A stretch of 64,000 nt of DNA from an uncultured delta proteobacterium (GTDB lineage Bacteria; Myxococcota; Myxococcia; Myxococcales; Anaeromyxobacteraceae), in NCBI GenBank assembly GCA_963828255.1, contig CAWHDZ010000031.1:32001-96000 (forward strand). The letters are read 5' to 3'. The translations under genes were made by a program, and so were the position numbers. Shown in pieces: positions 1 to 64,000 of this stretch. Position 1 is the stretch's first letter. Every line of letters starts with the position of its first letter. Below the pieces are notes generated by a model. It did no database searches and was not told the DNA's origin. It saw only the letters and a program-made list of their open reading frames with translations.

Positions 1-1256
1 TCGTGGACGCCGCCGACCGGGACGCGCCGGTGGAGCGGGCCACGATCGACCTGGCCCGGTCCGTGTCCGCGCTCACCTTCGTCCAGGGGATGGCGGTCGA
101 GCTCGCAGGCGACTGGTGGCGCGGGGACGCGGAGCTGGTGGTGGTCCCGGCGCTCGAGCCGGACGCGCCCGCGCCGCTCGCCCGGGTGGCGCTGGCCGCT
201 CCCCAGGCGCGCCTCTTCCGGCTGGGCGACGTGGCCTGGATCATGGCCCACGATTTCACCCAGGGGAAGGCGTGGCTCGAGGCCGTGGACCTCTCCGATC
301 CGCTCCACCCGGTGCGACGGGGACGTCTCGACCTCGCCCTGGCCGAGGCCGCCGGGGCGAGCGGCTGGGGCTTCCGGGGAGCGGGCGACGAGGCCGTGCT
401 GCTCGGGAACGTGCTCGCCGTGCACCGCACCTGGTACGGTCCGGTGCCGATGGGCGCGGGGGGAACGGGTGCCTTTGCCCCCGGCGGCGGGCCGGTCGCG
501 CAGGAGAACGCCGTGCTGCTCTTCGACCTCTCCGACCCGGACGCGCCCCGGCGCGCCGGCAAGGTGGCCATCCCGGGCAGCGACTGGTCCTGGGGGCTCA
601 CCGCCGAGGCCGGGCTGCTCTGGCTCACCCACCACGAGTGGATGTCGAGCACGCGCGGCGAGGTGCGCTACTACCTCGACCGGATCGACGTCGCCGATCC
701 CGACGCGCCGGTGCTCCTGCCCAAGGTGAACGTGCCCGGCACCTTCCTCGGGGCCGGGAGCGCGGGGCGCGTCTACACCCTCGACACGACCTGGAGCGAG
801 GCCGCGGGCGCGGCAACCTCGGCGCTCCACGTCCTCGACCTCACCCCCCGCGGGACCGCCCGGCTGGTGGGCTCGATCCCCTTCCCCGGGTGGGCCGCCG
901 GGGCCGTGCTCGGCGCCGGCCACGCCTGGCTGGTGACCCAGGACTGGTCGGGCAACCGGTCCGACGTGCGGCTCGTGACGGCCGACCTCGCAGCCCTCGG
1001 CGTCGCATCCTCCCAGCGCGTGGACGCCTCCTGGGCCTGGCCGCTCCGCGCCGGCGGCGGCAAGCTCTTCCTCGCCGCGGCCTCGGTGACGGGTGCGTCG
1101 TCGGTCCTGGTGATGGACCTCGCCTCGCCGGGCGCGCCGCGCCTCGAGCAGGCCGTCCCCAGCCAGGGCTGGACCTGGGACGTGGTCGTCGAGGGGCGGG
1201 TGGCCTACCTCCCCGGCGGTCCGTGGGGCGTGTCGATGATCCCGCTCGCACCGTGA
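1..1256 (+). CDS. Beta-propeller-domain lipoprotein, 3' part of upstream duplicate copy (5' end outside window)
   Basis: Identical to the C-terminal part of 4808..7660; repeated (V/L)D(V/L)SDPxxP blade motifs. Confidence 0.85.
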   Translation, partial: VDAADRDAPVERATIDLARSVSALTFVQGMAVELAGDWWRGDAELVVVPALEPDAPAPLARVALAAPQARLFRLGDVAWIMAHDFTQGKAWLEAVDLSDPLHPVRRGRLDLALAEAAGASGWGFRGAGDEAVLLGNVLAVHRTWYGPVPMGAGGTGAFAPGGGPVAQENAVLLFDLSDPDAPRRAGKVAIPGSDWSWGLTAEAGLLWLTHHEWMSSTRGEVRYYLDRIDVADPDAPVLLPKVNVPGTFLGAGSAGRVYTLDTTWSEAAGAATSALHVLDLTPRGTARLVGSIPFPGWAAGAVLGAGHAWLVTQDWSGNRSDVRLVTADLAALGVASSQRVDASWAWPLRAGGGKLFLAAASVTGASSVLVMDLASPGAPRLEQAVPSQGWTWDVVVEGRVAYLPGGPWGVSMIPLAP

Positions 1257-1981
1257 TGCGGCCGCTGCTGGCCGCCGCCGCCCTGGCGGCGGCCCTGGCT
1301 GCCGGCGCCGCCGAGGTGGCGGTCACCTGGGACGCCGACCTGGCCCCGCCCTCCGACCCGGCAGCCTACGAGCGGCAGCTTCGCGCCATCGTCGCCGACG
1401 CCCGGGCCCGGGTGATCGCCGCCCTGGGGATGGAGCCCGGCCCCGTGCTCTCCGTGAGGATCCACTCCCGGGCCGGCTACGAGCGCCGGTTCGGCGCCGA
1501 GGCCGCCCACCACGACGCGGCGCGCTTCGCCGGGGAGGAGGTCCACGTGAACGGGGGCGCCCGGCTCGACGACCGGCTCGCCGGCCTGGTGGTGCACGAG
1601 ATGGTCCACGCCGCGCTCGACGCCCGGGGCACGGCCTCGGCGCTGCCGCGCTGGCTCGACGAGGGGCTGGCGGAGCGGCTCTCCTGGATCCGGCGCGGCC
1701 AGGGGTTCCCGGCGCCGAACCAGGTCGCCGAGCTCAAGCAGGCCCGGGAGCGGAAGGAGCTCGTGCCCCTGCCGCGGGCGGGTGAGCTCTCCCGCCTGGA
1801 ATATCTAAAGTCCTGGGCCGCGGTGGTGTTCCTGGAGGGGAAGGTCGGCCGGGAGCGGGTGGTGGCCGCGGTGCGGGCCACGCTGGGCGGCGAGCCGTTC
1901 GAGAAGGCGCTCCGGAGGGAGTGCGCGACGTCGCCGGAGGAGCTCGACGGCGCGTTCGAGGCCTGGGTGGGGGGGTTGTGA
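1256..1981 (+). CDS. Secreted gluzincin / peptidase MA-like metallopeptidase (copy 1)
   Basis: ATG overlaps the upstream TGA; signal peptide; HEMVH motif followed by PRWLDEGLAE. Confidence 0.8.
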   Translation: MRPLLAAAALAAALAAGAAEVAVTWDADLAPPSDPAAYERQLRAIVADARARVIAALGMEPGPVLSVRIHSRAGYERRFGAEAAHHDAARFAGEEVHVNGGARLDDRLAGLVVHEMVHAALDARGTASALPRWLDEGLAERLSWIRRGQGFPAPNQVAELKQARERKELVPLPRAGELSRLEYLKSWAAVVFLEGKVGRERVVAAVRATLGGEPFEKALRRECATSPEELDGAFEAWVGGL

Positions 1982-2011
1982 CCGGGGGTGTGGAGGCATA
2001 GCCTCCGGCGC

Positions 2012-3286
2012 ATGGCACGCGAATCCTCCATGGTGGGCGCCAAGGTCCGTGCGCTGCGCCGCCAGAAGAGCGTGAGCCAGGTGCAGCTCGCCGAGCGCCT
2101 CGGCATCTCCCCCTCCTACCTGAACCTCATCGAGCACAACCGCCGCGCCATGCCGGCGCCGTTGCTCATCAAGATCGCCGAGATCTTCGAGCTCGACCTG
2201 AAGGCGCTCTCGACCGAGCAGGACGCCCGCACCGTCGCCGACCTCATGGAGCTCTTCGGCGACCCCATCTTCGAGCACGAGGACGTGACCACCGCCGAGG
2301 TGCGCGACCTGGCGGCGCACGCCCCCACCGCGGCCCGCGGGATCCTGAAGCTCTACCACGCGTACCGGGAGTCACGGGAGGCGGCCGACAACCTGGCCAT
2401 CAAGATCTCCGGTCGCGGCGACCTCACCGGCGTGGACTCCTCGCGCATGCCCACCGAGGAGGTCTCCGACCTCATCCAGCGCCACACCAACCACTTCCCG
2501 GAGATGGAGGAGGGGGCCGAGCAGCTCTGGCGCGACGCCCGGCTGGGCGGCGACGACCTGCAGCAGGGGCTCGAGCACCAGCTGCAGCGGGTCCACGGCA
2601 TCCAGGTGAGGATCGAGCGAACCGCCGACATGGGGGACGCCATCCGGCGCTTCGACCCGGAGAAGCGGGTGCTCTACCTGTCGGAGGTGCTGCGCCGCGG
2701 ATCGCGCAACTTCCACCTGGCCTACCAGATCGGGCTCGCCACCCAGCAGGCGGCGCTGGACCGTTACGCCGCCGACCCGCTGCTCACCAGCGACGCGGCC
2801 CGGGCGCTGGCGCGGGTGCTCCTCGCCAACTACTTCGCCTCGGCCATCCTCATGCCCTACGCCCCCTTCCTGGAGGCGGCGCGGCAGGAGCGCTACGACA
2901 TCGACCTGCTCGGGCACCGCTTCCGCACCAGCTACGAGCAGGTCTGCCACCGGCTCACCACGCTGCGCCGCCCCGGGGCCGAGGGCATCCCCATCCACTT
3001 CGTGCGCGTGGACATCGCCGGCAACATCTCCAAGCGCTTCTCCGCCTCGGGGCTGCGCTTCGCCCGCTTCTCCGGCGCCTGCCCGCGCTGGAACGTCTTC
3101 CAGGCCTTCCTGACGCCGGGGATGATCCGCACCCAGCTCTCCCAGATGCCCGACGGGACCACCTACTTCTGGGTTGCACGCTCCGTGTACAAGGAGGGCG
3201 GGGGCTTCCACGCGCCCCGCACCCCGCTCGCCATCGCCATCGGATGCGAGGTCGGGCACGCCCGCAAGATGGAAGCCGAGGAATGA
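2012..3286 (+). pseudogene. C-terminally truncated copy of XRE-family short-chain acyl-CoA regulator (ScfR/PrpR/RamB-like)
   Basis: Same as 8416..9852 up to GHARKM, then EAEE-stop at the duplication junction; lacks the CRLCERTDC region. Confidence 0.85.
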
Positions 3287-3289
3287 CGG

Positions 3290-4765
3290 CTACTTGGCGC
3301 CCCGTGTGGCCCCCGCCGGCGCCGAGAGCCTCCGCATGAGCGGGAGCATGGCGATGGCCGCCAGCGTGCCCAGGGTCGCCACGCCGCCCAGCCCCATGAA
3401 CAGATTCACGTAGAGTGGAAGAGTCTCCACCGGGTTGGTGACGTTCTCCGGGACGCTGGCGAAGTTCGCCACGAAGCTCCCCAGGTACTGCGAGATCCCG
3501 GTGGCCAGGAACCAGAGCCCCATCACGAAGCCGCGCAGCCGGGGCCCCACGTAGCGGGCCACCATGGCCAGGCCGAGCCCGCTGATGAGCAGTTCACCCA
3601 GGGAGTAGAGGCCGTACCCGCCGATGAGCCACCAGACCGAGACCTTCCCGGCCTCGGCGAAGCGGCCCGACAGCCCGAACGCGAAGAACCCGACCGCGAG
3701 CACCGCGAACCCCATGGCGAACTTGGCGGCGATGGAGAAGTCTCCGCGCCCCCGCGACATCCGGTCGTAGCTCCAGGCCACGAGCGGACCCAGGACGAAG
3801 ATCCAGATGGGGTTGAGCGCCTGCAACTGGCCCGGCGGGATCTGGTAGCCGAAGAAGAACCGCAGGTCGACGTTCCGCAGCGCGAAGAGGGTCAGCGACG
3901 TGGACATCTGCTGGTAGAAGATGAAGAAGAGGACGCCCTGCGCCGTGAGCAGGAAGACCGCCACCAGCCCCTTGCGCTCCTCGGCGTCGCCGCGCGCCAC
4001 CATGATCCCGAAGATCCCCAGGATGGCGATCGAGGCCACCCCGATGACGATGCGTGCCAGCGCCAGGTCCTGCACCACCACGGTGACGAAGGCCATGGCG
4101 GCCACCGACCCGGCCAGCACCAGGAGGAGCTTCTTCACCTGGAGCGGAGCGAAGTCGGGAGGCGATCCCACGTGGGCCAGGTGGCGCCGCATGAAGGCGT
4201 AGTTCACCACCGAGAGCATCATCCCCGCCGCACAGACGCCGAAGGCGGCGTTCCAGCCGGCCCAGATGGCGATGAGCGGCGTCAGGATCTGGGAGAAGGT
4301 CGCCCCGACGTTCACCGCCAGGTAGTAGAGCGTGAAGGCGCTGTCGATCTTGGAGGGCTCCCCCTCGTAGACCTTCGAGACCAGGTTGGCCGGGTTGGCC
4401 TTGAAGAGGCCGTTGCCCACCGCCACCACGCCCAGCGCCACGAAGAGCGGCCCGTCCGGGATGGCGAGCAGCAGGTAACCGAGCGCCAGCACCAGCGCCC
4501 CCAGCACGGTCATGCGCCGGCTGCCCAGCACCCGGTCGCCGATCCAGCCCCCCACCGCCGGCGCTGCGTACACCATCGCCGTGAACGCGCCGAAGGTGAG
4601 GTTGGCCCGGTCGTCGGTGTAGCCCAGCCTCTGCACCATGTAGAGCAGGACGACGGCGGTCATGCCGTAGTAGCCGAACCGCTCCCACATCTCGACGAGG
4701 AAGAGGGTGGTGAAGGCGATCCTGCGCTGCTTGGGCGGGGTCGTCCCCGCGGCGGCGGTCGTCAT
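3290..4765 (-). CDS. Proton-dependent oligopeptide transporter (POT/PTR, DtpA-like MFS)
   Basis: ExxERFGYYGM motif, GGWIGDRVLG, GNGLFKAN, FTLYYLAVNVGA; many hydrophobic segments. Confidence 0.93.
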   Translation of the reverse strand: MTTAAAGTTPPKQRRIAFTTLFLVEMWERFGYYGMTAVVLLYMVQRLGYTDDRANLTFGAFTAMVYAAPAVGGWIGDRVLGSRRMTVLGALVLALGYLLLAIPDGPLFVALGVVAVGNGLFKANPANLVSKVYEGEPSKIDSAFTLYYLAVNVGATFSQILTPLIAIWAGWNAAFGVCAAGMMLSVVNYAFMRRHLAHVGSPPDFAPLQVKKLLLVLAGSVAAMAFVTVVVQDLALARIVIGVASIAILGIFGIMVARGDAEERKGLVAVFLLTAQGVLFFIFYQQMSTSLTLFALRNVDLRFFFGYQIPPGQLQALNPIWIFVLGPLVAWSYDRMSRGRGDFSIAAKFAMGFAVLAVGFFAFGLSGRFAEAGKVSVWWLIGGYGLYSLGELLISGLGLAMVARYVGPRLRGFVMGLWFLATGISQYLGSFVANFASVPENVTNPVETLPLYVNLFMGLGGVATLGTLAAIAMLPLMRRLSAPAGATRGAK

Positions 4766-4807
4766 GGCGCCGCACTCTACGGTAGAATGGACCCCCCAGG
4801 AGCCCCC

Positions 4808-7660
4808 GTGAACCCTCGCCGCCCCGCCGTCCTGTCCGCCCTCGCGCTCGCGCTCGTGTCCGCCCTCACCGCCTGCAGCGGAGGGGCTCCATCCGGACTC
4901 GAGGTGGGCTCGGAGTCCTTCGTCTCGCAGCCTCCCGGATCGGGATTCCGCGGCGCGGGGGACACGGCGGGCGGAGGACCCACGGCGGCGCCCGGGCCGC
5001 AGGCCCCGACGTCGGGAACCGCCGCGGCCCCGAGGGACGTGGAGGAGTCGGACGTCTTCGCCCTCTCCGGCTCGACCCTGCACGTCCTGAACGCCTACCG
5101 CGGGCTCCAGATCGTGGACCTGGCCGACCCCGCCGCCCCGGTGCTCGCCTCGCGCGTGCCGGTGGTCGGGACTCCGGTCCAGCTCTACCTGCGCGGAGGG
5201 GTCGCCCTCTTCGTGGTCCGCGACGCCTTCGGCTGGGCCCGGACGGCCGATGCCGTGCAGCCGGTGTCGGGGTCGCAGCTCTGGGCGGTGGACGTGTCGG
5301 ACCCCGGTTCACCGTCGGTCCTGGCGCGCCTCGACGTCGAGGGATCGGTGGTGGAGACGCGCCTCGTCGGCGACGTCCTCTACCTGGTGTCGCGCAAGTT
5401 CTCCTGGATGGACGTCCTCCCCTCCCCGGGCGGGCTTCCGGTGGCGGCCGGTGGCGCGACCGGCGACCTCACGTTCGTCGCCAGCGTGGACGTGCGGGAT
5501 CCGCGCGCGCCGCGGGCGGTGGCGCGCATCGACTTCCCGGCCACCGGCTGGGATTCCCACGCGGTGGTGACCGACGAGCGGATCGTCCTCGCCCAGTCGG
5601 GCTGGAGCCCGTCCGGCGAGACCACCCGCTTCCAGATCGTCGACATCGCCGACCCCGCTGGCGCGCTCTCCCTCGGGGCCACCTTCGACGAGGCCGGGCG
5701 CATCGCCGATCGCTGGGGCCTCGATCAGGCCCCGGGCGTCTTCCGCGCCGTGCTGCAGAACGGCTGGAACGGCGGGGCCACGCTCCGCACCTGGTCCTCC
5801 GCCACCGTCGCCGAGGCGACGCCGCTGGGGCGCCTCGACATCGTCATCCCCGAGACCCTGACCGCGGCCCGCTTCGACGGCGCCCGGGTCTACGTGGTCA
5901 CCGCGGCCCGGGCCGATCCACTCTGGGTGGTGGACGCGGCCGACCCGGCCCGTCCGCTCCTCGCCGGCCAGCTCCACATGCCGGGGCAGATCGAGTTCAT
6001 CGAGCCACGCGGGAACCGGCTCCTCGGGCTCGGGCACACCGACGAGGCCGGGCAGCCCTGGCAGCTCGCGGTGTCGCTCGTGGACGTGACCGACCCCGCG
6101 CTGCCGACCCTCCTGCACCGCGTCCTCGTGGGCGACGGCTCCGGCGGGGTGAGCGCCGCACCCGACGACATGCGCAAGGCCTTCCGGGTGCTCGACGCCG
6201 CGGGGCTCGCGCTCGTGCCCTACCAGGGCTGGGACCCGGCCAGCTGGCGCTGGATCGGCGGTCTCCAGCTCGTGGACTTCGACCTCGCCGCGGGGACGCT
6301 CGGGAAGCGCGGCTTCGTCCCCCACCCGGGATCCATCTCCCGCGCCTTCCCCGTGCCGGGGCGCGCCGCCTGGCTCGCGGCCCTCTCCGACGAGCGGCTC
6401 CAGATCGTGGACGCCGCCGACCGGGACGCGCCGGTGGAGCGGGCCACGATCGACCTGGCCCGGTCCGTGTCCGCGCTCACCTTCGTCCAGGGGATGGCGG
6501 TCGAGCTCGCAGGCGACTGGTGGCGCGGGGACGCGGAGCTGGTGGTGGTCCCGGCGCTCGAGCCGGACGCGCCCGCGCCGCTCGCCCGGGTGGCGCTGGC
6601 CGCTCCCCAGGCGCGCCTCTTCCGGCTGGGCGACGTGGCCTGGATCATGGCCCACGATTTCACCCAGGGGAAGGCGTGGCTCGAGGCCGTGGACCTCTCC
6701 GATCCGCTCCACCCGGTGCGACGGGGACGTCTCGACCTCGCCCTGGCCGAGGCCGCCGGGGCGAGCGGCTGGGGCTTCCGGGGAGCGGGCGACGAGGCCG
6801 TGCTGCTCGGGAACGTGCTCGCCGTGCACCGCACCTGGTACGGTCCGGTGCCGATGGGCGCGGGGGGAACGGGTGCCTTTGCCCCCGGCGGCGGGCCGGT
6901 CGCGCAGGAGAACGCCGTGCTGCTCTTCGACCTCTCCGACCCGGACGCGCCCCGGCGCGCCGGCAAGGTGGCCATCCCGGGCAGCGACTGGTCCTGGGGG
7001 CTCACCGCCGAGGCCGGGCTGCTCTGGCTCACCCACCACGAGTGGATGTCGAGCACGCGCGGCGAGGTGCGCTACTACCTCGACCGGATCGACGTCGCCG
7101 ATCCCGACGCGCCGGTGCTCCTGCCCAAGGTGAACGTGCCCGGCACCTTCCTCGGGGCCGGGAGCGCGGGGCGCGTCTACACCCTCGACACGACCTGGAG
7201 CGAGGCCGCGGGCGCGGCAACCTCGGCGCTCCACGTCCTCGACCTCACCCCCCGCGGGACCGCCCGGCTGGTGGGCTCGATCCCCTTCCCCGGGTGGGCC
7301 GCCGGGGCCGTGCTCGGCGCCGGCCACGCCTGGCTGGTGACCCAGGACTGGTCGGGCAACCGGTCCGACGTGCGGCTCGTGACGGCCGACCTCGCAGCCC
7401 TCGGCGTCGCATCCTCCCAGCGCGTGGACGCCTCCTGGGCCTGGCCGCTCCGCGCCGGCGGCGGCAAGCTCTTCCTCGCCGCGGCCTCGGTGACGGGTGC
7501 GTCGTCGGTCCTGGTGATGGACCTCGCCTCGCCGGGCGCGCCGCGCCTCGAGCAGGCCGTCCCCAGCCAGGGCTGGACCTGGGACGTGGTCGTCGAGGGG
7601 CGGGTGGCCTACCTCCCCGGCGGTCCGTGGGGCGTGTCGATGATCCCGCTCGCACCGTGA
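4808..7660 (+). CDS. Large beta-propeller-domain lipoprotein (full copy)
   Basis: Lipobox LTAC after a hydrophobic signal; RDVEESDV and repeated DxSDPxxP blades. Start GTG 4808 after AGGAG (ATG 4787 is an alternative). Confidence 0.8.
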   Translation: MNPRRPAVLSALALALVSALTACSGGAPSGLEVGSESFVSQPPGSGFRGAGDTAGGGPTAAPGPQAPTSGTAAAPRDVEESDVFALSGSTLHVLNAYRGLQIVDLADPAAPVLASRVPVVGTPVQLYLRGGVALFVVRDAFGWARTADAVQPVSGSQLWAVDVSDPGSPSVLARLDVEGSVVETRLVGDVLYLVSRKFSWMDVLPSPGGLPVAAGGATGDLTFVASVDVRDPRAPRAVARIDFPATGWDSHAVVTDERIVLAQSGWSPSGETTRFQIVDIADPAGALSLGATFDEAGRIADRWGLDQAPGVFRAVLQNGWNGGATLRTWSSATVAEATPLGRLDIVIPETLTAARFDGARVYVVTAARADPLWVVDAADPARPLLAGQLHMPGQIEFIEPRGNRLLGLGHTDEAGQPWQLAVSLVDVTDPALPTLLHRVLVGDGSGGVSAAPDDMRKAFRVLDAAGLALVPYQGWDPASWRWIGGLQLVDFDLAAGTLGKRGFVPHPGSISRAFPVPGRAAWLAALSDERLQIVDAADRDAPVERATIDLARSVSALTFVQGMAVELAGDWWRGDAELVVVPALEPDAPAPLARVALAAPQARLFRLGDVAWIMAHDFTQGKAWLEAVDLSDPLHPVRRGRLDLALAEAAGASGWGFRGAGDEAVLLGNVLAVHRTWYGPVPMGAGGTGAFAPGGGPVAQENAVLLFDLSDPDAPRRAGKVAIPGSDWSWGLTAEAGLLWLTHHEWMSSTRGEVRYYLDRIDVADPDAPVLLPKVNVPGTFLGAGSAGRVYTLDTTWSEAAGAATSALHVLDLTPRGTARLVGSIPFPGWAAGAVLGAGHAWLVTQDWSGNRSDVRLVTADLAALGVASSQRVDASWAWPLRAGGGKLFLAAASVTGASSVLVMDLASPGAPRLEQAVPSQGWTWDVVVEGRVAYLPGGPWGVSMIPLAP

Positions 7661-9676
7661 TGCGGCCGCTGCTGGCCGCCGCCGCCCTGGCGGCGGCCCT
7701 GGCTGCCGGCGCCGCCGAGGTGGCGGTCACCTGGGACGCCGACCTGGCCCCGCCCTCCGACCCGGCAGCCTACGAGCGGCAGCTTCGCGCCATCGTCGCC
7801 GACGCCCGGGCCCGGGTGATCGCCGCCCTGGGGATGGAGCCCGGCCCCGTGCTCTCCGTGAGGATCCACTCCCGGGCCGGCTACGAGCGCCGGTTCGGCG
7901 CCGAGGCCGCCCACCACGACGCGGCGCGCTTCGCCGGGGAGGAGGTCCACGTGAACGGGGGCGCCCGGCTCGACGACCGGCTCGCCGGCCTGGTGGTGCA
8001 CGAGATGGTCCACGCCGCGCTCGACGCCCGGGGCACGGCCTCGGCGCTGCCGCGCTGGCTCGACGAGGGGCTGGCGGAGCGGCTCTCCTGGATCCGGCGC
8101 GGCCAGGGGTTCCCGGCGCCGAACCAGGTCGCCGAGCTCAAGCAGGCCCGGGAGCGGAAGGAGCTCGTGCCCCTGCCGCGGGCGGGTGAGCTCTCCCGCC
8201 TGGAATATCTAAAGTCCTGGGCCGCGGTGGTGTTCCTGGAGGGGAAGGTCGGCCGGGAGCGGGTGGTGGCCGCGGTGCGGGCCACGCTGGGCGGCGAGCC
8301 GTTCGAGAAGGCGCTCCGGAGGGAGTGCGCGACGTCGCCGGAGGAGCTCGACGGCGCGTTCGAGGCCTGGGTGGGGGGGTTGTGACCGGGGGTGTGGAGG
8401 CATAGCCTCCGGCGCATGGCACGCGAATCCTCCATGGTGGGCGCCAAGGTCCGTGCGCTGCGCCGCCAGAAGAGCGTGAGCCAGGTGCAGCTCGCCGAGC
8501 GCCTCGGCATCTCCCCCTCCTACCTGAACCTCATCGAGCACAACCGCCGCGCCATGCCGGCGCCGTTGCTCATCAAGATCGCCGAGATCTTCGAGCTCGA
8601 CCTGAAGGCGCTCTCGACCGAGCAGGACGCCCGCACCGTCGCCGACCTCATGGAGCTCTTCGGCGACCCCATCTTCGAGCACGAGGACGTGACCACCGCC
8701 GAGGTGCGCGACCTGGCGGCGCACGCCCCCACCGCGGCCCGCGGGATCCTGAAGCTCTACCACGCGTACCGGGAGTCACGGGAGGCGGCCGACAACCTGG
8801 CCATCAAGATCTCCGGTCGCGGCGACCTCACCGGCGTGGACTCCTCGCGCATGCCCACCGAGGAGGTCTCCGACCTCATCCAGCGCCACACCAACCACTT
8901 CCCGGAGATGGAGGAGGGGGCCGAGCAGCTCTGGCGCGACGCCCGGCTGGGCGGCGACGACCTGCAGCAGGGGCTCGAGCACCAGCTGCAGCGGGTCCAC
9001 GGCATCCAGGTGCGGATCGAGCGAACCGCCGACATGGGGGACGCCATCCGGCGCTTCGACCCGGAGAAGCGGGTGCTCTACCTGTCGGAGGTGCTGCGCC
9101 GCGGATCGCGCAACTTCCACCTGGCCTACCAGATCGGGCTCGCCACCCAGCAGGCGGCGCTGGACCGTTACGCCGCCGACCCGCTGCTCACCAGCGACGC
9201 GGCCCGGGCGCTGGCGCGGGTGCTCCTCGCCAACTACTTCGCCTCGGCCATCCTCATGCCCTACGCCCCCTTCCTGGAGGCGGCGCGGCAGGAGCGCTAC
9301 GACATCGACCTGCTCGGGCACCGCTTCCGCACCAGCTACGAGCAGGTCTGCCACCGGCTCACCACGCTGCGCCGCCCCGGGGCCGAGGGCATCCCCATCC
9401 ACTTCGTGCGCGTGGACATCGCCGGCAACATCTCCAAGCGCTTCTCCGCCTCGGGGCTGCGCTTCGCCCGCTTCTCCGGCGCCTGCCCGCGCTGGAACGT
9501 CTTCCAGGCCTTCCTGACGCCGGGGATGATCCGCACCCAGCTCTCCCAGATGCCCGACGGGACCACCTACTTCTGGGTTGCACGCTCCGTGTACAAGGAG
9601 GGCGGGGGCTTCCACGCGCCCCGCACCCCGCTCGCCATCGCCATCGGATGCGAGGTGGGGCACGCCCGCAAGATGG
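6405..9676. repeat. Right copy of the duplicated segment (matches 1..3272)
   Basis: Direct comparison of sequence and ORF track. Confidence 0.97.
7660..8385 (+). CDS. Secreted gluzincin / peptidase MA-like metallopeptidase (copy 2)
   Basis: HEMVH...WLDEGLAE; signal peptide. Confidence 0.8.
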   Translation: MRPLLAAAALAAALAAGAAEVAVTWDADLAPPSDPAAYERQLRAIVADARARVIAALGMEPGPVLSVRIHSRAGYERRFGAEAAHHDAARFAGEEVHVNGGARLDDRLAGLVVHEMVHAALDARGTASALPRWLDEGLAERLSWIRRGQGFPAPNQVAELKQARERKELVPLPRAGELSRLEYLKSWAAVVFLEGKVGRERVVAAVRATLGGEPFEKALRRECATSPEELDGAFEAWVGGL

Positions 9677-9852
9677 TCTACGCCGACGGGATGAACCTCG
9701 ACTCGCGCGAGGCGGTGGTCCCGGTGGGGCTCACCTGCCGGCTCTGCGAGCGGACCGACTGCGAGCAGCGGGCCTTCCCGCCCATCCAGCACCCCCTGCA
9801 GGTGCAGGAGAACGTGCGCGGCGTGAGCTTCTTCGCGCCGGTGGACAAGTAA
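8416..9852 (+). CDS. XRE-family short-chain fatty acyl-CoA regulator (ScfR/PrpR/PccR/RamB-like), intact
   Basis: N-terminal HTH (LAERLGISPSYLNLIEHNRR), ANYFASAILMPY, RVDIAGNISKRFS, GACPRWNVF, C-terminal CRLCERTDCEQRAFP. Confidence 0.92.
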   Translation: MARESSMVGAKVRALRRQKSVSQVQLAERLGISPSYLNLIEHNRRAMPAPLLIKIAEIFELDLKALSTEQDARTVADLMELFGDPIFEHEDVTTAEVRDLAAHAPTAARGILKLYHAYRESREAADNLAIKISGRGDLTGVDSSRMPTEEVSDLIQRHTNHFPEMEEGAEQLWRDARLGGDDLQQGLEHQLQRVHGIQVRIERTADMGDAIRRFDPEKRVLYLSEVLRRGSRNFHLAYQIGLATQQAALDRYAADPLLTSDAARALARVLLANYFASAILMPYAPFLEAARQERYDIDLLGHRFRTSYEQVCHRLTTLRRPGAEGIPIHFVRVDIAGNISKRFSASGLRFARFSGACPRWNVFQAFLTPGMIRTQLSQMPDGTTYFWVARSVYKEGGGFHAPRTPLAIAIGCEVGHARKMVYADGMNLDSREAVVPVGLTCRLCERTDCEQRAFPPIQHPLQVQENVRGVSFFAPVDK

Positions 9853-9857
9853 CGGCG

Positions 9858-10340
9858 ATGGGCAAGGCGCCGTCCACAGCCGCCACGCGGCTGCTTCGCG
9901 AGAAGGGAGTGGCCTACACCGAGCACCTGTACCGGTACGAGGAGAAGGGCGGCACCGCCGTCTCCTCCCGTGAGCTCGGGGTGGAGGAGCACGCGGTGGT
10001 GAAGACGCTCATCATGGAGGACGACCAGGGGGAGCCGCTCGTCGTGCTCATGCACGGGGACCGGGAGGTCTCCGTGAAGGCGCTGGCGCGCCAGCTCTCC
10101 CGCCGCTCGGTGCAGATCTGCAAGCCGGAGGTGGCCAACCGGCACAGCGGCTACCAGGTGGGCGGCACGAGCCCCTTCGGCACGCGCAAGCGGATGCCGG
10201 TCTGCGTGGAGCGGACCATCCTCGACCTGGCGCGGATCCACGTGAACGGCGGGTCGCGCGGCTTCCTGGTGGGCATCGACCCGAAGGAGATCCAGCGCGT
10301 CCTCGAGGTCACGGTCGTCGAGGTCGGGATCGAGCCCTGA
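9858..10340 (+). CDS. ybaK: Cys-tRNA(Pro) deacylase YbaK/EbsC family
   Basis: VVKTL, SGYQVGGTSPFG, NGGSRG motifs. Confidence 0.9.
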   Translation: MGKAPSTAATRLLREKGVAYTEHLYRYEEKGGTAVSSRELGVEEHAVVKTLIMEDDQGEPLVVLMHGDREVSVKALARQLSRRSVQICKPEVANRHSGYQVGGTSPFGTRKRMPVCVERTILDLARIHVNGGSRGFLVGIDPKEIQRVLEVTVVEVGIEP

Positions 10341-10367
10341 AGGCCCGCCCCGGACAGGCCCCGGGGC

Positions 10368-10904
10368 CTATCCGAACAGCCAGCGCACCGCCACCACCGA
10401 GGCGGCGAATCCGGCCAGGTCGGCCATCAGCGCCGCCGGGAGCGCCTGCCGGTACCGGGTGATCCCGATGGCGCCGAAGTAGACGGCCAGCACGTAGAAG
10501 GTGGTCTCGGTCGAGCCGGCCATGACCGAGACCAGCCGCCCGGCGTGGGAGTCGGGGCCGTCCGAGCGCAGCACGTCGGCCACCACCCCCAGCGCCGCGC
10601 CGCCGGAGAGCGGGCGGACGAGCACCATGGGGAGCACGCTCGTCGGGATGCCCACCGCCGAGGTCAAGGGTGCGAGCAGCGCGGCCAGCGCGTCCATGGC
10701 CCCCGAGGCCCGCAGCATCCCCAGCGCCACCACCACCGCGACCAGCGGGGGGATGACCCGGACGGCGATCTGGAACCCCTCCTTCGCCCCCTCCACGAAG
10801 ACCGGGTAGACCTTCACCTTGCGTGTGAGGGCCCAGGCCGGGATCCCGGCCACCAGGAGCGGGATGGCCCAGATCGAGAGGGCCTCCAGGGCCGCCCTAA
10901 GCAC
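10368..10904 (-). CDS. spmB: SpmB-family (nucleoside recognition gate) membrane protein
   Basis: FVEGAKEG, RPLSGG, GSTETTFYVLAVYFG. Confidence 0.88.
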   Translation of the reverse strand: MLRAALEALSIWAIPLLVAGIPAWALTRKVKVYPVFVEGAKEGFQIAVRVIPPLVAVVVALGMLRASGAMDALAALLAPLTSAVGIPTSVLPMVLVRPLSGGAALGVVADVLRSDGPDSHAGRLVSVMAGSTETTFYVLAVYFGAIGITRYRQALPAALMADLAGFAASVVAVRWLFG

Positions 10905-11499
10905 GCGGGGCCCCGGGGGGCGGCGCGGGGAAGAGGCGGCGGAGGGCCCATGCGGAGGCCACCGCGGCCACGGTGGCGCAGGCCGAGGCGAGCAGGGTGG
11001 CGGCCAGGATGTCGGCGGGCTGGCGCGCGCCGGCGGCGGCGCGGAGCGCGATGACGCTGGCCGGGACCAGCTGCACGCTGGCGGTGTTGAGGGCGCAGAA
11101 GAGCGCCTGGGCGTCGGTGGCCGTCCCCGGGTGCGGGTTCTCGCGCTCCAGCTCCTCCATGGCCTTGATGCCGAAGGGGGTCGCGGCGTTGCCCAGCCCG
11201 AGCATGTTGGCGGCCACGTTCATGGTGATGGCGCCCATGGCCGGCGAGTCGGCCGGCACCGCGGGGAAGAGGCGACGCAGCACCGGGCGAGCCAGCCGTC
11301 CCAGCGCCCGGACCAGCCCCGCCTCCTCGGCGACCTTCATGAGGCCGAGCCAGAGGGTGAGGACGCCGACCAGGCCGAGGGAGAGGGTGACCGCCCTCCC
11401 GGCCGACTCGGCGATGGCGCCGGGCAGGGCGGCCATCCGGCCGGTCAGGGCCGCCACCACCACCGAGCCCACGAGGAGCAGCACCCAGAGGACGCTCAT
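10897..11499 (-). CDS. spmA: SpmA-family membrane protein
   Basis: LWLGLMKVAE, ANMLGLGNAATPFGIKAM, NTASVQLVP. Confidence 0.88.
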   Translation of the reverse strand: MSVLWVLLLVGSVVVAALTGRMAALPGAIAESAGRAVTLSLGLVGVLTLWLGLMKVAEEAGLVRALGRLARPVLRRLFPAVPADSPAMGAITMNVAANMLGLGNAATPFGIKAMEELERENPHPGTATDAQALFCALNTASVQLVPASVIALRAAAGARQPADILAATLLASACATVAAVASAWALRRLFPAPPPGAPRA

Positions 11500-11561
11500 C
11501 GCCCGGGATCAGAGCCCGGCGCGGAGGGAATTGCCAGTTTCTGCTAAAGGTTGGAGCACCC

Positions 11562-13061
11562 ATGGGACGACGGGCATGGAGAATCCTCGCCGCGGGCGCG
11601 ATCGCCTGCACGGCAGCCGGCGCGCTGGCCGCTCCCCCCGCCACCGGCGGCGCGACGCCGCCGGACCGGCACTGCCGCCCCGACGCCACCCTGCTCGACC
11701 TGCCCTCGCGCGTCGAGCCGGAGTGGTACGGGCTCTACGTGGGGGACAAGAAGGTGGGCTGGCTGAAGACCTCGGCCGGGCTCGAGACGCGGGACGGGAA
11801 GAGCGTCCGGGTCGGGCGGGAGGAGATGCTCGTCGAGGCCAGGGTCGGCGAGCGGGTGGTGCGCCGGCAGGTCACCGAGGAGCGGGTCTACGAGCCGGGT
11901 CGGCGCGGACGCCTCCTCTCCATGCACACCGAGTTCACCGGCGACGGGGGCAACCGGAGCCTCCGCGTCACCTGCACCCCCGCCACCTGCAAGGCCGAGA
12001 TCACCGCCGACGACGGCCGGCGGAGCACCGAGTTCCCGCATCCCGGCGAGACCGCGGAGCAGGCGGAGGCCGCGCGCCTCGCCGCCCGGACCTGCAAGCC
12101 GGTGAGCGGCGCCCAGCTCCAGTCCGACGACCTGCGGGTGAAGAGGATGACCAGCCGCTACGCCGGCCGGACCCGCGTCGGAGGCGGGGGCGTCGAGGTC
12201 CCGGTCTCGATCGTCGAGGAGAAGGAGGACGGCGACCGGGTCGCACCCAAGGTGCTGGTCTCCGACGACGGCCGAATCCTGGAGACCCGGGTCGGCGACG
12301 GGATGGTCATCCGGCTCGAGCCGGCCGAGATCGCCCGCAGGCTCGACGTCGTGGACCTCTTCACCACGCTGCGCGTCCCGCTCCCAGGGCCGCTCCCCCG
12401 CGAGGTTCCCATGTCCATCACCTTCGCGCTCCAGGGGCTGCCGCGCGGCTTCGACCTCGACGACCAGCGGCAGAGGGCCGTCCCCGGGGCCGCCGGAGAG
12501 ACCCTGCTCACCGTCACCGCGCGTGAATTCGGCGGCCCGGACGCGCCCCGGGGGAAGCCCGCCCCGCGCGGCGACGCCGACCAGTCCACCACCATCGAGA
12601 TCGACTGGGAGCACCCGTCCATCCGCGACCTCTCCGCGGCCGTGGCGGGGAGCACCACCGGCGCCTGGGCCACGGCCCGCAAGCTCTCCCGCGCGGTGCA
12701 CGACCGGCTCGACAAGGTCTACGGCCAGAGCCGCGACAGGGCCAGCGAGATCTTGAAGCAGGGCAAGGGGGACTGCACCGAGCACACCCGGCTCTTCGTG
12801 GCGCTCTGCCGGGCGGCGGGGATCCGGGCCCGCGAGGTGAAGGGGCTCGTCTTCGCCAACTACGGCCAGGGCGGCCCGGCGCTCTACTGGCACGCCTGGG
12901 CCGAGGTCCAGGTGGGCGCCGACTGGATCGCCATGGACCCCACCTTCGGCCAGGACGTGGCCGACGCCACCCACATCGCGCTCGGGCGCGGCGCCCGCCA
13001 GGACGCCATCGCGCTCGTGGGCTCCCTCCGGGTATCCCGGGCCGAGCCTCGCAAGCCGTAG
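11562..13061 (+). CDS. Secreted transglutaminase-like domain protein
   Basis: Signal peptide; catalytic triad motifs GDCTEH, WHAWAEV, WIAMDPT. Confidence 0.87.
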   Translation: MGRRAWRILAAGAIACTAAGALAAPPATGGATPPDRHCRPDATLLDLPSRVEPEWYGLYVGDKKVGWLKTSAGLETRDGKSVRVGREEMLVEARVGERVVRRQVTEERVYEPGRRGRLLSMHTEFTGDGGNRSLRVTCTPATCKAEITADDGRRSTEFPHPGETAEQAEAARLAARTCKPVSGAQLQSDDLRVKRMTSRYAGRTRVGGGGVEVPVSIVEEKEDGDRVAPKVLVSDDGRILETRVGDGMVIRLEPAEIARRLDVVDLFTTLRVPLPGPLPREVPMSITFALQGLPRGFDLDDQRQRAVPGAAGETLLTVTAREFGGPDAPRGKPAPRGDADQSTTIEIDWEHPSIRDLSAAVAGSTTGAWATARKLSRAVHDRLDKVYGQSRDRASEILKQGKGDCTEHTRLFVALCRAAGIRAREVKGLVFANYGQGGPALYWHAWAEVQVGADWIAMDPTFGQDVADATHIALGRGARQDAIALVGSLRVSRAEPRKP

Positions 13062-13093
13062 AATCCCCACCCACCACCACCCGGAGGAACGCC

Positions 13094-13501
13094 ATGAAGG
13101 GGCTCGACCACGTCGCCATCCTCGTTTCCGACCTCGACGCAGCCATCAAGCTCTACCGCGACGTCTACGGCCTGGAACTGGCCGAGATCGAGGAGGTGCC
13201 CTCGGAGAAGGTGAGGGTGGCCATCTTCGGCCACGGCAGCGGGCGCATCGAGCTGGTCTCGCCGAGCGGCCCGGACAGCCCCATGGCCAGGACCATCGAG
13301 AAGCGCGGGGAGGGGCTCCACCACGTCTGCCTCGAGGTGCCGGACATCGAGAAGGCCATGGAGGCGCTGAAGGCCCAGGGGGCTCCGCTGCTCGACGAGA
13401 AGCCCCGCGCCGGGGCCGGAGGGGCGCGGGTCGCCTTCGTCCACCCGAAGGGGAGCCGGGGGGTCCTGGTCGAGCTCCGGCAGGGGCCCGGGAACGCTTG
13501 A
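13094..13501 (+). CDS. mce: Methylmalonyl-CoA epimerase
   Basis: DHVAI, IELVSP, RGEGLHHVC, VAFVHPK..GVLVEL (VOC fold). Confidence 0.9.
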   Translation: MKGLDHVAILVSDLDAAIKLYRDVYGLELAEIEEVPSEKVRVAIFGHGSGRIELVSPSGPDSPMARTIEKRGEGLHHVCLEVPDIEKAMEALKAQGAPLLDEKPRAGAGGARVAFVHPKGSRGVLVELRQGPGNA

Positions 13502-13517
13502 CCCCAAGGGGAATCGC

Positions 13518-15392
13518 ATGGTTAGTGACACCCCCATGAAGCGCTCCCTCACCGTCCTCCTCGCGATCCCGCTCCTCCTCGGCTCGGCGTCCGCGCAGAC
13601 CATCGCGCCGACCCTGACGCCCCCGTCCACCACCACGCTCACCCAGTCCGAGATGGACCAGAAGATCCAGGACGCGGTGGAGAAGGAGGTCGCCAAGGTG
13701 AAGGAGCAGCTGCGCGACGAGGTCCGCGCCGAGATCCAGGGCGCACAGTCGGCGGCCGAGTTCCTGGGCGAGCAGGAGGGGACGAAGAAGCTCCACTTCG
13801 TCGAGCTGAACGGCTACTTCCGTTTCCGCTGGGACCTCTTCAACAACCTGAACGGCGGCATGCCCGCCGACCCCATGGGCTGGTACCTCTGGGGCGGCAA
13901 CACCCAGATCTCGCCCAACCTCCCCGGCGGGACGCAGACCGGCGGGAACATGCGCCTGCGCGTCGAGCCCACCTTCAACGTCTCGGAGCAGGTCCGGGTG
14001 AAGGCCCAGATCGACCTCCTCGACAACGTGGTGCTCGGGTCCACGCCCACCGGGCGCGACTACAACCTCTACTCCTTCACCTCGAGCAGCCAGGTCTCGC
14101 CCATCGCCGGCCAAAACTGGTTCACCGGCGCCATCCAGGTGAAGCGGGCCTGGGGCGAGGTGCAGACGCCGGTGGGGCTGCTCAGCTTCGGCCGCATGCC
14201 GGCCAGCTGGGGCGCGGGCATCTACTACAACGCCGGCGGGGGCATCGACCAGGACTTCGGCGACAACGTGGACCGCATCCAGTTCTCCATCCCGCTCGGC
14301 CAGTTCCTGGGCGGCCTGGCCGTCACGCCCTACTACGAGTGGGCCGGCTCGGGCATCACCTACGCGAGCACATTCAACACGGTGGGGATCGGCCAGCCCG
14401 TCGACTGGACCCAGGACGACGACGCCGGGGCCATCGGGATCATGGCGGCCCGGACCGACACGCCCGACCAGGAGCGGCGCAAGCTGGACAAGGGCGGCAC
14501 GAGCCTCTCCTACGGCCTGCTCTTCAACTACAAGTCGCAGCGCTTCGGCCTGCCCGCGCTCTCCTTCAATTCCGCCGGCGTCCCCGTGTCGCCCGGCTCG
14601 GTCGTGCCCGGCGCCACGGGCTCCCCCGTGGTGCTCGTGAACCGCGACGCCAGCGCCGGCACCCTCGACCTCTTCGTCCGCTGGGTCGGCAAGCGGTTCG
14701 AGATCCAGGCCGAGGGGATCGGCATCTACGGGAGCATCGGGAACGTCGGCTGGGATCCGGCGGCGGTCGCGGTCCCGGCCACCATCCGCCAGGGCGCCGG
14801 CATGCTGCGCGGCGAGGCCAAGATCGGCGACGGCGGGCGCTTCCACGTGGGCGGCGAGTTCGGCATCGCCAGCGGCGATCGGGCCCCCGGCTTCGGCAAC
14901 TTCCCGGGGCGCTGCAACCTCACGCTGGCCCCCGCCGACCCGCTGCGGTGCGGCCAGGTGGCGCTTCCCGGCTCCATCGACGGGAACCAGGTCGGGGCCT
15001 CCTACCCGACCCTCAACAACTACCGGTTCAACCCGGCCTACCAGGTGGACCTGATCCTCTGGCGCCGCATCCTCGGCACGGTCACCGACGCCTGGTACGT
15101 GAAGCCCACCTTCAAGTGGGACGTCCTCGACGGGCTCAGCGTGGCCGCCCAGGTGGTCTACTCGCAGGCCATCTTCGCCGAGTCCACGCCCTCGCAGGTG
15201 AACAAGGCGCTGGGCCTCGAGCTCGACCTGGGAGTGAAGTACCAGTCGGACGACGGGTTCGTGTTCTTCCTCGACTACGGACTGCTCAAGATGCTCTCCG
15301 GCTTCGACATGACGACCACGAACGGAACCGTGACCTCCAGCCCGGGCGGGGTGGCGCAGAACATCCACGCCGGCCTCGGCATCGTCTTCTAG
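13518..15392 (+). CDS. Myxococcota-type outer-membrane beta-barrel protein (TIGR04551-like)
   Basis: Signal peptide; ELNGYFRFR, NMRLRVEPTFNVSEQVRVKAQIDLLDNVVLGSTP; terminal Phe. Family recognised from memory. Confidence 0.75.
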   Translation: MVSDTPMKRSLTVLLAIPLLLGSASAQTIAPTLTPPSTTTLTQSEMDQKIQDAVEKEVAKVKEQLRDEVRAEIQGAQSAAEFLGEQEGTKKLHFVELNGYFRFRWDLFNNLNGGMPADPMGWYLWGGNTQISPNLPGGTQTGGNMRLRVEPTFNVSEQVRVKAQIDLLDNVVLGSTPTGRDYNLYSFTSSSQVSPIAGQNWFTGAIQVKRAWGEVQTPVGLLSFGRMPASWGAGIYYNAGGGIDQDFGDNVDRIQFSIPLGQFLGGLAVTPYYEWAGSGITYASTFNTVGIGQPVDWTQDDDAGAIGIMAARTDTPDQERRKLDKGGTSLSYGLLFNYKSQRFGLPALSFNSAGVPVSPGSVVPGATGSPVVLVNRDASAGTLDLFVRWVGKRFEIQAEGIGIYGSIGNVGWDPAAVAVPATIRQGAGMLRGEAKIGDGGRFHVGGEFGIASGDRAPGFGNFPGRCNLTLAPADPLRCGQVALPGSIDGNQVGASYPTLNNYRFNPAYQVDLILWRRILGTVTDAWYVKPTFKWDVLDGLSVAAQVVYSQAIFAESTPSQVNKALGLELDLGVKYQSDDGFVFFLDYGLLKMLSGFDMTTTNGTVTSSPGGVAQNIHAGLGIVF

Positions 15393-15796
15393 CCGGTCAC
15401 GACCGTCCGGACCTGGAAGGCGGGCTGGGCCTGGATGGCCCGCTTCACCGAGCACTGATCGGCGACCCGGACCAGCGCCTCCCGGTACTTCTCCGGGAAG
15501 GCGGCCGGGACCTCGATGTCGAGGTCCACGCCGGTGAGGGCGCCGTCCTCGCCGTGGTGGAGCCGCTCGACGATGCGGATCCCCTCGGTGGAGAGGCCGC
15601 GCTTCTGGCAGAACCCCACCACGAAGATCCCGGCGCAGGTTCCCATCGACGCGGCGAAGAGCGCGAACGGGGTCGGGGCCGAGTTCTCGCCTCCCCCCTG
15701 CGCGGGCTGGTCGGTCCGCACGACGTGCCCGCCGACCTGCGCATCCACCCGCTTGCCGCCCGGGAACGTCACCACGATCTCCGATTCGCCGGCCAT
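15389..15796 (-). CDS. OsmC-family protein
   Basis: TDQP..GGENSAPTPF.LF.AS.GTC ... CSVKR. Confidence 0.87.
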   Translation of the reverse strand: MAGESEIVVTFPGGKRVDAQVGGHVVRTDQPAQGGGENSAPTPFALFAASMGTCAGIFVVGFCQKRGLSTEGIRIVERLHHGEDGALTGVDLDIEVPAAFPEKYREALVRVADQCSVKRAIQAQPAFQVRTVVTG

Positions 15797-15892
15797 GGAC
15801 CACCTCCGTGAAGTGGCCCCGGGGATCCTGGGGCCTCGGGGGGTTGGAGCCAAGGGCGCAGATGGGGATTCTTTGATAGCCTCCGGCGTCGA

Positions 15893-17311
15893 ATGAAGAA
15901 GACGAAGCGAGCCCCCGCCACCCGGAAGCCTCGGCCCGTCTCCCGCGCAGCCCTCTCCGGCGAGGCCGATCCCCGCCTGGTCCGGATGTCGGTCTCCATC
16001 CAGGACGACGCCGCCCTTCACTCCCAGGACATCCGCGGCAGCCAGGCCCACGTGGCCATGCTGGCCGCCCAGGGGATCGTCCCACCCGCCGTGGCCCGCA
16101 AGATCCGGCGCGGCCTCGACCAGGTCCGGCGCGAGTTCGAGCAGGGGGCCATCCGCCACGACCCGCGGCTCGAGGACGTGCACACCCACGCCGAGCGGCG
16201 CCTGGGGGAGATCGTGGGGCGCGCCGCCGGCTACCTGCACGCCGGCCGGAGCCGCAACGATCAGGTGGCCCTCGACGAGCGGCTCTTCATCGTCGAGGCC
16301 TGCGATCGCGCCAGCCAGGCGCTGGCTGGCCTCATGCGGTCGCTCCTCGGGCAGGCGCGGCGCCACGAGAAGACGCTCCTCCCCGGGTACACCCACCTCC
16401 AGCGGGCCCAGCCGGTCTCGCTGGCCCACCACCTGCTCGCCCACGTGGAGATGCTGGGGCGGGACCGGGAGCGCCTCGCGGAGGTGCGCCGCCGCGCCGC
16501 CATCTCGCCGCTGGGCTCGGGCGCGCTGGCCGGAACCACGCTCAGGCTCGACCGGGAGCGGGTGGCCCGGGATCTCGGCCTCGACGGCGTCACCCGCAAC
16601 TCGCTCGACGCGGTCTCCGACCGCGACTCCGCCATCGAGCTCTGCTTCGCCTGCGCGCTCTGCGCCGTGCACCTCTCCCGCCTCGGCGAGGAGATCGTGC
16701 TCTGGACCACCCGCGAGTTCGGCTTCATGGAGCTCGACGACTCCTTCGCCACCGGCAGCTCGCTCATGCCGCAGAAGAAGAACTCCGACGTCGCCGAGCT
16801 GGCCCGGGGCCGGGCCGGCACCGCCATCGGCGACCTGGTCGCGCTGCTCGCCATCGTGAAGAGCCTGCCGCTGGCCTACAACCGCGACATGCAGGAGGAC
16901 AAGCGGCCACTGCTGGGCGCGCCGCGGATGCTGGTCGAGACGCTCGACGCGCTCGCCGGCGCGGTCGAGACCGCCCGGTTCCAGCCGGAGCGCATGCGCG
17001 CGGCGCTGGAAGGGGGCGAGTCGCTCGCCACCGACGCGGCCGAGTGGCTGGTCGAGCGGGGCGTGCCCTTCCGGGAGGCCCACGAGGCGGTGGGCAAGGC
17101 GGCGGCCTTCGCGTCCTCGTCCGGGCGGCCGCTGGCTGGACTCACCGTCGCCCAGTGGCGATCCTTCCACCCGCGCTTCGACCGCGGCGTGATCCGCTGC
17201 TTCGACCCGGAGCGGAGCGTGGCCCGGCGGGACCTCCCCGGCGGCCCGGCGCCGCGCAGGGTGGCCGCCGAGCTCCGGCGCTGGGAGAAGCTGCTCGGGA
17301 GGGCGCGGTGA
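15893..17311 (+). CDS. argH: Argininosuccinate lyase
   Basis: [48 protein letters not shown]. Confidence 0.97.
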
Positions 17312-17460
17312 GGGCCCGCACCGCCCGGCCTCCCCTGGCGGCGGGTCTCGCCCTGGCCGCCGCCCTCCTCGTCGCACTGGCCGGATGCGGGGTGAAGGCG
17401 CCTCCGCGGCCGGCGGCATCGGCGGGCGTCGAGGGCGCCCCGGCCGGGAGCGCCAGATGA
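17308..17460 (+). CDS. Small lipoprotein, LptM/YifL/LppL-like
   Basis: Lipobox LAGC followed by GVKAPPRP; overlaps argH stop and lysA start; typical position upstream of lysA. Confidence 0.7.
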
Positions 17461-18740
17461 ACCACTTCCAGAGAAGGCTCGGGTCGCTTCACGCGGAGAA
17501 GATCCCGCTCGACGGGCTGGCCCGCGCCTACGGCACGCCGCTCTACGTCTACTCGGCGGCCACCCTGCGCCGGCACTGGAAGGTGCTCGACCGGTCGCTC
17601 TCCGGCCTGCGCCACCTGGTCTGCTACGCCACCAAGGCCAACGGGAACCTGGCCATCCTCGACCTGCTGGCCCGCATGGGTGCGGGCTTCGACATCGTCT
17701 CCGGGGGGGAGCTGTACCGGGTCCTCAAGGCCGGGGGCGACCCGCACAAGGTGGTCTTCTCGGGCGTGGGCAAGACCGACGAGGAGATCGCCTTCGCTTT
17801 GTCACAGGGAGTGAAGTGCCTCAACGTGGAGAGCGGGCCGGAGCTGGCCCGGGTCTCGGTGGTGGCCCGGCGGCTCGGCCTGCGCGCCCCCGTGGCGCTC
17901 CGGGTGAACCCGGACGTGGACCCGAAGACCCACCCGTACATCGCCACAGGCCTGAAGAAGTCCAAGTTCGGGGTCTCGGTGGACGACGCCCGGCGCCTCT
18001 ACGGCCTGGCCGCCGGAGACCCGGCCCTCGACGTCCGGGGCCTGGCCTGCCACATCGGCTCCCAGATCACGACGGTGGTCCCCTTCCTCGACGCCATCGC
18101 CCGGGTGCGGAAGCTGGCCGGCGAGCTCTCCCGGGCCGGGATCCACCTGCGCCACCTCGACATCGGCGGGGGGCTGGGGATCCAGTACAAGGACGAGAAC
18201 CCCCCGCACCCCGACGAGTACGGGGCCGCCGTGAAGCGGGCCATGAAGGGGTTCCGGGGCGAGGTGATCCTCGAGCCCGGCCGGGTGCTGGTGGGAAACG
18301 CCGGCGTCCTCCTCACCCGGGTCCTCTACGTGAAGGCGAGCGGCCGGAAGCGCTTCGCCGTCGTGGACGCAGCCATGAACGACCTGGTCCGGCCCAGCCT
18401 CTACGGCGCCCACCACGACATCGAGCAGGTCGGGGCCGCGGGCCGCCCGGCCGGGACCGTGGACGTGGTCGGCCCGGTCTGCGAGTCCTCCGACTTCCTG
18501 GCCCAGGGGCGGAGGATGCCGGTCCCGGAGGCCGGCGACCTGCTCTGCGTCCGCTCGGCGGGGGCCTACGGGTTCTCCATGTCCTCGAACTACAACGCCC
18601 GTCCCCGCTCGGCCGAGGTCCTGGTGGACGGGGACACGGCCTACCTGGTGCGGAAGCGGGAGACCTGGCCCGACCTGGTCCGCGGGGAGAAGGCTCGTCC
18701 GTCCGGTCGGCGGTTCCCGGCCCCCCGCCGGATCGGCTAG
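17457..18740 (+). CDS. lysA: Diaminopimelate decarboxylase
   Basis: YGTPLYVYS, YATKAN, HIGSQI, EPGR, GPVCESSD, GAYGFSMSSNYN. Confidence 0.97.
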   Translation: MNHFQRRLGSLHAEKIPLDGLARAYGTPLYVYSAATLRRHWKVLDRSLSGLRHLVCYATKANGNLAILDLLARMGAGFDIVSGGELYRVLKAGGDPHKVVFSGVGKTDEEIAFALSQGVKCLNVESGPELARVSVVARRLGLRAPVALRVNPDVDPKTHPYIATGLKKSKFGVSVDDARRLYGLAAGDPALDVRGLACHIGSQITTVVPFLDAIARVRKLAGELSRAGIHLRHLDIGGGLGIQYKDENPPHPDEYGAAVKRAMKGFRGEVILEPGRVLVGNAGVLLTRVLYVKASGRKRFAVVDAAMNDLVRPSLYGAHHDIEQVGAAGRPAGTVDVVGPVCESSDFLAQGRRMPVPEAGDLLCVRSAGAYGFSMSSNYNARPRSAEVLVDGDTAYLVRKRETWPDLVRGEKARPSGRRFPAPRRIG

Positions 18741-18771
18741 AGTCGTCACCCCACTTTCGCGGAGGAACACC

Positions 18772-19659
18772 ATGAAGCTCCAGGGCGCGATGGTCGCCAT
18801 CGTCACGCCGCTCCGGGACGACGAGCCCGACCTGGGCTCGCTCGCCGAGCTGGTCGAGTGGCAGATCCGGGAGGGGACCGACGGCATCGTCCCCTGCGGG
18901 ACCACCGGGGAGGGCGCCACGCTCACGCTGAAGGAGCGGGCCGACGTCATCCGCACCTGCGTCGAGACGGCGCGCGGCCGGGTCAAGATCATCGCCGGCG
19001 CGGGCTCCAACTCCACCGCCGAGGCCGTGGACGGGGTCAGGCTCGCCAGGCAGCTCGGCGCCGATGCCGCACTGGTGGTGACGCCGTACTACAACAAGCC
19101 CACCCAGGAAGGGCTCTACCGGCACTACATGAAGCTCTGGGACGCGGTGGGCTTCCCGGTGGTGGCCTACAACGTGCCCAGCCGCACCTCGGTGGACCTC
19201 CTTCCCGAGACGGTGGAGCGGCTCGTCAAGGCGGGCGCCATCGCCGGCATCAAGGAGGCCACCGCCAGCATGGAGCGGCAGGTCCAGCTCGTCGAGCGCT
19301 GCGGGAGGGACTCCATCTCCTACCTGTCCGGCGACGACTTCACGGTGCTGCCCTACCTCGCCTGCGGCGGCCACGGCGTCATCTCGGTGATCGGCAACAT
19401 CGCCCCCCGGGCCATGAAGGAGCTGGTCGTCGCCGCCCTTCGGGGCGACCACGCCGCCGCCCTCTCCAAGCAGGTGGCCATGGCCGAGCTCAACCGGGTC
19501 ATGTTCGTCGAGACCAACCCGGGCCCGGTGAAGGCCGCGGTGGCCCTGCTCGGGAAGGCCGGGCCGGAGATCCGGCTGCCGCTCTGGCAGGTCTCGCCGG
19601 GAAGCCTCGTGAAGATCCGCGACGCCATGGTCCGCTTCGGCCTGGTCGTGGCCGCCTGA
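18772..19659 (+). CDS. dapA: 4-hydroxy-tetrahydrodipicolinate synthase
   Basis: [35 protein letters not shown]. Confidence 0.97.
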
Positions 19660-19699
19660 TCCGCCGCCGGCCGCGGCGCCCGCTCCATCGGAGGTGCGC

Positions 19700-20515
19700 A
19701 TGGTGAACGTGATCGTGACCGGGGTGGCCGGCCGCATGGGCGGCCAGATCCTGCGGATGATGCGCGCCGACGAGCGCGTCCGCCTGGTGGGCGCGGTGGA
19801 GCGCCCGGGATGGTCGGGGCCGGGGGACGCCGGCGAGGCGGCCGGGATCCCCTCCATCGGCCTGCCGGTGACAGACGACCTGGCCGCGCTGCTCTCCAGG
19901 GTGAAGGCCGACGTGGTCGTCGATTTCACCAGCCACGAGGCCTCGGTGCGCAACACCGCGGCGGCGGCCGGCGCCGGGGTGGCCATGGTGATCGGCTCCA
20001 CCGGGTTCCAGGCCGACGGCAAGGCCCGGCTCCGGGAGCTCTCGGCCCGCATCCCGGTGGTGCTCTCGCCCAACATGAGCGTGGGCGTGAACGTGATGTT
20101 CGCGCTGGTGGCCCAGGCGGCGCGGGCCCTGGGAGACGCCTACGACGTGGAGATCGTGGAGATGCACCACGGCAAGAAGAAGGACGCGCCCAGCGGGACG
20201 GCGGTGCGGCTCGCCGAGGTGGCCGCCGACGCGCTCGGGCGCGATGCGGCCAAGGACGTGGTCTACGCGCGCCACGGGATGATCGGCGAGCGGACCCCCC
20301 GCGAGATCGGCGTCATGACCCTGCGGGGCGGCGACGTGGTGGGGGAGCACACCGTCTACTTCGCCGGGCAGGGGGAGCGGCTCGAGGTCACCCACCGGGC
20401 CACCTCCCGCGACCAGTTCGCGCGCGGCGCGCTCCTTGCTGCACTCTGGGTGAAAGGACGGGCGCCGGGAATGTACGACATGCACGACGTGCTGGGCCTG
20501 CGGGGTGCCCCGTGA
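19700..20515 (+). CDS. dapB: 4-hydroxy-tetrahydrodipicolinate reductase
   Basis: [31 protein letters not shown]. Confidence 0.97.
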
Positions 20516-21264
20516 GGACCTGCCGGTTCACCCGCCAGGGGAGGGAGCAGCACGGCGTCGTCGAGGGAGCCGAGGTCCGCGCCCTCACCGCGGCGCCCTG
20601 GGACGGCGGGCTCGCCGGGGGGCCGCGCTTCCCCTTCTCCGAGATCACGCTGCTCGCCCCGGTCCTCCCCAGCAAGGTGGTCTGCGTCGGGCGCAACTAC
20701 CGGGCCCACGCCAGGGAGCTCGGCAACGAGGTCCCCAAGGAGCCGCTGCTCTTCATCAAGCCGTCCACCGCGGTGATCGGTCCCATGCAGGAGATCCGCA
20801 TCCCCGAGGCGTCGAAGGAGGTGCACCACGAGGCCGAGCTGGCGGCCGTGATCGGGCGCACCCTCACCCGCGGGAGCGCCGTGGAGGCGCGCGAGGCCAT
20901 CTTCGGCTGGACCTGCCTGAACGACGTGTCGGCTCGGGACATCCAGCGGGCCGAGGCCCACTTCACCCGCGCCAAGTCCTACGACACCTTCTGCCCCGTC
21001 GGCCCCTTCGTCGAGACCAACCTCGACCCCATGGACCAGGTGGTCATCTGCCGCGTGAACGGCGAGCAGCGGCAGCGCGGCTCGACCCGCGACATGGTGG
21101 TGGACCCGTACGCGCTGGTGGCCTTCATCTCGCAGGTCATGACGCTGCTCCCCGGCGATCTCGTCTCCACCGGCACGCCGGAGGGGGTCGGGCCCATCCG
21201 GCGCGGCGACTGGGTCGAGATCGAGGTCTCCGGGGTGGGCGTCCTCAAGAACCCGGTGGTGTGA
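20512..21264 (+). CDS. Fumarylacetoacetate hydrolase family protein
   Basis: [39 protein letters not shown]. Confidence 0.93.
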
Positions 21265-21271
21265 GGGATCC

Positions 21272-21760
21272 ATGCGCGCCTACGTCGCCGTGGGGTCGAA
21301 CCTGGGGGACCGGTGGGCGCGGCTCGCCCAGGCCGCGCGCGCGCTCAGGGCCGCGCCCGGGGTGGCCGTGGTGCGGGGCTCGCGGGTCTGGGACGCGGCG
21401 CCGGTCGGGCCGCCGCAGCCGCGCTACCTGAACGCGGTGCTCGAGCTCGAGACCACCTGCACGCCCGGGGCGCTGCTCGCGCTCCTCCGCCAGGTGGAGC
21501 AGGCGGCGGGCCGGACCCGCGACGTCCACTGGGGGGCCCGGACCCTCGATCTCGACCTGCTGCTCTTCGGGGATCTCACGGTGCGTGAACCCGGCCTCAC
21601 CGTCCCGCACCCCGGGATGGAGTCGCGCCGCTTCGTGCTGGCGCCGCTGGCCGAGCTGCACCCGGAGCTGGTCGTGCCCGGGACGGGCCTCCGGGTCTCG
21701 AGGCTGCTCGAGGAGTCGCCGGAGCTCGACCTCGAGCCGGTGGGCGGGTATCCGCTCTGA
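21272..21760 (+). CDS. folK: 2-amino-4-hydroxy-6-hydroxymethyldihydropteridine diphosphokinase
   Basis: GSNLGD, YLNAV, WGARTLDLDLL, PHP...RRFVLAPL. Confidence 0.95.
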   Translation: MRAYVAVGSNLGDRWARLAQAARALRAAPGVAVVRGSRVWDAAPVGPPQPRYLNAVLELETTCTPGALLALLRQVEQAAGRTRDVHWGARTLDLDLLLFGDLTVREPGLTVPHPGMESRRFVLAPLAELHPELVVPGTGLRVSRLLEESPELDLEPVGGYPL

Positions 21761-21767
21761 GTTCGCC

Positions 21768-22352
21768 GTGCGCGCGCTCCTCCGCCTCGGCCCGTACGCC
21801 CTCCTCGCCGCCGTGGCGGCCGGTCTCGCCGTGCGGTGGGACGACCTTCCGGCCCGCTACCCGGTGCACTGGGGACCCAGGGGCGTGGTGTGGGCCAGCC
21901 TATCGGTCCGCTCCGTGGGCGCGCCGCTCCTCATGGGTCTCGTGGCCGTCGTCTGGGCAGGCGGGCTGCGCCGGTTCTTCCTTGCCAACTCGTCCCCGGC
22001 ACCGGACCCGTCCCGGGCGCGAAGGCTCCTCGTCGCGGTCACGGCGGCGATGCAGTGGTTCCTCGCCCTCCTGTTCGGGCTCGCAGCGATCCCCCGCCAG
22101 GGTCCGGGTCTCGTGATCGCTGGGGCGGGGATCGGGTTCCTCCTGATGCCGCTGGCCCTCCTCGCCACCTACGCCGGGAAGCCCCCGCCCCCGGAAGCCG
22201 AGCCGCCCCCGCCGCCGGACGGCTGGCTCCTCGTGCCGCGCGAGAACGGAGCCGGCTACTCCATCCGTCCGGGACACCCGCGCGCCTGGCAGGCGATCGC
22301 GCTCGTCGCGGCCGGCCCGCTCGCGATCATCGCCGTCGCGATGGCGACGTGA
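21768..22352 (+). CDS. DUF1648-like membrane protein
   Basis: WDDLPARYPVHWG motif; several TM segments; C-terminal VPR..G.GYSI. Confidence 0.7.
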   Translation: MRALLRLGPYALLAAVAAGLAVRWDDLPARYPVHWGPRGVVWASLSVRSVGAPLLMGLVAVVWAGGLRRFFLANSSPAPDPSRARRLLVAVTAAMQWFLALLFGLAAIPRQGPGLVIAGAGIGFLLMPLALLATYAGKPPPPEAEPPPPPDGWLLVPRENGAGYSIRPGHPRAWQAIALVAAGPLAIIAVAMAT

Positions 22353-22998
22353 CGGCTGCCAGCGCGCGCCCCGCCGCGATCACCTTCTCCACCGCCCGCG
22401 CCGGCAAGGGCTCGCACGAGCCCATCGCCCGGGCCTTCGCCGCCACCTCGCAGACCCGCTCCAGCGTCTCCATCCGGTCGAGGGCCTGGAAGAGGTCCTT
22501 CCCCAGCGCCAGCGCGCCGTGCCGCTCGAGGAGGATCACGTCGTGCCCCTTCCAGAAGGGGGCGAGCGAGGCCGGGAGCTCGTCGGTGCCGGGGGTCGCG
22601 AAGGGGGCCAGGGCGATGCGCCCCAGCACCAGGACCGCTTCGGGAAGGAGGTCGTTGGGCGGCGCGACGCCGGCGACCGTGAAGGCCACCGCCGTGAGCG
22701 GGTGGGCGTGCACGACCGCCGCGACGTCGGGACGGGCCGCGTAGGCCGCGAGGTGCATGCGCAGCTCCGTGGACGGGCGCCCGCGGCCGCGGAGCCGCTT
22801 CCCGGAGAGGTCCACGACCGTGAGGTCGGCAGGCCGGATGTGCCCCTTGTTCGCCCCCGAGGGTGTCACCAGGAGCCGGTCCTTGCCCAGCCGGCAGGAG
22901 ACGTTTCCCTCGCCGGCGCCGATGAGGCGGCGGTCGTGCATGCGGCGGCAGACCTCGACGAGGTCGCGGCGGAGGCTGGTCTCGGTGGGCTGCGGCAT
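22327..22998 (-). CDS. Class II aldolase/adducin family (fuculose-phosphate aldolase-like)
   Basis: EGNVS, TPSG, PSTELRMH, VVHAHP, LERHG. Confidence 0.92.
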   Translation of the reverse strand: MPQPTETSLRRDLVEVCRRMHDRRLIGAGEGNVSCRLGKDRLLVTPSGANKGHIRPADLTVVDLSGKRLRGRGRPSTELRMHLAAYAARPDVAAVVHAHPLTAVAFTVAGVAPPNDLLPEAVLVLGRIALAPFATPGTDELPASLAPFWKGHDVILLERHGALALGKDLFQALDRMETLERVCEVAAKARAMGSCEPLPARAVEKVIAAGRALAAVTSPSRRR

Positions 22999-23051
22999 GA
23001 CGGGGGAGTCTAACCCAGGAGCCCCGGACCGGATGGTATCCTCCGGCCCCC

Positions 23052-24791
23052 ATGGATTCCCGCGCACGACGGACCACCCTGCTCGCCGCCGCGGTCGGGC
23101 TCGTGGTCGCCGCCGGGTACCTCCCCACGCTGCGCGCCGGCCTGGTCTGGGACGACACCACCTACGTCCTGGCCCAGGGCGGGCGTCACCTGGCCGGGGC
23201 GCTGACCGGCGACCTCATCGCCGGGTCGAACCCGGCCCACGGCCCGGTCGGCTACTACCGGCCGGTGCCGGTCGCCACGTTCTGGCTGGCCTCGCGCATC
23301 TCGCCGGAACCGGCGATTCATCACGCAGTGGGGGTGATCTTCCACGCCCTCGCCGCAGCGCTCCTCTTCGCGCTCCTCCTGGGCCGCCTGGGCGCAGGCG
23401 GGGAGGCGCCTTCGGTCGTGGGTGCGCTGGCCTGGGCGTTCCACCCCGCGAACGTGGAACCGGTCGCCTGGGTCTCCGGACGCTACGATCTGCTCGCCGG
23501 GCTCCTCGCCGTCGCCTTCCTCGCGCTGCCCTGGCGCCCCGGGCTCCGCCGGGCGGCGGCGCACGGGCTCCTGTTCCTGGCCGGACTCCTCTCCAAGGAG
23601 GGCTTCGTGGCGCTCGCGCCGGTCGTCCTGGTCGAGGACCTCGCGTCCCGCCGCAGCGCGCGGGAGGCCTGGCCCCGATGGGCCGCCGTGGTCCTGGCCA
23701 TCGCCGCGTGGGCTGGACTGCGTGCGGGTCTCGGGATCGCCGCGGTGGCCCCGGCGCCCCTGGCCTCACTTCCCGGCCATTACCTCTCCACGGTGGCCAC
23801 CTACCTCCTCCGCGCCGTCGCACCGCTTCCTCTCACCGTGAGCCACGGGTACGCGATGGGGAGCCCGGCCATGCTGGCGCTGGGAGGGGCCGCCGTGGCG
23901 GCGTTCCTGGCGCTGGCGCTGCGCCGACGTTCCCTGGCCGTGCCCTGCGCGATCTTCCTCGCCGGGATGGCCCCGGTCGCCATGGCGGCGGGGCGGCTCG
24001 GCCAGGCCCCCGAACGCTACTTCTACCTTCCCTCGCTGGGGCTGGCCTGGCTCCTCGCGGCGGCGCTCCAGGCCCTGGCTTCCTGGCGCCCGGCGGCCGG
24101 CCGGGCGGCGCTGGCGGCGGCCGCGCTGGCCGTCGCGGCCGGCGCGGTGGCCTCGGCGAGGCGGCTGCCGGACTGGGTCTCCGACGAGGCCCTCTTCTCG
24201 GCGGCGCTCCGCGTGGACCCGCGCGACCCGCTCGGAAACCTCTTCTTCGGGGTGGCGGCGGGACGGGCCGGCCGGCTCGACGAGGCCCGGCGGACGCTGG
24301 AGCGCGGGAGGGAAGGGGACCCGGGTTCGGCCCGCGTCGCCGGGGCGCTCGCCTGGGTCCACCTGCGCCGCGGCGACGGCCCGGCCGCGCTCGTGGAGGC
24401 CCGGCGCGCCGTCGCGCTCGCACCGGGCTTCCCGGAGGCGCGGCTCCACCTCGCGAACGCCCTTCACCTGGCGGGCGACCACCCGGGCGAGCTCGCCGAG
24501 GCCACCCGGGCGGTGGCCCTCTCTCCCCGCTACCGGGAGGCGCGCACGGTGCGTGCCTTCGCGCGATGCGAGGTGGAGCGGGATCCGGCCTGCGAGGCGG
24601 ACCTCGACGCGCTGGAGCGGGACGGGTCGCTCGCCGGAGCCGACGCCCTGGCGGCGCGGGTGGAGGCGGCCCTCTCGCGGCGCGACCCTGCCGCCGCGGG
24701 GGAGAGGGTGGCCCGCCTGCGCGGCGCCTACCCGGGCGACCGCCGGCTCCCCCAGCTGGAGCGCGCCCTGGCCACCCAGCAGCCGCGCTGA
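23052..24791 (+). CDS. Multi-TM GT-C-like protein with C-terminal TPRs (TMTC-like)
   Basis: WDD, YYRP, HP..VE.VAWVSGR.DLL, LSKE, ERYFYLPS motifs followed by TPR-like repeats. Confidence 0.8.
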   Translation: MDSRARRTTLLAAAVGLVVAAGYLPTLRAGLVWDDTTYVLAQGGRHLAGALTGDLIAGSNPAHGPVGYYRPVPVATFWLASRISPEPAIHHAVGVIFHALAAALLFALLLGRLGAGGEAPSVVGALAWAFHPANVEPVAWVSGRYDLLAGLLAVAFLALPWRPGLRRAAAHGLLFLAGLLSKEGFVALAPVVLVEDLASRRSAREAWPRWAAVVLAIAAWAGLRAGLGIAAVAPAPLASLPGHYLSTVATYLLRAVAPLPLTVSHGYAMGSPAMLALGGAAVAAFLALALRRRSLAVPCAIFLAGMAPVAMAAGRLGQAPERYFYLPSLGLAWLLAAALQALASWRPAAGRAALAAAALAVAAGAVASARRLPDWVSDEALFSAALRVDPRDPLGNLFFGVAAGRAGRLDEARRTLERGREGDPGSARVAGALAWVHLRRGDGPAALVEARRAVALAPGFPEARLHLANALHLAGDHPGELAEATRAVALSPRYREARTVRAFARCEVERDPACEADLDALERDGSLAGADALAARVEAALSRRDPAAAGERVARLRGAYPGDRRLPQLERALATQQPR

Positions 24792-25823
24792 TCAGAGGAT
24801 CCGCGCCGCCAGCAGGTCCTGCACGTCGAGGAGGCCGACCGCCCGGCCACCGGCATCGACCACCGGCACCTGGTCGATGCGGGCCTCGCGCATGACCCGG
24901 GCCGCCTCGACCAGCCGCTCGTCGGGGCGCACGGTGCGGGGGTTCCGGGTCATCACCGACGACATCGGGGCGTCGAAGTCCACCTTCTGCTGCTCCACCA
25001 TGCGGCGCAGGTCACCGTCGGTGAACACCCCGAGGAGCTTGCCCCGCCCGTCCACCACCGTGGCCGCGCCGGGGCGCCCCACCGTGCGGGTCATCACCGC
25101 CACCGCCCGCTTGAGCGGCGCGGTGTCCCGCACCAGGGGATTGGCCTCGCCGGCGCGCATGAGCTCGTGCACCTTCATGAGGTGGCGCCCCAGCTTCCCG
25201 CCGGGGTGGTAGAGCGCGTACTCGTCGCGGCCGAATGGGCGGTTCTCCAGCACGGCCATGGCCAGCGCATCGCCCACGGCGAGGAGCGCGGCGGTGCTGG
25301 TGGTGGGGGCGAGCCCCATGGGGCAGGCCTCCTCGACGTCCCCGATGGCCACCACCAGGTCGGCGGCCCGGGCCAGTGGATTCTGGTCGTCGCGGGTGAT
25401 GGCCACGACCCGCGCCCCGATCCGCTTCACCGCGGGGAGCAGCCGCAGGATCTCCTCCGACTCGCCGCTGTTGGAGAGCGCGAAGATGACGTCGGCGCGG
25501 GAGACCCGCCCCAGGTCGCCGTGGGCCGCCTCGGCCGGGTGGAGGTAGAGGGAGTGGGTGCCGGTGGAGGCGAGCGTGGCCGAGATCTTCTGGGCCACGA
25601 AGCCAGGCTTGCCGATGCCGGTGAGCACCACCTGCCCCTTGCAGGCCAGGATCCACTCGACCGCGGTGGCGAAACGGTCGTCGAGACGGAGGCTCCCGAT
25701 GGCCCGCGCCTCGGTGTCGAGCACCATTCGCCCGTAGGCGACGAGCGCCTTCGTGCGCGCGGAGGAGGTGCGCCGGGGCGCCTTCCTCGGCTCGGGTCGG
25801 CGGGCGGATTTCCGGCTCGACAT
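24792..25823 (-). CDS. kdsD: Arabinose-5-phosphate isomerase KdsD/KpsF (SIS + CBS pair)
   Basis: TGIGKPG, ATLASTGT, HPAEAAHGDLG, EACPMGLAPTTST, HPGGKLG, TDGDLRR. Confidence 0.93.
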   Translation of the reverse strand: MSSRKSARRPEPRKAPRRTSSARTKALVAYGRMVLDTEARAIGSLRLDDRFATAVEWILACKGQVVLTGIGKPGFVAQKISATLASTGTHSLYLHPAEAAHGDLGRVSRADVIFALSNSGESEEILRLLPAVKRIGARVVAITRDDQNPLARAADLVVAIGDVEEACPMGLAPTTSTAALLAVGDALAMAVLENRPFGRDEYALYHPGGKLGRHLMKVHELMRAGEANPLVRDTAPLKRAVAVMTRTVGRPGAATVVDGRGKLLGVFTDGDLRRMVEQQKVDFDAPMSSVMTRNPRTVRPDERLVEAARVMREARIDQVPVVDAGGRAVGLLDVQDLLAARIL

Positions 25824-25875
25824 GCTCGCGTCCGTATAGCACCTTGCCCCGGACACCACCATTTCGGGAGGCAGC

Positions 25876-26526
25876 GTGAAGTTCTTCATCGACACCGCGG
25901 ACGTGGGCGAGATCAGGAAGGCCCTCGACCTGGGGCTCTGCGACGGCGTGACCACCAACCCGTCGCTGGTCGCGAAGACCGGCCGGCCGTTCGAGGAGGT
26001 GCTGCGGGAGATCGTGGGTCTGGTGCAGGGCCCGGTCTCGGCCGAGGTCACGGCGACCGACTTCGACGGCATGATGCGGGAGGCCCACGTCTACGCGAAG
26101 TTCGCGCCCAACGTGGTCATCAAGGTCCCGCTGATCCTCGAGGGGCTGAAGGCCACGAAGGCCCTCACCGACGAGGGCATCCGCACCAACGTGACCCTCT
26201 GCTTCTCGCCCAGCCAGGCGCTGCTGGCCGCCAAGGCCGGGGCCACCTACGTCTCCCCCTTCGTGGGCCGCCTCGACGACGTCTCCGAGGACGGGATGGC
26301 GCTCATCGCCCAGATCCTGGAGATCTACCGGAACTACGACTTCGCCACGCAGGTGCTGGTGGCCTCGGTGCGCAACCCGCTCCACGTCGTGCAGGCGGCG
26401 CGCATGGGGGCCGACGTCGCCACCATCCCGTTCCCGGTGCTGGCGCAGCTGGCGCAGCATCCGCTCACCGACATCGGCCTCGCGAAGTTCCTCTCCGACT
26501 GGAAGAAGGTCCCGAAGCCCGGGTAG
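25876..26526 (+). CDS. tal: Transaldolase / fructose-6-phosphate aldolase family
   Basis: [40 protein letters not shown]. Confidence 0.93.
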
Positions 26527-26529
26527 GCG

Positions 26530-26979
26530 CTACGAGAGCGTGACCCGGAAGAGCTGCCGCTCGGCCAGGTCCACGGCGCGGGCCAGGTCGGGGCGGGTGA
26601 GCTTCGCCCCCTCCGCCCAGTCCTTCAGGGAGAGGCACTCCTCGCCGACGTAGAGCAGGAGCAACTGCAGGGCCGCCTGCTCGGCGGGGCCCTGGCAGGT
26701 CATCGGCGCGCGGTTGCGCATGGCCTCGTCGAAGGCCTCGTGCTCGCGGAGCAGGTCGATCCGGGCGAGCTCGAGCCCGAGCCGGAGCACCTCTTCACGG
26801 AGAGGCAAGGCCAGCCCGGCCGCGTAGCGGAGCCGGAGGTCCTCGGTGAGCCATTCGACGCCGGCCGGGGGCCAGGCCCGCAGACGGGTGGCCAGCTCCT
26901 CGGCGAAGCGCGCCAGGATGACCTCCTTCACCGGCTGCTTCTGGGCGTCGTAGAGGTGATCCCAGCGGCGGTCGCGCAC
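26530..26979 (-). CDS. Hypothetical protein
   Basis: Fills the gap between tal and aroF; protein-like composition; TAGAAT 6 nt upstream. Confidence 0.65.
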
Positions 26980-27103
26980 GGGGGGATTCTATGGCCCTTC
27001 CAGGCCCCGAAGAAACCCAGGAATCTCCGCAGCATCCAGGTTATTCGTCCGCGGAGGCGCCGGGTTGTATCCTCGCGCCCCTTCGAGGAGGCCTGGAACC
27101 CGC

Positions 27104-28117
27104 ATGCTGGTCGTGATGAAGCCGGACGCCACCGAGGCGCAGGTGGACGCAGTGGTCGAGAGGATCCGTTCCATGGGGCTCGTGCCCCACGCCATCCCCG
27201 GCGCCCAGCGCACCGCCATCGGGATCACCGGCAACAAGGGCGGGCTCGACCCGTCCCTCTTCGAGGGGCAGCCGGGGGTGCGCGAGGCCATCCGCGTCTC
27301 GCAGCCCTTCAAGCTCGTCTCCCGCGAGGTCAAGGCGGAGGACACCGTCATCCAGGTGGGCGGCGTCTCCATCGGCGGCCCGCGCATCGTCGTGATGGCC
27401 GGCCCGTGCTCCGTGGAGTCGAGGGAGCAGATCCTCGAGTCGGCACGCGAGGTGAAGGCGGCGGGCGCCACCATGCTCCGCGGCGGAGCGTACAAGCCCC
27501 GCACCAGCCCCTACGAGTTCCAGGGATTGGCCGAGGAGGGCTTGAAGCTGCTCGCGCTGGCCCGTGAGGAGACCGGCCTCCTGGTGGTCACCGAGGCCAT
27601 GGATTCGGAGACCCTCGCCATGGTCGCCGACTACGCCGACCTGGTGCAGATCGGCGCCCGCAACATGCAGAACTTCTCGCTCCTGAAGCAGCTCGGGAAG
27701 CTGGGCAAGCCGGTGCTGCTCAAGCGCGGGCCGTCCTCGACCATCCGCGAGTGGCTCATGGCCGCGGAGTACGTGGTGGCCCACGGCAACCCGCGCGTGG
27801 CCCTGTGCGAGCGGGGCATCCGCACCTTCGAGAACGCCACCCGCAACACCCTCGACCTGAACGCCGTGCCGGTGCTGAAGTCGCTCACCCACCTGCCGGT
27901 CGTGGTGGACCCGTCGCACGGAATCGGGCTGCGCGCCCACGTGCCGGCCATGGCCCGCGCCGCCGTGGCGGCTGGCGCCGACGGACTCATCGTCGAGGTC
28001 CACCCCTGCCCGGAGAAGGCGCTCTCCGACGGGCAGCAGTCGCTCACCCCGGGCGAGTTCGCCGGCCTGATGGCGCAGGTGAAGGTCATCGCCGGCGCCG
28101 TCGGACGCCCCGTCTAG
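27104..28117 (+). CDS. aroF: DAHP synthase type I-beta with N-terminal regulatory domain (copy 1)
   Basis: [44 protein letters not shown]. Confidence 0.96.
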
Positions 28118-28163
28118 CCCCTTCCGGTCCCGCCAAGCCGGCGCCAGGCGCCGAGGAGTCGTC

Positions 28164-29180
28164 ATGTTCATCGCCATGAAGCCCCACGCCACGCAGGCCG
28201 ACTTCGACGCCGTCGTCGAGAAGGTCCGTGCGCTCGGCCTCACCCCGCACCCCATCTCCGGCACCGAGCGGCGCGTGGTCGCCGTGGTGGGCAACACCGG
28301 CGCGGTGGACCCCGACGACTTCGCCATGCTCCCCGGCGTGGCCGAGGCCCTGCGCGTCTCGCAGCCCTTCAAGCTGGTCTCCCGCGAGGTGAAGGAGGAG
28401 GACACCGTCATCGACGTGGACGGCGTGCAGGTGGGCGGACGCGCCATCACGGTCATGGCCGGACCCTGCTCGGTGGAGTCCCGAGACCAGATCCTCGAGA
28501 CCGCACGCGCGGTGAAGACGGCTGGGGCCAGCATCCTGCGCGGCGGGGCCTGGAAGCCGCGCACCAGCCCCTACGAGTTCCAGGGGCTGCGCGAGGAGGG
28601 CCTGAAGCTGCTCGCGCTCGCCCGCGAGGAGACCGGCCTCAAGATCGTCACCGAGGTGATGTCCACCGACACCGTGCCGGTGGTGGCCGAGTACGCCGAC
28701 ATCCTGCAGGTGGGCGCGCGCAACATGCAGAACTACCCGCTGCTGGAGCGGCTCGGCCAGATCCGCAAGCCCATCATGCTGAAGCGGGCCCTCTCCGGGA
28801 CCATCAAGGAGTGGCTCATGGCCGCCGAGTACATCGTGGCCAAGGGCAATCCCAACGTGATGCTCTGCGAGCGGGGCATCCGCACCTTCGAGACGGCCAC
28901 CCGCAACACCCTCGACATCAACGCCATCCCGGTGCTGAAGAGCCTCACCCACCTGCCGGTCATCGTGGACCCGTCCCACGGCATCGGCATCCGCAAGCAC
29001 GTCGCGGCCATCGCCCGCGCCGGCGTCGCCGCCGGGGCCGACGGCATCATGATCGAGGTGCACCCCAGGCCGGAGAAGGCGCTCTCCGACGGCCACCAGT
29101 CGCTCTCCTTCCCGGAGTTCGACGCGCTGATGCGCGAGGTGCGGGTGATCGCGCTCGCGGTCGAGCGGCCGGTCATGTAG
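28164..29180 (+). CDS. aroF: DAHP synthase type I-beta (copy 2)
   Basis: Same motifs as copy 1; diverged paralog. Confidence 0.96.
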
Positions 29181-29409
29181 GGCGGGCCGCCTGGCCCTCC
29201 GCTTCCCACTGGAACACCTCGTCGAGCGGCTTGCCGAACACCGCCGCGATGCGGAATGCGGCCTCCAGCGAGGGCGAGTACTTGCCCGCCTCGATGGCGG
29301 CGATGGTCTGGCGGGTGACGCCGATCGCCTTGCCGAGGTCCGCCTGGCTCATCTCGCCGGCGAGGAAGCGCAGGGTGCGGATCTGGTTGGTGAGCTTGCC
29401 GCCGTTCAT
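29173..29409 (-). CDS. Small Cro/CI (XRE) HTH regulator
   Basis: [35 protein letters not shown]. Confidence 0.92.
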
Positions 29410-29834
29410 TTCAGGCCCCGGCGGTAGCCCAGCACGATCGCGGCGTAGCTCACCGTCTCGGCGATGATCACCGAGGCGACCATGGAGTTGACGATGTGCC
29501 AGCCGGAGCTGGTGAAGGGCATGACGCAGCCCACGTACAGGGCCAGGCCGATCAGGACGTAATAGGCGATGGTGCTGGCGCGGCGGTCGATGGCCTGGTC
29601 GCGCTCGTCGGCGACGCCGCGCTCGTCGCGGGGCGTCGTCATCCGCACGAGCAGCCGTCCCAGCAGCACCCACACCGCATTGCCCCCGGCCGCGGCGGCG
29701 AACAGGGCCATCAGTCGGAGGTTGGGGAGCGGCTGCTCCAGGAGCGGGGACCGGTAGGTGATCGCGAAGTAGGGGCCGTAGCAGACGGCCATGCCGACCA
29801 GGGAAAGCCAGGCGAGCTTTTCACGATAGGGCAT
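29406..29834 (-). CDS. DUF2178-like membrane protein
   Basis: DERD..I.RRA motif between TM helices; overlaps the HTH start codon. Confidence 0.72.
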   Translation of the reverse strand: MPYREKLAWLSLVGMAVCYGPYFAITYRSPLLEQPLPNLRLMALFAAAAGGNAVWVLLGRLLVRMTTPRDERGVADERDQAIDRRASTIAYYVLIGLALYVGCVMPFTSSGWHIVNSMVASVIIAETVSYAAIVLGYRRGLK

Positions 29835-29867
29835 CGAGCCGATCCTTTGTTCGTTTGATTTGTCATG

Positions 29868-29908
29868 ATGTAAAGGTAATCGAACATGATGTCAAATGAA
29901 AATAACGT
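29868..29908. promoter_or_regulatory. Two tandem ATGT-N12-AC(A/G)T operator-like sites overlapping a minus-strand TTGACA
   Basis: ATGTaaaggtaatcgaACAT (29868-29887) and ATGTcaaatgaaaataACGT (29889-29908) in an AT-rich island; tgtcaa at 29890-29895. Confidence 0.55.
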
Positions 29909-29976
29909 GATGGTTGAGTTTCATTCCTTCTGCTCCGACGAGGCGCACCCCAGGCAACCCCAACTGCGGACGCTCG

Positions 29977-30174
29977 TCAGCGGGTCTCGGGAGCGGGGTG
30001 GGAGAACAGGGCCACGCCGAGGTAGAGGGCGCCCGTCACCTGAAGGGCGAGCACGCCCACCGCCGAGGCCTGGATGCCTGCGGGTGCCAGGATCTCCTGG
30101 GGAAGGAACGACAGGGCGACGGCCGCCGCGCCGGTCGTGAGCGAGGTCGCCATCATCAGGAGCTTCGTGTTCAT
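29977..30174 (-). pseudogene. Probable 5' fragment of a small membrane protein (MNTKLLMM...)
   Basis: Two TM-like segments, then an abrupt end in non-coding-looking sequence. Confidence 0.45.
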
Positions 30175-30183
30175 CGAGTGGTC

Positions 30184-30270
30184 CGGGTCGAAAGGCTCGC
30201 GTACGACGAGATCGCCGCGGCGCTCCGGATCACGCGGGGAGCGGCGAAGGTGCGCGCCCACCGCGCGCGT
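30184..30270 (+). pseudogene. ECF sigma factor region-4 remnant
   Basis: VERLAYDEIAAALRITRGAAKVRAHRAR with no region 2 upstream. Confidence 0.65.
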
Positions 30271-30318
30271 CACCCTGGCGGCGCTGCAGGCAGCGCGGGA
30301 ACCGAGAGGAGAAGCACC

Positions 30319-30600
30319 ATGATGCCCAGCCGAGACGTCGTTCGAGATCTCCTGCCCCTCTACGTCGCCGCCGCCCCGGTGCTCGCCGCGGAGGTGGAGG
30401 CGCTTCGCAATTCCGACTCCACGGCAACGCCGGTGCCGGCCCGGGCCGCGGACGGCGATCGGGTCGCGCAGGCGCGCATCCGCGAGGCGGTCCGTACCCG
30501 GAGCGTCCTGCTCGGGATCGCCATCCCGGCGCTCGTCGCCGGGGTCGGCTGCTGGGTGGGCTGGTTCCTGCTGGGGCGCCGGATCAGCAGGAACGCCTGA
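30319..30600 (+). pseudogene. Anti-sigma factor-like remnant (probably internally deleted)
   Basis: GAGGAG RBS; VVRDLLPLYV typical of anti-sigma N-termini, but no HxxxCxxC region; C-terminal TM; follows the sigma remnant. Confidence 0.5.
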
Positions 30601-30677
30601 AATTGCCCCACGACCGCCCCAAGGGACCATCGATCTTCCCCGGGCGGGGGCAAGGTGACGAGGGTAGAAGCTGCCCG

Positions 30678-31295
30678 ATGCCGCCCCTGCGCCTCACCGG
30701 ATTCCTGATGATCCTGCTGACGGCCGGCTGCGCGTTCGTCGAGCACGCTCCGCCCGGAAGCGGAACGGCGGCGGCGGTCGCGGCGCCCGCGCCAGGGGCA
30801 GCGACGCCCGCGCCCACCGCACCGGCCGCACCCGGAGTCGTCGAGCCCGTCCCGCCCAGGGCGCCGTCCAAGGCGGTGGGCGGCGCGAAGGCCGCATCGC
30901 CTGCCGCAAAGCCGGTCGCCAAGGCCCCCGCGCCCTCGCCAGTGTCGACTGCACCGGCATCGACGGGCGCAGCCGTCACACCCCCCTCGCCGGCGAAGCC
31001 GCCGCTCGACCTGAACGCGCTGGAAGCCCGGCTCCGGGAGACCGATGCGATCGGCATGTTCACCAAGATCGCGCTCAAGAACCAGGTCGAGGATCTCCTC
31101 GATCAGTTCCGGGATTACTACGCCGGCAAGGTCAAGACCTCGCTCTCCGAGCTGAGGCCACCCTACGATCGGCTGCTCCTCAAGCTGCTGGCGCTCCTGC
31201 AGGACGAGGACCCGGACCTGGCGCGCGCCATCGCGGATTCCCGCGAGCCGATGTGGAGCATCCTGGCCGACCCGGACAGGTTCGCCACCCTCTGA
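30678..31295 (+). CDS. Lipoprotein with Pro/Ala-rich linker and helical C-terminal domain
   Basis: Lipobox TAGC; C-terminal LDLNALEARLRETDAIGMFTKIALKNQVEDLL. Confidence 0.7.
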   Translation: MPPLRLTGFLMILLTAGCAFVEHAPPGSGTAAAVAAPAPGAATPAPTAPAAPGVVEPVPPRAPSKAVGGAKAASPAAKPVAKAPAPSPVSTAPASTGAAVTPPSPAKPPLDLNALEARLRETDAIGMFTKIALKNQVEDLLDQFRDYYAGKVKTSLSELRPPYDRLLLKLLALLQDEDPDLARAIADSREPMWSILADPDRFATL

Positions 31296-31308
31296 CCGGA
31301 GAAGCGAC

Positions 31309-31563
31309 ATGAACAGGCGAACGATGGTGCTGGCGCTGGCGATCGCATCGATGTCCTTCTTCCCGGGGTCGTCGCGGGCAGACGAGGACCCGGCGCTCCT
31401 GAAGGACATGACCTCGGTGATCGCACTGCTCGGGCTCCCCTGCGGACAGGTCGTCAGCGTGGAGAAGAAGGGCGAGAACGACCACGTCGCGACGTGCAAG
31501 GACGGCAACCGCTACCGGGTCGCCCTGAACGCGGCGGGCCGGGTCGTGGCGACGAAGCAGTAG
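31309..31563 (+). CDS. Small secreted protein with two Cys
   Basis: GGAGA RBS, signal peptide, PCGQV...TCKDGNRY. Confidence 0.7.
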   Translation: MNRRTMVLALAIASMSFFPGSSRADEDPALLKDMTSVIALLGLPCGQVVSVEKKGENDHVATCKDGNRYRVALNAAGRVVATKQ

Positions 31564-31573
31564 GCGCGAGAAA

Positions 31574-31602
31574 GCGGCCCGAGGGTTTCACCCCTTGGCC
31601 GC
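31574..31602 (-). terminator. GC hairpin between convergent genes
   Basis: gcggcccgaggg-tttca-ccccttggccgc, preceded by aaa on + (short U tract on -). Confidence 0.45.
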
Positions 31603-31638
31603 CCTGGCTCACGCGCACGCCCGGAGGCGAGAGCCATA

Positions 31639-32422
31639 GAACGCATCTCACAACTGGGTAGCGGCTAAGTCCGCGACCTTCGATCAGAAACCGTCGGCCG
31701 TCGGTCGGAAGATCGACGGCCGATCTCGTTTGTGATCTGAAGCTTGGGATGGACATCACCGACGAGCAGTGGGAACTCGTCCGGCCATCGATCCCCGAGC
31801 CGGAGACGCTTCAGCCCGGACCCAAGGGCGGCAGGCCCTAACGCGACCCGCGCGACGTGCTCAACGCCGTGCTCTGGGTTCTCCGCACTGGCGCACCGTG
31901 GGCTGACCTTCCGGGGCGCTACCCGCCGTACCAGACGTGCCACCGCCGCTTCCAGCAGTGGGTGAAGTCCGGGGTCCTCTTGTTGGGATCACTCGCCGCG
32001 GCAAGGCGACCAAGATCATGGCAGTGGCAGACCGCCATGGCCTTCCTATCGCCGTTGGGATTGCGAGTGGTCAGCGAAATGAGCAGAAGCTCGTCGTTGA
32101 AACCCTGAAGGCTCGCTTCGTCGAGCCGTTGCCCGAGAAACTCATCGGCGACAAGGCCTACGACAGCGACCCGCTCGACGCAGAGCTCGCCCAGGTCGGC
32201 GTCGAGATGATCTCGCCGCACCACCCTCGACGACGCCGCAAGACCCAGGACGGCCGGAAGCTACGCCGCTACCGTCACCGTTGGCGCATCGAGCGGCTCT
32301 TCGCCTGGTTGCTCCGGCAGCGACGACTCGTCAGTCGATGGGAATGGAAGGCCGAGAACTTCCTCGGCCTTCTCCAACTCGCCTGCGCCCAGATCCTCTG
32401 GAGGAGGTTCTGAGATGCGTTC
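31639..32422 (+). mobile_element. Degenerate IS5-family (IS427-group-like) insertion sequence
   Basis: Terminal inverted repeats GAACGCATCTCACAAC / GAACGCATCTCAGAAC (15/16); flanked by TA at 31637-38 and 32423-24. Confidence 0.9.
31749..32413 (+). pseudogene. IS5-family transposase pseudogene
   Basis: MDITDEQW..., VLRTGAPWADLP, GDKAYDS, RWRIERLFAWL; in-frame TAA at 31839; frame change and missing first-Asp segment near 31980. Confidence 0.9.
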
Positions 32423-33144
32423 TAGTCGTTGCGCTTGTCGCCCCTGTCGTGATCGTCGCGCCTGTTGTCGTGGTCGTCGCGATCCGGCCCGCGCGACTGC
32501 ATGTGCGGGCCCTGCCTGCGCAGCTCCTGGTAGGCCTGCTTCACCCTCGCGTCCCGCGGACGGTACTTGTACTGGGTGCCCTGGAGCGCCTGCTGGTGGA
32601 TCCACTGCGGGTACTGGCCCCCCGCATACCGCCTCTGGTAGGTGGGGAGCGGAGCGGGCCGAGGCGCCGCCTGCCGGTCCCACCTGTTCCATCCTTTGCG
32701 CTGCTGCTGCCATTCCTGGCCCCAGTGATCCCCCCATCGCGGCGCCGCGTCGGCGCGCCAGCCCTGGAAGTACGGCGGGGGCTGCCGGTAGTAGCGGACC
32801 GGGACCCGGAGGACGAAGGCAGGAACGCCCTGGGGCGCCACCTGCGCCCACGGGCCGTTGTACCAGGAGCTCGCGTACCAGCTGTCGCCCTGGAAGACCC
32901 AGTACATCCCGTCGTAGAAGAAGTAGTTCGAGTTCCCGTCCGGCGCGTAATAGACCGGGTAGCCGGGAACCCGGACCATCTGTGGATATTCCGGCTGGTT
33001 GATGCCGATCTGGACCGCAGGGAGGCCGATCTGCAGGCTGACCTGGGCGACCGCAGTGTCCAGCGGGACGAGCATCAATCCCGCCACGAGGAGCAGGGAA
33101 CCGACCCCTGCCCTTCCCTTCGCGTTCTTGATCGGGGCGGTCAT
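32422..33144 (-). CDS. Secreted Trp/Tyr/Pro-rich protein with charged low-complexity tail
   Basis: Signal peptide; VPGYPVYYAP..NYFFYDGMYWV..WYASSWYNGPW; its stop codon is supplied by the IS end. Confidence 0.75.
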   Translation of the reverse strand: MTAPIKNAKGRAGVGSLLLVAGLMLVPLDTAVAQVSLQIGLPAVQIGINQPEYPQMVRVPGYPVYYAPDGNSNYFFYDGMYWVFQGDSWYASSWYNGPWAQVAPQGVPAFVLRVPVRYYRQPPPYFQGWRADAAPRWGDHWGQEWQQQRKGWNRWDRQAAPRPAPLPTYQRRYAGGQYPQWIHQQALQGTQYKYRPRDARVKQAYQELRRQGPHMQSRGPDRDDHDNRRDDHDRGDKRND

Positions 33145-33146
33145 GG

Positions 33147-33683
33147 CTACCCGGTGATGGCGTCGTAGGTGAACTTCTGGCCGCCGACGCTGGCCTCTGC
33201 CATCAGGCCGCCCCTGGCAAGCGTGAAGACCGCCACGCCGTCCTTGTAGACGGCGTCGGCCGAGGCCCCGCTCTTGAGCGCAACCGCGCTCACCTGCGCG
33301 GCCATGGTCCACTCGCCCTTCTTGAAGGATGCGAGGGCCTCGGCGGTCTCGAAGTAGATGATCTCGGAATAGGACTGTCCGCCGATCTGCGCGCCGACGG
33401 TGACCTGGGAGAGCGTGGTCCTGCCCACGGCCTTGCCCTTCTCGAAGACGATGCCCGATCCGCCGGCGCCGCCGATGACCAGCCCACCCTTTGCGACACG
33501 GGGGAACACGGCATATCCGGCTGCGCTGTCGAGGAACTTCGCCTGGCCGGCATCGGCATTCCGGATCTCGGTGCGGGCCTGCTCGGCCTCCTGGACGGTG
33601 GCGTCTGCTGCGTGGACGGCGAGGGGCATCGCCAGGAATGCGGCGAGGCCGGCGACGATGGACAGCTTTCGAGTCACGTTCAT
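33147..33683 (-). CDS. YSC84/SYLF lipid-binding domain protein
   Basis: Signal peptide; YAVFP.V.KGGLVIGG..G.G, GAQIGGQ, GGLMAEASVGGQKF. Confidence 0.85.
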   Translation of the reverse strand: MNVTRKLSIVAGLAAFLAMPLAVHAADATVQEAEQARTEIRNADAGQAKFLDSAAGYAVFPRVAKGGLVIGGAGGSGIVFEKGKAVGRTTLSQVTVGAQIGGQSYSEIIYFETAEALASFKKGEWTMAAQVSAVALKSGASADAVYKDGVAVFTLARGGLMAEASVGGQKFTYDAITG

Positions 33684-33881
33684 GTGATCGCTCTCTCTCT
33701 GCGGACGTGGTGGGGGTGAGGTGCTTCGACCCGGCGGCCTTCGGACAGCGCCCGCAGCGTCGCGTGGGGTGTGAGGGTGTATGCCGGTTGGTCCGGCTCG
33801 CTGCAGGGGGCATCCGGGTCTGCGGGCTTGCCCCTACGCGCAGGGGGGGCTCGCGCTCGCGGGCGTGGTACGGTCGACCGG

Positions 33882-35546
33882 ATGCAGGCCGCACTGCAGG
33901 GACGGGAAAGGCTCCATGGAGCACTGCGGGTGATGGTCGCCCTCACCGGCCTCCTCATCCACGCCGGGGACCCGAACGAGAGCCCGGGCCGCAGGCCCTT
34001 TGTGCAGGCGGTGCTGCTGCTCTTCCTGGCGTACGCGCTCGTGGCGTACTTCCTGGCGGTTCGCCGCTCCCGACCCGTCCCGGCGTCGGTCGCTCCCTGG
34101 ATCGATCTCGCCTGGGTGACGCTCCTCGTCGCGGTGAGTGCCGGCACCAGCAGCCTCTTCTTTCCGCTCTACTTCTTTCCGATCCTGGAGGCCTCGTTCG
34201 GGCGCGGCTTCCGCTCCGGGATCGTGGTGGTCGTCGTGGCCGCGACCGGATTCGCGGTGGTGGGGTTCGCCACGGCTCCTCGTCATGCCGGGCTCAACCT
34301 CAGCACGTACCTCGTCTCGCCGCTCTACCTGCTCGTGCTCGGATACCTCGCGTCTGTCTGGGGCGCCGTCGAGGTCCGGTCCCGGGAACGACTGGCGCTG
34401 CTCCGGGACGTGACCCGTCTCTCCAATCCGCGGTTTGGCGTCGACCGGATGGTCGGGCGGTTCCTCGAGTCGATCCGCCAGTTCTATTCGGCCGACTCCT
34501 GTCGTCTGGTGGTGCACGAGACCCGGACAGGCCGCCGATGGATCCGGGGCACCCGCCAGGAGGCAACGGGTTCATCCGAGCAGGTGATGCTCCCGGGCAA
34601 ACTGGCCGAGCAGCTACTCCCCGAGCCGCAGGATGCGGCGATCCTCGTCCACGTCCGTCGACGCCCGTGGCACGGGCGCGAGGTCGTCGTGGAACGGCTC
34701 GACGTGGACGGTCACCCCCTCGCCCCCGATGACGCGCGCTCGGCGGAGGCCCTACTCGAGGCGCTCGACGCCGGGGCGGTCCTCTCCGTGCCTTTCCGCT
34801 ACCACGCCAGCGCGATCGGACGCCTCCACGTGGCGCGTCGGGAGCCGCGTCCCTTCGATCGGGTCGAGGCCGAGTTCATGCGCCACGTCCTGGAGCAGGT
34901 CGTGCCGGCACTGGAGAACCTCCGGTTGGTGGACCGCCTGGCCTCCGATGCGGCGGACGAGGAACGCCGCCGCATCGCCCGTGACCTCCACGATTCCGTC
35001 ATCCAGCCGTACCTGGGGCTCCGGATGGGTCTCTCGGCGGCACGCGCGACACTGGCCGCAGGCAGGCTCCAGGAGGGCGAGGCCCAACTCGGACGGCTCG
35101 CCGAGCTGACGGAGGGCGAGATCGAGACGCTCCGAGGCTACGTCCGCGCACTTCGCGGATACGAGGGAGAATCCGGCGGCGGCCTCCTCGATGCCGGCCT
35201 GAGGCGACTGTGCACCCGCTTCTCGGAGGCGACGGGCATCCACGTCGACGCCCAGGTGGAGGGCCAGCCCCTGCACAACGACCGCCTGGCGGCCGAGGTG
35301 TTCCAGATGGTGGCGGAGGCGCTTTCGAACGTCCGGCGCCACACGGCGGCCGCACAGGTGGACGTCCGGATCCGGACGGCCGACAACCGGGTCCTGCTCA
35401 CCGTTTCGAACGACGCCGCCCCGGCGGGGGGCGCATCCTTTCTCCCGCGTTCGCTCGCCGAGCGCACCGCATCGCTGGGGGGGACCCTCCGGGTCGCTCA
35501 ACCGGCTGCCGGCACCACCACGGTGGAGATCGCAATTCCGCTCTAG
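33882..35546 (+). CDS. Membrane sensor histidine kinase (HisKA_3 type, GAF-like domain) with degenerate ATP-binding boxes
   Basis: ~5 TM segments; EERRRIARDLHDSVIQ H-box; EALSNVRRH N-box; start codon uncertain. Confidence 0.85.
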   Translation: MQAALQGRERLHGALRVMVALTGLLIHAGDPNESPGRRPFVQAVLLLFLAYALVAYFLAVRRSRPVPASVAPWIDLAWVTLLVAVSAGTSSLFFPLYFFPILEASFGRGFRSGIVVVVVAATGFAVVGFATAPRHAGLNLSTYLVSPLYLLVLGYLASVWGAVEVRSRERLALLRDVTRLSNPRFGVDRMVGRFLESIRQFYSADSCRLVVHETRTGRRWIRGTRQEATGSSEQVMLPGKLAEQLLPEPQDAAILVHVRRRPWHGREVVVERLDVDGHPLAPDDARSAEALLEALDAGAVLSVPFRYHASAIGRLHVARREPRPFDRVEAEFMRHVLEQVVPALENLRLVDRLASDAADEERRRIARDLHDSVIQPYLGLRMGLSAARATLAAGRLQEGEAQLGRLAELTEGEIETLRGYVRALRGYEGESGGGLLDAGLRRLCTRFSEATGIHVDAQVEGQPLHNDRLAAEVFQMVAEALSNVRRHTAAAQVDVRIRTADNRVLLTVSNDAAPAGGASFLPRSLAERTASLGGTLRVAQPAAGTTTVEIAIPL

Positions 35547-35559
35547 GATCGAGGATGCT

Positions 35560-36210
35560 TTGAATCCCACCCGCCTGTTCGTCATCGACGATCACCCCGT
35601 CCTCCGGGAGGGCATCAAGATGCTCGCCGAGTCGGCCGGGGACGTTCACGTCGTCGGCGCCAGCGCCAGCGCCAGCGGTGCGATCGACTCGCTGGCGCGA
35701 CTCGAGCCCGACGTGGTGCTCCTGGACCTCGATCTGGGCGAGGAGGACGGGCTGGCCTGGCTCCCCCGCCTGGCCCAGGCGGCGCCCCGGGCGGCGATCC
35801 TGATCCTCACCGCCCTGCGAGACCGCGCCCGGGACGAGGAGGCCCTGCGCGCCGGTGCGCGCGGGCTCCTGCTCAAGGACGCTCCCCCAGACGTGCTCCT
35901 GAAGGCGATCCGATCCGTCGCCGCAGGTGCGCTCTGGTTCGATCCGCGGTCCCTCGCCGCCCAGCGGGCCGAGCCACCCTCCGTCCCGGAACCGGCCGGG
36001 ATCCTGGATCTCACCGCGCGTGAACGTGACGTCGTCGCCCTGGTCGCGGAGGGGATGCGGAACGAGGAGGTCGGACGCCGGCTCGGGATCTCCGAGAAGA
36101 CCGTACGCAACCACCTCACCGCCGCCTTCCAGAAGCTGGGTGTCTCGGGGCGACTCGAACTGGTCCTCCTGGCGGCCCGGCACGGGCTATCCACCGGCCG
36201 GCGGCCCTGA
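35560..36210 (+). CDS. NarL/FixJ-family response regulator
   Basis: DDHPVLREG, DVVLLDL, LLKD, LTARERDV...ISEKTVRNH. Confidence 0.93.
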   Translation: MNPTRLFVIDDHPVLREGIKMLAESAGDVHVVGASASASGAIDSLARLEPDVVLLDLDLGEEDGLAWLPRLAQAAPRAAILILTALRDRARDEEALRAGARGLLLKDAPPDVLLKAIRSVAAGALWFDPRSLAAQRAEPPSVPEPAGILDLTARERDVVALVAEGMRNEEVGRRLGISEKTVRNHLTAAFQKLGVSGRLELVLLAARHGLSTGRRP

Positions 36211-36246
36211 TCGCCTCGACGGCGTGCCAGCCTGAATCCAGGACGA

Positions 36247-36414
36247 CGGGACGTTCGTCCCGGTAGCTGGAAGAAAATTTGCGGACCTGCAGATAAATAC
36301 TCTTGAATATCATTGCATTGAGTGTTTGACGCAGCGGTTGCGCGCATTTGTCGCGCCGAGACTTGCCCGCTTTGTCCCGGCGTGCTATTGGGACAGTATA
36401 GGTCAATTGTCCCG
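36247..36414. promoter_or_regulatory. Cluster of GGGAC-N4-GTCCC-type palindromes and half-sites
   Basis: Perfect CGGGAC-gttc-GTCCCG at 36247-36262; TAGGTC-aatt-GTCCCG at 36399-36414; ttGTCCCG at 36372; ttGTCGCG at 36348. Confidence 0.5.
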
Positions 36415-36473
36415 GTATCGATATTCCAGATCGAAATCTCACCCAGCCTTCAAGCCACTTCGAGGTGCACCCC

Positions 36474-36647
36474 ATGAAGACTTCCGCCACACGCATCGCC
36501 ATCGCAACCGCCGGCACCAGCCTCGCCACCTCAGCCCAGGCCGCCGAGACAACCTATGCCGGGATGAGTGTCGCGGCGTGGGGCTCGGTTCTCGCCGTCC
36601 TCGGCGTCGTCCTCGCCCTCGTATGGGTCTACAAGAAGACCAACTGA
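36474..36647 (+). CDS. 57-aa protein: signal peptide + single TM + basic tail
   Basis: GAGGTG RBS; AQA cleavage motif; hydrophobic segment ending YKKTN. Confidence 0.6.
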   Translation: MKTSATRIAIATAGTSLATSAQAAETTYAGMSVAAWGSVLAVLGVVLALVWVYKKTN

Positions 36648-36699
36648 TCGGGCCTGCTCGCAAGGCGAGCCCGCACGCTGCAGGTAGGGGGGCCGCGGC

Positions 36700-37044
36700 T
36701 CAGATCACCTTGAGCCGCGCCCACCTGCTCCCGAGCCTCAGGCCTACCACGCCGGCCAGGATCAGCGCCGCCGATCCCACGCGGAGGGCAGTCGCCGCGT
36801 CGCCGAAGAAGAAGATGCCGACCGTGAACGCACCCACCGCGCCGATTCCCGTCCAGACCGCATAGGCGGTCCCCATCGGGATGGTCCGCTGCGCGAGGAA
36901 GAGGAGCACGCCGCTCGCGATCATGCAAAGGACCGCGAAGGCGATCCAGGTCGCGCGAACGCCCGAGGTGGTCCAGCCGAGTTTGAGGCCGATGGGCCAG
37001 CCGATCTCGCAGATGCCCGCAAGGAGGAGAAGTGTCCACGCCAT
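36700..37044 (-). CDS. SMR/DMT transporter, Gdx/SugE-like
   Basis: MAW..L.LAG.CEIGW, IPMGTAYAVWTGIGA. Confidence 0.9.
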   Translation of the reverse strand: MAWTLLLLAGICEIGWPIGLKLGWTTSGVRATWIAFAVLCMIASGVLLFLAQRTIPMGTAYAVWTGIGAVGAFTVGIFFFGDAATALRVGSAALILAGVVGLRLGSRWARLKVI

Positions 37045-37097
37045 CCGGGCAGGGAAGCAGAGCGCCTCGCCCGGTTGCGCCTCACCCGCGCCGCGGC

Positions 37098-37903
37098 TCA
37101 GCGCCCGAGCGCCTTCGCCAGCGACGCCACGAACCTGCGCACCCGCTCCGCCCGCGCCTTGCGCGCGCCCCCCTCGGCGACGCGCTGGACGATGGCGCTC
37201 CCCACCACGACCCCGTCGGCGATCTTGCCGACCGCCCGGGCCTGCGCCGGCGTTCCCACGCCGAAGCCCACCACCACCGGCACCGGGCTGCGCTTCCGTA
37301 CCGCCTTCACCTTCGCGCCCAGGTCGGCGGGGAGCGAGGTCCGCGCCCCGGTGACGCCGGCCACCGACACGAAGTAGACGAAGCCGGTGGCGGCGTCGCA
37401 GGCGGCCGCCACCCGGGCAGGCGTGGAGGTGGGAGCGAGCAGGAAGACCAGCTTCACGCCCCGTGCAGCGGCGGCGGCGCGAAACGGGCCGGCCTCCTCG
37501 GGCGGAAGGTCGGGCAGGATGAGCGCGTCCACGCCGGAGGCGACGCAACCGTCGAGGAAGCGCTCCTCGCCGTAGGCCAGCACCGGGTTCACGTAGCCCA
37601 TGAGGGCGATGGGGACGGGGGTGCGCTTCCGGACCTCGGCGGCGAGCTTCAAGCAGGAGGCGATGGTGGTGCCGGAGGCCAGCGCCCGCTCCCCCGCCCC
37701 CTGGATGGTCTTGCCGTCGGCGATGGGGTCGGAGAAGGGCATCCCGATCTCGAGGATGTCGGCGCCGCCGGCGGCGCAGGCGAGCGCCATGTCGCGGGAG
37801 GTGGCGAGATCGGGGTCGCCGGCCATGACGTAGGTGACCAGCGCAGCGGTGCCGCGATCCGAGGCGGCGCGGAAGGCGTCGGCGATGCGGTCGGGAGCCG
37901 GGG

Positions 37904-37907
<4 letters not shown>
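37098..37907 (-). CDS. trpA: Tryptophan synthase alpha
   Basis: [40 protein letters not shown]. Confidence 0.97.
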
Positions 37908-39186
<1,279 letters not shown>

Positions 39187-39190
<4 letters not shown>

Positions 39191-39810
39191 GGGATGAGGA
39201 CCTCGCGCACGGCGGTGACGAACCGGAGCATCCGGTCGGCGTCTTTCACTCCGGGTGACGACTCGACGCCGCTGGCCACGTCGACGGCCCAGGGGCGCAC
39301 GGCCCGGACGGCGTCGGCGACGTTCTCCGGTGTGAGGCCACCGGCCAGGATCACCGGCGCCGCCTCGGAGACCCCCTCGGCGAGCGACCAGTCGAAGGGA
39401 AGCCCGGTCCCGCCGTAGCCGCGCGACGGCGTGTCGAGGAGGAAGGCCTGGACCTCGTAGGAGAGGAGCTTCGAGAGGGTCGAGACCTGGTCGACCGGGA
39501 CGGCCTTCACCACGGGCAGGGGCAGCCGGGAGCAGAGCTCGGGCGGCTCGTCGCCGTGCAGCTGGAACACCTGGATGCCGGTCTCGGCGGCGATGGCGCG
39601 CATCTCCCCCTCGGACTGGTTCACGAAGACCCCTACCGGGGTCACGAAGGGCGGCAGGCGGGCGATGATCTGCCGGGCCGCGGCGGCCGTGACGTGGCGC
39701 TTCGACTTGGGCCAGAAGTTGAAGCCCAGTGCGTCGGCGCCGAGCCGGGAGGCGAGGAGCGCGTCCTCGATGCGGGTCACGCCGCAGATCTTGATGCGCA
39801 CGAACCTCAT
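39187..39810 (-). CDS. trpF: Phosphoribosylanthranilate isomerase
   Basis: [31 protein letters not shown]. Confidence 0.96.
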
Positions 39811-40592
39811 CGCGCCGCCGCCATCTCCGCCAGGAGGACGCCCGGGTCGGGCGCGCGGACCAGCGCCTCGCCCACCAGGAAGTTCGCCGCCCCGGCGCGG
39901 CGCAGCCGGGCCACGTCGGCCGCGGTGCGGATGCCGCTCTCGGCGACGCCGCGCACCGCGGCCGGGAGCGCGGCCAGCACGACCTCGCTCGCCGAGAGGT
40001 CCACCCGGAAGGTCCGGAGGTCGCGGTTGTTGACCCCCACGATGCGGGCTCCGGCGCGGACCGCCATCTCCGCCTCCGGGAGGTCGTGGACCTCCACCAG
40101 GGCCGAGAGCCCGAGCGCGGCGCACTCGTCCAGGCGCCGGCGCAGGAGGTCGCCCGGGAGGGCGGAGACGATGAGCAGGGCTGCGTCCGCGCCCCAGGCC
40201 CGGGCCTCGAGGAGCTGGTAGCGGGAGAGCACGAAGTCCTTGCGGAGCAGGGGCACCTGGACCCGCGCCCGGGCGGCGGCCAGGTCGTCGAGGGAGCCCC
40301 CGAAGCCGGGGCCGTCGGTGAGGACCGAGACGGCGGCGGCTCCCGCGGTGGCGTAGCGTGCAGCCTGGGCCGGGGCGTCGAGCCCGGAATCGATGGCGCC
40401 GGCCGAGGGACTGGCCCGCTTCACCTCGGCGATGATGCGGACCGGGCCGCCGGGGGGCGAGAGGGCGTCCTCCAGCCGGCGCGGGCGCGGTGTGTCGAGG
40501 GCCCGGGCCTCCAGCTCCGGCTCGGAGAGCACCGCCCGGCGCTCCTCCACCTCGCGCGCCTTCCTTGCGAGGATCTCGGCCAGGATGGTCAT
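39807..40592 (-). CDS. trpC: Indole-3-glycerol phosphate synthase
   Basis: [28 protein letters not shown]. Confidence 0.96.
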
Positions 40593-41596
40593 GCCCGGCT
40601 CACGGCGGCGAGCCGCTCGAGCTTCTCCGCGGCGGCGCCCCGGTCGATGGAGTCGGCGGCGAGGAGGACCCCGCTGCGCAGGTCGGGCGCAGCCCCCGCG
40701 GCGACCAGGGCGGCCGAGGCGTTGGCCAGCACCGCGTCGCGCGGCGCGCCCTTCGCGCCGGAGAGGACGTCGCGGGTGATGCGGGCGTTCTCCTCGGCGT
40801 CGCCGCCGGCCAGCGCCGCGGCGGGCCAGCGCGGGAGCCCCAGCTCCTCCGGCGTGATCTCGAAGGTCCGGACCGCCCCGTCCTTCACCTCGGCCACCTG
40901 GGTGACCCCGGTGACGGCGATCTCGTCGAGCCCCTCGCCGTGGACCACGAAGGCGTGGACCGAGCCCAGTGCGGCGAGCACCCCGCCGATGACGGGCACC
41001 CAGCGTGGCTCGTAGACCCCCATGACCTGGTGCCGTGCACCGGCCGGGCTGGCCAGCGGCCCGAGCAGGTTGAAGACGGTGCGGATGGCCAGCTCGCGCC
41101 GGATGCCGGCCACCGCCTTGAACGCGGGGTGAAGCCGGGGTGCGAAGAGGAAGCCGATGCCCACCTCGGCGATGCAGCGCTCCACCCGCTCCCGGGGCGC
41201 ATCGACGTCCACGCCCAGCGCGGCGAGCACGTCGGCCGATCCGCACCGGGAGGAGACCGAGCGGTTGCCGTGCTTCGCGACCACCACGCCGGCGCCGGCC
41301 ACGGCGAAGGCCGCGGTGGTGGAGATGTTGAAGGTGTTCTGTCCGTCGCCGCCGGTGCCGCAGGTGTCCACGAAGACCGCCTGATCCACCCGGACCCGCT
41401 CGGCGCGCTGCCGCATCACCTGGGCGGCGCCGGCGATCTCCTCGACCGTCTCCCCCTTGAGCCGCAGCGCGGCCAGGAAGGCGCCCACCTGGGCCGGCGT
41501 GGCGCCGCCGTCGGCGACCTCGCCCATGAGCTCCACCATCTCCGCGCGGGAGAGGTCCTTCCCGGCGACGAGCCGCCCGATGGCCTGCACGATCAC
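40589..41596 (-). CDS. trpD: Anthranilate phosphoribosyltransferase
   Basis: DTCGTGGDG, NISTT, KHGNRSVSS, RTVFNLLGPL. Confidence 0.97.
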   Translation of the reverse strand: MIVQAIGRLVAGKDLSRAEMVELMGEVADGGATPAQVGAFLAALRLKGETVEEIAGAAQVMRQRAERVRVDQAVFVDTCGTGGDGQNTFNISTTAAFAVAGAGVVVAKHGNRSVSSRCGSADVLAALGVDVDAPRERVERCIAEVGIGFLFAPRLHPAFKAVAGIRRELAIRTVFNLLGPLASPAGARHQVMGVYEPRWVPVIGGVLAALGSVHAFVVHGEGLDEIAVTGVTQVAEVKDGAVRTFEITPEELGLPRWPAAALAGGDAEENARITRDVLSGAKGAPRDAVLANASAALVAAGAAPDLRSGVLLAADSIDRGAAAEKLERLAAVSRA

Positions 41597-42186
41597 GGCC
41601 GCCTCCCGGCCCGCACGCGGGCCAGCCAGTTGCCCAGCAGCGCCTTGCCGTGGCCGGTCAGCACCGACTCCGGGTGGAACTGCACGCCCTCCACGTCGAG
41701 CTTGCGGTGGGAGAGTCCCATCACCTCGCCCTCGCGCGTCCAGGAGGTCACCGACAGCACCCGGGGGAGCGAGGAGCGCTCGACCACCAGGGAGTGGTAG
41801 CGCCCGGCCTCGAACGGGGAGGGGATCCCGGAGTAGATCCCGTCGCCGCGGTGGAGCACCGGGCTCGCCTTCCCGTGGACGATGCGCTCGTTGCGGATCA
41901 CCTTGCCGCCGAAGGCCTGCCCGATGGCCTGGTGCCCCAGGCAGACGCCCAGGATGGGCAGCGACCCGGCGAGCTCCCGGATGGCCGTGAGGCTCACGCC
42001 CGCCTCGTCGGGGGTGCAGGGGCCGGGCGAGATGACCAGACCGTGCGGGCGGAGCTTCTCGATCCCGGCCACGTCGATGGCGTCGTTGCGGAAGACGCGC
42101 ACGTCTGCGCCCAGCTCGCCCAGGTACTGGACCAGGTTCCAGGTGAAGGAGTCGTAGTTGTCCACGAGGACGAGGCGCGGCTTCAC
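41593..42186 (-). CDS. trpG: Anthranilate synthase component II (glutamine amidotransferase)
   Basis: DNYDSFT, SPGP, GVCLGHQ, RYHSL, QFHPES. Confidence 0.96.
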   Translation of the reverse strand: MKPRLVLVDNYDSFTWNLVQYLGELGADVRVFRNDAIDVAGIEKLRPHGLVISPGPCTPDEAGVSLTAIRELAGSLPILGVCLGHQAIGQAFGGKVIRNERIVHGKASPVLHRGDGIYSGIPSPFEAGRYHSLVVERSSLPRVLSVTSWTREGEVMGLSHRKLDVEGVQFHPESVLTGHGKALLGNWLARVRAGRRP

Positions 42187-43728
42187 TTTCCGGCCCTCCC
42201 CCGGCGCCGCGTGCGCCGCACCGGCTCGGCGCCCCGCACCGGCGAGGCCTTGCCGTCGAGGTCGCGCGACTCGGCCTGGGCCACCGCCGTGAAGAGGGCG
42301 CGGGCCTTGTTGACCGTCTCCTGGTACTCGGCAGCCGGCTTCGAGTCGTAGACCAGCCCGGCCCCGGCCTGCACCGAGATGCGCCGACCCGACTGCATGA
42401 GCGTGCGGATGGCGATGCACATCTCCATGTCGCCGCCCCGGTCGAAGTAGCCCACCGCGCCGGCGTACGGTCCGCGCCGGGCCGGCTCCAGCTCGTCGAT
42501 GATCTCCATGGCCCGCACCTTGGGCGAGCCGGAGACGGTGCCGGCCGGGAAGCCGGCCCGCAGCACGTCCACCGAGTCGAGCCCGGCGGCGAGCCGCCCC
42601 TTCACCTCGGAGACCAGGTGCATGACGTGCGAGTAGCGCTCCACCGTCTTCAGCTGCGTCACCCGCACCGAGCCGGTGGCGCTCACCCGCCCCACGTCGT
42701 TGCGCCCCAGGTCCACGAGCATGACGTGCTCGGCGTTCTCCTTGGGATCGGCGCGCAGCTCCTCCTCGAGCCGCCGGTCCTCCTCGGGGTCCTTCCCGCG
42801 CTTCCGCGTCCCGGCGATGGGTCGGAGCGTGACCTCGCCGTCCTCGAGCTTGATGAGGGTCTCGGGCGAGCTGCCCACCAGCGCCTGCGTCCCGTTCTGG
42901 AGGTAGAAGAGGTACGGCGACGGGTTCACCCGCCGCAGCGCCCGGTAGACCTCGAAGGGCGGCACCGAGACCTCGGCGTCGAAGCGCTGGGAGAGCACGA
43001 TCTGCTGGCAGTCGCCGGCCTTGACGTACTCCTGGGCGCGCCGAACGGCCCGCTCGAAGGCCTTCCGCTCCACCCGGGGGCGCAGCTCGGCGGCGTGGCG
43101 GTTCGGGGGAGTCCGGCGGTCCCGGAGCGGACGGGAGAGCGCCGCCATGGTCCCGCCGATGCGGGCCAGCGCGGCGTGGTAGAGGGCGCGCGGGTCGTCC
43201 CCCGCCTCGCAGCGGACCTCGGAGATGACGTGCAGCGAGTGGCGCAGGTTGTCGAAGGCGACCACCTGGTCGAAGTCCATGAAGAGGGCGTCGGGGAAGC
43301 CGAGCTCGTCCTCCCGGGCCACCGGGACCCGGGGCTCGAAGAGCTTCACGGCGTCGTAGGAGAGGAAGCCGACGAGGCCGCCCGAGAAGCGGGGGGTGCC
43401 GGGGATGCGAACCGCCTGGTGGCCGGAGAGCTCGCGCCGGATCCAGGCGATGGGGTCGGCCGGTTGCCCGAGCCGCCAGGACATCGAACTCCTGGGGCCG
43501 GCGCCGAGGAAGCTGAAGCGCCCGGAGCGCTCGCCCCCCTCCACCGACTCGAGCAGGAAGGCTTGCCGCTTCCCGCGGGAGAGCTTCAGGAACGCCGAGA
43601 CCGGGGTCTCGGTGTCGGCCTCGATCTCGACGCGCACGGGGATGGCGCGCCCGGGCTTGCACAGGCTCTCGAACGTCGCGAGGTCGGGGGAGGCGCGCAG
43701 GGAGTCAGCGCCAAAGAAACACCGTCAT
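42183..43728 (-). CDS. trpE: Anthranilate synthase component I; full-length product inferred via +1 frameshift at CTT-TGG (join 43728..43714 to 43712..42183; 514 aa)
   Basis: [46 protein letters not shown]. TrpE-like N-terminus ([10 protein letters not shown]...[18 protein letters not shown]) runs upstream of the first in-frame GTG (43637). Gene identity is certain; the start mechanism is inferred. Confidence 0.9.
43705..43728 (-). promoter_or_regulatory. 7-codon Trp-containing ORF MTVFLWR* / candidate +1 frameshift cassette
   Basis: ATG ACG GTG TTT CTT TGG CGC TGA; ATG overlaps the panD stop (ATGA). Confidence 0.7.
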
Positions 43729-44120
43729 GCGACCACCCGCCTGGCCGGGCCGGCGATCTCGACCACGTCCCTGGCGACCACCTTGTTCTCCGCGTCCACC
43801 AGCACCACCTTGGGGACGTGGGTGCGGGCCTCCGCCTCCTCGTACTCGGCGAAGGTGGCGAGGATGACCATGTCGCCGGGGCGGTTCAGGTGGGCCGCGG
43901 CCCCGTTGATGCAGATGACGCCGCTGCCGCGCGCGCCCTTGATGGAGTAGGTCTGGAGCCGCGTCCCGCGGGTGATGTTCCACACGTGGACCGCCTCGAA
44001 CTCCAGGATCCCGGCTGCGTCGAGCAGGTCCTCGTCGATGGAGACCGAGCCCTCGTAGTCGAGGTCTGCCTGGGTCACCGTCGCGCGGTGTATCTTGGAC
44101 TTGAAGAGCGTGCGGCGCAT
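43725..44120 (-). CDS. panD: Aspartate 1-decarboxylase
   Basis: [19 protein letters not shown] (self-cleavage G-S), G.RL.TY, INGAAA. Confidence 0.97.
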
Positions 44121-44152
44121 GATCGGGTTTTCTACCCGGAGGGAGGCTTTCG

Positions 44153-46849
44153 ATCAAGGCATCCGGTGAAAGGGAGGCGGGGCAGGACCCGATCGCGGCC
44201 CGGCGGCTGCGCATCCTGGCCGAGGCCCGCGCGCGCGGAGAGCCCTTCCTGCGCCTCGATCCGGCGCGCCTGCGCTTCCAGCTGGGGACCTCCCACGCCG
44301 ACCTGCGGGTCCCGGTGGCGCTCTCCCCCGACGCCGCCGCGCTGGTCCGAGGGGCCGTGGACCAGCTGGGGCTGCTCCTCAGCATCCAGCACGGCCGCTT
44401 CCTCCCGGCCGACGAGCTCGACCGGCTCTACCTCCGGGAGGACTACGCCTCCCTCCCGGCCGTCGTGGACCGGCTCGCCCCCACCACCGGCGGGCCCGAC
44501 CTCCGGGGCGCCGCCCGGCTGGCCCTGGCGGCCCACCCCGCCCTGCACGGCGGGCTCTTCACCGCCTGGATGGGGCCGGGGGGCCGGGGGCGGTCCCTGA
44601 CCGCGCTCTGGATCGGGGCGCTCCGGGGCGCCGGCGTGGAGATGGAGTCCTCGCCCCGGCAGGAGGAGACCCCCTTCCTGGTCGCGCTGGCCCTCTCCGG
44701 AGCGCTCCAGGCAGCCGCGGCAGGGCTGCGGGACGTCCTTCCCCGGGCCCCCCACGACCGCCACCTGCGAACCGCCGCCCTCACCGCCCTCTGGGTGTCG
44801 GCGCGCACGGCGGTGTCGCGGTTCGCACGGGACGGCGGGCTCCGGGACGACGACCCAATGCTCCTGCGCATCGAGGCCGTGGTGAACCCCGCCGCGCTGG
44901 CCGGTGGCCGCGGCGGCCTCTCCGGTGGGGGCTCCACCCTCTACGGTCCGGAGCTCCTGGCCGGGATTCCCCGGGCCGAGGAGCTGGGGACGGGGCTCAT
45001 CGCCGGGGGGGAGCCGGACGTCGTCATCGGGGCGGTGGCGTCCGCGCTGGCCGAGGACGAGGAGGCCTCCCGCAAGGCCGAGGGGGCGGTGGCGCTCTGG
45101 AGGCTCAGGAGCCTGCTCGTCGCGGCCGGCCTGGCCGCCGAGGAGGCCCGGAAGGGCGCCGCGGCCGCCGACCTCCGGTCCGTGCTGCTCGCACCGGGGG
45201 GGCTCTCGCAGGCCATCTCCGACGAGTCGGGGCGACACGACCTGGCCGGCCGCATCCAGGGGGCGCTCTCCGGCGCGGTGGCCGGGGACGGCGCCGGCGC
45301 GCTCGAGCAGGCGCTGCGCGCCCTGCGGGCCTGGAAGCCGCGCGAGCCGGCCACGGCGGTCGGGCTCCGGCCCGACGAGGCGCGGCAGATCTACGGACTC
45401 GCGGCGGCCGGCCTGCTCGCCGACCAGACGCTGGAGCGGCTCGCCCTGCCGGCCCGCCGGGCGCTGGTCCCGCCGTCCGGGGCCGGCACCCCCGACGCGG
45501 AGTGGGAGGCGGGGCGGCTCTACCGGATCTCGGCCCGCCCGGCCCCCATCCTGGTGGCGGCCCGGGAGCTGCCCATCGCCCACCTGTTCGCCGACGTGAA
45601 GGACTTCACCCGGCGTACGAGCCTGCTGGGGCCGGCGTCCATGGCCGAGTTCCTCCGGCGCGAGTTCTACCTGCCCATCCTGTCCGCCGCCAAGGCCCGC
45701 TTCACCGGCATGGAGCACCTGGCCGACCGGGGCGGCGTCTCGGTGAACAACCTGCTCGGCGACGCCATCTCCCTCTCCGGCGACATCGAGGCGCTGGTGT
45801 CGCTCGCCGCCGAGATCCGGCGTCTGCTCTCCGCCTACGAGGAGCGGCTCACCCGGGAGGTCTCCACCACCGCCGTGGCCGGGAGGGTGACGGCGCTCGA
45901 GGAGCGGTTCCGCGGAGAGATCGCGCGGGCCCAGGCCGCGCGGAGCGAGGCCCGGGCCGCCGCCGAGCGGGCCGCGCCGGGCAGCCCGGAGCGCAGCGAG
46001 TCGCTCCGTCGCGCGGCGCTGCACGCCGCCGCCGCGGCGCGGCTCACCGCCGAGATGGAGCGCGACGTGTCGCGCACCCGCGGGGAGGGGCTGGAGGCCG
46101 GGGTCTTCGTCTCCTTCGGTCCGGCGCCGCTGGTGGTGTCGATCGACGACGAGGCCTTCGGCCACAACCGCGTGGCCATCGCCGAGAAGATCAACGAGTC
46201 GGCCCGTGGGACGGCCCGCGCCTCGCCGGCCCGCGCCCGCTCCGACCAGCTCCTCGCCGCCGCTCGCCTGGCCCAGGGCAACCCCGGGCTGCGCCACGCC
46301 TGGAGCCTCTTCATCGGCCAGCCCCTCACGCTCTCCATCCCGCCCGACGCGGCCGCCGACGTCCTCCGGGCGGCCCGGGCCGGCGACATGACCGCCGCGA
46401 TGCGGGCGGTGGCGAAGCCCGTCCGGCGGGCGCTGGAGGCGGCGGCACGGGCCGAGGACGAGGGGTCGGGCGACGTCTACAACGCCGGCGCCGCGCTCTC
46501 CGAGGAGGCGCTCACGGCCTGGCTCGAGGCGGTGGGGACGAAGCGCACCGTGCGCCGCGTGGAGATCGATCCGGCCGAGATCCCCCAGGAGGTCACGCAG
46601 CGCTGGTGGTTCGGAGTGGGGCCCCAGAGCCTGGTGGTCACCTTCCAGGCCGACGGGCGCCCCGCCGAGATGTTCCGGCACGTGGGGCGGGCCTGGTTCA
46701 AGGGGCTCGGCGAGGTGCCGGTCTGGGAGCTCGCCGCCGACACCGGCGGCCCCGCGGCGCTCTTCCAGGCCATGGGCGGGTCCTGGAAAAACGGGCGGGA
46801 GGGGCAGCCGTCCCGCCCGGAGGCGGTCAGCCCTTCGGCGGGTTCTTGA
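44153..46849 (+). CDS. Large protein with a divergent class III nucleotidyl-cyclase-like domain; probable non-canonical ATC start
   Basis: [22 protein letters not shown] motifs. Frame is open and coding-like from an ATC 6 nt after GGAGG; first canonical start is GTG 44315. Confidence 0.6.
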
Positions 46850-48269
46850 GGTTGTCGGCGCAGATCCGCTCGTAGAACGATCCGTCCACCTTTGCGCCGG
46901 TCTTGCGAAGCTCGGCGGTCCGCGTGAGCTGCTCGTCCACCATCTTCTGGAAGACCTCGTAGGGCTGGGCCCCGACCACCTGGCGGCAGTTCACGTAGAG
47001 TGTGGGGGTGCCCTGGGGCGCCACCTGGGCGCCGAGCTTGGCGTCCTCCTCGACGCGGGCCCGCGTGGCCGGGGCTGCGCTCGACGCCTGGAACTTCGCC
47101 ATGTCGAGCCCGAGCTTCCTCGCCTGGACGCCGTACTGGTCGGGGGAGAGCTGCGCCTGGTTCTGGAAGAGCGCCTCGTGCATCTCCCAGAACTTGCCCT
47201 GCTCGCGCGCCGCCTCGGCCGCCAGCGCCGCCGGCATCGCCTGCGGGTGCATGGCGAGCGGCAGGTGCTTCCAGACCACGCGGACGTCGGCGGGGTAGGC
47301 CTTCAGCAGCTGGGTGAGCGACGGCTCCACGCGGCTGCAGTACGGGCACTGGAAGTCGGAGAAGACCACCACCGTCACCGGGGCGTTGCGGGGACCCTTC
47401 TGCGGGTCGTCGGGGCGGAGCTCGATCTTCTGGACCTGCGGCGGCGGGGGCGGGGGGGCGGCCTGGGCCGCCTGCTGCCCGGCCGCGACCGGGAGCATCA
47501 CCGGTGCGCTGGCCGCACCCTCCATGATGCGGGCGTAGACGTCCTTCGCCGCGACGCCCGACCTCACCAGGGCCTCGGCCCTGGCCAGCTCCTCGTCCAC
47601 GACGGACTTGAAGGTCTCGTAGGGCACCGCGCCCGGGATCTTGCGGCCGTTCACGAAGAAGGTGGGGGTGCCGTTGGCCCCCAGGCCGGTGACGAGCGCC
47701 TGGTCGCGCTTGATGCGGGACTCGTGCCGCTTGTCGTCGAGGGCCTTGCCGAAGGCTGCCATGTCGAGCCCGGCGGCCTTCGCCACGGCCTCGAGGGCCG
47801 GGCGGTCGAGCGCCGGGGCCGAATCGAAGAGCCGGTCGTGCATCTCCCAGAACTTGGACGGGCCGCCCTGGGCGCGCCCCTCCTCGGCGGCGATGGCGGC
47901 CGGGAGCGCCTTGGCGTGGAAGGGGAGCGGGTTGTGCTTGAAGACGAAGCGCACCTTGCCGCGGTAGGCCTCCTCGATCTGCTTCGTGGCCGGACCGACC
48001 CGCTTGCAGAAGGGGCACTCGAAGTCGGAGGACTCGACGATGGTCACGAGTGCGTCCGCGGGACCGCGGGCCGGCGAGTCGTCCACCGGGACCTTGTAGA
48101 CCGCCTTGGGGTCCTCCTGGGGACGCGGGGGAGGGCGCTGCTGGGGAGGCAGCTCGGAGGGGCGGGCCGCAACCGGGCCGACCCGCGGGCCTCCTCCCGC
48201 CATCCGGTCGCCGACCACGCCCAGGACGATCCCCACGACCAGTGCCAGGATCCAGCTCGTGTGCTTCAT
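46827..48269 (-). CDS. DsbA-family protein with two thioredoxin domains
   Basis: SDFECPFC and SDFQCPYC; GTPT cis-Pro loops; N-terminal anchor. Confidence 0.92.
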   Translation of the reverse strand: MKHTSWILALVVGIVLGVVGDRMAGGGPRVGPVAARPSELPPQQRPPPRPQEDPKAVYKVPVDDSPARGPADALVTIVESSDFECPFCKRVGPATKQIEEAYRGKVRFVFKHNPLPFHAKALPAAIAAEEGRAQGGPSKFWEMHDRLFDSAPALDRPALEAVAKAAGLDMAAFGKALDDKRHESRIKRDQALVTGLGANGTPTFFVNGRKIPGAVPYETFKSVVDEELARAEALVRSGVAAKDVYARIMEGAASAPVMLPVAAGQQAAQAAPPPPPPQVQKIELRPDDPQKGPRNAPVTVVVFSDFQCPYCSRVEPSLTQLLKAYPADVRVVWKHLPLAMHPQAMPAALAAEAAREQGKFWEMHEALFQNQAQLSPDQYGVQARKLGLDMAKFQASSAAPATRARVEEDAKLGAQVAPQGTPTLYVNCRQVVGAQPYEVFQKMVDEQLTRTAELRKTGAKVDGSFYERICADNLKNPPKG

Positions 48270-48314
48270 CTGTATCGCTCCTGCGTGTTCGGGGCCGCCG
48301 GACGCGGCCCGGGT

Positions 48315-48830
48315 CTAGAAACGGGCGAAGGCGCCGCCGCGCACGATGAGGGGCGTGCCCGCTCCGCTCGAGAGCGGGAAGCCGCTGTCGGCCTCCAGCA
48401 TGAATCCCAGGGAGTCGGTGATCCGGAGGGCGGCCCCTCCTCCCAGGAGCATCCAGCGCCAGGCCAGGTAGCCGACCTGCGTGGAGGCGTCGAAGGCGGC
48501 GCGCAGGTAGAACGGGGTCTCGGGGATGAACCACGCCAGGCCCGGGCGGATGGCGAAGGAGGCCGTCGGAGCCATTCCCAGCGCCATCGAGAGCTGGGGC
48601 GCGAGCCCGAAGAAGACCTCGTAGGCCACCCCGACCTCGAGCTCGAAGATACCGGGCGGGTCGTAGGCCGAGCCGGTGCCGAGCTGGCCGCCGCCGCCCA
48701 GGTCCACCGAGAAGACGAGCCCCACAGGACGCGACTCGGCGGGGGGGTCGGCGGGGCGGGCCAGGCCGGGCGCGGCGAGGAGCGCGGCGGCAAGCACGCC
48801 GAGGAAGGGTCGAGCCAGGGGGTTCACCAT
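48315..48830 (-). CDS. Small outer-membrane beta-barrel protein
   Basis: Signal peptide, amphipathic strands, terminal Phe. Confidence 0.65.
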   Translation of the reverse strand: MVNPLARPFLGVLAAALLAAPGLARPADPPAESRPVGLVFSVDLGGGGQLGTGSAYDPPGIFELEVGVAYEVFFGLAPQLSMALGMAPTASFAIRPGLAWFIPETPFYLRAAFDASTQVGYLAWRWMLLGGGAALRITDSLGFMLEADSGFPLSSGAGTPLIVRGGAFARF

Positions 48831-48922
48831 CGGGGGCCGGAAGTTACCGCCGCCCCCTCCTTTGGGCAAGGAACGCGTAGGGCGGTTGCCCCCTTCCCCG
48901 GGCGGGGATAAACGGTGCGGCG

Positions 48923-49177
48923 ATGCACGCGCCGCCTCTGCCCGCTCCCGACCTCACCCTCGACACCTCGGGGCGGCTCTGCCCGTACCCCATCGTCGAG
49001 ATCGCGCGCGCCATGAAGGGGCTCTCCGCGGGCGCGGTGGTCTGCGTCCTCGCCACCGACCCCGGCATCGCCACCGACATGCCCATGTGGTGCCGGGCCA
49101 CCCGCAACGAGCACCTGGGGACCTTCCGCGAGGGGGCCTCCTTCCGGAGCTGGGTGCGGAAGCGGGGGGCGCCGTGA
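48923..49177 (+). CDS. tusA: TusA/SirA-family sulfur carrier
   Basis: LDTSGRLCPYP, ATDPG...DM..WC. Confidence 0.88.
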   Translation: MHAPPLPAPDLTLDTSGRLCPYPIVEIARAMKGLSAGAVVCVLATDPGIATDMPMWCRATRNEHLGTFREGASFRSWVRKRGAP

Positions 49178-50226
49178 AGGCGCGCAAGGCCATCGGGATG
49201 ATCTCGGGCGGGCTCGACTCCACCCTCGCGCTGGCGCTCATGAAGCGGCAGGGCATCGAGGTGAAGGCCGTCAACTTCTACACCGGCCTCTGCATCACCG
49301 AGACCCAGCGGCGCAAGGGCGGACGCCCCGACGGCAGCATGCCGCAGAACGAGGCGCTGCGCGCCGCCGCCGACCTCGAGGTGGACATCGAGTACGTGGA
49401 CGTCTCCGACCAGGGCTATCTGGAACTGATCGTGAACCCGCGCTACGGGTACGGGGCCAACGCCAACCCCTGCGTGGACTGCCGCATCTTCATGATGCGC
49501 AAGGCCCGCGAGATCATGGAGCGGGAGGGGGCCTCCTTCGTCTTCACCGGCGAGGTGGTGGGGCAGCGTCCCAAGAGCCAGCGGCGCGACACGCTGCGGG
49601 CCGTGGAGAAGGAGAGCGGCCTCACCGGCCGCCTGGTGCGCCCGCTCTCGGCGCGGCTCCTCGAGCCCTCCATCCCGGAGCGGGAGGGCATCCTCGACCG
49701 CTCGCTCCTGCTCGACATCAGCGGGCGCTCCCGGCAGCGGCAGATCCGCCTGGCCCGCGAGCTGGGAATCGCCGAGTGGCCCCAGCCCGCCGGGGGCTGC
49801 TGCTACCTCACCGACGCGTCCTTCTCCCGGAAGTTCTTCGACGTCCTCGACTCCCGCGAGGCCGCCGGCGAGGAGCGGCGCATCCGCAGGGAGGACCTGG
49901 TGCTGCTCTCCACCGGGCGTCACCTGCGCCTTTCACCAACCGTGAAAGTCGTGGTGGGCCGGAGCGAGCTGGAGAACTCCGTCCTCGACTCCTACGGCGA
50001 GGGGCGGGCCCGGGTGGCGGCCCGGGACCTGAACGGGCCGGTGGCGCTCGTCGAGGGCGACCCGACCTGGGAGGAGCGGCAGCTCATCGCCCGGATCGTG
50101 GCCCGCTACGGCAAGGGGAGGCACCTCCCCGAGGTGGTGATCGACTGGGCCGAGGAGGGGGTCGTCGAGGCGCTCACGGTCGCGCCGGAGCAGGACGAGG
50201 CGCGCATCGAGTCGATGCGGATCTAG
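49174..50226 (+). CDS. PP-loop tRNA thiolase-like protein (ThiI/MnmA-like)
   Basis: SGGLDS, NPCVDC, TGEVVGQRPKSQ, PAGGCC, GRHLRL. Confidence 0.82.
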   Translation: MKARKAIGMISGGLDSTLALALMKRQGIEVKAVNFYTGLCITETQRRKGGRPDGSMPQNEALRAAADLEVDIEYVDVSDQGYLELIVNPRYGYGANANPCVDCRIFMMRKAREIMEREGASFVFTGEVVGQRPKSQRRDTLRAVEKESGLTGRLVRPLSARLLEPSIPEREGILDRSLLLDISGRSRQRQIRLARELGIAEWPQPAGGCCYLTDASFSRKFFDVLDSREAAGEERRIRREDLVLLSTGRHLRLSPTVKVVVGRSELENSVLDSYGEGRARVAARDLNGPVALVEGDPTWEERQLIARIVARYGKGRHLPEVVIDWAEEGVVEALTVAPEQDEARIESMRI

Positions 50227-50398
50227 TCCATTTTCCACCTTTACACGCTCAACCCCCCGGCGGCACGGGACTTTGACAAAAGAAAGTTCCCCGGATTGAT
50301 GGGGGACAAGCCCGCAGGCACCCCCGAATCGCTACCACTCCGGGTGCACTCGCCCTCAAGGGGCGGTGCGAGGCGTACGATCCCGACGGGGGTTCCCC

Positions 50399-53269
<2,871 letters not shown>

Positions 53270-53373
53270 GTCCACCGGGGAGCGCATCACGCACGGGCGG
53301 AGCGCTCCACACAGGGGCGCTCTGCTCCATTTTTGACGCTGTCCCGTCCTTCGACGACAATGGCGATATCTCG

Positions 53374-54681
53374 ATGACCAGCCCCCGACTCGCCTCCTGG
53401 CTGCTCGCCGCCTTCGGGGCCTTCCTCCTCTTCCTCGCTCTCCCCTGGCCGGCGCCCGCCGCCGGCATCGACGCGCCGCCCGGAGCGCTCATCCTCGCGG
53501 GAGGGCACGAGGCCGAGCCCGCGCCGCTGCCCGGCTCCCCCCCGCGGGTCGCGCCGGTGATGACGCCCGTCCCCTCCTCCGAGCTCCGCCTCGCCGAGGC
53601 CACCCTGGATCGGGTCGCCAACCGGTACGTGGCGCCGCTCGGCTCCGGGAGCGCGGTGCTGACCACGGTCCCGCGCCTGCAGGAGCGCATCGAGAAGGTG
53701 CTCGCCGACCACCGGGTTCCCTGGGCCGCGGCCGTGATGCTCGAGCCCTCCACCGGCCGCGTGCTCGCCATGGCCGAGCACTCGCAGCGCGAACCCGGCC
53801 GCCGCGGCCTGTCGCTCGAGGCCCGCGCGCCTGCCGCCAGCGTCTTCAAGATCGTCACCAGCTCGGCGCTGCTCCGGCGCGGCTTCGAGCCGGGCGCCGA
53901 GGTCTGCTTCCACGGGGGGCAGCACCGGGTGAAGCCCGCCCTCCTCGCCGACGATCCGCGGCGCGACCGGCGCTGCCTCTCGCTCTCCTCGGCGCTCGGC
54001 AAGAGCGCCAACGTGGTGTTCGCCAAGCTCGCCGACCGTGCGCTCAACGCCACGCTCCTGCGCGCCGAGGCCGACCGCTTCCTCTTCAACCAGCCCATCC
54101 CCTTCGCCCAGCGGGTCGAGACCTCGCGCGCCGAGATCCCCGAGGAGCCCTTCGCGCTGGCCACCACCGCCGCCGGCTTCGGCCCGGTGCGCCTGTCGCC
54201 GCTCCACGGCGCGATCGTGGCCGCCATCATCGCCAACGGCGGGGTCTTCGTGCCGCCCGACGTCGTGGCCTCGTCCTCGGGGGCCGTGCCGCACCTCTCC
54301 GAGGGGCCGCACCGCGTCCTCGATGCCCAGGTCGCCGCCGAGCTCTCCGCCATGATGCGGACCACCGTCACCGAGGGCACCGGGCGGCGCGCCTTCAAGG
54401 CGCCCCGCTCCCGGCAGTCGTCGATGCAGGGGCTCACCGTGGCCGGCAAGACCGGATCGCTCTCCGAGCCCGACCCCTTCCGCGACTACTCCTGGTTCGT
54501 GGGCTTCGCCCCCGCCGACAACCCGCGCGTCGCCTTCGCGGTGGTGGTGGTGAACGACCGCAACTGGAGGGTCAAGGCTCCCTGGGTGGCGCGCGCCGCG
54601 GTCGAGGCCTGGGCCGACTGGGAGGGGGGACGTCCCGAGGCGGTCACGCCGGTCAAGCGGGCCCGGGCCCGCAAGCCGTAG
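53374..54681 (+). CDS. Penicillin-binding transpeptidase-domain protein
   Basis: SxxK (SVFK), SxN (SAN), KTG; N-terminal hydrophobic signal. Confidence 0.88.
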   Translation: MTSPRLASWLLAAFGAFLLFLALPWPAPAAGIDAPPGALILAGGHEAEPAPLPGSPPRVAPVMTPVPSSELRLAEATLDRVANRYVAPLGSGSAVLTTVPRLQERIEKVLADHRVPWAAAVMLEPSTGRVLAMAEHSQREPGRRGLSLEARAPAASVFKIVTSSALLRRGFEPGAEVCFHGGQHRVKPALLADDPRRDRRCLSLSSALGKSANVVFAKLADRALNATLLRAEADRFLFNQPIPFAQRVETSRAEIPEEPFALATTAAGFGPVRLSPLHGAIVAAIIANGGVFVPPDVVASSSGAVPHLSEGPHRVLDAQVAAELSAMMRTTVTEGTGRRAFKAPRSRQSSMQGLTVAGKTGSLSEPDPFRDYSWFVGFAPADNPRVAFAVVVVNDRNWRVKAPWVARAAVEAWADWEGGRPEAVTPVKRARARKP

Positions 54682-54692
54682 CCGGCGGTCCG

Positions 54693-55817
54693 TCAGGCCG
54701 CCCGCAACTCCACCACGCCCCGCTCGACGAAGCCGCGGAAGGCCTTCAGCACCTCCAGCTCGTCGAGGGGAGCGACCTGGGCGATCTGCCCGAGCGCGCG
54801 ACGCCCGTCGCAGCGGGAGAGCAGGTACTTCTGCGAGGCGTCGAGGCCGAGGCCTGCGATCTCGCCCGCGGAGAGCCGGACCACCGGGATGGCCCGCCGG
54901 TCGAGCGAGGCGCGGAGGGACGCCCCCAGCGCCTCCCGCGCCGAAGAGAGCGCCTTGCGCGCGTCGTCGGAGGAGGGCGCCGCGCCCAGCGCCCGCGCCG
55001 CCGCCAGCTCCGCCTCGGCCGGGCGACCCTCGGCGAGCAGCCGCGCCGATTCCTCGAGCACCGCGCCCACCTGCTCGGCGTCCTCCAGGACCGCGTCCTC
55101 GATGATCTCGATGTCGGCGGCGGTCACGACCCCCTGGCGCGCCAGGGCGTAGAGCCGCTGGTAGAGGTGGAACTCGGTGGCGTGGAGCGCGAGACCGATC
55201 TCGTCGATGGTGCGGCCGCTTGAGGCCAGCATGAGGAGCTTGCCGTCGATGGTGCCCTCGCCTGCGCTGGCGGGGATCCGCGACTCGTCCACGATCAGGG
55301 TGGCGCCGCTGCTGGGGAACTGGGACAGGAAGGCGTCCCAGGCCGTGGCCCGGAACTCGGCCTCCTTGAGGATGTCGGGGAGCGGCACCGAGACGGCCAG
55401 CTCGTCCTCGGTGGCGGCGGGAGGCTCCTCGTCCACGCGGAACACGCCCGACTCCCAGCGGAAGACGTCGAGCAGCGTCTCGCGGATCTTGATGGAGAGC
55501 GATTCGCGGAGGACCCGCGGCTGGACGAGCCCCACCATGGCGAGCACCTTGCCGAGCCGGATGCGGGTCTCCTGCTGGGTGCGGAAGGCCTTGGCGAGCT
55601 GCTCCTCGTCGATGTGGCCGAAGTTGATGAGCAGCTGCCCCAGGAACTCGCGCGGGTCGGTGGAGGCCGCGCCGACCGCGTTTCCTTCGCGCAGGTAGAC
55701 GGTCTTGCGGACCGCGCCGCGCTCGCAGGTCAGGGAGCCGGTCACCGTGCGGCGCCCCAGGAACTCCACGAGCTCCGGGAGCGGCATGAACGACAGGCTG
55801 CCCGCGAGGCCACGCAC
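54693..55817 (-). CDS. DUF4388-domain protein (GspE-N-like segment, TPR-like)
   Basis: [18 protein letters not shown]...[19 protein letters not shown]. Confidence 0.8.
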
Positions 55818-55882
55818 GCGGACGAGTTTCCCCGGAAAGAGCCGTGGCGGCAAGGAACGGACCGGGGTATGACCGGCGGCGC

Positions 55883-56518
55883 ATGGACGCCGCCGAGCAG
55901 AAGACCCCCGGGAAGAGCGGGAAGCGCACACCCGTCGTCGCCGCCGTCGCCCTCTTCGTCGCGGTGGCTGCCGGCTGGACCGGCTGGCAGCTCTGGGTCG
56001 AGGGACCGCGCCAGGCCGCGCTGGCCCGGGAGAAGGCCTTCGCCGTGACGCCGGTCGCCCGCCCGGCGCCCGCGCCGCCCGTCCTCGGCACGACCGCAGA
56101 CGGCACGCCGTTCACCCTGGCCGAGGCGCGAGGCCAGGTGGTCTTCGTGAACTTCTGGGCCACCTGGTGCCCACCCTGCCGGGAGGAGATGCCCTCCATG
56201 CTCCAGCTCGGGCGCGACCTCTCGGCGCGCCACCCCGGGAAGTTCCGGATGGTGGCGGTCACGGTGGACGACGGCTGGCCGGAGGTGATGCAGTTCTTCG
56301 GCGGTCGCCTCCCCTCCGGGATCGACGTCGTCCACGACCCCGAACAGAAGGCGACCCGGGATTACTTCTGCCTGGCGCGGGGCGCCTGCCCGGATTCCTT
56401 CAAGTTCCCGGAGACCTACGTCGTGGACGCTTCCGGGAAGCTCGTCTCCTACGTCGTCGGCCCCCGGGACTGGAACGATCCCGCCGCGCGGGCCTTCCTG
56501 GAGCGGCTGATTCCCTAG
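55883..56518 (+). CDS. TlpA/ResA-family disulfide reductase
   Basis: [25 protein letters not shown]-terminal TM. Confidence 0.92.
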
Positions 56519-56771
56519 GGACATCGCCGGGCCAGGCCGGACGGCTCCGACGCCCCACCAGGGTCTGGCGCTGCGGCGCCGGAAACGCTTCTCTGTAAAT
56601 GTTTGATTTCGCTATAATTTTCCAGATACGCGCATCCGCTGTCCTGCTCGGCCCGCCGGAAATTCACCCCCCGCGAACCGATCCTGTTGAAGGCTCTTGG
56701 AGTGATGCCATATAACTATCTGGATTTCCGTGAAATCTCGGCATTCCGGACCTGTGGAACGCGGAGGGAAC

Positions 56772-57758
56772 GTGGCGAAGGAAGCGACGGGCATCCCGGT
56801 CGTTGTGGCGGGCCTCGGCGAGGTCGGCCGCGCCATCGTGCGCGCGGTCCTCTCCTCCGCCGACCTGACGCTGGTCGGGGCGGTCGATCCCTCCTTCGCG
56901 AGGCAGGAGCTCGACGCGCTCGTCGGGCTGCCCACCGGTCTCGAGGTCGAGGCCGACCCGGCCCGGTCCTTCCGCGCCGCCCGCGGAGGGGTCCTCCTCC
57001 TCGCCACCTCCTCCCGGTTCCTCGAGGTGCTCCCGGCCATCGAGCAGGCGGTCCGCGCGGGACTCTCGGTCGTCTCCACGTGCGAGGAGCTCGGCTACCC
57101 CTGGCTCGCGCACGAGGCTGAGGCCGACGCCCTCGACGCGCTCTGCGAGAAGAACGACGTGGCCGTGGTCGCCGCCGGCGTGAACCCGGGGCTGGCGCTC
57201 GACCGGCTGCCGGCGCTCCTCTCCCAGGGCACCGGTGCGGTGCGCCGCCTCGAGGCCAGGCGCGTCGTCGATCTCTCCGGCGGGCGCGAGGCGCTCTGGC
57301 GGAAGGCCGGCGTCGGCCTCACCCCGGCCGAGTTCCAGAGGGCCGTGGAGGTGGACGCCATCGGCCACGTCGGGCTTGCCGAGTCGGCGACGCTGGCGGC
57401 GCTGGGCTGCGGCCTCGACCTCGACGAGCTCGAGGAGGAGGCCGAGCCGGTGCTGGCGACCCGCGACCTGGCCGGCGCGATGCTGGTGCAGAAGGGCGGC
57501 GTGGCGGGCATCCGGCAGGTCGCCCGCGGCTGGCAGGAGGGGCGCGAGGTGGTCCGGCTGGAGGTGGTGCTGGCGGTCGGCGCGGAGGACCCGCGCGACG
57601 AGGTCCGGATCGAGGCCGACCCGCCGCTCCGGCTCGTCGTCCCCGGCGGCTTCCCCGGCGAGGCCTCGACCGCCTGGTCGGTGGTCCACGCGGCCGCCGC
57701 CATTCCCCTGCTGCAGGGGCTCGTCACGGTGCTCGACCTCCCCCCGGGGCGGTCCTGA
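56772..57758 (+). CDS. NAD(P)-dependent amine dehydrogenase / 2,4-diaminopentanoate dehydrogenase-like protein
   Basis: GLGEVG Rossmann motif, VVSTCEELGYP, GVNPG, GHVGLAES. Confidence 0.75.
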   Translation: MAKEATGIPVVVAGLGEVGRAIVRAVLSSADLTLVGAVDPSFARQELDALVGLPTGLEVEADPARSFRAARGGVLLLATSSRFLEVLPAIEQAVRAGLSVVSTCEELGYPWLAHEAEADALDALCEKNDVAVVAAGVNPGLALDRLPALLSQGTGAVRRLEARRVVDLSGGREALWRKAGVGLTPAEFQRAVEVDAIGHVGLAESATLAALGCGLDLDELEEEAEPVLATRDLAGAMLVQKGGVAGIRQVARGWQEGREVVRLEVVLAVGAEDPRDEVRIEADPPLRLVVPGGFPGEASTAWSVVHAAAAIPLLQGLVTVLDLPPGRS

Positions 57759-57769
57759 GCGAGGTGCGC

Positions 57770-58207
57770 ATGCTCGACAAGACCCTCATCGGACGGGAGA
57801 GCGAGTCCACCATGGTCGAGGTGGAGAGGGGCGCCATCCGGCGCCTCGCCGACGCCGTCGGCGACGCCAACCCCATCCACACCGACGAGGCGGCGGCCCG
57901 GTCGGCCGGCTTCGCCTCCCTGGTGGCGCCGCTGACCTTCCCGGGGGTGCTCGCCCAGAACGAGCGCTTCCGCCACTCCCTCGACCTGGGCACGCGGTCG
58001 CTCCTGCTCGGCGAGGAGTCCATCGAGTACGGGCGCCCCATCGTCGCCGGTGATCGACTCACGGTGAAAACGAAGGTGGCCGACGTCCAGGAGCGCGCCG
58101 GGACCAGCGGCGCCACCGACGTCCTGATCCTCGAGACCGAGGGGCGCGGAGCCGAGGGCGAGTTCGTCTTCCGCACGCGCGAGACCTACATCCTGCGGCG
58201 CGGCTAG
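57770..58207 (+). CDS. MaoC dehydratase N-terminal-like (hot-dog) protein
   Basis: VERGAIRRLADAVGD.NPI, APLTF, Y.RPI.AGD. Confidence 0.85.
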   Translation: MLDKTLIGRESESTMVEVERGAIRRLADAVGDANPIHTDEAAARSAGFASLVAPLTFPGVLAQNERFRHSLDLGTRSLLLGEESIEYGRPIVAGDRLTVKTKVADVQERAGTSGATDVLILETEGRGAEGEFVFRTRETYILRRG

Positions 58208-58220
58208 GAAGGGGAACCCT

Positions 58221-59048
58221 GTGCTCCTGGCACGGCAGCTCTACTTCGAGGCGGTCAAGGTCGGCGACGAGCTCCCGCCGCTGGTGAAGCCGCCGGTGGA
58301 TCGCTCACAGGTCGCCCGCTTCTGCGGGGCCGCCGGGGACTACGGCCCGCTCCACGTGGACGAGCCCTTCGCGCGGAACGCCGGCTTCCCCAGCGTCCTC
58401 GTCCCGGGGATGCTCGCCATGGGCTTCCTGGGCGAGCTGGTGACCGACTGGCTGCGCGGGGCGCGGGTCCGGCGCTTCGGTGCACGGTTCGTGAAGATCG
58501 TCTGGCCCGGCGACGTGGTGACGGTGCGCGGCCGCGTGGTCGACCGGCGCTTCGAGGCCGGGGGGCGCTACGCGGTGGACATCGAGGTCTGGGGCGAGAA
58601 CCAGCGCGGGGAGCTGGTGGTGCGGGGCGCGGTGACGGCCCAGCTCTTCTACAGCGGCGACGACGAGACGCGGCAGCGCGGCGGCCAGCCGCCCCTCGTG
58701 GTGACTCCGGCCGAGGAGGAGGAGCGGCTCGCCAAGCTCTCCCGCAGCACCGCGCCGGCGCGACCGGCGGTGGGAACGCGCCCGGCCGCCGCCCCGGCGA
58801 AGGTCCAGCCAGCGAAGGTCCAGCCGGCGAAGCCCGCGGCCGTGGCGCAGAAGAGCGCGCCCCCGGGGCCGGCGCAGCAGAAGGTCCCGCCCCGGCCGGA
58901 GCCGGGGCCCGTCGCGAAGGCGGCACCGAAGGCGGCACCGAAGGCCGTCGCGAAGCCCACGAAGAAGGCACCCGTCAAGAAGGCTCCGGCGGGGAATCCC
59001 GCCCCGAAGAAGGCCGTCGCGAAGACGAAGGCCGGCAAGCGGCGCTGA
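58221..59048 (+). CDS. MaoC-family dehydratase with Lys/Ala/Pro-rich tail
   Basis: GDYGPLHVD..FA, PGMLAMG, F.K.VWPGD. Confidence 0.87.
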   Translation: MLLARQLYFEAVKVGDELPPLVKPPVDRSQVARFCGAAGDYGPLHVDEPFARNAGFPSVLVPGMLAMGFLGELVTDWLRGARVRRFGARFVKIVWPGDVVTVRGRVVDRRFEAGGRYAVDIEVWGENQRGELVVRGAVTAQLFYSGDDETRQRGGQPPLVVTPAEEEERLAKLSRSTAPARPAVGTRPAAAPAKVQPAKVQPAKPAAVAQKSAPPGPAQQKVPPRPEPGPVAKAAPKAAPKAVAKPTKKAPVKKAPAGNPAPKKAVAKTKAGKRR

Positions 59049-59869
59049 TGCTGCTCCTCGCGCTCGCCCTGCTCGGCGCGACCGCTGCGCCCGCGCCCCC
59101 GCAGCCCCACGGCGCCACCAGCCGGGCCGCCCGGATCGCGCGGGGAGACCTTGCGTTCGCCGAGCGCGGAGACCCGTCGCGCCTCGCCGAGGCCATCGCC
59201 GAGTGGACCGGCGCCGCCGAGCCCCACCGGCCGGACGACCCCGCCGTCGAGCTCCGCCTGGCCCGGGCCGAGGCCTTCCGGGCCCTGGCGGATCCCGCCT
59301 CGGCCGGCGCCGCCTGGGTCGCCTCCTCGCGCGCGGCCGAGCGTGCCCTGCGCCGCCTCTCGCCCGCATGGGTCGAGGCCGTGGAGAAGGGGGACCTCGT
59401 CGGCGCGCCCTCCCGTGTCGGGACGGAGGGGGCCGAGGCCCTCTACTGGCTGGCGCTCGCCACCTGGTCCTCGGCGCGCGAGAAGGGGCTCCCGGCGCTG
59501 CTCGCCGTGAAGGACCCGGCGCTCGCCGCGATGGAACGCGCCGCCTCGCTCGCCGGGGCGGTGGACTGCGGGGGCCCGCACCGTGCGCTGGGCGCCTGGG
59601 CCGCGTCGCTGCCGGCGGCGGTGGGTGGCGGCGTGGCCCGCTCGCGACGCCACCTCGAGCAGGCCCGCGCGCTCGGCCCGGGCTGCCTCCTCACCCCGGT
59701 CGCCGAGGCCGGTTCGCTCCTCGTCCTGCTCCAGGACAGGGCCGCCTTCGAACGGATGCTCGCCGAGGTGGAGGGGGCAGGGGACGCCGATCCGCGCTGG
59801 GCGCCCGAGAACGAGGTGGCGCGTCGCCAGGCCAGGGAACTCCGGGCGCGCGCCGCCCGGCTATTCTGA
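59048..59869 (+). CDS. TatT-like (TRAP T-component) helical protein
   Basis: Signal peptide; ALYW, GG...SRRHLEQA, QDRAAF..ML, PENEVARRQA...LF. Confidence 0.6.
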   Translation: MLLLALALLGATAAPAPPQPHGATSRAARIARGDLAFAERGDPSRLAEAIAEWTGAAEPHRPDDPAVELRLARAEAFRALADPASAGAAWVASSRAAERALRRLSPAWVEAVEKGDLVGAPSRVGTEGAEALYWLALATWSSAREKGLPALLAVKDPALAAMERAASLAGAVDCGGPHRALGAWAASLPAAVGGGVARSRRHLEQARALGPGCLLTPVAEAGSLLVLLQDRAAFERMLAEVEGAGDADPRWAPENEVARRQARELRARAARLF

Positions 59870-59890
59870 ACCACGAGAGGGAGAAGGCAC

Positions 59891-60262
59891 ATGGCAGACC
59901 AGATCCGGGACAGCGAGAAGAGCCCGTCCGCGGCGCCCCCGACGCCCAGGGCGGACAAGGGGGGGCTCGCGGCGGCGATGGTGTGGATGCTCGTGCTCTC
60001 GCTGCTCCTCTTCTGGGTGCCGGTGCTGGGGATGTTCATCGCCGGACTGATCGGAGGGCGGAAGGCCGGGAGCGTGGGCACCGCCATCGCCGCGGTCCTG
60101 TTGCCGGCGCTGGTGGTGGCGGTGGTGATGTTCTTCATGGCGACCGCGCTCACCGGGATGCCCGTCCTGGGCGCCATCGCGGGGTTCGGGGCAGGGGTGC
60201 TCGTGGTGGCGAACGTGGTGCCGCTCCTCGTCGGGGCGGTCGTGGGCGGCATCCTGGCGTAG
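59891..60262 (+). CDS. Small membrane protein
   Basis: Gly-rich hydrophobic helices; GAGGGAG RBS. Confidence 0.7.
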   Translation: MADQIRDSEKSPSAAPPTPRADKGGLAAAMVWMLVLSLLLFWVPVLGMFIAGLIGGRKAGSVGTAIAAVLLPALVVAVVMFFMATALTGMPVLGAIAGFGAGVLVVANVVPLLVGAVVGGILA

Positions 60263-60271
60263 GGTGTCGCC

Positions 60272-61447
60272 ATGAGCGAGCCGAAGCTGGGGACGCTGGC
60301 GGTCCACGCCGGCGAGGGCGAGACCCTCTCCGTCCCCTCCACCACCACCCCCGTCTACCAGGCCACCACCTACCGCTTCGAGAGCGCCGCCGACGCCGCC
60401 GCCTACCTCGACGCCCCGGAGGGGCGCTGGCTCTACGCGCGCCTGGAGAACCCCACCGTGGTCGCGGCCGAGCGGAAGATCGCCGCCCTCGAGGGGGCCG
60501 AGGCCGCGGCCTGCTTCTCCTCCGGGATGGCCGCCCTCACCGCGGCGCTCCTCTCCTCGCTGCGGGCCGGGGACGCGCTGCTCCTCTGCGACACCATCTA
60601 CGGGCAGACCACGCGGCTGGCGCGGGACGTGCTCGAGCGCTTCGGCGTCGAGATCCGCGTCGTCCCCTTCGACGGGCTGGCCGCGGCGGTGGCGGCCGCG
60701 CCGGGGAACGCCCGGGCGCTGGTCTTCGAGAGCCCCACCAACCCCATGCTGCGCGTCGCCGACGTCCCGGCCGTGGCGGCGGCCTGCCGGGCGCGCGGGA
60801 TCCGCACCGTCTTCGACGCCACCTTCGCCTCGCCCGTGAACCTCCGTGCCATTTCACTCGGAGTGGACCTGGTGGTCCACAGCACCACCAAGTTCCTGAA
60901 CGGCCACTCCGACCACCTGGGCGGGGTGGTGGCCGGGTCGCGCGCGCTCCTGGCCGGGGTCCTCGCCATGCGCCGCTCCACCGGCGGGAACCTGGACGCC
61001 GCGGCGGCCTACGACCTGCTGCGCGGCCTGAAGACCCTGGAGATCCGGGTCCTGCGCCAGAACGACACCGCGCTGCGCCTGGCCCGGGCGCTGGAAGGGC
61101 ACCCCCGGGTGGAACGGGTGGACTACCCGTTCCTGGAGTCCCACCCCGATCACGCCATGGCCCGGCGGCTCCTGCGCGGCGGGGGCGGGGTCCTGTCTTT
61201 CACCGTCCGTGGAGGGTACGAGGCCGTGGCCCGGGTGCACGACGCGCTGCGGCTGGTGGCCCGGGCCAGCTCGCTGGGCGGGGTGGAGAGCCTGGCCTCC
61301 ATCCCCGTCATCTCCTCCCACCGCAACGCCACCGACGCCGAGCTCCTCGCCCAGCGGATCGGGCGTGGCACGCTCCGGGTCTCGGTCGGCCTGGAGGACC
61401 CGGACGACCTCCTGGCCGACCTGCTCCAGGCGCTGGAGCGGGCGTGA
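60272..61447 (+). CDS. Cys/Met metabolism PLP-dependent enzyme (cystathionine gamma-synthase/lyase family)
   Basis: YARLENPT, FSSGMAA, ESPTNP, DATFASP, HSTTKFLNGHSD, SLGGVESL, RVSVGLED. Confidence 0.93.
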   Translation: MSEPKLGTLAVHAGEGETLSVPSTTTPVYQATTYRFESAADAAAYLDAPEGRWLYARLENPTVVAAERKIAALEGAEAAACFSSGMAALTAALLSSLRAGDALLLCDTIYGQTTRLARDVLERFGVEIRVVPFDGLAAAVAAAPGNARALVFESPTNPMLRVADVPAVAAACRARGIRTVFDATFASPVNLRAISLGVDLVVHSTTKFLNGHSDHLGGVVAGSRALLAGVLAMRRSTGGNLDAAAAYDLLRGLKTLEIRVLRQNDTALRLARALEGHPRVERVDYPFLESHPDHAMARRLLRGGGGVLSFTVRGGYEAVARVHDALRLVARASSLGGVESLASIPVISSHRNATDAELLAQRIGRGTLRVSVGLEDPDDLLADLLQALERA

Positions 61448-62277
61448 CCAGGAGACCCCTCCTGGCGGCGGGGGTGGCCGTTGCCGCCGCCGCGCTCCTC
61501 ACGGGCTGCGTCCGGGCGCCGCCCCCCGACCTCTCCCGCGACCCCGCCCCGCTCCTCGCGCAGGTCCGGGCGGCACAGGAGCGCGTCACCTCCTGCCGCG
61601 GCTCGGCGCGCCTCTCGATCTCCTCGCCCGACCTCTCCGGCTCGCTCGATGCCTGGGTCGCCGCCGAGAGCCCTGGCCGGCTCCGGGTGGAGGTCTTCGA
61701 CTTCTTCGGGAACCCGGCGGCGGTGCTGGTCGCCGGCGGCGGCCGCTTCGCCCTGCTCGACGCGCGGGCCGGGACGCTTCACCGCGGCGCGGACACGCCC
61801 GAGAACCTGTCGCGGCTCCTCCCGGTGCCGCTCGGCGCCCGCGAGCTGGCCCGCGTGGTCTGCGGCAGCGTGCCCCTCCTCGACGGGCGGGCGGTGGCCG
61901 CCGAGCCGGGGGACGGCGTGGTGCTGCTCGAGATCGCCGGTGCCGGTGGGCGGCAGGTCCTGGCGGTGGGCGACGGCGCCTCGATCGTCACCGCGAGCCA
62001 GCTGCCCGGCGTCCGGGGCGGGACTCCCTGGAGGGCCGCCTTCTCCGTCTTCCGGCACCCGGGCGGCCGCCGCTTCCCCACCGAGGTGGAACTGCGCGGC
62101 GGCGGCGCGGAGATCGGGCTGCGCTGGAGGGACGATCTCGAGGTGAACGGCGCGCCCGACGAGCCCCTCTTCACGCTCGATCCCCCGCGCGGCGTCCGGG
62201 TGATCGACCTCGAGCCGGGAGCGCCTCCGCCCCCGCTCGCGTTGCCGATCCGTCCCGCGCCCCCTGGCCAGCGATGA
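61444..62277 (+). CDS. Lipoprotein, DUF4292 / LolA-LolB-like fold
   Basis: Lipobox LTGC; PGRLRVEV.DFFG; F.L.PP.GV.VIDL. Confidence 0.65.
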   Translation: MTRRPLLAAGVAVAAAALLTGCVRAPPPDLSRDPAPLLAQVRAAQERVTSCRGSARLSISSPDLSGSLDAWVAAESPGRLRVEVFDFFGNPAAVLVAGGGRFALLDARAGTLHRGADTPENLSRLLPVPLGARELARVVCGSVPLLDGRAVAAEPGDGVVLLEIAGAGGRQVLAVGDGASIVTASQLPGVRGGTPWRAAFSVFRHPGGRRFPTEVELRGGGAEIGLRWRDDLEVNGAPDEPLFTLDPPRGVRVIDLEPGAPPPPLALPIRPAPPGQR

Positions 62278-62380
62278 CCCGGGGATCCGGGAACACCGGG
62301 GCCCCCCGGGCGGTTCGCCTTGAATCCACCGGGAAATCGGCTAGCTTTTCCCCTCCCCGGACCCCGAAAGGCGCGCAGAC

Positions 62381-63040
62381 GTGAACATGGAACTCCTCAC
62401 GGTCCTCAAGACCGGTGGTGTCGCGATGTGGATCATCGCGCTCTTCTCGGTCCTGGCCGTGGCCGTCGCGGTCGAGCGGGTCCTCGCGCTCTGGCGCTTC
62501 ACCGACAACGCCCGCAGCCTGGCCGACGCGGTGACCCGCTCGCTTCTCCGCGGCGACGCCGAGGACGCCCGCGCCCAGGCCGAGCGCTCCACCTCGCCCG
62601 CCGCGGAGGTCTTCCTGGCCGCCCTCGTGCCCACGCCTCCGGGCAAGCGGCCGGCCACCGACGCCCGGATCGAGGCCGCGGTGGAGAGGCAGCGGCAGGA
62701 GGCCAACCAGAAGCTCAGGGCCCGACTCTGGATCCTCGGGACCATCGGCGCCACCGCCCCCTTCATCGGCCTCTTCGGAACCGTGGTCGGCATCATGCGC
62801 GCCTTCCACCAGATGGGCGTGACCGGCCAGGGCGGCTTCAGCGTGGTCGCCGCCGGCATCTCCGAGGCCCTCATCACCACCGCCGGCGGCATCGCGGTGG
62901 CCATCGAGGCGGTCATCCTCTACAACATGCTGAACGTCCTTGCCGGACGGCTGCAGCTCCAGCTCAAGCTCCTCACCGAGGAGTTCCTGGAGATCGTGAA
63001 GGAAGTCCGCGCCGGTCCCGCCGGAACCCAGGAGCCCTGA
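62381..63040 (+). CDS. MotA/TolQ/ExbB proton channel protein
   Basis: LGTIGATAPFIGLFGTVVGIM, GISEALITTAGG. Confidence 0.94.
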   Translation: MNMELLTVLKTGGVAMWIIALFSVLAVAVAVERVLALWRFTDNARSLADAVTRSLLRGDAEDARAQAERSTSPAAEVFLAALVPTPPGKRPATDARIEAAVERQRQEANQKLRARLWILGTIGATAPFIGLFGTVVGIMRAFHQMGVTGQGGFSVVAAGISEALITTAGGIAVAIEAVILYNMLNVLAGRLQLQLKLLTEEFLEIVKEVRAGPAGTQEP

Positions 63041-63041
63041 C

Positions 63042-63491
63042 ATGTCGATGAACACACCCGAGGACGAGGGCGGCACCGGGACGGGCGCGGGGATCTTCGC
63101 CGACATCAACATCACCCCGCTCACCGACATCTTCCTCGTCCTCCTCATCATCTTCATGGTGACCACCACCGCCATCGCCGAGGCGGGCGGGCAGAACGGC
63201 GGGATCAAGGTCAGCCTCCCCAAGGGAGGCCAGGCCAACGCCGTGAAGGAGGTCCACGACCTCGCCATCGCCGTCCTCTCCGACGGCCGGGTCGTGGTGC
63301 AGGGCAAGGTGGTGGATCAGGACGCGCTGAAGAAGGTCCTCGAGAAGGCCCGCGCCGAGAACCCGGAGACCCTGGTGCTCGTGCAGGCCGACGAAGGGGT
63401 GGCCCACGGCAAGGTCGTGGCCGTGATGGACATGGCCCGGCGCGAGGGGCTGCCGCGCCTGGCCATCGCCACCCGCGCCGACGCACCCTGA
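63042..63491 (+). CDS. ExbD/TolR family protein
   Basis: INITPLTDIFLVLLIIFMVT, AD..V.HG.VV.VMD. Confidence 0.94.
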   Translation: MSMNTPEDEGGTGTGAGIFADINITPLTDIFLVLLIIFMVTTTAIAEAGGQNGGIKVSLPKGGQANAVKEVHDLAIAVLSDGRVVVQGKVVDQDALKKVLEKARAENPETLVLVQADEGVAHGKVVAVMDMARREGLPRLAIATRADAP

Positions 63492-63559
63492 TCGGTCGGA
63501 CGGACTCCCCGTGGGGGCGGCGGCTCGACCCGGGCCGCGCGTCCGGGTACAGTCCAAGC

Positions 63560-64000
63560 GTGGCGAATCCACAGAGAAAGCGCCTCGGCGAGATCCTGCT
63601 CGAAGCCGGGACCATCGACGGCACGCAGCTCCAGGCGGCCCTCGGCCACCAGCGCCGGTGGGGTGGAAGGCTCGGCCAGGCGCTCATCGACCTCAAGATG
63701 GCCAGCGAGGAGCAGATCGTCTCCACGCTGGCCGCCAAGATGGGGTTCGAGCGGGCCCCGGTCGAGTCGATCGAGTTCGGCCCCGGGCTCGAGCTGGCGC
63801 TGCGCCTCGTGCCCCACGAGTTCGCCGAGCGCAACCAGCTCCTCCCCTTCGCAGCCGACGCGGCGAGCCTGTGGGTCGCCATGGCCGACCCCACCAACAT
63901 GGGGGTCATCGACGAGCTGGCCTTCCGCACCGGCCGCAACGTCAAGCTCTCCATCGCCGGCGACCGCGAGATCGCGCGCGCCATCCGCCGCCTCTACCTG
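63560..64000 (+). CDS. MshEN / GspE-N domain protein (partial, runs off window)
   Basis: MANPQRKRLGEILLEAGTIDGTQLQAALGHQRRWGGRLGQAL (tandem RLG motifs), then VAMADP. Confidence 0.85.
   Translation, partial: MANPQRKRLGEILLEAGTIDGTQLQAALGHQRRWGGRLGQALIDLKMASEEQIVSTLAAKMGFERAPVESIEFGPGLELALRLVPHEFAERNQLLPFAADAASLWVAMADPTNMGVIDELAFRTGRNVKLSIAGDREIARAIRRLYL

Follow-up and report, generated by a model that had tools for sequence, protein, structure and literature searches.

Full-length TrpE of the uncultured member of the Anaeromyxobacteraceae studied here probably depends on a programmed +1 shift of the ribosome at a CTT-TGG-C site, and comparison of related loci suggests that this shift would become more frequent when charged tRNA-Trp is scarce. 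The site lies in a short leader on the minus strand of the window (the whole 64,000-nucleotide stretch of DNA that was analysed), between panD and the genes for tryptophan (Trp) synthesis, where we recognized the following features:

43725..44120, minus strand: panD (TIGR00223, 155.5 bits).
43705..43728, minus strand: zero-frame leader of 7 codons, ending Leu-Trp-Arg-stop, from sequence reading.
43720..43723, minus strand: Shine-Dalgarno (SD)-like GGTG inside the leader, ending 3 nt before CTT; conserved, and in the same place as the GGGGG of the genome's own prfB.
43717..43719, minus strand: predicted E-site codon TTT, variable and mostly A/U-rich in the family alignment.
43710..43716, minus strand: predicted shift site CTT-TGG-C, invariant in the family, with CUU (P site) re-pairing on UUU, the Trp codon in the A site and GGC as first +1 codon.
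43705..43707, minus strand: TGA, the zero-frame stop, found near TGG in all family loci.
43698..43700, minus strand: CTG where the ancestral start of trpE lay, a possible weak or relic start, from NTG conservation in the family.
42183..43712, minus strand: trpE, encoding anthranilate synthase component I, in the +1 frame, from its open frame, profile match and structure homology.
37098..42186, minus strand: trpG-trpD-trpC-trpF-trpB-trpA, each start overlapping the preceding stop by 4 nt (NTGA), from profile matches and junction reading.

At the junction, panD ends with GCA TGA at 43725 (minus strand), and its stop is overlapped by ATG 43728 (ATGA). From this ATG the zero frame reads ATG ACG GTG TTT CTT TGG CGC TGA, with its stop at 43707-43705, and the +1 frame is open down to the trpE stop at 42183; our reading thus agrees with the original prediction of a leader MTVFLWR overlapping the panD stop, with trpE in the +1 frame. 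From panD to trpA the genes join by a 4-nt NTGA overlap at all seven junctions, and ATG 43728 therefore sits where the pattern of the operon expects the trpE start, yet out of frame. The +1 frame contains no ATG, GTG or TTG upstream of GTG 43637 (CTG 43700 and CTG 43664 are present), and it is at GTG 43637 that public gene callers start trpE (484 aa; their protein cluster includes an Anaeromyxobacteraceae-labelled member). As had been claimed, this GTG lies inside TrpE-like sequence: homology to the solved TrpE 5cwa begins ~20 residues upstream of it (query 6-26). The trpE product matches TIGR00564 with 530.7 bits (cut-off 517.7), and translation with a shift after CTT gives the 514 aa predicted earlier. 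The TTT and CTT codons of the leader, described at the outset as uncommon, are so in a crude gene set of this genome, in which CTT accounts for 2.8% of the codons for Leu, and 492 of the 26,453 Phe codons are TTT. Further upstream, an element TTGATC-17 nt-TAGAAA, seen by eye at 44157-44120 (minus strand) and 8 nt ahead of the panD ATG, suggests a near-leaderless panD-trp transcript; a consensus promoter scan found nothing and made no call there. The 844-aa open reading frame at 44315-46849 (minus strand), upstream of panD, has no NCBIfam match and carries motifs that we take to recall a class III nucleotide cyclase.

We considered whether the broken frame could reflect an assembly error, a pseudogene or transcriptional slippage. 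The genome is 99% complete and its contamination of 6.6% speaks for such an error, but contigs from 4/4 sequencing runs span 43700-43730 gap-free and show no listed change (assembled contigs were compared, and the source sample may be among the runs), so that the indel which the original prediction wished to see excluded is absent from them. Moreover, 88/88 relatives are alike and have intact trpE frames, and the only invariant T run, TTT, is too short for known transcriptional slippage. Given the gap-free contigs and the conservation across the family, an assembly error does not account for the junction, and explanations of this kind are highly improbable.

The family search covered 92 genomes, in 88 of which the N-terminus of trpE was present, and all 88 loci were retrieved; these genomes are related, and the counts are hence not independent trials. 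CTT-TGG-C stands in the same frame in 88/88 family trpE loci, which speaks against a chance occurrence, with G at -7, -6 and -4 in all of them, and a zero-frame stop lies 3-24 nt past TGG in every one; the conserved CTT-TGG with a nearby zero-frame stop that the original prediction anticipated has not been lost anywhere inside the family. The leader's start codon overlaps an upstream in-frame stop, 12-27 nt before CTT, in 87/88 loci. When 12 carriers from outside the family are included (100 cassette loci), the A-site codon is TGG in 100/100 and the next base C in 100/100, the zero-frame stop is TGA in 86, TAG in 10 and TAA in 4, and the element at -7..-4 is GGTG in 98, GGGG in one and GGAG in one, the latter two still being SD-like but not start codons. 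Only two of the 100 have a canonical in-frame start upstream of the site, both without a good SD (98/100 have none), and 10/88 family loci have no ATG, GTG or TTG whatsoever ahead of the DTETP motif of TrpE. A frame-blind search for CTTTGG in the 200 nt upstream placed it in the frame needing +1 in 88/88 family loci and in 12/13 outside-family hits. On a FastTree tree, from which all changes were counted, the distance from the site to DTETP changed 17 times, each time by a multiple of three, and in a 58-locus subset the shift-site columns underwent no change vs 9-21 codon changes in six TrpE Leu columns. Since CTT is invariant here despite its rarity genome-wide, the constraint acts on nucleotides. 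Just past the site in the same subset, the third positions of +1 codons tend to be the more variable ones (9 and 15 highest; 12 is the exception). Across these relatives, the layout of the cassette is invariant and the +1 frame runs unbroken from it into trpE.

An explanation without any frameshift is that ribosomes terminate at the leader stop and reinitiate at the NTG codon just past it (CTG 43700, the ancestral trpE start). An NTG occupies the 43700 position in 74/88 family loci (CTG 44, GTG 25, TTG 5) and begins 1 or 4 nt past the leader stop in 68/88; the column has the highest share of G-ending codons (0.91) among 29 Leu/Val columns, and 13 first-base swaps in it preserve NTG. Two relatives (L094 and L097) have an SD and a GTG start at the same position. 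This retention of NTG, together with the G-ending share, makes selection on a second start possible. The original prediction was right that canonical starts are lacking; it under-weighted this ancestral start position. However, there were at least 8 changes between NTG and non-NTG on the tree vs none at the shift site, and NTG is absent in 14/88 family loci and in the majority of carriers outside the family. As a start codon CTG is poor, and an SD of -6 kcal/mol or better precedes the NTG in 0/88 loci (mean -2.2). Restart at the NTG would also raise trpE when Trp is plentiful, which is the wrong sign, and would leave the invariant CTT, the SD-like GGTG and the 3n spacing unexplained; moreover, a ribosome stalled at UGG would presumably cover the NTG codon, which lies 13-16 nt from CTT. 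Reinitiation as the sole route to TrpE is therefore unlikely on these counts, and a weak basal start at NTG 43700 may operate alongside the frameshift.

Outside the family we retrieved 42 loci, the best-scoring plus a spread among the matches listed (150 in one search, with 144 further). Of the 21 with at least 52% identity, 12 carry CTT-TGG-C, one carries GTT-TGG-C (L096) and 8 are without the site, which indicates that the site is dispensable in close out-of-family TrpE; none of the 21 more distant loci has it (0/21). Three loci without the Trp codon (L093, L100, L101) group with carriers on the tree, and in L100 an apparent decayed site with a zero-frame stop nearby can be seen. In several of the panD-free loci (L096, L102, L104, L105, L107-L111) the leaders have 17-19 codons, are mostly Thr/Ser-rich and lie 30-40 nt past a TTGACA box, so that the leader is probably the first open reading frame of the transcript in panD-free carriers. 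In L104, L105 and L107-L111, TrpE is shortened near its N-terminus, up to ~17 residues having been lost from the stretch that links the site to DTETP, with the frame always kept.

These loci also bear on read-through of the panD UGA, whether leaky or by selenocysteine, to give a PanD-TrpE fusion. Such a fusion had to be excluded because trpE continues panD's own frame past the panD TGA, with only TGA-C separating the two; in addition, ARAGORN makes two tRNA-SeC calls in this genome. It fails because the site is kept where no panD match exists, namely in four family loci (L049, L081-L083) and in all 12 outside-family carriers, in several of which a TTGACA box precedes a leader of 18-19 codons. 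Nor did we find, past the panD UGA, the conserved 3' stem-loop that a selenocysteine fusion would show alongside an in-frame UGA in all carriers. Read-through is thus exceedingly improbable.

The short Trp-codon leader ahead of trpE is reminiscent of trpL of E. coli, which gauges Trp-tRNA, and we considered whether stalling at UGG could instead change how the RNA folds and thereby govern either transcription or initiation at GTG 43637. A short Trp leader in this position is a hallmark of attenuators (here with one Trp codon, and two in three loci), and GTG 43637 is the start chosen by gene callers. However, no terminator-like site was found in 43000-44500, and no conserved fold was seen among 61-63 aligned loci (structure conservation index 0-0.06 vs 0-0.11 in controls), so that attenuation fits badly. 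A counterpart of GTG 43637 is missing in many loci, 10/88 having no canonical start before DTETP, and initiation there would lose ~20 homologous residues. Unlike in trpL-type systems, trpE has no separate start with its own SD, there are no terminator and antiterminator hairpins between leader and trpE, and the leader residues would form the N-terminal end of TrpE and not a separate peptide. We regard attenuation as very unlikely.

The proposed frameshift closely resembles that of prfB, which in this genome reads GGGGG-TCG-CTT-TGA-C. Both have an SD-like element ending 3 nt before CTTT (100/100 cassette loci), CUU in the P site followed by U (88/88 family loci), C after the A-site codon and a feedback logic. 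In published prfB logos CTTT likewise lies 3 nt past the SD-like element (PMC12421855, in part), and tRNA-Leu(GAG) mediates the re-pairing of CUU on UUU (PMC13245932, in part); tRNA-Leu(GAG) and one tRNA-Trp are encoded in this genome. Shifting by +1 is known to be stimulated by hungry codons, by a slippery P site and by an SD-like element, as well as by E-site codons rich in A/U, of which those with A/U at positions 2 and 3 are the class reported to shift best (PMC2377451, in part); in the family, the codon ahead of CTT has A/U at both positions in 70/88 loci and is TTT in 54/88. The original prediction likened GGTG to the prfB element, and this stands for its position, 3 nt before CTT, but it under-weighted that the pairing is weaker (-5.7 kcal/mol, family mean -5.8, vs -9.8 for prfB) and that GGTG pairs with the CACC part of the anti-SD, in a register different from that of prfB. 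The trpE site further differs in that UGG takes the place of the stop read by RF2, so that the competitor would be Trp-tRNA rather than RF2, that the zero-frame stop comes 1-8 codons later, and that the site belongs to a biosynthesis gene and is preceded by only 4-19 codons. As in prfB, the +1 open reading frame lacks its own start and the frame relation is conserved, with the caveat of the NTG at the 43700 position in 74/88. Because the A-site codon and the gene differ, the site falls outside the prfB group, although it would work in the same manner; it is likely a Trp-sensing +1 frameshift and a variant of prfB-type recoding.

Other known systems share parts of this design. In the yeast retroelement Ty1 (CUU_AGG_C) a CUU P site is followed by a slow A-site sense codon and then C, so that GGC is the first codon after the shift, as in trpE (PMC5009743, in part); in Ty1, however, a rare tRNA sets a protein ratio in a eukaryotic element, with no SD and no product feedback. 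Hungry-codon frameshifting is likewise driven by scarcity of the A-site aminoacyl-tRNA but is known as an error process, whereas the trpE site is conserved and apparently required. Antizyme shows that a metabolite (polyamine) can feed back through a +1 shift, but it is eukaryotic, shifts at a stop codon and is stimulated by excess of the metabolite, not shortage. Sense-codon substitutions at the RF2 site have reportedly been studied by Sipley and Goldman, by Curran, and by Sanders and Curran. In E. coli, CUU-UGG reportedly gives a measurable shift, which falls with extra tRNA-Trp. Uncharged tRNA is said to damp shifting at the UGG-substituted RF2 site, and such damping could blunt the response to Trp.

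That the shift is real but constitutive, setting a low fixed level of TrpE blind to tryptophan, has in its favour that all evidence for shifting applies to it equally. The post-shift GGC could be selected for +1 decoding, and GGC alone would force TGG; GGC accounts for 52% of Gly codons in this genome, which has two tRNA-Gly(GCC) genes. However, the A-site codon encodes Trp in 100/100 bacterial carriers and in 13/13 of the archaeal ones described below, where TGG may be followed by any base, and by our reasoning other U-starting A-site codons would give CUUU equally well. TrpE catalyses the first committed step of Trp synthesis, and three leaders (L096, L099, L102) have a second Trp codon at most 2 codons upstream. 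Known Trp regulators (TrpR, T-box RNA and TRAP, encoded by mtrB) were not found in this 99% complete genome, in which positive controls were detected. The invariant UGG in a Trp-synthesis gene, the three leaders with a second Trp codon and the fact that these regulators were not found argue for the Trp-sensing reading, and a constitutive shift is decidedly unlikely.

We also looked for the cassette elsewhere. A pattern scan of GTDB genomes, which demands the motif ETP(V/I)(S/T)A and is not a census, gave 42 Myxococcota carriers among the 80 stretches listed (of at least 120); the other 38 were spread over frames 0/1/2 as 8/21/9 with the full layout in none, and no carriers in other bacterial phyla appeared in this listed sample. 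Cultured carriers exist, as the record of Anaeromyxobacter oryzae Red232 (L153) has the cassette. A metagenome pattern scan with shorter spacings gave only chance hits, with TrpE in 0/80 loci examined (of at least 117), and in a control phylum of bacteria, where 90 genomes gave a match, the site occurred in 0/30 loci fetched. Within this genome, two scans for sister cassettes gave only trpE and prfB; the other rows (3/5 in the first scan, 5/6 in the second) look false, one of them presumably being the end of the gene preceding rpoA.

In archaea, we compared 21 trpE loci from 20 genomes of the phylum to which a record titled Thorarchaeota belongs. Of these, 13/21 (vs 0/30 in the bacterial control phylum) open with a zero-frame start and then enter the trpE frame through (C/G)TT-TGG, either as start + 3 codons + (C/G)TT-TGG or with a longer leader; the A-site codon is Trp in 13/13 and the base after TGG is variable. 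The GTT-TGG variant, with a Val codon in the P site, is seen in bacterial L096 and in archaeal L252-L254 and L259-L262. In a quick IQ-TREE tree of 34 TrpE (8 carriers from bacteria, 10 of the 13 from archaea and 16 others; small and compositionally uneven), the bacterial carriers fall within a set of bacterial TrpE that have plain starts, and a single clade of bacterial and archaeal carriers is rejected (p-AU 0.0147), a result pointing to independent origins of the cassette or to its separate transfer. On balance, we lean towards another class of amino-acid sensing by the ribosome, alongside attenuation and T-boxes, in which a hungry-codon +1 shift is placed at the start of the first biosynthetic gene, with separate origins in Myxococcota and archaea on non-sister TrpE lineages.

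Under the proposed frameshift mechanism, ribosomes finishing panD would restart at the overlapping ATG 43728, as the NTGA overlaps at all seven operon junctions suggest. With CUU in the P site and GGUG paired to 16S rRNA, decoding of UGG would compete with re-pairing of tRNA-Leu(GAG) on UUU: ample Trp-tRNA would allow UGG to be read and translation to stop one codon later, and with little Trp-tRNA the ribosome would shift +1, read GGC and make the 514-aa TrpE. Untranslated trpE mRNA would also lower expression of the coupled downstream trp genes, possibly via Rho polarity, which is plausible since Rho is encoded in this genome. A second Rho-like match, below cut-off, lies on contig C15.

The original prediction knew of no trp operon controlled in this manner, and we found no description of frameshift control of trpE in the literature searched, outside which subscription papers largely fall. 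Neither trpE nor anthranilate is mentioned in the first 300,000 of the 449,034 characters of PMC5009743, a 2016 recoding review which, in the part seen, says of starvation-specific functional products that 'no examples are known'; trp is not mentioned in the main text and two supplements of PMC3711429. Regulation of trp is textbook material, and its known mechanisms form a list from which a frameshift gauge is absent in the literature searched. If the proposed mechanism is true, it would provide an example from nature in which starvation frameshifting serves a function, the 14-nt cassette would constitute a minimal Trp-responsive translation switch, and TrpE would be mis-annotated ~30 aa short across the whole family.
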